NCBI GenBank assembly: GCA_000934665.2
Contig: KZ538113.1
Coordinates: 62,001-125,475, forward strand
Source: Catajapyx aquilonaris
Lineage: Eukaryota
Direction of reading: 5' to 3'
DNA: 63,475 nt
Shown: positions 1 through 63,475 of the stretch, piece by piece
Layout: every line of letters starts with the position of its first letter
Position numbering within the stretch: position 1 is the first letter of the stretch
Notes under the pieces: model-generated
What the model saw: the letters and a program-made list of their open reading frames with translations, nothing else
What the model was told of the DNA's origin: nothing
Databases searched by the model: none
Program-made: the position numbers and the translations under genes

Positions 1-3000
1 GTGCCTGCTTGCTTTTGAATGAAACCAACAAAGCTACAGACATTAACATGAAGCATGATGCATTAACAATGGAGTCATTGTCAAGTGAAGCCCTCGATGC
101 CAACAAGCTTAGGTTAATGCAGAAAAATAAGGCTCTGCATCGATAATTATAGGTTCATGTTCATTGTTTCACGCCAGGTGTACTAGACAAGATCTGACGT
201 GACATGGTGTGTAAGGGGTCGCAAATGGAGTTCGTGTGTGCTAAATTGTTGATGACCTATTCACGAAGTTTCGCAGGTCTTCGTGATCGCAAAGGCAGAG
301 TAAATACCTCGTTAGAGCACCGGGACTATTATACGCATATCGGTGTCGATCTAAAAGGGCAAGTGAACTAAGGACAATGACAAAAATAAGGCATAGCTTA
401 AGCAGTACACTAGGACATAATTTTGTTATCAAACACTGCTCGGAAAAATTAGTGATGCTCATTCTACTATTTTTCTTGTATGCAGGTATATGTTGGGTGA
501 AGAAAACATATATCTCTAAGTGCAGAGGGAATGATTGGAATTGTGTCGGCAGAAGCAAACACAATAAAATCCTGATCCCCCAAAAAAGCCTTACTCTCAA
601 GCATGGATGGAGCTAAGATGCTGTTCAGTGTTTTTTTGCAAATCGGATTTATAGGGGTCAGTGGACCGTACAAACCCTTTTTGTGAGGTTCAGATTTGTT
701 TCTAGTTCATTGGCGTTACACGTGAATGAACAGTGAGATGTTTTTAAGCCTCGGCATTGCACAATTGTCAACACTAATGTCGCAGAATGACAGTGTGGAT
801 TATCAGTATTCGCTCAATGATCACGTCAGTGCCATGCGTTTGGAAATATTACTGGACACTGCACGAAGGTAATTCAGTTTCTGCGGCAGTGCATTGAGTT
901 CCTATAATTCATATGGTGATATAACCTGCATAGGTACCTACAGTGCGCATAATTTTTTTTCCGATTCGCCAACAGAATGTTTATTTAACTGTCCAGTATA
1001 ATTATGTTGCTGTTTCAAACTATATATACACACTGCCATGATCATAAATCCTGTTTTGAATGTACTGTAGATTCCACAAGGGGCTGTCTTCCAAAACACA
1101 GTTTGGACCAAGTTCATGTGCAGTACATGTCCCTCTAAACCCCTCCCGGCATTCCCCAAACAAAAATTCCCACTACAGTTTTTTTAAAAAATCACATCGA
1201 CACCTCTAAAAGTTCCCAGCTAATTATACATTACACCACATCGTTAACAGTTCAACTGTCTGCACTGTTACATGCGCGTAAAATTCTTCTTCTTCCTAAT
1301 AAACCTAAACCTATTGTTAATGAGTTAAAAATCATATTATAAATATTTGACATTCAATGATCTACGCAATATCGCCAATATCGATTGCTAGTAATCGACT
1401 TGGAATATAGAATTATCTTTAGGACCACCCTGCGTGCCTAGCCAAATTCTCGCGAATAAAGCTCCCCTTGTTCGGGCACCACACTTGGCAAGCGGACTTT
1501 TCGAACTCCTCCGATGCATAAAGTATGAAAGTCAATATTTCCTCTCGGCAAATCCGATGCACGCCTCCTCTCATACCTCAGCTCAGCAGTGTTAGAACTC
1601 GACCAGGCGGAAGCCCCCCTTTTCACTGGAGGGTCGCATTGTTATGAGAATCGCCCACCTCGGCCTCTCAACAAACGAAGCCAGAAATACCGCGGGTTCC
1701 TACCCCGCAACGCACAGAGCGTTGTAATTCCACACTTTCATCAATAGTTTCGAAAAGCAGAACAGACTGCCATCGACCCAACCCTCCCAATTTTCCAGGC
1801 GAATATCAAGCCCGATTACCTGGGAGGCCTATCCCAACCCGAGCGTGTAGATTCTACAGGGTGATCCGTATGAGAGAACAACACTGTATCTTGCAAGAGC
1901 GAAATAAACAGTGTTTCTTCCTGGTTGAACCACCCTGTATAAACATCTCGAGGGGGCGCAATATGCACATAAGCAGATGGAAGTGACAAGCACGGTAAAT
2001 AAAGCCAGCTTCCAGCAAGTGCGCCTTTTGCTATTAATCAGCAAGCTTGTTGTTAATAAAGCTAATCACCTGCTCTAAGTAAGATGCATCCCCAGCAATG
2101 AGCTAGAGGCGACGAAGAAGAAAGATGGCCTTGAGCAAGTGAGTTATCCTGAACAGCCCGCAACTTTCAAGCCTCTTCTGTCACACACGTCGCATGTATC
2201 GTAGGGGAAATGTGCTTTTTCTAAAAAGTGTATTGCATTTGCTTTTACGAATTGCACGGTTTTAATGGCAAGCGAGTGACTTCCGGGGAATATGGTTACA
2301 TAAACTACCTGGCAATGGCCACGTTTTGTCGTGCAATTACAGCGTAAGGTCGTGATTCGCGTCTGTGTTGCAAGCAAACCTTCCATAAAGGATGATTTAT
2401 TCTTGCTGGCAGTTATAAGAGCGGAAATATCAACGTCAGTCATGTTTTAAACTCCGGCTTTTCCGATACCAAGGAGCATAAATCATCAGGTGCCTTAATA
2501 AGCTACAGTGCAAATAACTCACAATCAAAACACGTCCATTGCCATGCAACTATTCGTGTAGTAAACTGGTTTCTCAACCTTTCACGGAGTGCGCTTTTTT
2601 TCCCCCGTAGTTCCTTTCGACAGTTAAAAAAACGAACATGATTATGTGGAGATTATATTGAAAACTTCCTCTGGAGGAATATTAAGCGGACGCGGTTGCA
2701 GGCATCGAGAGCTGATTTAGTCAAGTAACAGGATTTAACATGCTTAATGACTTTTAAGTAATTGCACCTGGTTAACACGCAAAACACTAACTTGGCCTCA
2801 ATCTTAGGCACTGCCTCTAATTTTGCTAGTGCGCTAAATGTCAAACCGTCTCTGGGTGTCACTTAAAAAGGGTTTCATCCCGCCTCTCTAAATCTCGAAA
2901 TGAAACTGCCTCTCACTGCCAACGCGATTATTAACTTTTGATTGCGGCGAAAAAGAGACGAATCTGCTGCCAGGCGTCACTCTAGGCCCCCCCCAATCCA

Positions 3001-6000
3001 ACTTACTGTGCTGGAAGGAGGGGCTTGCTTGCTCGCTTGCAGCAGAGTTTGGAGTGCACTTGGTTCATCCTGCTGGGAATTATTTACACACCTCGCTGGC
3101 CTCCATTTGCGCCCGTGGAGATTTCTGCAGAGTCAACGGAGAAAGTTTCGCCCCGCTGGGTCGCTACCAACTTTTTTTCCCCCCCCATCCCGTCTTTCTC
3201 TCGCCATGTTCTGTTCAATAGGCGAGAATCAAACATGCTTCTGCTCACAAGTTGGAATACCGACACCAACTTTTGATGTCAGCGAGCCAGCCAATCGGTG
3301 GCCACCTGCGCGCGCTGATTGTGTATTCAGCCAATCTTCAGCAACTTGCGCGCGCAATGTGCCGTAACTTTCTAGGCGCAGAGATAAGCCAGTTTGGACA
3401 AAAATCATAAATGTGCAATTTAAAATATTATCTCGTTATATCATTGTACGGTACATGACATTGCATAGATTACATACTTGTACAATGGATTCTCCTATAA
3501 TCTCAGTGCCATTCATCTCAATTCAGGCCGTTAGAAACCTTTAATTCGATTGCATATTATGAAATAATGTTTGATTGGCTATTTAAAGTAACTCTAAAGC
3601 AGCTTAGCTTCAATATACTTAAATACCTGTACGCCTTCTGTGTTATTAATTACCTTGGCTCTTACCAAAATTGGGGTATTGATACTTTATAATCACATTT
3701 TGGTTTGCAACGCTGCAGAATCAGGTTAAAACCATAATCTCGCAGATAATTACACCTTAATTTAGGCGCTTGCATCTAAGCAGATTAATCCACCAAAGAA
3801 GCCTGAATTATCCCCCGAGTTAATCTCTTACGGCGGTTTCTTGATCATTGTCTGCCCCAATTATAAAATCCAGGTCAATCGGATGACGGTGAGTCTCTCT
3901 CCAAATGTAATGAAGTTACAGTCCCCGTTGTCTGGTGTGTGTAATAGGACTTCACCTTTCACTCACTCGACCTCAGGGAACATCAGGTCTAATCACGCGT
4001 ACCTCTACACCTGGCCAGGGAATAATAAAGAATTCACTCAACCGGGGCCATACTTGCAACCGAGAGGTCTGGCAATCACAATAATTACTACACGCAGACC
4101 TAGTTAATTGCGATTCGCCTCTGGGGACCAGGCCTTTCGACTCGAAACCAGTATTTCACCTCAAGGCACTCTTAATATCGTTCAAAATGAGTTATATCCA
4201 CTGAGGTCCACAAACAACTCTGTGTACTCTCCCAAAGATTGATCGACTTCTCCTAATTACCCTTAATCCGGATTTTATAACGCCACGAGTGGAAGAGGGA
4301 AAAAACTGAGCTGTAATCAAAACTCTGTCAAATTTGAGAAATACATTGTGTAACTTTCTCAATTATTCTGAGTCGTTTTCCGCTCAAATTAGGGGCCTCG
4401 AATTCTTTTAACCTTGTAAGTACAGCATGAGTAAATATTTTCACCCGACTATCAATTTTAATAAAATAATTCAAAGTCACAATAGTATACATCAGGGTAA
4501 CATTAACATGTTAATTCCTCAGAATTATACACAGCATACCTAGTGATTGCCATGCACTTTAACAATACCTCGACGGAGAAGAAGGAAACAAAGGGGTTGT
4601 TTCAATTAAAAGAATGAAACACACCTGCCTGTGAGTATAGTAATTCGGATCATTGTTGGTCCTCAGATTGTAAAGGACACGTATTCGGGTTCGACCCAAA
4701 CGTAACTAGTTTAATTAAAGACTGGTTTTTCTAATTTCCCTCCCATTTTTTTCGGCAGCCCCACTACTGCCTTTGTAGGGTTGTTCATGTGTGACATCAT
4801 CACTAAATGAGAGGCGGGCTGAGGGCGGGTGTTTTGTGGATCTACTAATTGCCGTGATTAATAGTTTGCTGCAAAAAAAAAGAGAAGAGTATGCGGTCAT
4901 GTTACGATGAGATTAATTACCGTAATGGATTGGGGGGGAAAAAAAATAAAACTGGGCCCATCATGAAGCGCTTAATGACGGAGCTTATCCAACACCCCGA
5001 AACCTTCAACACTTCTGATACCAATTTTCTATCCCAGGCTTAAAAGAGGATTTCCCCCCGCAATCCTAGCCACTGCCTGAATCACATTTCACGCTATGTA
5101 CCAGAAAACCCGTCATTTTTTTGCAGTAAGTGAGAAAAGTCCCCTAAGATTTGCACGTGGGACGCGTTAATGAACTGCGAAGTTTAATTGACTCTACCTC
5201 CATAATTACATCGGTTTCGCTCGTTACTTCCTGAACCTCCTGCCGGATTTTTAAAAGGATGTTCTGTCACACCCAGTGGCAGAAAAAAAGGAGGCCTGCT
5301 GGTTCAGCCAGTTACCTCACCTCCACTTCACATTCGAGGAGCCCTCCACATTTTGCTGACGGCAGACCTTCGGCCTCGCAAAAATGAGGAGTCTCAGGAG
5401 GACCCTGCCCATGCCATAAATTGCAGCTTCAAGTGGGAACCCGTCCCAAATATTATGGGAAAAGACATTTTCATAATTTCCTCTTACATAAGCCGTCTGC
5501 AAGCGACTATTTGCATACCTTTGTCATGCAATTCGCAAAATTGCATTATGCCGGACTCCAACCGCCAGCTTTTTTTTTTGTGCATCCTTCGGCAAAATTC
5601 TCCCTACAATAAATTGCATTTAAGAGTGTACTGGGCATATAATCGAATTGCAGTTTATTAAATCTACTCAGGCGTGTTTAGCAGTATACAAGAGAGAGAC
5701 ACATACACATACATGCACACACACAAACTCGCATATCAATATTAGAATAGTTGGAACGCGGGCGCAGCGGCCTCCCCAACCAATATCTTAAATTATGCAT
5801 GAAATTTCCATTATTAGGTAGTCTGGGTTCCGCATCTGACTAGCGTATAAAGGCCACAGGTCATTCCTGCAGATTATCGGACTGCTATACATCTACTACG
5901 CACAGGAATTATGCATTATTTCTAGGGGGTCACTGCGGAGAAATTAATTGGCATCCGTGGCACATCTAGCCCTTGGAACATCGATTGAAAATATTAAGTA

Positions 6001-7401
6001 ATCGCTTAATTATTTGTTCACTCAATTTACACTATGAACCGTAAAACTGCTTTGAACTCATTCAGGTTTAAAATGTTCATGCTGTTCCCCACTTGAAAGT
6101 CGAAACTGTAGAGGCCCTTGAGGTTGCTAGTCTTTAAAACTTAATTAGTTATGAACGAGTAAGTGCGCACTGCAGTTATGTTACTATTCATGAACCTGAC
6201 AAGAGTTACAAATCTCGTAAAAATTAATAAGTAACAAGTAGACTAGTAAAAATCGCCTGTAAAAATGCACCAGTGTCTATAAATACGTAGAACTGTGAAA
6301 ATATAAAATGATCTGAAAATAACCGCATAAAAACTTTTGTGGGTTATACCACCCTCCTCCTCTAAAGTCATAACTTTTCTAAACTTTTCTTATTGGTTAT
6401 TGTCTATAAAAGTCACTTTAGAAAGCCGTTATATCTGGCCGAAAGTCAATAACAAATATTGTTTCCACCCTCTTCCGAACACCTCAACGTCAATATGTAC
6501 CTTTTTTTGCTCGAACAAACACTAAATACGGCTTAGAGAACAACATCACTCTGGCTGCCACATTATCAGATAAATTGATTATTAATTTCCATGCAGCATT
6601 GTTCTGCAAATGTAAATGGCGAATCTGCACTTAACATCTTTGCAATCATATGTGGAACTGGCTTCAGTCTGTGCCTCTGTTTGTCTGGGTGCATGATCAC
6701 TCCTTAGCTAGGTGCATGTAGTACCTCTACCCCTCGCACGACCCTGATAGTGGCAGCAGTGTGCAGAGAGGGAGGTTGCGCCATCTATTGAGGGATAATG
6801 TACTACGTGGCAGTTTCGCCCCTTTTTGGAAAGAGGTTCACACTCATGAAGACTATTCAACGTAAATATGGTTAATTTCGTGGTAAACTTATCAGGGAGC
6901 CTAAACCTCTAAGGATGTACGAACCTTTTGCACCATCCTGTATTTCAAACTTTCTTTCTTGGAAGAGAGCTTGAAACAACAGCCTTAAAAAATCTCGGGG
7001 CTGCCTTCTTTCTTTTCTTGCTCAAGTCAGTTCTCCGAAACCACAGCCGTCAGTTATGTCTACAATGGACACCATCCCTCTGGACATCTCCACCGCAGCA
7101 AAGCCATCCAGGTCTCCCAACCTCCCCACCAGAGATGGAGCTTTCACGACTAAACGATCGACCCTTCTCGAATGCACCGTTTCCCCTTTTGCAGTCAACT
7201 CTCCCGAAGATAAGCGCAGGCTCTCAGTTCCTTGGATTAAGCCATCTGCATTAGTAGACAGTCAGACCCACAGGAAAAAGAGGAGGCCACTCGGATGTTC
7301 CGAGACTAAAGTTTTTTTTCCGTTGCTAAAGCACCACAGCCGCACTTTAAAACCGCCATCATGTCTCCCCCTATACACTTGGAGCTCCGAGAAAAACAAA
7401 A

Positions 7402-7425
<24 letters not shown>
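7402..7425. repeat. (GA)n microsatellite; similar tracts near 19580, 30891, 32895, 40858, 44845, 46308
   Basis: Direct reading of the sequence. Confidence 0.95.
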
Positions 7426-7432
<7 letters not shown>

Positions 7433-10400
7433 TGATGAATTTTGAGCTTTGTTGTTGCAACACTCTCGCGCAGTTTTCCGCATTAGGCAGAGTCAGTTTC
7501 GCAAAAACCGGGAGCTGAGGCTCATCACACGAACAGCGCGAATGGAGTTTGCAACCGGCTAGAAGTGGATGAGAGCAAACGCAAAATTTCCGCTGGGATC
7601 ACGACTAACCCTCCCAGAAAATTCGCACAACTTAAAGCTCCAAATGCTCCAAACTAAATCACCTGAGTGAATTTTAAACTCAACTAGTGCTATTTTCGGA
7701 ACCAAATATGTTCATGTCATATTAGACGAGAAATTCATGTGACTTATGTGCACTAATTGAAGACTCACACATGGGCTATAGATGGGTTATATAGAGAAGA
7801 ACAGTTTCGAATTTATGGAAATACTTTAGTGATCGTGATAATTTTTTTTTGGTGGATCTGTAAAGGAATTATATGAATAACCAAGTGGGTTTACACAAAA
7901 GGGTTAATTTCCCCATAAAATTCGATTTTTAACAATTAAAAATCCCAACTTCAAGTTGAGCAGTAAAACCTTCAAAATAGTGCACAAGGGTGTATGTTAC
8001 AATACAGCTGATGTTACGAGCCATGCAACCCTCCATTATCCGATAAAATAATAATGGGCCACAATACATATACACCGTACTTTGCCTGGGGGGTGTAATA
8101 GTAAAGTCCATTAACGGAGTATCTTATCGCATTTTTTTATTTTGTACTGGCCATACTTATAAAACCGGACTCATTTTTGTTCGGCGCGATATCAATTTTT
8201 ACTTCCATGGGACTCGGGGCATTCTCCGGAATTTCTTGTTCCTGAGAGATAATGGCCGAAGAGGATAGGAGGAGAGTGGTGGTAGAGGCGGAATCGATTT
8301 TTCAATCGAGAAACTCTCAGAACACGTCTGCATGATGCGGCCATTATCAACCTCCTGGTCTGCTTCCGGATACTTGTCCTTCCTTCCCAGGGACGACGGT
8401 GTAAAAATTTTCCAGCTTGCACCAGATTTTTTAAAGGAAGATTCCTGCCGAGAACTGACTGGTTCACACAAAAATATCAAGAGAAACGAACTATAAACAG
8501 TTATAAATAAATCTAAACGTCACAATACTGTTCACGATTCTGGACCTTACTATCGTTAAAAATTACAGTATAATATTACTTAATTGGAGGTATATAAAGC
8601 CCTTCCCAATGAAGAATATTAGTTGCTCTCTCCTTTCCCCGCAAAAACCAATAAGGCTGTCAATTACCCTCTGCCTTAGAGCTCCATTTACTTGATATAA
8701 CTACCATGTCAAGTACCATTGGTCCCTGATGGCAGTGGCAGGAGAAGAATCCAATGACCATTGATTGACCTTACGCTGCCCTTAAGCTAGGCCTTAATTT
8801 AATTGAAGCTTGGTCCAGTATAAAACCAGTGCAATAGGACATCAAACGCGATGAATGGGTTACTCAAAAAAGTCATTAATATAAAAGTGCGTGTGCTGGC
8901 TAATAAAACATCGGCTAGAAAGAAGAGGTTCAGCAGGCAAGGGTTCAGGTCGCATCGGATCATAATCCGGAAAACTGCGTTTTAATACGGTCGTTTAAAT
9001 GCACTTCGAACACAAACTGAGTGATCTTGAAAGAAGCAAAGTTCCACTAATGACATGGTCGTAAGTATGAAGATTACATGGGGAAAATGTATGTTCAGAG
9101 CTGTATGTGAATATTAATCGCGTCACTTTCCCCCGTAAATTCGTATAACACTGTCTGTATATACTGTACAGTGTGTTTACTAGAGTAACTTTTCTACACT
9201 GTCGCCTATCGGTTTTGAAACAACAACATAACATCCGGTGCAGTATCGTTCGAACATCATGTTTTTACTAGGGCAGTAAATATTCATCACGTTTCATGGA
9301 CTCTTGATTTACTGATGCATTTACCCCTGCTGATTCGGCCATGAAAAATGCACACCAAAATTTTTGTGGAAAAAAACAACGTATGTCACTCACACATGGC
9401 GCACATCATCCATTTGTCGATGCATACAGTAAGGTGAACTGTTATCAATCTGATAAATTCTGACACGCCGTGTTTTTGCGGTTCAGGTACAGCCTATTTA
9501 AAATTAGGTAAAGCTTTAAGTTCAGTGGAGTTATTTTATCAGGTGAAGGTGGAGTAAATATTAGAGGCTTTTTACTGGACACCTTATACAAGTACAGATT
9601 CCGCGTACGTATTTTAGGAGTGTAATTACAAACACAAAAATTCGCTAATACGCTAATACGCATTTTAGCTCAAGCACACCCAGAGGACAGCATTGATTGA
9701 ATTAATGATGGTTGTCATTCACAACATATTTATTGCGCTATCTTTTATTCCCCTATGAATATTATAAACGCAATATGATGTTTTTAAAATGCACAGTGAT
9801 GCCTATATTGACACTAAATAGTCTATTTAGTGCACTGACAGTGAGTTAGAGTAACGAGCAATAGAAATATCTCACAATAAAAGTATTAGACTGAACGGAA
9901 GCATCGTTGTTGGCTGACGCGTCAGATGATAAAATTGGAACGTATGACCTAATTCTCCAGTTGCATCATTTATATCCGAGGTCACTGCTAGAGCTAATAT
10001 TATACGTGATATTTCGTTGCCCCTGCAAGTAACAGATCGATGTGGTACCTGCTTACTCAAAAGCAGTGCCAAATATTTCTAGAGCTTCAATTCAAATGTC
10101 AGGCCAGGTAATTAAACTTTAGTATGTACAGCTTTAATTAGTTTCATGGCTTACACAGCAGAAGTCAGTGTTATAATACAATAGAATGTAATTGTAGTAT
10201 TCAACCCTCGTCTCGTCCACGTCTCGAACGCGTCTGGCCCTCCATTGCAAAAGCAAAGCTCAGAATATAGCAATTCTCCTAAAATTTCTCCACTAACTTT
10301 TCCCCTTGCCATTTCCCCCCTCTATAACATTAATTATCCGGCATTAATCATAACCTCGCCTCGGAAAAAGCATTGTCCAGAACACCAGCCTTTGCACCAT

Positions 10401-13400
10401 TTTCTCTCTCAGAGTTTAATGAACTCTCCCCGAGCCCCTCAGAGCTCTGGAAAACTTTTTTGAAGTATAGACGATGCCCTCCTGTCACATTAAAGTGGCA
10501 TGGAGGCAATTTAGGCAGTCGCAGGCAAACGGTTTCCAATATGATTAACACCGGTCTCCCGTCGGTCCCTTTTGGAGGCCAAAGGACCCGAAATTGCTCG
10601 CAGGTGTCGCGTTGCACCAATAATTCTGTATTAGCCCCACTCTACCTAGACACCCACAATTTCTTTTCGTGCACAGACGCCCTTCCCTTGAAGCAACTAC
10701 CTCATTTGAATCTTGACGACACCCATGCAGCAGACAAACAGCAGCATCGACCAGGCCCAACATTTTTTTTTGCTGAAACTTTCTCCCCTCAAGGTTTGAC
10801 ATCACAACTTTTAGGAGTCGAATGACGGTAGTTTTTCGCATCTTTTCCAAGTCGGAAAAAATCGAATACGAGTTCCCATGTGCTAGCCTCCCTCCAAAAA
10901 GTCTAAGGGCAGCCAGGTCTCGGTTCGATACAGCTTGATTGGACTGAGCCGCGATGCAATTTTCCAATCTCTTGCTCTGTAATGCCGAGGGTGTCTCTCA
11001 GAAAAACGTTAACATATAGCCGTATCTCCCCCTGAGGAGTAATCGATTCGGAAGAAGAGGTCCAAAAAGTTCTGAGAGACGCTATCTCCCTGGCCAGTTA
11101 CATCCCCATAAGGCCTAGCGGACAAGTCTAAAGCCCCCTCACTTTGTTTTCCAGACCAGAACTTCCATGTGGCCTTACTCGGGGTATGGAGTATGCTAAG
11201 GAGATCCGCCATTTTGAATCCATAATATCCTCTGCGCCGGTTGCAGTGAATGAGCGCACACAAGCCCCCCTCAATTCAAGAGATGTTCTGCAATATTTCT
11301 CTCAGAAAGAAACAGGGCAGAAGCGCCACATCATGATGTGAATTAATTAATTTTTAAACACCTTTATACCCATTTCATGCCCATTCTTATGGGAACGGTT
11401 GGGTTGCCAAGCAACCAGCCACAGCTCGAAAGAACCTGGTTCATAAAAACGCAACGGTTCAGCGCGCACTGTAATGTCAACTGGGTATACTAAATGGCAG
11501 GTCCGAAGACAGATTATACCAGCAAACGAGACAGAGCTTTCATGTTACATGTGAGAAGAGACGTGCTTCGCTATGTAAGCCCTCTGTGTCTCTAATGATG
11601 TCGGTTTTCTTTGAATGGATCGGACATGTATACAACACACAGATGATTTAAATCCACAACAACCGCCGGATGCATGCTGAAGATGGCCAATAAAAATAAA
11701 TTGCAGGCTTCAGGCATTCATCCGCCAACAGCACAGTCGGCGATTATTCCAAGACTTACTAAACAAAATGCTCATTAATATTTGAACATCATATTTTTAT
11801 TATCTTGCAAAATAGTCCATTCTATATATATTTTTGTGAAATATGGACGAAATTGGATTTACTGGTACACATTCCAGATTGGGCTCAGCCAAATTTCGGA
11901 TGCATTAACAAGCCCCAACAGCCCCGGGCCAGAAAAGCCACCGGATATCACACGCTGAACGACACTAAACCGCTCTTTCGACCGACAATGCTGACAACAT
12001 CCAACTACCTTAAGCCGCATGCTACAAAGTGAAAAATCAATATGTCAGCCACATTTTTACAAATGGCATATGCTTGCAAATTGTCCGCAATATTTTTTCG
12101 CAATATACAGCAACTCCTTCCTTCCCTACCCCATTCATCCTGTACAAACAATACAGTTTTCGCGATCAATTTTTAAGTACACACTTTTTTCTATTAGTAA
12201 TTCAAAGCAGGACGGTGACCTCTCCCAAAACAAATGCTTGGTACTCGCAAATATTTTTTGCACAGTAACGTTGGCATAAACCAGTGGTAGGGGCTGATAA
12301 CTGCTTTGTCTGCTTTCTGATCAAGGCAACCTCGTGAAAGGAAGCCCGCCACAGATTCCAATAGACCCCCAGCAAGTTTCACCGTTACAGAAACAAAAGC
12401 CTCGTAATGACAGTATAAAGTTCCTGGAGGGCCAAATAGAAGGGTTGGTAGGGCGATGGGCCGCGAAAAAGGTTGCTTTTATAACCCTTACATCCTTCAC
12501 CACAGAAAGAAGAAAAAAAAAAATAGCGACTCGAGAAAGGTACTCAAAAATAGGCAGAAAGTTACGGAGGGCTCATAGGAAGTGCTAGGAAAGTTAGTTA
12601 AAAAATAGAATAACTGCTGATGTTGAGTACAGTGCTGTGTGGAGATAAAAGTTTCCAAACTAGTGCATAACAAAGCAAAAAATAATTTAAGACCTGCCAG
12701 CAACTCCAAGTGGTCTCATAAAGTTCTGATAATTTTTTATCTCTGCATATACATATTGCTGCTCTGTATTTGCAACAGATCAAATAAACATAGTGGCTCG
12801 AGTTCATTTATTTGTACTGTACGTGTATAAATGCAAAATGCAGGCTAAACCACACAATGAATATTACTTAGGCTGCTTACAATAACATGCCAACACTTAT
12901 TAAGGTTTACAACCAATAAAGTTTTCTTTATTTTTCCCTTATCCATGCAATTCTGCATCGTTTAATTTTGCAATAGCTAAACGTAGCTTTTGGGTTTAAT
13001 TTATATGTACTGCATTACTGCAGGCGAGATTAGGCTACACCACAAGGGTAGTCATATTACGTATTTAAGTTGATCATAAATTATGGCCACATAGTCTACT
13101 AGTGTGGGCTAGACCAAAATATCGGGAAGTTCATTCCCAAGAAAAAAAATGATATGCTTTTAAAAAGTTACTGCATGAATTATGGAGCTTTAAAATGACT
13201 AAGTGCCTCAGAAGCACCATCATGTGCTGATTAGAGCACCTTCTGGTTCGTACTCCCTAATGGAGAGACATTTATTCGAAGAACAAAAAACCAAACTTGC
13301 AGATCTCAGCAGAGTAATTTTTTAAATGTCTCTCACTCTTTCTCTTCATTACTGGCTGAGCAAGCAATTTCGAAAATTAAAGCTTCCTGGCATCAAAAAA

Positions 13401-15440
13401 AAAGGGAGGAACATGTTAGCGAATACCAGTGTTCTTTACATTACGAAGCTATAGGAACACACCAAAAAAAGAGGAGGCAGTGCAGGCAATCACGGAAGCC
13501 ATGTAGAAACAACACAAGAATCGATAAAACTGCTGCTATACGAGTGCTTTGGATGTGAAAGGTGCATTGTCTTTCCAATCGAGATGTTTCGTGCAGACCG
13601 CAGCAACCCCGGCCATTATAACGCGAGGAAGAAGAGGTTATTTACACACACAGCTCTATATATAGCGTGCCTGAGAATAGTAATATACTCGCCAAGAATT
13701 TCAATCCCCGTCTCGTTGCATAAGTTATGACGACGGCAGGCACGAACTACAATGAGTCAATGGCAGCGTCGCTCAGATTAACGGACGTGCAGTAAACTTT
13801 GTATGGAGCGGGTGGAACGCGGCTCCAGCAGTGAGGCGGGACAAAATAATTATGATGGATTGCTCTCTCCAGTCGCGCATGCGCATTCGCACTGGTAGAT
13901 CCCGATGTGCAAACGGGACTGGAGAGATCAATCTATCACATTTCACCCACATCCCTCGTTGGAGGTGTTTACACAACTGGAGGTTGATTTTTAAAGGACT
14001 GTTATTCATTGGTGATTAATATCGAAGCCCAAGGGTGTGATGTGATCTGCATATAGGGTTACTCATTGTTGATAACAATCAGTGGTGCTACCGGACCATG
14101 CAGCATCCTCGGTAGATTTTATCTGTGTACAACCGGTCCTTAGGCAGCGTTCAATTCCGCAGAGAGTATCAAAAATTCTTTGATGCACGTAAAAAATATA
14201 CTAAAATATGTACAATGCATTATAGGAAAACTTGCGTGGAAGGAAACAAAGTTTGTGTTTTTTAAATCGAAATTTCGCCGGCGCAAGCAAAAACCCCTCT
14301 AAGCGAAAGATCAGCATATGTGTTGCTTTAATGAATGTACAGTACAGTGCACCTAACGTATATTTTTCGGTGGACTTTGGAGGAAAAGCTGGGAGTGTTC
14401 AATAAACGCGACCTCAAATGCTTCACGGAATATAAAAAAATCCACTTCCCTTGCTGTGTGACGGACATGTCGTGCCGCAACCTGACAGCTAAAAATGGCG
14501 AAATATCTAATTCAGACCTGACCTAAGCCAATAGTTCATTGGGCCTGATACATCCAGGGCAATATATCTGCCATTTTTCCTAACCAGGATCCCAGAACCT
14601 AGGGGAATTCCCATTCCTGGCGTCACGTCTAGACAATTATCGAGGTCCTGGAATGGAGGAAGCTCCAGAAGCACAGACATACGCCCAGGATTTGGCCCGT
14701 CAGCTTTAAGCCGTTTCCTGCGATGAGTCTTCCTTAACGAAAATTGCTCCCAGGGTCCGGGGTGAAATGCGGCCTAAAGGAGCCAATCATTCTGCAGGCA
14801 TCGCCCCTGAAAGTCGTTTTCACGCCTTCCGAAGAAAAGGAAAGAAAAAGTCAATAACTCTTCTTTTCATTCGGACTTCCCAAGTCTCCTAACGAGAGGT
14901 CAGGTCCATCTCGGCGACAGGTAAGCCAGTGATGTGAAAACTTGACAAATTGCTTTAGTGCTCCAATGGCTAAACTTATTTAGAGTGTAACTCATATTCC
15001 GGCTTGGAGACGAGACATTGTTAGGGCCTCTAATTGGGCAGGCAAAATGTTCATATTGGCATCTTGCTTCCATTATTTTTTCCAGTGTTAGCCCCCTGTA
15101 GTAGATGCCGCCCTACATCGACAACAGCACACACATATCCGGGTGGAACATATCGACATGGTTGCATTATACATTCGCCCGCTTCCACATCCATATATCG
15201 CAACTTTCACCCAGCCCCGCGCTTTTTTGCAGGGATGGGGGGGAGGGGGGGGGGGGCAAAGTTTCGACAGTAAAACCCGTATCCGATACGCGCTTCACGT
15301 CGTAGCCAAAGTCGTTTCATCCCAGCCTATAAGGCATTTACGTCCTGAAAAGGAACGCTCGTTTACGCCACCCCTTTCAACACAAACGAATAGTCCAGGG
15401 CGCTAGCGTGGCCTTATACTATTATAAGCTATAGCAAGGG

Positions 15441-15567
15441 NNNNNNNNNNNNNNNNNNNNNNNNNNNNNNNNNNNNNNNNNNNNNNNNNNNNNNNNNNNN
15501 NNNNNNNNNNNNNNNNNNNNNNNNNNNNNNNNNNNNNNNNNNNNNNNNNNNNNNNNNNNNNNNNNNN
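15441..15567. other. Assembly gap (127 N) flanked by G runs
   Basis: Run of N, with ggg before and a poly-G run after. Confidence 1.
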
Positions 15568-15767
15568 GGGGGGGGGGGTCATTTCATGCAACATACTATA
15601 CGGTTACAGTAGGTGTAAATTGAATACTCATTTTAGCCGGATCTGCTCATTGTTTATGTTCATCGAGGGTAATTAATAGGTGAAATGGCGCGATATTTGT
15701 GGTCGTCCATTCAGTAAGAGAATGTCACACTAAATGTCATAAAATAACATGAACGCACAACAGCTAA

Positions 15768-16080
15768 TCTAAATGTATAAAAGGCAATGTTTTTTTTTTT
15801 GGTCTATACAGTAAAACCTCGATATAGCGCTCATCCATGAACCGCCCAAAAGTAGCGTTATATCGAGGTTTTACTGTATGTATAAAAGGCAATGTTTATT
15901 TGTTTGTCCAGGCTGGTGTTTCAACATATACCAAAACCACAATATCGTTCGCTGGCCTGCGGCGGCACAAGATGGACAGTATTGCGGTTTGTTTGTCCAT
16001 CTTATATCCATTTCGTACCCATTCAATGCCTACTTCGTATACCCATTTGATATCCGTGCGAAAAATGGGTTTCCTGCTAG
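15768..16080 (+). mobile_element. Non-autonomous Helitron, complete, with duplicated 5' end and a nested MITE
   Basis: A|TC start (TCTAAATGTATAAAAGGCAATGTTT), second 5' end at 15803, GTTT-type microsatellite, subterminal hairpin ACCCATTT..AAATGGGT (16041-16070), CTAG|T end, no TSD. Confidence 0.75.
15809..15876. mobile_element. pogo/Tigger-like MITE (68 bp)
   Basis: Perfect 18-bp TIRs CAGTAAAACCTCGATATA / TATATCGAGGTTTTACTG, with TA on both sides. Confidence 0.85.
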
Positions 16081-19000
16081 TTATTTATATCAACTTAATT
16101 ATCTAATTATTACTAATAAATCATCTTGCGTAGGAAGTTCGCCTTAATTTCATCCGGTGCGACAGTGTCGTTATTCACGTGGGAACTTCACCAGGTCGGT
16201 TGGATTTCCAGGTAGTGCAGACGGGCGGGGGTGCGTTTGAATCTACTTGCTATGGAAGCTGGTAACTAGTAATTGATTACAGTTCCCCGAAGCATCACGC
16301 AAGTCACGCCAATCCGATTATCACTCTCGGGTAGGGCCCTCCCCCCCCCCTACCTATAGCTCTCCCCCTGCACAAAATTCATGCGAAAACTTTGTCTTCG
16401 CAAAATTCAAATCGTGCGGCCATATCGGCTCCCGCGCGATGAATTTTGAAATGGGGGCTATTACGCCGTCCCTATATTGAAACCGACATAATCACTATAG
16501 GCGCCGTCTCTAATTACAAGTTAACGAGATCATATGGCATGTAAAGCTGCCTTTTGCGGCTCATGCGTTCAATGGAATCGGAGCCATACACCGCACACAA
16601 AGTTTAGTAATTTTGAAAAGAGATTGCAAAATTGCGGGTTTTCCGCGCATAAATTCAAGACATTAAACAAGGATGGCTAATTTTCAGTTTTAGTCCGGTC
16701 ACTTAATGCATGCATTATTTCAAGACAAACTGCTACAGTGAGCCCTCGAGTTGCGTAATTTTGGCATAAGTCAGGATCTACGTATAAGTTGGGACTGCCT
16801 GTGCTGCAAAAACCGAATACTTTTCGAGGACAGGAAATTGGTATGCAAAACTGAATACTTTTCGCTGCCCCGTATCGGTCGGTCCAGTTGAAATCACATT
16901 TCACACCAGCTAAAACAGAGGGCTTATTTCCTATCCCACGACAGTTAGACTCCAGTAATGGCCATAATCTTAACCGCTCCATCTCATTTCCAGGCCGATT
17001 CCCACGGAAAATATATGCGCAGCTGCAGGTTCCGAATAGAAGATCTCGGCCCAGCCTCCCAATAAAATGGGTCCACACTGGCTCAAGATATATACCCGAG
17101 CTGGGCGGGGAGGAAGGAAATCCGAGGCCCACCCACCCAAACTTCACATCCAGAGGCCTACGGCTCGGTTCCTTTGTTGCATCCTCGCAGTAATTACCAT
17201 TCACTTCTGCTCGAGCCCTGAATAGGACGAGGTCTGATAGCGAGCCTCTTTAGGCAACAAAGATGTCTCCTAGCTCCGTGCGGATTAGCAAAGTTGCGGC
17301 CGTCTGATGCGAAGCTTTTCAGAATCCAGTAGAAAGCTAGCCTGGCTCTAAATTGGCCGCGAAACACCAAGGGAGTCTGGCGTTTAACCGTGAGACAATG
17401 CGTTCATACATTCGGCATGGACATTGTTGGAAAAGGCGGATCCGTCGGAAGATCTTGCCTATACGCGACGAAGTGGCAGGTGTCGCAATTCAGAGAACAT
17501 CTAGCCGTGGCAAAGCCACAATAACGTTCGTTGGCCTGACGCTCGTCTCCCCTTCGTCGCGTAGGAAAGATCAGCTCTCGTCTGAATGCGATAAGTGGTG
17601 CAGTCAATTCTAAGTTGCCAACCAGGTCACATAGCATCTTGGAATGACAGGTAGCTTAGTCAACAGCAGTAAGAGCTACTGTATGGCAGCCAAGTCCTCA
17701 ACTGCCAGAGCACCCTCTGGCTTTGTCGTTTTTTTTTCCTTCGTCCCTAAAAATCGTTGGTTTATACGGATACTGGGGGGTGCTTGCAAATGACGCGTGC
17801 TCTCTCCAGGTGTCGCATCGGCAGGGGTTTTCGGATCGAAGAGTCATCGTCGGGACAAACATGGTTGGAACGCGCCATCAAAAGGCAGCCGCCGCGTCTG
17901 ATCAAGCCCCCAATGACGACCCAGTCAAATGGTGTGGGAGACTTCTCCCTTAAGAAAAGATTGCAGTGATGGCCTCTAATAGCAGGTGCATTTTGGCAAG
18001 TTTACAGGAAGCCTTGAGCCGAGTGCAATCCTGGGTTAATCGTCAGGGCAAAGGCATCCCTTGGCATCAGCGGCAGGGGCTATTAAAACCTGTAAAGCCT
18101 GCGACTAACGACGACATATCATTGCAAGCATTCCTGTCCGCACTTATTACTCGGCTTCGAAATTCTCCGGTTCCAATTTTCCAATCTCATCAATTCCATG
18201 ATGCATAAGCCGCTTTATACGGCGTTCCTCCCAGGTATAATTAAATGCCACACTTTATAAAACTGATGACGCTCGCTTTAACAAAAAAGAGGTCCAAAAA
18301 TGGTAGATCTTATTAGACGGGATTAAACGGCGGAAAATACCGTCTCGCTTTGAATGTTGACGTTCTCACACACACGGCATGGCGCAATGTGTCATCCCCA
18401 ATCAGATAACTTATCATCCTCTTTATGGTCGTAATGACCAAACCCATCCATTTCATACGGTCATATTTCCTGCCAGGACCGCCTGGGCAGAATTGATCAC
18501 TGGTTGGGGTCATGGCTTAATTACTTTCATGCCCGTTCGGCAGAGACAATTTCCCTTTTTTTCCAGCCTACCACCCAACTTTAGCAGTTAGTGTACTGGC
18601 TGTAATCTAGCCCGTTAACGAGCCCCCATTCGTAAAGAAAGAAACAGCACAATACGCCTACTAACGAGACGCTATTTTCGAATGCAAAGAGCACGAACTT
18701 GCTTCACGACGCATTAGCTTAATTAACGGTAATAATAACTAGCTTCATCGGCAATAAAGTCCGATATTTTCGCAAGACATTGTTTGTCAACTGGGGATAA
18801 GTAATGAGAACTTCGTATACATGATAGACTGTACACCCAGTGGGTGGGCTGCACTGTATGTGATTAATTCAGGAGCTCAGGTCACATACAGTGCTTGGGC
18901 AATCCCACTGCGGCATGTGACAGAAAGGATCAACATAATCCAACTTCAAAGGCAAAACAATGATTTCACCATGTCTGCCAGAAGCAAATCGAGTCAACCC

Positions 19001-22000
19001 AGAATGCGGCGTATAAAATAGTGATGTACAGAGTGGACACTCCCTATAAACACAGAGTTCCATCATAGATAAGGCGCCTTCATACATATATCGCAATCAA
19101 CGAAGTGATATTTGCTTTTAGCCCGGCAAAATGGACAAGGTTGTCAGGTCAGTTGCGATATGTACTGAATATAGGTGTTAGTTATAGTGTCGTGCAGAGT
19201 AGTAACGTGGGAATGTAGAAATTCACGAGATAATCCAAAGCTTCTTCTACTTGAACTGGAGATAATGCATCACCCTGTACACAAACATATCGAGCAATAA
19301 AGTCAAAAAAATGATGTGCCATACACCTGTATTATAGCAAAAATTCTCGTCTTTCAAGCAATAAAAACCATCTACACTGCTTTACACATCAAAATGGCGA
19401 ACTTTCACCATCACTTTCCTCCGACTGCAAAGTATCGGGTGGATTACATTCGAGTCCTAGCCCGGACCTAAAATGACCCCGGAGCGGCCTACACCTCCCG
19501 GAGAAAATTCAAAAATATCACCCCATATTCACCTGCTGAAAAAAACCGGGTTCACTGCCTTCCTGGGAATGTTGCTAGGGAGAGAGAGAGAGAGCGCGGA
19601 ATAGACCCATGTGCAAAAGGCACTTCGGACCCGGATCCCCCAGCTTTTTGGAGAGACGAATTGGACAAGCCAGAGAAGATGGCTGCCCCGGACACACACA
19701 CAAAAAAGGGCTGGGAAAAAAAGCTGTCCCCTATCGGCTACAGCCCGGATAACATGCCCTGCAAGCCCCCACCATATCACATTCCTCCTTCTTCGCCGAG
19801 TCCACTCAGCGCTGCAATATCACCCAGCTTTTTTGATCCCTCGAAAGTCTCCAAGTCAGGCCAATACACCGTCCTCGAAATGTTCGCCGCCGCGACTGAG
19901 GAAGAAGAAAGTGGGTGTCACGTGTACCAAAAAATGCGACTCGTAAATACTCGAGGCGCGGATATTTCAGACTTTCTCAACAATAGTAGACCCTGTTATA
20001 GCCCCGTTGTATAGGTCGTGACAAGTGAATGAACCTTTCCTTAGCAACCCAACCAGGAAACAAGATTTCCGTGTGATACCATACGATATGAAAGAGCCAT
20101 CATAGTGTACAATGCTCAAATAAAGGACTCGTACGAAATCAAGTGCTACGACCTGGCACATATGCGAAATTTTTATCCGCATCTTATTGTTAATTTTCAC
20201 TGAACCTCTATTCACATGGGTTTCGTTGGTCGTTGTACAGTTGGGATCCACACAAGTGTGAACTCAACTTCACGTGTTAGGTCTGGTCTAGTTGTTACGA
20301 GCATTAGCGACAAGCATATTAAAACAGGACCAAGCAGCGCCAAGCAGTGTATAAAGATGCACGACCCATCAAAGTGTGCGCCATTAATGATTTACGCTCC
20401 AGGTCGTTAATATTGTCGCATTTTTTTTTTAGCAAGTAGTTAATTTTACAAAGGCTTTGCGACCTGCCTGGAGGTTTTATGATTGTGAGGCTTGCCGTGC
20501 ATTACGTGTATACAGACTGGGAGAGTTACTTTCGAAATAAACATTTTGGCACTGTGCAATAAATTGGCCCAGACGGCCAGTGTATAACAAACAAACAATG
20601 TTCAAATGTTATCAGCAAGGCCGTTAAATTCAAGTGACATTGGCACATTTCTTCCGATCACATTTCACGAGTCTTAATATAGCGGCCGGGCCCTGTTTTC
20701 TTCTTGCCGCATTTACTGGGCACGTTGCCAGATGCAAGGAAAGAAATTCTGCGTGCATTTTTCAAAAAAAAAAATGCGCTACTGGATGGTGCACATTTGC
20801 ACATTCCCGGATGCAAATGTCATGTAGGGTCGGCCACTTCCTCTCGGAAGACTGACACGCTATACAGTCTAGGATCTAGTTGCGGGAACTTAATAATTTC
20901 ATGCACTCGCAAACTGTCAGTTCCGGACTCGGATTGGTCGGATACACACCGCCGTAATTATCGTCATTACAGTCATGATATTTGCATACAAAGAAAGGTG
21001 GGCATAAATGTCCGCAGTCTCATTGCAGAGTTAATAAGCAATGATTACAGTTTGCGAATGAGCTCGAAGCTTTAATTTCAACTGTGTTGTATGCTATTTT
21101 ACTTTAAAATAACATGCGCATGTCAACTTGAGTGATCAGCGTCCAGTGTTGCATCACCTGATGCATAACGACGCCACATCAGTGTCGCACACCAAACACT
21201 CGACCGGTATCTTGATTAATGGCAAGCGCTTCTTGCGGACATATTAGGGCTGGAAATTGGTGCGATTACAGTGACACCTTTGATGTGCTCGTATATACTA
21301 AGCCCATCTATTACGGGCTCCGAAGGAACTTCTCAGGAAAATAGGCTGCGTGACGAAATTAATAATTCATATAGTTAAGCTATGGGCCGATGGAGGAGTA
21401 AATCTGGCCAATAATTCGGACACACTGTTTCTATACCTCAACTGCAGCGCACATGATAAGCCTCATCGACATAAGTCAATATTCACCTACCGGCCATGTA
21501 CACATGAAATCATTAAAGCTTAAACGCTATCAAATATTTCGGATCACCAGTGAGCACGCCCAATATGTCAATTATTTATAACTTTTGCATAACATGCCGG
21601 TATGCACTTTAACAATACTGTACAGTACCAGATGTGCCAATAAACCATTACGAACTAACAATAATTTAAATTTCACATCAACAAACAAACAAACAAAAAT
21701 TGGCAAATTAGCCACCTAATATTAGGTCGACTAGAGAAAAAAATTAGTTCAGTCTTTGGTTCCGGGTTGCCAACTGGTTCCAAGTGGGTCAAACCCAATA
21801 TAGAGCTATTAAGCTCGGAGATTCATTACAACTGTGAGCTAGATTCTTCCATAATCTACACTTCTACAGGGTGGTCAGTAACTAATCCACATCATATTCA
21901 CTGCATTTGGCGGCAACTCAGTTTTGAGCTGGATTGCAGGTATAGGGAATGCATTGTGGGGGCATACCACCAGACAAGCAAGGATGCCGGAAGTATGTGA

Positions 22001-25000
22001 CATGCATGATAAGGCTGTAGTAGTAACAAAATCAGTAAATTTCTATGAAAATTCGCTCAATTGACAGCACGCAGTATTTTTTAAATCTCTAAATCACCGT
22101 GTGTGTCTCACTTCCAAGCCAGATTGACCCAGCCAAAAAACCTGGAGATAAACTCTACTTACATGCCTCAGATGGAGCTGAGCCAACTTTCCACCCACGC
22201 AACAAGCCCTACACGAGAGTTGTATCACTTGCAAAACTTCCATGCCTCAGGCACTCCTTAATATTTTTTCTTTCCCCGAAGTTGGTATAACGCGTCACTG
22301 CAGTCAGATCCGGCACACAAAAACAATACACAAAAAAATGGAGTTTCGATAGTTTTTTTTCAGTGATTTCCGAAGGGTTATTTGGGGAGGGAAGAAGGTG
22401 GGGGCGATGCCGGAATATGAAGCCGACTTTGCACCGCCCTGTCTTCTTATCGACTGGCCGCGTTTTAGGGGCGGTGTTGGGGGTAGGTAAAAGAGGATTG
22501 AATTGCTGCCGCTCGTGGCGCCAGTACTGCACTGCAACCCGGGTGGCGCCTGTATACTCACACAGTCGCCGATACAGTGTGTTCCAATGATACCAATTTT
22601 TCCCTGCTCTTAATGACCGGTTGTATGAACATAAACACTATACATATCACATATACTTATGGTTAACAAAAAGTTCAATGCAACAGGCCCTACCGAGTTT
22701 TGTGATATTTGTTGTCGTCTGAGGCTGGTTGTGAAAGCAAGAGTTTTTATCAAAATTTTGCAAACTGGATTTGGATACACAATAGTGGGTTGTGGGTCGA
22801 CATGTGTAAATTGTAAGCCGTGTTTACCGGGTTAGCCTGTGCCTTCTATCAACATGGAGTTGTCAGGGGCAGAGGGAGCATTTTCATGATGCATTTTCGT
22901 GACTGCGAGGAGCACTTCAATGAACAGTAATGAAGCGGGCGCTTCAAAAAACAATGCGGAGTATATATGGATCCAATGACATCACGACGCTTTCAAGCAG
23001 ATGCTAACTAATTTATCACTAGTCATGAAAGCCATCCCCAGCATGCCCCTGTTGTATGCAAACTAATTTAGGCAATTTGCTTGATACGAAGAGAAATTTA
23101 TTGCGATAACAATTCCACTTCAGGGAAATCCGTTTTCTCGTATATTTAGAGCTGATTCAAAGAAGTTACCTAAATTTACATTTTACCTTTTAAACACGAC
23201 GACGAGAGCTTAGCCCAAATTTTTTGACAGCTTGAACTGACGTTATTAAGTTTAAATGGCGCTTGTAAAGTAAGACAAACTCGCTTCATTCCAGCCTTGT
23301 AGGTAATTAACATCACATTGCTAATTGTACATAATCACTCATTAGTCATACACGCACAGTACACAATAACAACAAATCACTGAGCTAAGTTGCAATTAAA
23401 ATAAATTTTCACCGAAATTGAAGATGATGAGCAGCCAACTCTTAGGCTCTGTCATTGCACTATATAATTATGGAAGTTTCGGCTACGCTAATCATCATTA
23501 ATGATAAGCAATATCATGATAATTTTGCCCTCACCGAGCCATCCCTGATAGCCCAGTGGTCTAAGCCTGATAGCTTTCAACGTATGAACCAGATTGAAAA
23601 ATTGATATACGATTATCTTCCTATCGGATATTAAATTTCCAAAATGAACGAGAGCACCTTATAAATTCGAAAATAACTTAAGCCAAAGAGGATATGAGCA
23701 TATACTGCACATTCCATCAGGGTACTGTACCGCATGCAATATTCATGTTAATTCCATGCCTTCATAACAATGTTGAAAAGCATGCCCCGCTGCAAACACT
23801 CGTTACTTTACCATAAGTTAATTATCAAACCCGTTTAGCTAAAAAAAAACTAGTTCGCAAACACAACGATTAACATAAACCCATTTCAAAATTAAATTCC
23901 ACAATTTTAAACCGTCACTAACAGTGCAGAGTCAATTTCACCTTTCAGCATTATCCGCAATGCGTTACGCCAAGCTTGTACCTGTGCTTTTAACAAATTA
24001 CACCAACAAAAGCCTTAACTGTATTGAACCCTTCTTCCCTAAATTGCATTTCGACTTGCAAGTTAGCTTTCCCAAGGGTCCAGTAAAAAAACACCCCACC
24101 TCCCCTTTACTTCATGTAAAAGTTAGTCGCCCAGCAGTTTGTATTACCAATGTAAATCAGGGTTTCCAAGGGCTCAAGTTCGCGACGCTCAAATTGATCT
24201 CACTCTCAAAGCAAGCGCATAACTCACTCAACGAAAAGTTCATTTCAATGAGTACACCCAATAGCAATCGATAAACACGGAATAAATCCCGTAAGTCAAC
24301 AGGGCTAATGTCGAGAGAGCCATACAAGTGATCTCAAGCCTTCAGGCGTGGGTGAGCCCCCCAAAAATATTGAATTTTCTAGGTTTTTACGACACCAGCA
24401 CGTCCTGTCCAGCGATAAATCCTGGTAAAACCTCCATAATGAAACATGGATGCAATCAAAACCGGACATAATCTGCGGATCGCCAACGACGAATCGAGCG
24501 TGTAATGTGGGCAGTCCGGTCGTCCAGAAAGTCAGATACGTTCGTTTCCTATCTTCACAACGATTGATAACGAGAAAAGGGTGTTGGAGAAGCCATCATT
24601 TCCGGGACGCGCATCTGGACACCCACCAAACCTCCTCCCAAAAAAAACAAACCCTGATTGATCCCCTAGAAGCCTTGGGATATCAATCAGGTTCAGAAGG
24701 GTTGAAAATCGAGACCCTTTCAAGAATGGCAGCACGGGCTCGACATGCTGTAGCTAGACACTTCAACTCCCTTTTATCTAATTGGAGGCCTCCGGGTTGT
24801 CAGGAGATGATTAGACCCGCCGCTCTTGTTGATAACAACACGACAGATTAGGGTAATTGATCTGACACCTGGTTGAAATAAAAAGGGGGGCACAGGTTGA
24901 TGTAATGGGTATCAGAAGTGGCGATGGAAGTGTCGTGGTAAGATATATGTTTGTCCGAATTCTTATGAAACACCCGGTACAGGCCAACATCAAAGGCAGC

Positions 25001-28000
25001 CAAGCCCTGTAATCGGCATGTGCAGCTAGTGTCTGGCGCTTACAAAACACACCCGGGTAACGATCTTCCCTATAAATTAACACCGCTCGACCGTGATGGG
25101 TCCTAAGTTTGTCACGTGTCCACCCCAAAGTTTCCGGAGATAAATCACTCCCCGGCATTTTCCCAAAGGGTCATTATACCTGGCACTGTCTTGACGAAAA
25201 TGTATCGCCACCGCTTTTCGTTTACGGCTCCTTCTCCTACTTCCTTGCAAGCCCCAGGTTTTATGGGAGGTTGTACCGAAATGATGAGCACTGCAAAATG
25301 GCAAAATGGGAGCCAACTTTAGCACCAAAACTTTCAACGCTCGAGTTTCTTAAAAAAAAAAAAAATCTATTCGCTCTCTCAAACACCATTTTACAACGGG
25401 GGGTCATAACCGTAAGTTTCTCGGTACACAGTTGGTGTACTCAGATTCTTTAACACCCTTTAACTTTCTGTGCAATTCGCGCCCTGGACCCTTCTGATCG
25501 ATTCCAGAGCCTCATGAAAAATTCACACACCTTTTCTCTCTCCCAGCAGCATGCTTGTGAGGAACTGAGTCGATAACCCAGCAGACGTCTTTATCACTCA
25601 CACTCATACAAATTAAGCCACCTTGCATTAAGGCACAAATGCGACTAAAGTAAGGTCCTAATATTCAGTCTGCACACACTTTTTCTTCTCGCCTTTGAAA
25701 AGTAAGATTCATTGGGGAATCGATGCCGCTTTTCTGCAAGCTCAAAGAGAAAAATGCTGTATCCTAAGCTGCCCCCTTTTTCTTTATCACTGGGCAATGC
25801 TGAACCCGTCATTTATCTTCTGAAGGTGGAATTGGGAAGCCCGGTTGCTTCAATCAATAAGGAGGCTGCGGCTCTAGGAGGAATGTGTAGCATTGCACCT
25901 GTCCACCTTTTTAAATCCAGACGAAACGAAAGATTTCCTCCGGATCACTTTTATGCAGGAGAGAAGGATGATGACTGCTATGTATATTAATATCAGGAGC
26001 AAATCCTCCCAATCTTGCTGATCGATGCCTTTGTAGTGCACAGATGCGAACATCAGGTGTCTAGCCCGTGCCATACAGAGTGTTACATAATAACACTGAA
26101 AGGGTACTATAGTGCACCTGGATAGCAGAGAATCACTTGTATACATGTGCCACTACCTATAGATAATTACAATAAATCAAAGAATGCATTGTCGTAAATA
26201 CAGCTTACGACACTTCCATCGCCTTCTTTACCCTAAACTTTACATGAAAAAGGCTGAACCATGTGTATGAAGCCTAATTAACCTATACAGTAACGAGGCT
26301 GTGACACCTCCACACAAAATGACCTTCGAGCCACAAGGAGTTCACCCTAAAACGTTGTGGGTTATATTGCGGAACACCCTGTACATGCTTCAGGGCAGGT
26401 GCCATTAATTTGGTGGCACTTTCAGGACCGAAATATTTTTAGCATGTTCACACAGCAAGCACTGTACACGTTTTATAGAACATGTTAGTTTGCGAAACTT
26501 TTGTGTTTACAGTCGCATTAGCATGAGGTATGCCGGTAATTTTCACGATAAATATTCATTCCCGCACTTTTCACATAATGCACTTGGGTTTTGCATTGCA
26601 TGGGACAATTTTATACCATAAATTCCAGCAGCAGTTTTGCAACACATCTTCAAAATGAGAGCCGTCCGCCTGTTAGGTGCAATAATGCATCATGCCAATA
26701 AGCCTGATCATCACTTCTTCGATATGTAATTGCTGAAAATCCACTTACTAATCAGTCTATCAAAAATCGATTTTAGATATCTCTCTTGTCCATCTCTGGC
26801 CTTCAAAACAAAAAAAAATTACTAGGGCTACACTATTTTCCATCCGCCCCATACAGATGTGATGAGACAATATATTTGCATTGAATTTAGGCCCAGCATG
26901 GCAATTAATTAATTAGTAAGTTGAATGTCGCTTACTAATGTGCGCGATACTTTCAGCTTATATTTAACTGTGTCTCACTTATCGGAAGCTAATCTTTTCA
27001 TAGGAATAATGTATGTGTTGTCGATTTCGGACATTTCCAGTCTTATGTGTTACTTCGTGATTTCATTTTCCGATTTTCTACGACGTCTACCAGTAACGCG
27101 CAATAGCCACAGGTCAGTTAGTGCCCACACGTTTCAACATCTCCAATCTGACCGCTGAGCACTCTCCCAACATTCCGGTACCTGAAAACTCAATTTCAAA
27201 GTGTTTGTATTTCGCAGTGAGGAACCACTTTCGGCAAAAGGAGGAGGGGGGGAAAAAAAGGAAATTTGCAGACGAGAAGAAAGCAAATGGAAGGCAGGAA
27301 ATTTCCTTTCTCTCTCTTTTTTTTTACTTTCCATCCGCTTTACAGAAAGCTCTCGGTGAAATCTTATTAGCAACTGCTGCTCCTGGGCCAACCCCCATAG
27401 TGTTTGTCTTACGCCGGTTGGGTTGAATGAACTCGAGGGCTCTCGGATAAAAGGTGAAGCGAGATCAATCTACACGCCAAATTAGAGTTTCTACTCTAAC
27501 TCGCCACATTCATCCATTGGCTCATGTTATAGGTCATCGCCGACTGCTGCCGAGCCGATGGAGTTTCCATTGGCTTCATTTCCAGAGGAAAATGCGGGGG
27601 GCTTCAATTTCTATCCCAACCGAGCTATACAAGCCCAGACCTCAACAATGCGTCAAGTGCACCGTCCATTTGGCACTATCATTTGCACAACCAACTTTCA
27701 ACTCTTGTACTCTAATTATGCGGTACCCAAGTGTATTTTACTTTCTAATTAGCTGGATCTGCCCTATCGCTTTGAAACAACAGGCATACACCATCTGATC
27801 CAATGTATGTCATGTAACCTCCATCCCCTCTGATGGATGTTACTGGGAGAGTGTCAATCAACTATATCCGGTGACGCTAAATGTTGTGATTCGATTGTGT
27901 GACTGCCAGTATTTCGTGTGTTTACATTGCTTCAGTTCAGGTTCGCATCCACAGAGTGCCAAAATCATCTGGGCACTACTTTACATGACAATCTGCACAG

Positions 28001-40969: not shown

Positions 40970-41870
40970 GGCTCCAGGAAAGAAAGTAAGGCTGGAAAAA
41001 AAAAAAGTGTGTGGTTGGGGGATTCACAAAGAGATGTATGTCGTTACCGACAGTTTGTAATACTCGCAAAATTTGGCGTAACTTGTGCAGGATTTGCGCG
41101 TAACTTACACTGGAAAAGGAGGAATAATATATGCATAGGATTTACAAAAGAGGTGTATGTATACAGTATAGTTACAACCAGTTTTTTTTGTGATGCTCGC
41201 AAAAATATCGTAACTTGTGCTGGATTTGTGCGCACCTTAAATACTAGAAATGGAGGAAATCACAAAAGAGGTGTATGTACAGTTGTAGTTACGACCGTTT
41301 TGTGCTGCTAGCAAAATGTCGTAAGTTAACTGGATCTGCAATTGGCGTATCTTGTAACTTATATACACGAAAAATGTGCAAGGAAGGAAGTGAACTAGAA
41401 AAGTGTGTTGGGATTTACAAAGAGGTGTATGTAGTTACGACGGTATTTGCCAAAAAGGCGTAAGTTGTGCTGGATTCGCAAAAAAAAAAAAAAGCGTAAC
41501 TTGCGCAGGGTTCGTGTGTAACTTATATTGGAAAAGGGCTCCAGGAAATAAGCTGGAAAAGTGTGGTGGGGATTCACAAAGGTGTATGTAGTTGCAACCT
41601 GTTTTTTTTTTGCGATGGGATTTTGCTAACAAGGCGTAAGTTGATGGATTTGGAAAAATAAGAGGTGTTAACTTGTAAGCTTATTGGATTTGTAAAAGAG
41701 GCTTAAGTTGTACTGCATTCGCGTGTAACTTGTACTAGAAAAGGCTCCAGGAAATAAGTAAGCTGTGTTGGGATTCACAAAGAGATGTATGTAGTTACGA
41801 CCTAATTTTGTGCTGCTCGTAAAAATGTCGTAAGTTGATCTGGATATCTGCAATTGGCATAACTTGTACC
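40970..41870. repeat. Degenerate tandem repeat array (6 or more units, about 120-200 bp)
   Basis: Recurrent GATT(C/T)ACAAA(A)GAG(A/G)TGTATGTAGTTACGAC near 41021, 41139, 41258, 41412, 41571, 41772, interleaved with CGTAACTTGTGC(A/T)GGATT and GGCTCCAGGAAA. Confidence 0.85.
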
Positions 41871-42921
41871 CTCAAATTTGACTCAATATGTGTACCCATT
41901 TAAATGCTGGGTTTATTTTTACAATGTTGTTAATTTTGCCTAAATTGCGCCGAAAAGGGGGCCTACTTTTATGGTGAGGGGAAAGGCGCATTGTTGTGGG
42001 TTTTGAGGAGAAAGCGACGCGGTACCCACAGGAAGGGGACGACCCAATTTGTGAGTGTCAGTCAGGGTACAGGTTTAGCTACTGATTAACTGTTGTATGT
42101 AAAATAATTCTGATAAGTACTAGGGAAATATGCAAATGGAGTTTATTTTAGAAATGCCATGCAAATATTGAAAGCTAATCTTAGGCTTTAAAAAGTCAGT
42201 TATGTTACAATTTCAATGGCAATTTTTTATGTTATTGTTCCGGCAGATTGCAATGTTTGGTTTATTGCCTATTGTTCCTTCAGAGGTGTATATTATGTAC
42301 CCAGGGTGTTTCTTTGTTATGGTTCCAGTAATTATTCAAATCTAAATATTTTACTGCGATAGGAACAACCAGATTTAAGTGTGGATCATTTTAGGGTTGT
42401 TGTATCGACAGTGAATGAAGAATATATTTCTCTTTACTATCAATCATTCTTGTTCATGACTTATACTTAGGCTTAAGACAGGTTGCACCAAATGGTAAAA
42501 TGTTGACCTCACTAGTTTTTTCATTGTTCAGAGCATTTAACCTGTATGAAAGATTTATTGTGGTATTGTACAATCCATTGCTGGTTGCACCTCAACCTGT
42601 AAAAACTGCTCTTCATTTTTTCCCCCATTTGGGAATGACTAGCGAACATTGCAAAAATGTTAAAATAAAAATAATTTACCTGACCTACAGATTGGGCAAT
42701 TTTTCATGGTCAAGAAAATTTTAAAACAGGACTCACTGATTTATAGAAATCCATTTTACATGCAGTTTAAACAATTTAAATTTTTTTTTTTCTAGGTGGA
42801 ACACAATTACTGAACAATGACACCAATATGCAACAAAAATGTGTTTCCTTCAGTTTATGGTGAATTCAGTTTTTTGCATTGTTGTGCTTTCCCTTCTAGG
42901 ACAAGGATGGCGAGATGAACA

Positions 42922-44130
42922 ATGAGTGATAGAGGCAACCCAGGCCCGGAGCCTCTGGACCCCCAGTACGCGACTGGGGGTTACCCGCCCCTGGGTGCGA
43001 CGAAAGACGACTTCCCCAACAACGCTGCTCCAACAACCACCACTGGGAAGGAGGAATTGGACTCAAACAATGGGCCCAACAATGCCACCAATGGCTCCAA
43101 GAGTGGGCTTCCTCCATTCAGCTCCTTTACGGATGAGGGTCTGGGTTCAAGACTGGTTGGAGATGGCTTCGGTGAGGCTCTCTCCGCTCGACTGTTGGAG
43201 CTCCAGCCATGGGAACTGTACGGTGAGGGCCTTACTGCTCGATTGTTGGACCGCGCCCCCAACAATGAGGAGGTACCTCCGGCGCAGTACCGTCCGTGGG
43301 AGAGCAAGACCGAGGCTACCTCTTCGTCATCCTCAACGTCCTCTACATCCTCTCTAATGAAGAACAATATACCTGCATTTTCGGACACGTTTGGAGGCCA
43401 GAAGCTGCCGTCTTTTCAGTCCCAGTTTTTTAATGAAGGGAATGGCGAAGTCATGCATCCGCCTCCACAGCTCCCGAGCTTCCACACACTAGGGGCAGCC
43501 CAAGTGCCACCCCCAGGCCACCCTCGCTACCCACTGGTACCAGCACCGATCCAAGCTCGTGAGGTCCCAGCCATCCAGCAGCAATTTCTGGATGAGCGCC
43601 ACATCCAACTCTTCCAGCCATTTCCAACAATGGCAGCGGCGGCGGCGGCTCTCGCCAACAATACTCAGTTTAACTCGCATCCACACCACTTGGGACCGCC
43701 TCCGCCTCTCCCTCCGCCTCATGCTATGCAACAGAATACTCAGGCCAAAAGTGCCGAAGAACCCCCAAAGCCCGACAACGGGACCAAGCCTCCGGAGGCT
43801 CCTGCGGTGACTCCGAGCAAACCTGAATCGCGTAAGAAGGAGAAGCGGAAAGCGCGTATGATGGACAATCATGGGCACGACGAAAACAACCAGGTGTCCA
43901 GTTCCGCCCCTGCCGACCCAGGTGGGGGAGGTGGTGGCCCAGACGGGTTCAAAGCACCAATGGTGCCCACAGACGATGGCGAGAAGCCAGTAAAGAAGAA
44001 ACGCAAGCGCTGTGGTGAGTGCGTGGGTTGCCAGCGCAAGGACAATTGTGGTGATTGTGCACCGTGCCGCAACGAAAAGAGCCACCAAATATGCAAGCTC
44101 CGAAGATGTGAGAAGCTCACTGAGAAGAAG
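42922..44130 (+). CDS. Tet: First coding exon of Tet (TET-family 5mC/6mA dioxygenase, DMAD-like): low-complexity N-terminus plus CXXC zinc finger; catalytic domain not in window
   Basis: Only long ORF in the window (416 aa). It ends in [46 protein letters not shown], which I recall as near-identical to the insect Tet CXXC domain. Pyrimidine tract plus AG acceptor (gctttcccttctag|g, exon starts 42900); in-frame TGA at 42916-42918 just upstream of ATG 42922; phase-0 donor AAG|GTAGGA at 44130/44131 directly after TEKK (403 codons). Confidence 0.9.
44011..44109 (+). other. CXXC zinc finger coding segment (short-linker, HQ-containing TET3/CXXC4/CXXC5 subtype)
   Basis: CxxCxxC-x5-CxxCxxC-x8-C-x4-C with 8 Cys, an HQ dipeptide, no KFGG motif, and a basic KKKRKR stretch immediately upstream. 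Confidence 0.95.
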
Positions 44131-45518
44131 GTAGGAGGGAAGAAGAAGCTGGTAGTCCATCCATTTTTTTAGCCTGCCTATTTTTCCTAATTATAAGACG
44201 CCGCATGTCCAAAGTGTCACCGCATGTGCTTGCTATGCATGTACCCAATTTGTAACAATTTAATGCACGAAAAGACAAAAACTGTATAAAGTGGATTAAA
44301 GTTTGATAGTTAACGCTCATTGTCACTTTGAAATGTAATCAAATGTAAAAATGCTGGAAATACAGCGCGGCAACAGCTTAAGCTGCTGATCCTCAACCGC
44401 CTTTATCACGCCAACATGGAATCATGCAGTGTAACCTCTCTACTAACAGTACAGTGAAATCAAATCCAATGCAAACTTTACTGAATAATATGATGCATAT
44501 GGATAGAGTGGAAACTTGTACATTATGGAAATTTTTGGTATAGCCAGTGCAGGAAATTATTGCCAACTGCGGTCAGGTTTTACTGCTTATTTGCTTGCAT
44601 GTAACAGGAAATTTCAGTGCAGCGACTCTGTTACAGACAGTTCGCATCTGTTGCAACCGTTTTGAGCACCTTTTTACTTTTTTAAAAATTCTCCTGATTC
44701 CACTTCCTGCCCTGGATTTCTTCAGTCAAGAGGTTAATCTGTGACAAATTTTTGAGGAGGGCGTCCACCACCCCTTGTGTTTGGGATATGGGGGGGAGAG
44801 CTTTTCTCTTGCATCCTCCACAGAGGAGAGAGGCACGAGGTAGGGAGAGAGAGAGAGAGAGAAAACGAGGGGTGTAGGATGAGCATAAGGGAACAGAGAG
44901 GAGGTAGGGGTAGAGTGGAAGCCACGCAAGAGTTCAAGTGCAAGCCCCCCCTCCCTTTTGGTCCTACCCTCCCCATTTTGATCGATCAGAGGGCTTGGGC
45001 TGTGCGCAATTGAAGCTGGCCGTGACTCATCAGCTGTTGGGAGACTCGTTGGGAAGGCCCCCTCACTGAACATGGGACACACACACCTTACCAATGTTGA
45101 CTCTGGTTGTTGAAAAATTTCTCAGATTTTGGATTGGAGATTGTGATGGAAAAATAACTCTGTGACGTCGTCACAAATTGGCGTCTGTTTTATTGAGTAG
45201 TGCAGAAAATAGATTTGCCAGTTGACAGGTTTTTTATTTGGCCAAAATCTGTTACCACTGATATATAGTTTAACTCGTTCCTATTTATGATGCGCATTAA
45301 ACGCACAGTTACATGTAGAGTATTACTGCACTGCTCTTGGATAGTGCAGAATAATATTGCTATGCACATTTGCGAACGTCAAAATCCATAAGTCATTGCA
45401 TCGTTGTATGATTGCAGTTGTTGGCATTGCGTGGTCAGAAACTGAATTTCGACTGATTTATTGAGCGTATGTTCAGTACTTCGTACAGTCCAGGCTGTTG
45501 GGTACATGAAATTATGTA

Positions 45519-45771
45519 CAGGGTGACCCAAAAGTCGGGACACAGATTAATTGAACCAACCATGCAATACGATTATTTTAATTTTTAATTTTATTTATAT
45601 GTTTATTGTACCCCGTAAGGTTGATACCTTTTTAGGGGGAGAATGCAATACAATTACGTACTATTGCGCTCAAAAAGATTTGCATCTGATGCAGTGCAGT
45701 CTGCACTAGAATCAAATGCAAATTTTGAGCGATATAGTACACGTACATGTCCAGACTTTTGGGTTACCCTG
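45519..45771. mobile_element. Tc1/mariner-like MITE (253 bp)
   Basis: TA-CAGGGTGACCCAAAAGTCGGGACAC ... TGTCCAGACTTTTGGGTTACCCTG-TA. Confidence 0.8.
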
Positions 45772-47643
45772 TATTATTTCCTGTCGTCACATTGTTGCTT
45801 CTCTGCATCATACACATTTTTGTCCCAAATTATCAACATCACCTGTCTATAAATAGTGCTCAGCAGTAGGTAAAGGTGCTCAGGCAGTGGAAAATTCTTT
45901 CCACCTTTGCCTGCAAGAAAAAGCGCAATTAGTGTCACCATAACTGAAATACTGTTCAGTGGGGGTGCGAAATACAAGCACGTGTTTTCATGGCGCGTAT
46001 ATTAAAGCTCTAGCTTTTGAGATACGAGATGAGTTTAGGCGTCTGCTGTCAAGCGAACGTGCGTCGACTGGAAAGCATTAAAACAACCCGAGAGAGAAAG
46101 GCCAGCCAACCCCTGAGAAAAAGGTTGGCACAAGAGGAGGGGGAGAGAGAGGTACAAACATGGCTGGAAAAAGGAGCTCTACCTTTCCCCCCTCCTCACC
46201 TATAATTTATTCAAGCAAATGATAAATTCTGAATGCAGCTTCTGGTACGCAGCATCCGGTGCATCGTGGCCGTGGCCGTGAATTTGGGACCAGTTTTAGG
46301 CACATGGAGAGAGAGAGAGAGAAAAAAAGAGAGAGAGAGGCCCAAGAGACGCGTTTCTCTCGCCCTTTTCCGAACCGCCCTGGAATCGATTTCACATAAA
46401 ATGCACCGTTTATGGCCAGGAACCAAAAGTGCCATGGTGTATAGGTTGTGATGGCGGGGGAAGGTTTGCATGGCGCACACTCCGTATACACCAGGCCTCT
46501 AACATGAAGTCTGAGGAAGAAAAGAAAAAAAATGGATGTTGCCACGTGGTCCATACTTGCAAGCCCCCCCCAAAATGCTGGTTTTCGTTTTCATCGGACG
46601 GTCCTTTATGCAGTCGGCAGCGCGGGGGAGGCTTGGAGCTTTTATTGCCTTGTAACACCGTTTCCAGCAATGGGGAGGGACCCAAACGCCATTATGTGGG
46701 CTGGAGGGATATTAGGAGAGACCCGGACTTAAACGCTAGCTCTCGTTTTCATGAGCAATATTGCGCAGATATTTTTTTCGGGGGGTGGGGGGGGGGGGGG
46801 NGGGGAGGGAAAGCCTAGCAGATATTCCAGTGTAAATTAACGGGGATTTAGGAACATTCACACAGACTTGCTTTTTTGCATACGAGCGTTAAAGATGTGT
46901 TCACAAGGTCGCGAATTCTAGCTACTGTAGCTTGTGAGCATATCTCAAAGACTATAGAAGTGGATCGGATAGAATCGAGCGGATTTCACATACTTTTTTG
47001 TCTTCTTCAGTAGAAGTTTTAAAGCGAGATGTTGCAGCGTTTCCAGAAAGGACTGGTCGAGCCAGGATTGGTTGAGAGAAATTGCAAGAGATCAAATAAA
47101 TAAATAAATAAATACATAATGTGGGAAAATACACGGGCGTTTCTAGCCAAGTTGGAAAAAAACAAAATTCACTTCGACAGGCAAAAAATGCGGTCGAGAA
47201 AAACTGGCTTGTGTGTAGAGCTATTCGATCAATATATTCTGAATATCAAATGATCGGAATACTTCAAAAATTTCGAAACCGATATATCGAGTTTGTCTCG
47301 ATTCGATATTTTATAACTGGTTGAATGACTTCACAAAACTTTAGTTGCGATGTAATGTTTTCAATACTGGAGTGCAACTCTGTGTTTATGAAATTATTAT
47401 TTGCTGCATAGGTTGTCACGATGCTATTATTTATTTATTTATTTTAGGGCCTTTAGTTGAGGGCCTCGATATCCGAATCGGCATAATTTGTCTAATGAAT
47501 CCACATTTTTTCTTATCTTTATGAAGGGAAACATGCTTGATATTTCTCGTAACAAATCACTGTCTGACTTTACTTAGCATTTTAGTTATAGCACATTTAG
47601 AACTAATTACTCAATATATTTGAAAAGAAATTAATCTCTAGGA

Positions 47644-47816
47644 CAGGGGTCGAATCTTTATTCATTTATTTTTGTCCATGTGGAAAGTTTGCACTCCAGA
47701 CATTCATCTGGAGTGGAAATTGCATACTCAGAGTGCTTAATTTTTAATTGCTGGGTGTAGCCATGTTTAAATTTCATTTATTTATTTATTTTCATTTCAT
47801 TTATTTGACCTCCCTG
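47644..47816. mobile_element. Degenerate MITE, CAGGGGTCGAAT-TIR family (copy 1)
   Basis: CAGGGGTCGAAT ... ATTTGACCTCCCTG; internal TTTGCACTCC shared with 48920-49104. Confidence 0.5.
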
Positions 47817-47914
47817 TCTCATTTCACAGTGGAGGGTTATATAGCCATGTTTAAAGTGCAAATAATAATTTTGTAGTGCCAATTCTACCGTTGCATCCGA
47901 ATATTTCGACCCTT

Positions 47915-48021
47915 TCTATTATATGGTAAAAGAAACAGTTTGTTCGTTTGTTTGTCCAGGTTTGGTTACCATGACAAGGGGGTTTCGTCTCTGCGCAATT
48001 TTATTATTTGACCGCTGCTAG
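47915..48021 (+). mobile_element. Solo short Helitron copy (same family) in the Tet intron
   Basis: TC start; GTTTGTTCGTTTGTTTGTCCAGGTTTGGTTACC and CAATTTTATTATTTG are shared with the array units; ends CTGCTAG|T. Confidence 0.75.
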
Positions 48022-48919
48022 TAAATTAATATTTAATATTAAAAGGAGCAGCCCTGGACATTGGGAGGGTCACATGTCCCCCCCCCCCCTCCCAAAAAAA
48101 AGAGCCAATGAGAAGCACGACATGCCTGGCAGTGGTGCCAATATTTCATTAGTACCCATCCAAGTTGGCAAGGGGGGGTTTCCCACACCACGCATGACTT
48201 TCTCCGGTTTCAGGACGCATAATTGGTAATTCCAGTGCGGGCTGCTTCACTTTTAGAGCCCAGTCACACAGTTGGGGCGTGTGACTCATTCCGGGCCGCC
48301 TGGTATATAGGTGGTTGTGCGGCGGTAGAGCGGTGGCGGTGCAGATGAAAGAGAGAGTGGGGGGGTAGGAGGACCAAGGCACAGAAATCGATCAGCAGCA
48401 CCCAATCGGATTTTTTAGTCACCGCGCTTCTCGGAATTGCCACCATGATCCTGAGTCTAGGGACAGGACTATTTTTTTTCCCTCCCCCTCTTCCCCACAC
48501 GTCCATATTTATTCTCATGTACACGATATGCGAGCCTTATCATGTCAGGCCATTTATACCGTGTAGCCCTAATAATTATTGCCCTTTATAGTTTTTTTTT
48601 CCTGTGCACCCCCCGCCATCCCCCTATTCCTCCCCTCACACTCCTTCCACACTCCCCAGTTTTCTCATGGGCGATCTGATTGGTGCTTGGCTACGAGGGT
48701 CAATAACTGGTAGTCCCCAGGGGGAGGGCAGGAAACCGGATCTTTTTCCAGTGTTTTGGACACCCACTTATTCTGCCATTAAGTGATCGGGATTGGAGCT
48801 CATAACAGACCCCTGTTATGTACACTAGAAAATTTGGGTGGAAACGCAGCATTGCTGAGCAGACCAGATTCACATGAAAGTCACTGTTAAAGCTGCCCCC
48901 CAAAATTTAGGCATAATTG

Positions 48920-49104
48920 CAGGGGTCTAATTTGCACTCCAAAGTGGGCCACAGTGTAGCAAAATTTGCACTTCAGTTGGTCCTGCTTTTTAACATGTCT
49001 AAACCCAGTAGAAAAATTAAGCACTACAAGTAATTTGCACTTCAGATGAAAGTATGGAGTGCAAAATTTGCACGTGGGTAAAAAATTTAAAATTCGACCC
49101 CCTG
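48920..49104. mobile_element. Degenerate MITE, CAGGGGTCGAAT-TIR family (copy 2)
   Basis: CAGGGGTCTAATTT ... AAATTCGACCCCCTG; internal AATTTGCAC repeated four times. Confidence 0.6.
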
Positions 49105-51615
49105 TACATATGACGAAAATCAATTTGTCAACTTAAAATATGTTTAAAATTGTGTCACTTAAATATCAATTTTCCGTTTCAATGATTAATATTTAGGACG
49201 GTCTAACTTTTAACAGCCATTTTTTTAAAAACTTGTGTTTAAATGGGCGCAGTAGCAAAAATACGGTAAACAAAAATGGCTCTTCGACGAGAGTCTAGAT
49301 AAGTTCGTATAACATTAGGCCGATTTTAAACGGTGTGTATATGTACAATTTTTCTTTAAAATCTACGCCGGGTTTTATCAACACAAATATTACATCCACA
49401 ATCTTAAATCTCGGCTGATAACAGTCGAACCCTCCCCAGATTTTCTGGGGGCGGTCGACATGCAAAGCGTGTGTCGCATACTTCGGGGTGTCCCTTAGCT
49501 TCCTCGACCCAAAGCTCTCTCGGTAGGACATTAGGCCGAATTATTACCACTCGACCCGCTGATCAAACGTCATTATAATGCACAGTTGCCGACATGCCTC
49601 TTTCCTGTCTCGCCAAATTATTACTCGCAGCGGAAACGGCTCCCAGTAACGCAACAATGGTGCTTCCCACAGGTTCTGAAACCGTTTTCTTTCCTCATTT
49701 TTTTTGTTGTTCTGATGGTGAGGATTAGTACCTTCAACATTTTGGACCTTTATGAAGAAGGTCTGGCAACCCTGATGGGGCGCCCAGTTTGCATTGCATT
49801 ACGGTAGGGGGGTTCTGATTCTTTTTCGGCCATGTTTGGGCAAAATGTTGCCAAGTTTTCGATCCTATTTTAGATATGGAGTTCGAGCACGACCTAGGAC
49901 TTTGCAAGAAGTCTGCTTCTAATGTTGATGGGGGGTTCCAGAAATAAACTCACGGTCTCTCCTTTTTTTTAACGAGGGTGGGTTTAGCCGTGAAAATTGG
50001 AGCGTGTGGTGGGTACAATCCGGCAACTGGGCAACCTAACGCCGGATACTCTGCAGTTGGCGGCTGTCATGTGCACAGCTGCGGACAACGTTGCCCAATG
50101 TACTGTACCCAAATCCTCCGGATGCATACACACGAACCCACACAAACAAAAAAAAAGAGAGAGATGTTTTGTCAGCGGGTGCTGGGTTTTATACCTTTGT
50201 TCATACCGAGAGGATGCCCCTAGGTTTGGGATGTCCATAAAACAATTTAAATGCCCGCAAACATTTCGAGACATGATGGGGGTCTCCCTGCCGGAAAATC
50301 AATGGTGGCGGAGGATTTTTATTTGGAGAAAAATGGCAACGTTGGCTTGGGACCCGAAGCGTATCTCGGTGGTTCCAGTTTGCATTATGGGTTCCCCCTG
50401 TAGTGTGTCTCTGCCGAAAAACGGAATTTTTTTATATAGAACTTTCCCAATATAGCTCGAATTTTCATGTAAAATTGCGACGAAATTTTTTTGTAATCAG
50501 ATAGAAAAAAAAAACTGGCTCAGTTGCTATGCAGATGTGTGAGTTGTCTTATTTTTTTCTGGGTATGGTAGGTTGGGGCAGGGTTCTTTTCATGGGTATT
50601 TTTTGAGCACTTTTTTGTTACGACGTTACTAACGTTGATGGGAACACGCGGAAAAAAACAGTTTTTGGTGGGTGGCTGAGGGACTTGTAGGGTGGGGAAT
50701 TTTTTGCTTATAGGTTGGCTTCATATTTCACCGGAATTCCGTTACACCCGGACTGAACTGCAAGTGAAGTTCCCATCCGGAAGAAAAGAGCAGACCCTGA
50801 GAGAGAAAAAAAGTGGGTGGGGAAGAGAAAAAATGGCCAGTTTTTGGGACAGAAAACGTGTCATCCTCGCAAATGTTCCAGACCTTTCCCCCCTTCAAAA
50901 ACCGTCTCTGTATACGAGTCGTGGGATAAATATATCCGCCGGTGTTTATGTTGAGCCGGCCTTTTTTTTGTACTAAGATATATATGCTAGCAGTCTACTG
51001 TGTGTGTGTGTGTTTTTTTTAAATGTGAAGATCAGTGATCAGACCCGGTTGTATTATTTCATACAAACCGGTTATTACTTGTTTGGAGCTGTATCAGAAT
51101 ATTTTGAATTTGAGATAAGCCGATAAGGAGATACGTTATATTTTTTTTCTACCAGTTTTGCAACATTATGTATTCCCTGAGGATTCCCCAAACTGCATGG
51201 AAAACAATAATTGCCTCCAGCAGCCGTTTGATCTGCACTGACGGTGCTTAATTCGATATAGGGGGTACACAATATCGTTGCCAATGTTGCATCATACACA
51301 CAGTCCGTATATATAACGGAATAATATGCAAACCCTTCCCATCGACCCCTCAATGGTCATTTCCGAAATTGTTGAATAAAGCGGCCCCCGCTTTTTGATG
51401 TTGGCTGAACTCGTTCTGTTTGCAATTAACGGCCCAGTTGGATTGAACCAATTAATCTCCCGTGCATTTGATCACGTTGCAATGCGAGTGGATGGATGTA
51501 AACTACGGGCGTCCATTGCACATTTGCGTATGTGGAAAAGCATCAGTGGTTAGATTCACACGCACAAAAGATGCACTGTTTACGATTGTTTTTTTTGACG
51601 TAGATGTGGGCCCAC

Positions 51616-51681
51616 GATTCATTTAATTCTAGACCTAAAAACATTTTGCGAAATGTTTTTAGGTCTAGAATTAAATGAATC
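51616..51681. repeat. Perfect inverted repeat, 31-bp arms with 4-nt loop (probable foldback MITE)
   Basis: GATTCATTTAATTCTAGACCTAAAAACATTT-TGCG-AAATGTTTTTAGGTCTAGAATTAAATGAATC; extends imperfectly to TGGGCCCAC / CGGTCCCA. Confidence 0.9.
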
Positions 51682-53346
51682 CGGTCCCAAATGAGTAAAC
51701 AGGGCTATCCAACTGAACTGTCATAATTTTGGCTTAATTAAGATGCGTTTGCTGGAGACTGTCAGCATAATGTTGCTTTTTAGGCCAAATGGTAACACAG
51801 GGTAACGAAAAATTTAAAAAGCCTAATGGAAAGCCTTACTGGAAACTGCGGGCAGAATAATGTTGCTTTTAATATTGCGCCTAATGGTGACTCATAGCAA
51901 CAATATGAAGGTCTATTGGAAAAATAAATTTTGATTAATTTCTGGGTGTACACTTGTACAGTGTGGCTCTATCGTTTTCAATAGTTCTGAACAGACTGAC
52001 ATGGCGGGTTGTATCAACACAAATTAAGACATTATGCATACATTATGCAGTTGTCTGATATCGTACACAACCAACAAATCTGCTATGGAACTCATAAAAT
52101 TAATAGTGCCAAACTAGTTGAAAATTTAAGCACCATATGGTTCTTGTCACATGCTGACTACCGGATACAGTATCGACGTCCGAGTTGCTGAAATTTTAAT
52201 GTCTCCACTCCCTAAAATAGCAGCCATCTTTTGACTGGCCGGTTAGTTGACTTCTTCTGCCCTCCAGAAATGTCCACTGTTATGTTGTCCTAGGTTATGT
52301 ATGAGCACCGTTAGGGGTGAGTGGCCCCCCCCTCCTTATTTGCCTCACTATCTCCACCCACCCTAGTTTTTTTTCGAGGGGGAGTATGTAGGATACAAGA
52401 GTGGGTCATGGCAAACAGGTGTAATGTGGTTGGAGTCAACCTCCCCAAAAGCAAGGTCAAGGCGCTTCTCAAGACCAGTGGGCGCCATGTGAGTCTCTAC
52501 TCTCTAGCTGTCGGCTTTGGTCCGCTCGATACGGCTTCCATTCATGGCGAGGCCCGGCACAGCGTATAGTGTAATACCCGGAGCTCGTAGCGTAAAGTCT
52601 GCCAAGAGAAATGAGAGTTGCGCCCTGGAGTTTTTGGCATCGTGCCAAACCCGGCCGCCATTGCTGTCTGATACCATTACGCTCGGTACAGTTCCTTCTA
52701 ATTCTCAACACGGGGCCCGATGCTTCACTCCACGTGTTGAACCCAGCAGCTGCAAAATATTGGCAACACCTGCCCCGGGAGGGCTTGGCCAGCTGGGGGG
52801 AGTTTTATGCAGAGCAAATTGCAATTGCATTGTTGGATTGCTAGTAGTGGCTGGCAGGGTGCGATAGACTCCTGATTGGTTGTCAATTACCGGCTTTTCG
52901 CGCCCAAGTACTGGTTGTGTCTATTGTTGCGGAGGTAGAAGAAAGAAAAGGAAAGGAAAAAAAGGGACAACGGAACTGACCTCCAGATGGCGGCTGAGCA
53001 GAGCAGCTGGCCAGGGTTTCGAAATCCGGGACATCTGTACCGTGGTTTACTAGACTATGGCCGGATAATTTCGTTATCATATTGCATACGAACCTCATCA
53101 TCTTACAAAGCTGCCATGATGGACGAATCTGGCCAAAAATGTGGTTATGGAGGGCCATTAAACGGCCTTGAGGAAACAGGACCGGTTCTGGAACCGGCCC
53201 ACTATTTGGTTACTAAGGTCCTTAGCAACCAAATGGTGGATGGTTGCCGTGTTGCCAGACAATATTTAATGGTCATATCGTAACTCAGTGCCACCCGGTG
53301 CCACCAAATAGAAACATGCTCATCAATTTAAATACCTCGGGAAATA

Positions 53347-53624
53347 CACTGTACTCCCGATTATCAGGGCCAATGGCTGCACTGGTGTCGCCGGATAATC
53401 GGAAACTGCCCCTAGTTACCGTAAAATGAACTATTCACATGTATGAACGGCTGTACTGCTTTAAATTACATTTAATCACCATGAGAGAAATGCCCATAAT
53501 TTTTTTAAAGTTTGTCTTCTGAGAAAAGTCTGGTTTATTTCTTTATTTGCGAGAAAAATTGACATTTTTTGGGACTTTTCGATGTTTTAGCCACGCACGG
53601 ATAATCCCTGATAATCGGGGTGTA
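53347..53624. mobile_element. Degenerate pogo/Tigger-like MITE (about 280 bp)
   Basis: TACTCCCGATTATCAGGG ... CCCTGATAATCGGGGTGTA inverted ends; internal CGGATAATC subrepeats. Confidence 0.6.
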
Positions 53625-53644
53625 TTTCTCAAAAATTAAAGGGT

Positions 53645-53741
53645 GGAATTTTCGTCCCACTGCACTGCTAGCTACTGCTAATAACCAGTGTTGGGGATGG
53701 TTACTGCGAAGTTCAGTGACTAGCAGTGGGACGAAAATTCC
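53645..53741. repeat. Inverted repeat / small MITE
   Basis: GGAATTTTCGTCCCACTGC ... GCAGTGGGACGAAAATTCC (19-bp perfect arms). Confidence 0.7.
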
Positions 53742-54629
53742 TACTATAAATCGTTACATTGGTGAAGTATTATTTAAAAGATTTTTTTTGAGGACTAAAA
53801 TAGACTGAGGCAGAATGGACCAAACCTGCAGATTATGCAACCCAACATCCTCTTTATCTCTGCGGTACACCATGTTTCCAAGCCTGAAACCTCCAGCGCC
53901 ATGTGCTCAGTTTGTTTCGGAAATAAACTAGATGGGGGGCAGGGGGCGGGGAAAAAAAGATGTCATCTCCCAAGACTTCCGGGACCACCCTCGAAATAAT
54001 CTTTATATCTGTCGCCACAGGGGGAATTTTCACCCCTTTCCAAACACACACCAACACACAAAAAAATAGGATTCCTGCCTTGCGCACCCTTCATTCGACG
54101 AGAGAAGTTTTATTTGTCCATGCATGTGCAACATCGCTTCCCCTGTGATTTCCTCTCGGCCTTCCAGATGTCAGCTCTTGTTCCTGATTTTACCCCCACT
54201 GCTCAAGGATAGACGCTTGGTTACATCACTGGAGGAACTACTATCGCTCCAAATGCTATATCTCCTGTGGTGATATTGCCCTTGGGGCAAGCAAAATATT
54301 AGCCCATCAGTCTAGCTGTATAATAGTCGCCCCAAAAAATATTGACAACGTAGCACCAACCCTGATCTACGGTATCGTGACTTGAAATGTTTATGAGGTG
54401 TAGATTTTCCACTCGAACGATTTTTTTTAAAAAAAGTCGCCGGAACCCCCACTGGCTCTCAAGGCTAAGTCCAAGGCCCACTTGTATTAAAACAAGGTTA
54501 AAAGGAATGGGATAGAAACAAGGTGCCAATCGGCTTCTGTTGGCATCTTGGCGATTGTTCACCCCCAGCGACCTGGTTGCCGCAGTAATGAACAATAATT
54601 TTAAAACCATTTATACAGACAGTGATGAA

Positions 54630-54690
54630 CATTAAATATATAATTATATATAATTAATATTAATATTAATATTATATATATAATTATAGT
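54630..54690. repeat. AT-only low-complexity tract
   Basis: (TATTAA)n and (TA)n runs. Confidence 0.9.
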
Positions 54691-54797
54691 GATGGGCATA
54701 TTAGCAGTCCCTAAATGTTTATTTCTCGGCATTGTCGGCGCTGGAGTTACATAGCAACTAAGTACACATTCAGGGACTGATAATATGCCCAGCAATG

Positions 54798-54878
54798 TTA
54801 GTACTGGTGGCGCCACGAGACGTTAGCGGCAATAGATTCTCTTTTTCGGCCATCGGATCGTGACGCCACCAGTACTAA
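54798..54878. mobile_element. Small MITE, GTACTGGTGGCGCCACG-TIR family (copy 1)
   Basis: TTAGTACTGGTGGCGCCACGA ... TCGTGACGCCACCAGTACTAA. Confidence 0.75.
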
Positions 54879-55020
54879 TGTTTACGGTCCTGTTGTTCAA
54901 AGTCCTCTACTCGTATGTAAGAATAGAACTTGCCAATCTCGACCAATATACACCAATATACGTATGTCTTGGCGATTGTTCACCCCAGAAACCTTTTGAG
55001 CTGGTTGCCGCTGTGTACTA

Positions 55021-55177
55021 TAAAGGCCATTTCACAAAAAAAATGTCGCGCGGCAAACGGCGCGACTTGCGGCAAATTTTATTGTTGCCAACAATTGGCA
55101 ACAATAAATATAAATATAAATTTGCCGCAAGTCGCGCCGTTTGCCGCGCGACATTTTTTTTTGTGAAATGGCCTTTA
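55021..55177. mobile_element. Near-perfect 157-bp palindromic foldback element / MITE
   Basis: TAAAGGCCATTTCACAAAAAAAATGTCGCGCGGCAAACGGCGCGACTTGCGGCAAATTT mirrored at the right end (about 59-bp arms, one indel in the A/T run); inner hairpin TTTATTGTTGCCAA-CAA-TTGGCAACAATAAA. Confidence 0.85.
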
Positions 55178-55308
55178 CACGCAAAAAGATTGTCGCTCCA
55201 CTGTATCCGTGTGGTGTCCGCGACTTTTTTGTTTACCCTCCTGCCGCATGACGGTGTTTGGGGGTGATTCGGCACCACACGGATACAGTGCGACAATCTT
55301 TTTGCGTG
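55178..55308. mobile_element. MITE with about 40-bp TIRs, abutting the previous element
   Basis: CACGCAAAAAGATTGTCGC..CACTGTATCCGTGTGGTG ... CACCACACGGATACAGTGCGACAATCTTTTTGCGTG. Confidence 0.8.
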
Positions 55309-56117
55309 TTATAGTACTAATACTAGTGCTGTTGTTCAAGGGCCCCATAATTATTATAAGAGAAATAATATAAGCAAGGTGCCAATATGCGATTTGTTCA
55401 CCCCCCAGCAAAAGGTTTTTTTTTTTAAATTTTGTTGCGGCCCCGCGTGTGAATGACCCGCTTCTATGATTTCATAGCACATTGGCCTCTCTTACAGCTC
55501 TTCGGTTGTGGGAATCCCCCGTCGCACAGCAGCACCATGCATAACCTAGCCCAAAGTGTGTGCAAAAAGCCTCTCTCCAAAACCCCACCCACTATACCCC
55601 CCCTCCCCCCCTACCGTATTGATTTGTCAAACCTCTGGCCACATCTGGATGGATGTGTGGCCTGGGAAGCTACCTCCCTCCCCAACTATATAAGCTAGAA
55701 GTGGAAAATCCAGGCGAGACTACTCGAGCAATCGATCTTCCNCTCCTCCTCCTCTCCCCGCACCCGCGCGCACGGATTCTCAGACCTCAGTCCTAAACAC
55801 TCTGTGCTACCAGATCCATGTGGTTTTACTAGAGTACAGGCCTCCTCCCCCACCTATGGTCACCTCTTTTTGTTTAAAAAGGGGAGAGATATTCAGTACT
55901 TGACCCCACCCTCATTCCCTGTGCACCTGTACCCCCCTCCCTGCACCTGCTGACTGTATTGGTGCTGTTGTGGTGCTGTGGGTGTGAAGAAGTGTTATAG
56001 TGTGTTAACGCAAAACTTTGTGTACAAGTTATATATAGATATATATATAAAAAAACAGTGTTGTGTTGTATGAACCGGACGGTTTTGCTCCCGCCGTTAG
56101 TGTTTGTTAAACTACAG

Positions 56118-56130
56118 GTGTTCGGGACAG
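56118..56130 (+). CDS. Tet: Candidate 13-nt Tet microexon (V-F-G-T plus 1 nt)
   Basis: ctacag|GTGTTCGGGACAG|gtgagt: CAG acceptor and consensus donor. Phase-0 entry gives TEKK-VFGT-(D/G/E/A/V), resembling the post-CXXC KKIVFGADG sequence I recall from Drosophila Tet. Confidence 0.6.
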
Positions 56131-56279
56131 GTGAGTTTGGCAATTAGGCAACCGCGATGGATATATGACGCGCATGCGCATTCCTGCTGGTAGATCCGGA
56201 TGTGTACATGGAGTGCGCATGCGCAAGCCCCGCCCCATGATCCAATCGGTGAATCTCGTACGTTTATTTAAATCATATG

Positions 56280-56356
56280 CAGTGAAACTTGCCTATGTTG
56301 GACACTGAAACTTCCAAGGAATCATATTGGGGTGTCCAACTTCACAAGTTTCACTG
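56280..56356. mobile_element. pogo-like MITE (77 bp)
   Basis: CAGTGAAACTTG..GTTGGACAC ... GTGTCCAAC..CAAGTTTCACTG-TA; left flank is TG rather than TA. Confidence 0.7.
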
Positions 56357-57680
56357 TATGTATTTTTGTGGCCGAATCTCGGCAGTTTAATGAGCAATTA
56401 ATTGACCGTTAAAACCAGGCTTTACGTGATAATTAGACGAAAACGTACGAGGCCGATGGTACCCTGTTGCACCATTGTTGGTACAACTTACACCTAAGTT
56501 TGCACCTGTTATTATGCTCGTAGCTGTTAATAGCTGTAATGTACCACATTGTATGTTAACTGCCATTTAAATGATTGTTATTTTGACCAGTATGACATCA
56601 CTGTGTTACACAATCCACATTTTTTTTCCACCAAGGGTGAGTGACCTCCCAGCAATGACCGCACGTTTTAGGCGGGAAAAACACATGTGACCTGCTCCAA
56701 AAATACAGGTTGTAACATCCCCTATTGGGTGGGTCACCCCTCGTCCTTCCTCAGGTGTTGGAATCCACCTGACCCCCTCTTAAAAGAGGGGGTTCGACCC
56801 ACAGGGGTTGTCCTATAATAGCTTCGGATAGCCCCTCAGGGGGAAGGGGGTGAGGTATAAGTGAAGAGGGGAGGAAAAAAAATTTAAATAGGGGGCAAGG
56901 GGTCATACATATCAGGGTGTGTGTAGGGGGGAGACAAAAATTTTCCGGGCGTTCGTGCGTACATGTACCCCTTTCCCTATCGATTTTTTGGGGGGGCCTT
57001 TTCAGGCATTGCAGAGGTAATTTTCAGCAACGGGGTGCAGGGGGGATAAGGGGGTTGGTAGATACGAGGGGGGGACAGGACACGTCCCACTTCCTGATAG
57101 ATAAGATAGCTGCAAATATGCGGCCACCTCCTCGGTAACAACCTATAGGTTTGTAACTAACGTGTGTTTCATAAGTTGGCTCAATTACTAACAAACTTAA
57201 AATGTGACGGACAAGCTAAATTTTGAAACGTGGCATATTTTTGAGTAGCCTTCAAAAAGTTTTTACACCGATTAGAGCTTCTCTGGGCAAAGTCCAATCG
57301 GGCAAAGGGCCACGAGGGCACCTTTGCCTTTAAATATGTTCCTTTTTTTTTTGGTTTGTAAATGGCTGGGGCCAAGTTTACACCTATTCTGGCGGATGAC
57401 CAGAGAATGCGAGCGTTTAGATACAAGTTTTGGTCCAGGTATCGGTTTGTAGGATGAAGAGTCAAGATATGATATCATCCAATCACTCTAGAGAGTTGCA
57501 ACATCACATTTCCGTTTGTTACAAAGTTGTAGTTAGCAATGAAGCCCAATGAGCGACATTCAAATGGAATTTAATAATTAGTAAATGAAGCAGTGAACAA
57601 ACAACATGAAACACATAATATCACAAAATTGTTGAAGGTTTCAATCTACAATATTAAAATCCTTCGTTATATCTGAGGCT

Positions 57681-57850
57681 TCCGATTGGCCCGACGTTTA
57701 TTGTTAGACCTAAGCTCCCGATTGGCCCCCTTTCTGCGCCTGCGCAATTGGGGAGGAAGCGCCTCTGGTGGGTGGAAGGAGAAATTACTGTTTTGAAGCC
57801 GCACGTGACAAGATGTTATAGTGTCAACATTTTTTTACTGACTTGTGAGT
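57681..57850 (+). promoter_or_regulatory. Candidate intronic promoter
   Basis: Two CCGATTGGCCC reverse CCAAT boxes (57685, 57721), TGCGCCTGCGCA (57735), E-box CACGTG (57802), GTGAGT donor-like site at 57845. Confidence 0.35.
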
Positions 57851-60800
57851 ATAGATATTGCCCTGTTAGCTGGTCAACACAGTTTCTGTCCAATCTAATA
57901 TCACATGGCGTTTTTTTCCACCAAATAACTGCTTCATAAAGAGCAACTTTGCACATAAATAGCCAGAACACATCCACAAAAATTGGCCTCTGAGGTCAAG
58001 CATCTGTGTACTAAATATAGCTGAGGGCTCCCCCACTAGTAACTGGATCTCCCCCAGGTGGGGGGTAATAGTTAACCTCAGGGGAGGTCCAAGCAGGGGA
58101 CATTCCACGTGCCCTTCGAACCGTCTTGATAATAATAATAAAAAAATCTCAGATTTACAAAATAGGGGCCTTTTTAAGGGGCACCTCTCGCACCTCATCC
58201 GTAAAATTCTAGGGGACAAGGTAAGATGAGGGGACTTTCCCCCCTTATGGTGGGGTCATAATTCCCCCTCTTCTCCCTCTGGGGGGGTCACGTGCCAATA
58301 TCACCAATAGAAGGGGGAACTGGTCTGGTGACCCTCTGGGTTTGGGTGACCCCTATCACCCATCTGCATACCCTTTTTTGGCTTGTTAAGATCCGACCCC
58401 ATGACTTGCGGATTAGCCTACTGACATAAGGGGTGGGGGAGAGAGACAGATAGAAAGAGAGAGAAGGGAGGAAAGGAAGGGTGGGGGGAGAAGATAGCCA
58501 TTAATTTGAGCTTGACTTATGAACACAAACCCTCCCTCCCTCTTAAAAAGTTTTGGTAGAGGGTGTGTTGAGTTGAGGGAGAATATTTTGGTATGCCAAC
58601 AGGTTATCGTCAGGTTTGTGAATTGTCTCGAGGTTTGTTTGTTCCGATGTGACACAATGCACGTTGCTCTCTCTCGCTTCTGTGGCAAACGGAGATCTTG
58701 TTCTTATCAGTAACAAAAGGAGAGCTCGAAACGCAAGCCATTGTGTTAGTCTACAACTTCATAATGCAAGCAACACGTGGGAGACGTAAGATTACCCCGG
58801 AGCTTTACTAAAAGTAGGCACGTACTATAAATAGCTGCAAGTTTCGTGATTAAAAGTATGCAAGGCTGTACTGCTATCATTCTGAATTGTAGAGGGCCAC
58901 AGACCTCAAAGGTCCTGTGTTTGATCCTCGAATCAGGCAGATTCATGTTTCATGAAATGATTCCTCATGTTTATTCCGTTATCCCCCCCAATATTTATGG
59001 CCTTAGTTGCTTGGACCAATTATCAAAAAAACCTATACCAATACTGAAATTGGCGATAATTGAGCGGTTGACATGGGAAAGGGCATAAGTCACAGAGAAA
59101 TGTGCATGAAAAATAAAATAAAATTGTATATATTTAAATGCTAAACTCATATTTTGCTTTTCTTTGACTCTCAATGACTTTTTGTAACAAAATCCAACAA
59201 TATAAAGGCTTTTGTGTAATGCTTTCAGGGTGTTCTCAAAACTGTTTTTGTGTGTGTGTGTGCAATTTATGCCATTTCCCATGTCAAAGCCTCAATTGTG
59301 ACAAAAGAGGCTCAACACGTTCACATATTGGCTAAACTGCATTAATATTTAATATTAAAATTTTGCGAATTTACACCATCAGTGTGATAAGAAGCATTTT
59401 TACCTTGCTCGAAACGCTCATACTTTCCTAGCTCAAGCACGTGTCTCCATTCGTAACACGCTCCTTGCAATTACGCAACCATCTCCTCCTGCTCCCCCCC
59501 CCCCTCCTTCTCCATGTGTGTACGAAGCTCTACCAACAACACACGTCACCGCCAACAATTTTAGCCGGCCGTGCAAGCCTTTATAATTCGAATCTTGGAG
59601 GAAGCTCTCCCAAGGCCGACCGCCGCCATAACAAAATATTCGCGCCCTTCGAAAAATGTTTTTGTGCGTCCGCCATTTTTATCCACCTGCTTTCCAAAAC
59701 TTTGCCCTGATGGGCCTCTAATGTTGCGGCAGGTTAAAATTAGCGACTTTTTAAACAATTTTGTGTGGAGATAAAAAAAAAAGTTCGATAAAAAAAGAGG
59801 GGGCGGNGGTCCAAAAAACAAGCGAAGGCCATCTCAGAGTTATCTGGGTGCGTATGCGTGCGTGTTCAGGGGGGGAAAGTCAGACCTTCTCTCCCGGTGC
59901 GGAAGGACTTCTTTTTCCAGTTCTCTGTGCTACAGTGTACTGTACAGGGACCGTACCAGTGTTTGGTTACAACTTAAAAGACAACGCCCAAAAAGTTCAT
60001 CATCCGGGTAGGTCTTTTCTTGCTGTGCAGTTGACTCGTTGTGAAGAGTGCAGTAATCAAAAGTGAAGCGGCCATCAAGGCCATTATGTATAGCTTTGCG
60101 CCATGACCTCAACCGGCTGTATACCAGAAATACGGTTGTTTGTTCGAGGTAAAAGCCAAGGGGGGTATTTTTGAGGACGATTAGAAAACTTCGACTTATT
60201 TTGTGAGGGTGATTTTTGACCCGTTTGTAATGCATGGGGTTCATGAGAGTGGGAAGAAAAGAAAGAAGCGATAGAGGAAACAAAAAAAGGAGGTCACCTC
60301 GAAATCCTTGAGCTGAGGTGACCAAGAATATTCAGTGGTTGAATCTAGTGGCGTTTAAGGATGTAGACGGGACAGCATTTAAATGTACAAGGTGGTACAC
60401 TGCCCAAGACCTTGGTTAGAAAAGGGTGAAGAATTTGGTTGGTTTATAGAAACACTGGAGCAATGCACCATCCTGTATTATGTAGGAAAAGACGGTGTCT
60501 GATTTTACTGTTCAATCAGAAGCGTCTCCTGAATATTTCTAAATGTCTGATTCGATGGTGGTTGCCGCCACGATTCTCCTGTATTACGAATTCGACTAGG
60601 AGAAAAAGCGCTGTTGTCACATTTCGAAATGCAGCAAAGCCCCAAGTTAATTTTTGTGTAACAGTTGAAATATTTGCCAATATGTGCATGGCTTCAAATA
60701 TGCGGAGTTAATTTTGATGGCATTGATAATATTTCAGTATTGCAATGGAATGTTAATTAACGCTATGACTTAAGCAGGGATCGCAATGTGTGCCAATTGC

Positions 60801-61699
60801 ATTTATAAAGAAAAGCAGATATAGCCTTCCACAATGGGTGAAGACTAAACAATTCGCACCATAAAAATCGCGATAAAATAAGTCGAAAATAGGGTACAAA
60901 GCAATTACGGTTCATCCGGCGTGTAATGAGCCAGGCGAGCATGGGCATTCGCTGTAATAACCGAAGCTGGTGTCATGTTGATGTAAACATGCCTAGTTGC
61001 GTAAGCTCTGTTTCATCCATTTACACTAACAGTAAGTAGGACTAATAACGGAATCACTCCGGTGTTTTGAACAGTAAACGGAACACTTACCACGGGAGAA
61101 AACCTTGACCCGGAGGTATATGGAACCAGCCGATTATTATGAGTGGGGGACAAAAAAGCATTTCAGAAATTTTACTGTACGTCGAACGTGACAGGCTTTG
61201 ACAATTAATTACCCGCGCGGCCTTCTTGCTTCGAAAAGGAAAGAAAATTAGCATCACTTTTATGATCGCCGAAGAACCTGGTTCCCACGGGTACTGGGCA
61301 CATTTTTTCTCAATATTTCATGTTCGATCCCCCCTCCTTGTTTCCGTCCCCCCACCGACAAAACATATGACCAACTCATCATATTTCATTCCGAGGGGGG
61401 CCCCTCCCCACGTCAACTTCCGGACGGGCTTCCCCAAAAACGTAAACAAGACCCCCATTATGTATCATTATATTTTTTTTCTCTCTCTCTCCCCATGTTT
61501 TGCGGGGAGAGACCGTCAAAATCTGTGAAGTACGTGTTATGAATGAAGGCCGATGGTGGAAGGGAGGCTATAGGGAAACACCAGAAGCAACAAGCCGACA
61601 AACGTCCTTGCTGGTATCGGGGCCCTCATCGTATAGGCTACAGATATGCCAGGTGGAAAATGATTTTTTTTCTTCTTCTTCTCAACGTGGGTATATGGC

Positions 61700-61891
61700 A
61701 TATTTAGCGACCATAGCAACGGAACCTGTTGCCATGTCAACCATGGCAACCTGGACAAACTTCATTATAGGTGTTCAGATCAAAAATGACAAAAATATGG
61801 TTTGTCATGTTTTCCTACCACACCCATCATTTCATACCCATGCATAGGACAAACAAAACAAACTTCGCCTTTTATATGTTATGTAGATAGA
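61700..61891 (-). mobile_element. Partial Helitron copy (5' portion, minus strand; left boundary approximate)
   Basis: Reverse complement of 61847-61891 reads TCTATCTACATAACATATAAAAGGCGAAGTTTGTTTTGTTTGTCC, followed further on by GTTTGTCCAGGTTGCCATGGTTGACATGGCAAC. No CTAG end seen. Confidence 0.6.
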
Positions 61892-61935
61892 TAATTATTT
61901 CTGTGGGTCGTTACAACCTGTGCTGGACATTAATG

Positions 61936-62034
61936 GTGTCGTACTGTTGGCGCCACGTACGCGAAAAAGCAACCAATACATAACATCGATTCGCTCTTTT
62001 TCTGCCATAGCTCGTGGCGTCACCAGTACGACAC
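61936..62034. mobile_element. Small MITE, same family (copy 2)
   Basis: GTGTCGTACTGTTGGCGCCACG ... CGTGGCGTCACCAGTACGACAC; internal CTCTTTTTC(G/T)GCCAT shared with copy 1. Confidence 0.75.
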
Positions 62035-63229
62035 GACTGTACAGTACATGCTCGATATACTCGATATTTAGTTCATCCTGTAAATTTTGATGCCCACATG
62101 GGCGCGAGCTGGCACGTTCCGGTCCGTGCCGTCCGTTCCAGTCGGTACCACCCTCCCAAATTTTTTAGTATGTCAGGGACACCGCCGGTTAACCCTCAAA
62201 AAATGATGACCACTGGAGTGAATAAGAGGATAGGATCCCGTTATCCTTCTCTTCAGGAGTAGGAGGGGGGGCCTTTTTTTCAAAAAAAAAAAATGGCAAA
62301 AGTCTTACAGAGAGAGCATGCGCGCCAGGTCGGCGACCCCTCCCTAGAAAAATCCGTAACTGGCACATCCACGTGTTGCCAACCATCCTCCTTTTTAACC
62401 TAGCCAAGCCAAGCCTAGAAGAATTTGCACTTTGGCATCACCAAGCCAAAGACCACGTGATTTTTCGGTGGCCCTCTTTTTTTCCCCCCTCGTCTCATTG
62501 TGGAGGAGAAGCTTGGGAGAGAGAAACCAGTCTCGCTTCTGGACTCCGGATTGTTCAGTGGTTCTGTCTGTGCGGTTTTTTACGGGCGCGTGTGTTGTTG
62601 CCATTGGGACTCCTTTTGAGGGCAGTGTAAGTAGAACGGTTCTGTGGGTCAAAGAAAGTACGGAGAGGAGCAAAAGGGGGGGCTTGTTTTCTGTGTACGT
62701 TCGCACGTGCGGCCATAACGGAAACGTGTTGGCGAAAACTGGTCGCGTCCAGTGAGCGAAACGGAAACTGTGGGTGTGTCACGTGTAGGTTTGAAGCTGC
62801 GTGTATCTAGTGGACATTGGCAAGTACAGCAGACTTAACCTTCGTACAGTACTCTCGAAGTCGCTTCAGGCCGTTGCCCCAGTTTTAAACTGAATTAATA
62901 TCAGCTTCGCAAATAAAATTCCCATTCATGTAGACTAGTTGGAATATGCTATTCATGGCTGTCTACTGTTATAACAGTTGTTACGAAGTGTTTGCCAATA
63001 TATACTGGAACGTGGCATGTTCAGTTTTAGCCACAAACAATATGCCATCATTGATAGCGTAAATAGTAACAGTCCTGAAATAACTGATAAAAATAAATAG
63101 CTTGGTACCAAAAAGTCGCCAACCATTATTGGACACTCATAAATGGAGGCATGTGTACTATTTATTCAATTTCCAACGTACAGCACGTAGGATTTTTCAC
63201 TATTTACCTGATTTTCACAGAAGGTCATA

Positions 63230-63278
63230 CAGGGTGACTCAAATATGTAATATGTGTCCATACTTTTGAGTCACCCTG
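63230..63278. mobile_element. Minimal mariner-like MITE (49 bp), TIR related to 45519-45771
   Basis: TA-CAGGGTGACTCAAA ... TTTGAGTCACCCTG-TA. Confidence 0.8.
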
Positions 63279-63475
63279 TATATTGTGTAATAGTCCTGAG
63301 AGAGTACTTTGTCAGTATTCTTCCGAAGCAATTTAACCCGTTTGATATACAAACTTTAATCCCATATCTAGAAAATCACTCGAGTGTAACGCAGATTGTT
63401 CTGCATCAGTTTTTCTAAATCCAAATAGAACTGACCTCTCAGGTAACCTGTAATAACTCTGCCTGCCCCCCCCCC

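Follow-up and report, generated by a model that had tools for sequence, protein, structure and literature searches.

The window, a stretch of 63,475 nt of the Catajapyx aquilonaris genome that stops at the end of its contig (C218), carries the 5′ part of a gene for Tet, an enzyme that modifies methylated DNA. The Tet N-terminus, with its CXXC finger, is encoded by an open frame at 42919–44130, whose 3′ boundary can be read directly as AAG/gtagga at 44130, in phase 0 (Table 1). The finger matches PF02008 (zf-CXXC, E = 2e-07), the feature by which the long isoform of metazoan Tet is recognized, and the closest named homologs of the exon's protein are insect Tet proteins, for example those of cricket and mayfly; the gene had been called Tet in the initial annotation, and both lines of evidence uphold that call. 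A CXXC exon of the Tet kind occurs once in the genome (one of two candidates). Upstream of it, positions 1–42899 contain no ORF of at least 100 amino acids with an obvious identity in the ORF list, and this region is probably for the most part Tet 5′ intron.

Matches to the Tet catalytic domain fall on two other contigs, C803 and C1215. C803 bears the Cys-rich and Tet_JBP catalytic domain, and its exon at C803:8751 begins APVMPFF, the counterpart of the APxVMPFY exon of orthologs; C1215 gave no match to the APVMPFF/APxVMPFY exon. C803 rather than C1215 is therefore taken as the continuation of the Tet gene in the window, and we infer that C218 and C803 hold two parts of one gene. Searches of the genome with the contig ends found no contig bridging the two. 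At C1215:49100–51650 (L009, L010) the matches mark another Tet gene, compact and with no corresponding CXXC exon; its catalytic motifs HKD, HAT and RISLVFY are intact, its catalytic fold has a very short insert, and at about 51910 comes a C2H2-like exon. The honeybee study (PMC4150289) refers to one invertebrate ortholog.

Table 1. Features of the Tet locus (positions of the window unless a contig is named)
Feature	Position	Strand	Remarks
Tet CXXC exon	42900..44130	+	ATG 42922; zf-CXXC about 43993-44109; last residues EKLTEKK, phase 0; donor gtagga
TG/GT-rich stretch	55939..56117	+	180 nt, TG/GT 0.294; possible splicing-regulator site
(TA)n, TATA-box-like run	56030..56053	+	lacks a canonical Inr at the expected spacing
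In-frame ATG	56070..56072	+	unlikely start
Alternative 30-nt in-frame exon (rival reading)	56101..56130	+	TAG acceptor 56098-56100; 12/15 pyrimidines; 42 nt AG-free
Candidate 13-nt microexon	56118..56130	+	VFGT and one further base; phase 0 to 1; AG and GT flanks
Consensus 5′ splice site gtgagt	56131..56136	+	rank 1 of 1176 GT sites of the intron
Formal 2-nt partner candidate	57015..57016	+	unlikely
Best partner candidate	58213..58220	+	8-nt exon; donor gtaaga, second-best in the intron; acceptor weak (-0.8)
Weaker partner candidate	58603..58613	+	11 nt; weak donor
Weak partner candidate	62257..62258	+	acceptor ranks 1 of 1065 intronic AG sites; a poor donor lies 2 nt on
Candidate exon on the second contig	C803:1027-1086 (L005)		60 nt, VSNRSESKMDVRGRQNSSNM; best of 6 candidates there; phase 0

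A 13-nt candidate exon next to the strongest donor of the intron

Twelve kilobases downstream of the CXXC exon, within the long intron, the window reads ctacag/GTGTTCGGGACAG/gtgagt, the 13-nt pattern that the initial annotation had described. Both in size (at most 30 nt) and in having AG and GT at its borders, it qualifies as a candidate microexon. Splice sites were scored with a generic matrix of rounded metazoan frequencies rather than one trained on the Catajapyx genome. By this measure, its donor is the best in the intron, and its CAG acceptor, with pyrimidines at 8 of 15 positions and the preceding AG 17 nt away, lies outside the top 15 of 1,065 AG sites. The candidate as a whole ranks first among 29 short-exon candidates in the intron of the window. 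An antisense control of 168,564 nt contained no candidate of equal strength. In simulated introns the mean was 0.010 at thresholds set post hoc, rising to 0.39–12 at looser ones; of 300 such introns, 25 had a donor as strong as this and 13 had one with a YAG within 30 nt.

The flank 5′ of the candidate is TG-rich, as had been noted, and 2 of the 951 windows of the intron had a value as high as that in Table 1; a UG-binding regulator acting on the exon is a guess from this flank alone. Since the top donor of the intron coincides with near-highest TG richness, some exon probably ends at 56130, and the donor at 56131 is probably functional. The confirmation extends to the pattern, which is moderately beyond chance, and not to its splicing; we would give even odds that the 13-nt form has a real role of some kind. 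Its length is not a multiple of 3 and thus runs against the usual pattern of coding microexons, a typical rather than a defining property that holds for 71.7% of those in the fly (PMC8042270).

Several variants of the exon were considered and rejected. An assembly slip hiding a 12-nt exon was judged unlikely, with 5,867 nt of Tet coding exons containing 330 short G runs all open. For a read-through terminal exon (stop at 56145), the nearest AWTAAA lies 1.5 kb away and the donor is strong, and a 72-nt form from the CAG at 56056–56058 contains a stop. Two further AG–GT candidates with good scores, 52268–52316 (49 nt) and 56591–56636 (46 nt), showed no likeness to ortholog linkers by eye.

Optional cassettes after the CXXC exon in insect Tet proteins

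In the long form of insect Tet, EKLTEKK is followed by an optional RRGRGKG cassette, a [SG]YR[GN]K exon and the APxVMPFY exon, in this order. Models with and without the cassette coexist in 12 of 21 insect genera and the other nine show inclusion only, in a tally that left out CXXC-less and read-through models and in a survey biased to in-frame forms because protein databases cannot show out-of-frame isoforms. Where measured (10 genera), the cassette is in frame and 20–29 amino acids long. Most of the CXXC matches listed (150 and 120) read on into the intron and are uninformative on the junction. The position first proposed for the candidate is thus borne out, as the optional small exons of insect Tet proteins sit directly after EKLTEKK. 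The proposed motif survives in part: a hydrophobic-[YF]-G start is found in three of the nine insect orders sampled (mayfly, beetles and flies), and VFGxD in none. Such a start opens 14 of the 24 distinct cassette starts caught by the search pattern, the muscoid flies have EPKAKQ-[IV]VYGPDG after EKLTEKK, and the cassettes of bugs and of bees and ants, which the pattern did not catch, do not begin in this way.

Against one set of cassettes per order, VFGT scored p = 0.041 for the order mean and 0.084 for the best hit (3,578 null peptides), consistent with a modest likeness to ortholog cassette starts. Extended by one unknown residue and the exon at C803:1027, it can be aligned without gaps to the mayfly cassette P0002, with FG, RSESK and GR in common (p = 0.083 over 20 orthologs); this alignment suggests that VFGT and the C803:1027 exon may be pieces of one ancestral cassette that needs 2 (or 5, or 8) more bases. 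Read past the donor, 56118–56147 gives VFGTGEFGN and then a stop, a peptide that is loosely cassette-like (p = 0.054 for the best hit, 0.12 for the mean), probably by virtue of donor sequences translating as Gly-Glu.

Like the insect cassette, the candidate starts after EKLTEKK in phase 0 and can be skipped in frame (compare the isoform pairs P0010/P0046, P0234/P0260 and P0277/P0248), and it shares the hydrophobic-[YF]-G start of mayfly, beetles and flies. Unlike that cassette, it does not have the RxES-RRGRGKG sequence, of which only RSESK and RGR are seen here, at C803:1027–1086, a separate exon at a distance of over 8 kb, and it would reach an in-frame total length only with a 3n + 2 partner or in the 30-nt form. 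A six-frame search of the window and of C803:1–8750 with a profile of 22 linkers found nothing significant for an RRGRGKG exon (best E = 0.19), and a degenerate RGRGKGRG pattern gave 18 matches in the genome, none of them exon-like, against 13 for the reversed control. A query of the genome with the mayfly linker returned no match, an empty result that carries no weight. A pattern scan of metagenomes gave 51 loci, one of them Tet (L086), a fly-like spliced transcript and thus free of intron information. In the mosquito, comparison of P0246 with P0285 shows one isoform with a second, similar RGRG cassette, which suggests a duplication of the cassette exon.

Skipping would keep the reading frame

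When 44130 is joined to C803:1027 or to C803:8751, both in phase 0, the frame stays open. Inclusion of the 13 nt alone leads to a stop at C803:1047, after at most 12 codons, and joining them to C803:8751 leads to a stop within about 90 codons. The initial annotation had proposed that skipping shifts the frame and uncouples the CXXC finger from the catalytic domain; it is lone inclusion that stops the frame and skipping that is harmless, so the on/off reading is reversed. For the visible exons, skipping should do no damage unless an unseen constitutive 3n + 2 exon intervenes, and a switch that uncouples by skipping is not supported.

VFGT lies in the frame of the ATG at 56070, as had been pointed out. 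As the start of a CXXC-less protein, however, this ATG would lead into the out-of-frame 13-nt junction, it sits 17 nt beyond the end of the sole TATA-like stretch, and orthologs mostly begin their short forms at a Met within the next two conserved exons or close to them. The exon at C803:1027–1086, which begins with GT and could easily be missed by gene finders, contains two Met that could start a CXXC-less Tet. Farther along C803 (also L005) is a possible 10-nt exon at C803:7573–7582, with the best acceptor of 493 AG sites in that stretch and a weak donor.

Four candidates for a frame-restoring partner are given in Table 1. With the best of them, the two top donors of the intron lie at the ends of a 13-nt and an 8-nt exon, which together make seven open codons. 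Among 500 simulated introns, pairs of this 13 + 8 type appeared in 2 at a donor score of at least 6.9, a threshold chosen post hoc after the 8-nt donor had been seen, and in 55 and 194 at 5.5 and 4.5, respectively; compared with orthologs, the 13 + 8 model gave p = 0.040. The donor after 62257–62258, gtaggaggg, is identical over nine bases to the intron opening at 44131.

A proposed paired cassette and competing explanations

The reading that we prefer, at a probability of roughly 0.4, is that the 13 nt are the 5′ piece of an optional cassette and are included together with a frame-restoring partner, for which 58213–58220 is the best candidate. It starts from what is observed, namely the sequence, the phases and the isoform pattern of orthologs. 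From these we infer the splicing, the link between C218 and C803, the partner and the co-regulation. The 13 nt would be a microexon subject to alternative splicing in the long Tet mRNA, the one with CXXC, and would encode the first residues of an optional linker cassette behind the CXXC finger. This cassette would lie in pieces, first the 13 nt, then a small 3n + 2 exon (the 8 nt, or else something in the gap between the contigs) and then the 60-nt exon on C803. Provided that the small exons are taken in or skipped jointly, both main mRNAs would keep the frame and would differ by about seven linker residues. The effect would be the tuning of a disordered linker and not an on/off switch, with a few residues gained or lost behind a DNA-binding finger as the likely outcome of the splicing choice.

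In favour of the paired cassette are the top-ranking donor adjoining a very TG-rich stretch, the isoforms of orthologs with and without the cassette, and the Tet micro-exons of Drosophila and honeybee. Against it, the peptide similarity is weak and the FG-type start is missing from six of nine orders, the acceptor of the 8-nt partner is weak, the RRGRGKG exon was not found, and fly microexons tend to be multiples of 3. In addition, the 25-amino-acid extra exon of the honeybee has the length of the bee/ant cassette, suggesting that the cassette is a single exon elsewhere.

A further point against pairing is the TAG acceptor 17 nt upstream, overlooked in the initial annotation, which has the better pyrimidine tract and would dispense with a partner. 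Spliced from this TAG to the donor at 56131, a 30-nt exon would be in frame alone and would add 10 residues, the VFG match being coincidental. We regard this as unlikely, albeit the rival with most in its favour: its tract and AG-free interval (Table 1) compare well with the 8 of 15 pyrimidines and 17 nt of the CAG, the TAG is the first AG past a possible branch A near 56074, and the exon is open in frame with both C803:1027 and 8751, fits the bias towards multiples of 3 and has an anchored peptide score of p = 0.051 (2,686 null peptides). However, alignment to whole cassettes is at random level (p = 0.47; best hit p = 0.23), the matrix score is −1.2 compared with 2.7 for the CAG, and the two cysteines of its peptide are unlike the ortholog linkers seen. 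Both acceptors may be in use.

Alternatively, the donor at 56131 could belong to an alternative first exon, transcribed from a promoter inside the intron and leading into a Tet-short mRNA that lacks CXXC. The start codon would then be a Met in C803:1027–1086, so that acceptor and frame would be irrelevant, and a strong donor beside mediocre acceptors would be accounted for. Precedents are the Drosophila Tet-short from an alternative promoter (PMC12560471) and the CXXC-minus mRNAs of the honeybee that begin at micro-exons 6 and 7 (PMC4150289). The TATA-like run at 56030–56053 could serve such a promoter, but (TA)n runs are common, no canonical Inr was found 25–30 nt past this one, and a loose Inr (56097) and a DPE-like site (56125) miss the Drosophila spacing by one base. 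The VFG register is also left unexplained. We consider this origin quite unlikely.

That the pattern is unused intronic sequence is similarly improbable. Chance alone produced such a donor in some simulated introns (25 of 300), the peptide p values lie at 0.04–0.08 and no partner is proven; on the other side, the best donor coincides with near-highest TG richness, and the 168,564 antisense nt hold no equal.

If the 13 nt were a poison exon, their inclusion alone would shift the frame into the stop at C803:1047 and lead to mRNA decay or a stand-alone CXXC protein, which is the switch of the initial annotation with its sign reversed. A premature stop within 12 codons does follow from inclusion without a co-included partner, and a search of the window and of C803:1–8750 revealed no conserved partner; yet an 8-nt partner candidate exists, and such an exon would have no reason to preserve the FG register of orthologs. 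We hold this role to be doubtful, and no Tet poison exon was found in the literature by title or beginning of abstract. A recursive-splicing ratchet point (AG/GT), whose cryptic 13-nt exon would be spliced out every time, is the least probable: the candidate does start with GT, and the cryptic RS-exons of the fly are short and mostly out of frame, but the acceptor is mediocre and the downstream donor, at a score of 8.2, exceeds the regenerated one (0.3), the opposite of the usual pattern (PMC8605326).

Comparison with known small Tet exons

The candidate is plausible as a small exon at a spot where small Tet exons are known. Alternative small exons that follow the CXXC exon of Tet are in print for bee and fly, as are CXXC-less and CXXC-only transcripts; since this general picture is already published, a specialist will find little surprise in it. 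For annotation, exons missed by gene finders are flagged here in a gene divided between two contigs. If the paired model is true, a chromatin enzyme would have mutually dependent frame-shifting microexons, and with them a testable means of adjusting how much full-length Tet is made relative to the CXXC-only product; no frame-shifting Tet microexon was found by title in the literature, which is a weak negative.

Neural microexons that depend on eMIC/Srrm234 have a long AG exclusion zone, a UCUC-rich tract, a strong CUAAY branch point and a weak donor (PMC8797185). The candidate departs from this type, with an AG 17 nt upstream, no YTRAY past 56005 and the strongest donor of the intron, and Tet was not found in one supplementary file of that study.

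The nearest likeness is ME236 of Drosophila Tet (FlyBase), an in-frame microexon of 18 nt that appears in a list of coding microexons subject to alternative splicing (PMC8042270). Its listed sequence translates to EPKAKT, which fits the EPKAK after EKLTEKK in muscoid flies and would therefore place it at the same position as the candidate. Both would thus be small, alternatively spliced coding exons of Tet; ME236 is in frame and RNA-supported, whereas the 13-nt exon is out of frame alone, unrelated in sequence and predicted. Drosophila Tet-long and Tet-short arise from alternative promoters, and exon 4 is alternatively spliced (PMC12560471).

In the honeybee, micro-exons 5–8 of AmTET resemble the candidate in being numbered after the CXXC exon and variable in inclusion, micro-exons 5 and 8 varying among CXXC-bearing transcripts, and one extra exon encodes 25 amino acids. 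About 10% of the transcripts are stand-alone CXXC; CXXC-minus and CXXC-only transcripts both exist, the former from alternative 5′ ends and not by frameshift (PMC4150289).

One bolder reading, which we consider improbable, is that an ancestral in-frame linker exon was split into two frame-shifting microexons (13 and 8 nt, 2 kb apart) that act as a splicing gate. If it were true, both exons or neither would yield full Tet, and regulated single inclusion would yield either CXXC as a protein on its own or an mRNA that decays. In vertebrates, the CXXC domain is likewise found apart from the catalytic domain, in TET2 and IDAX/CXXC4 and in the short forms of TET1 and TET3. This separation resembles the switch first proposed for the candidate, but there it is achieved by gene splitting or alternative promoters and not by a frame-shifting microexon; a two-exon gate would be a functional counterpart of the TET2/IDAX gene split.
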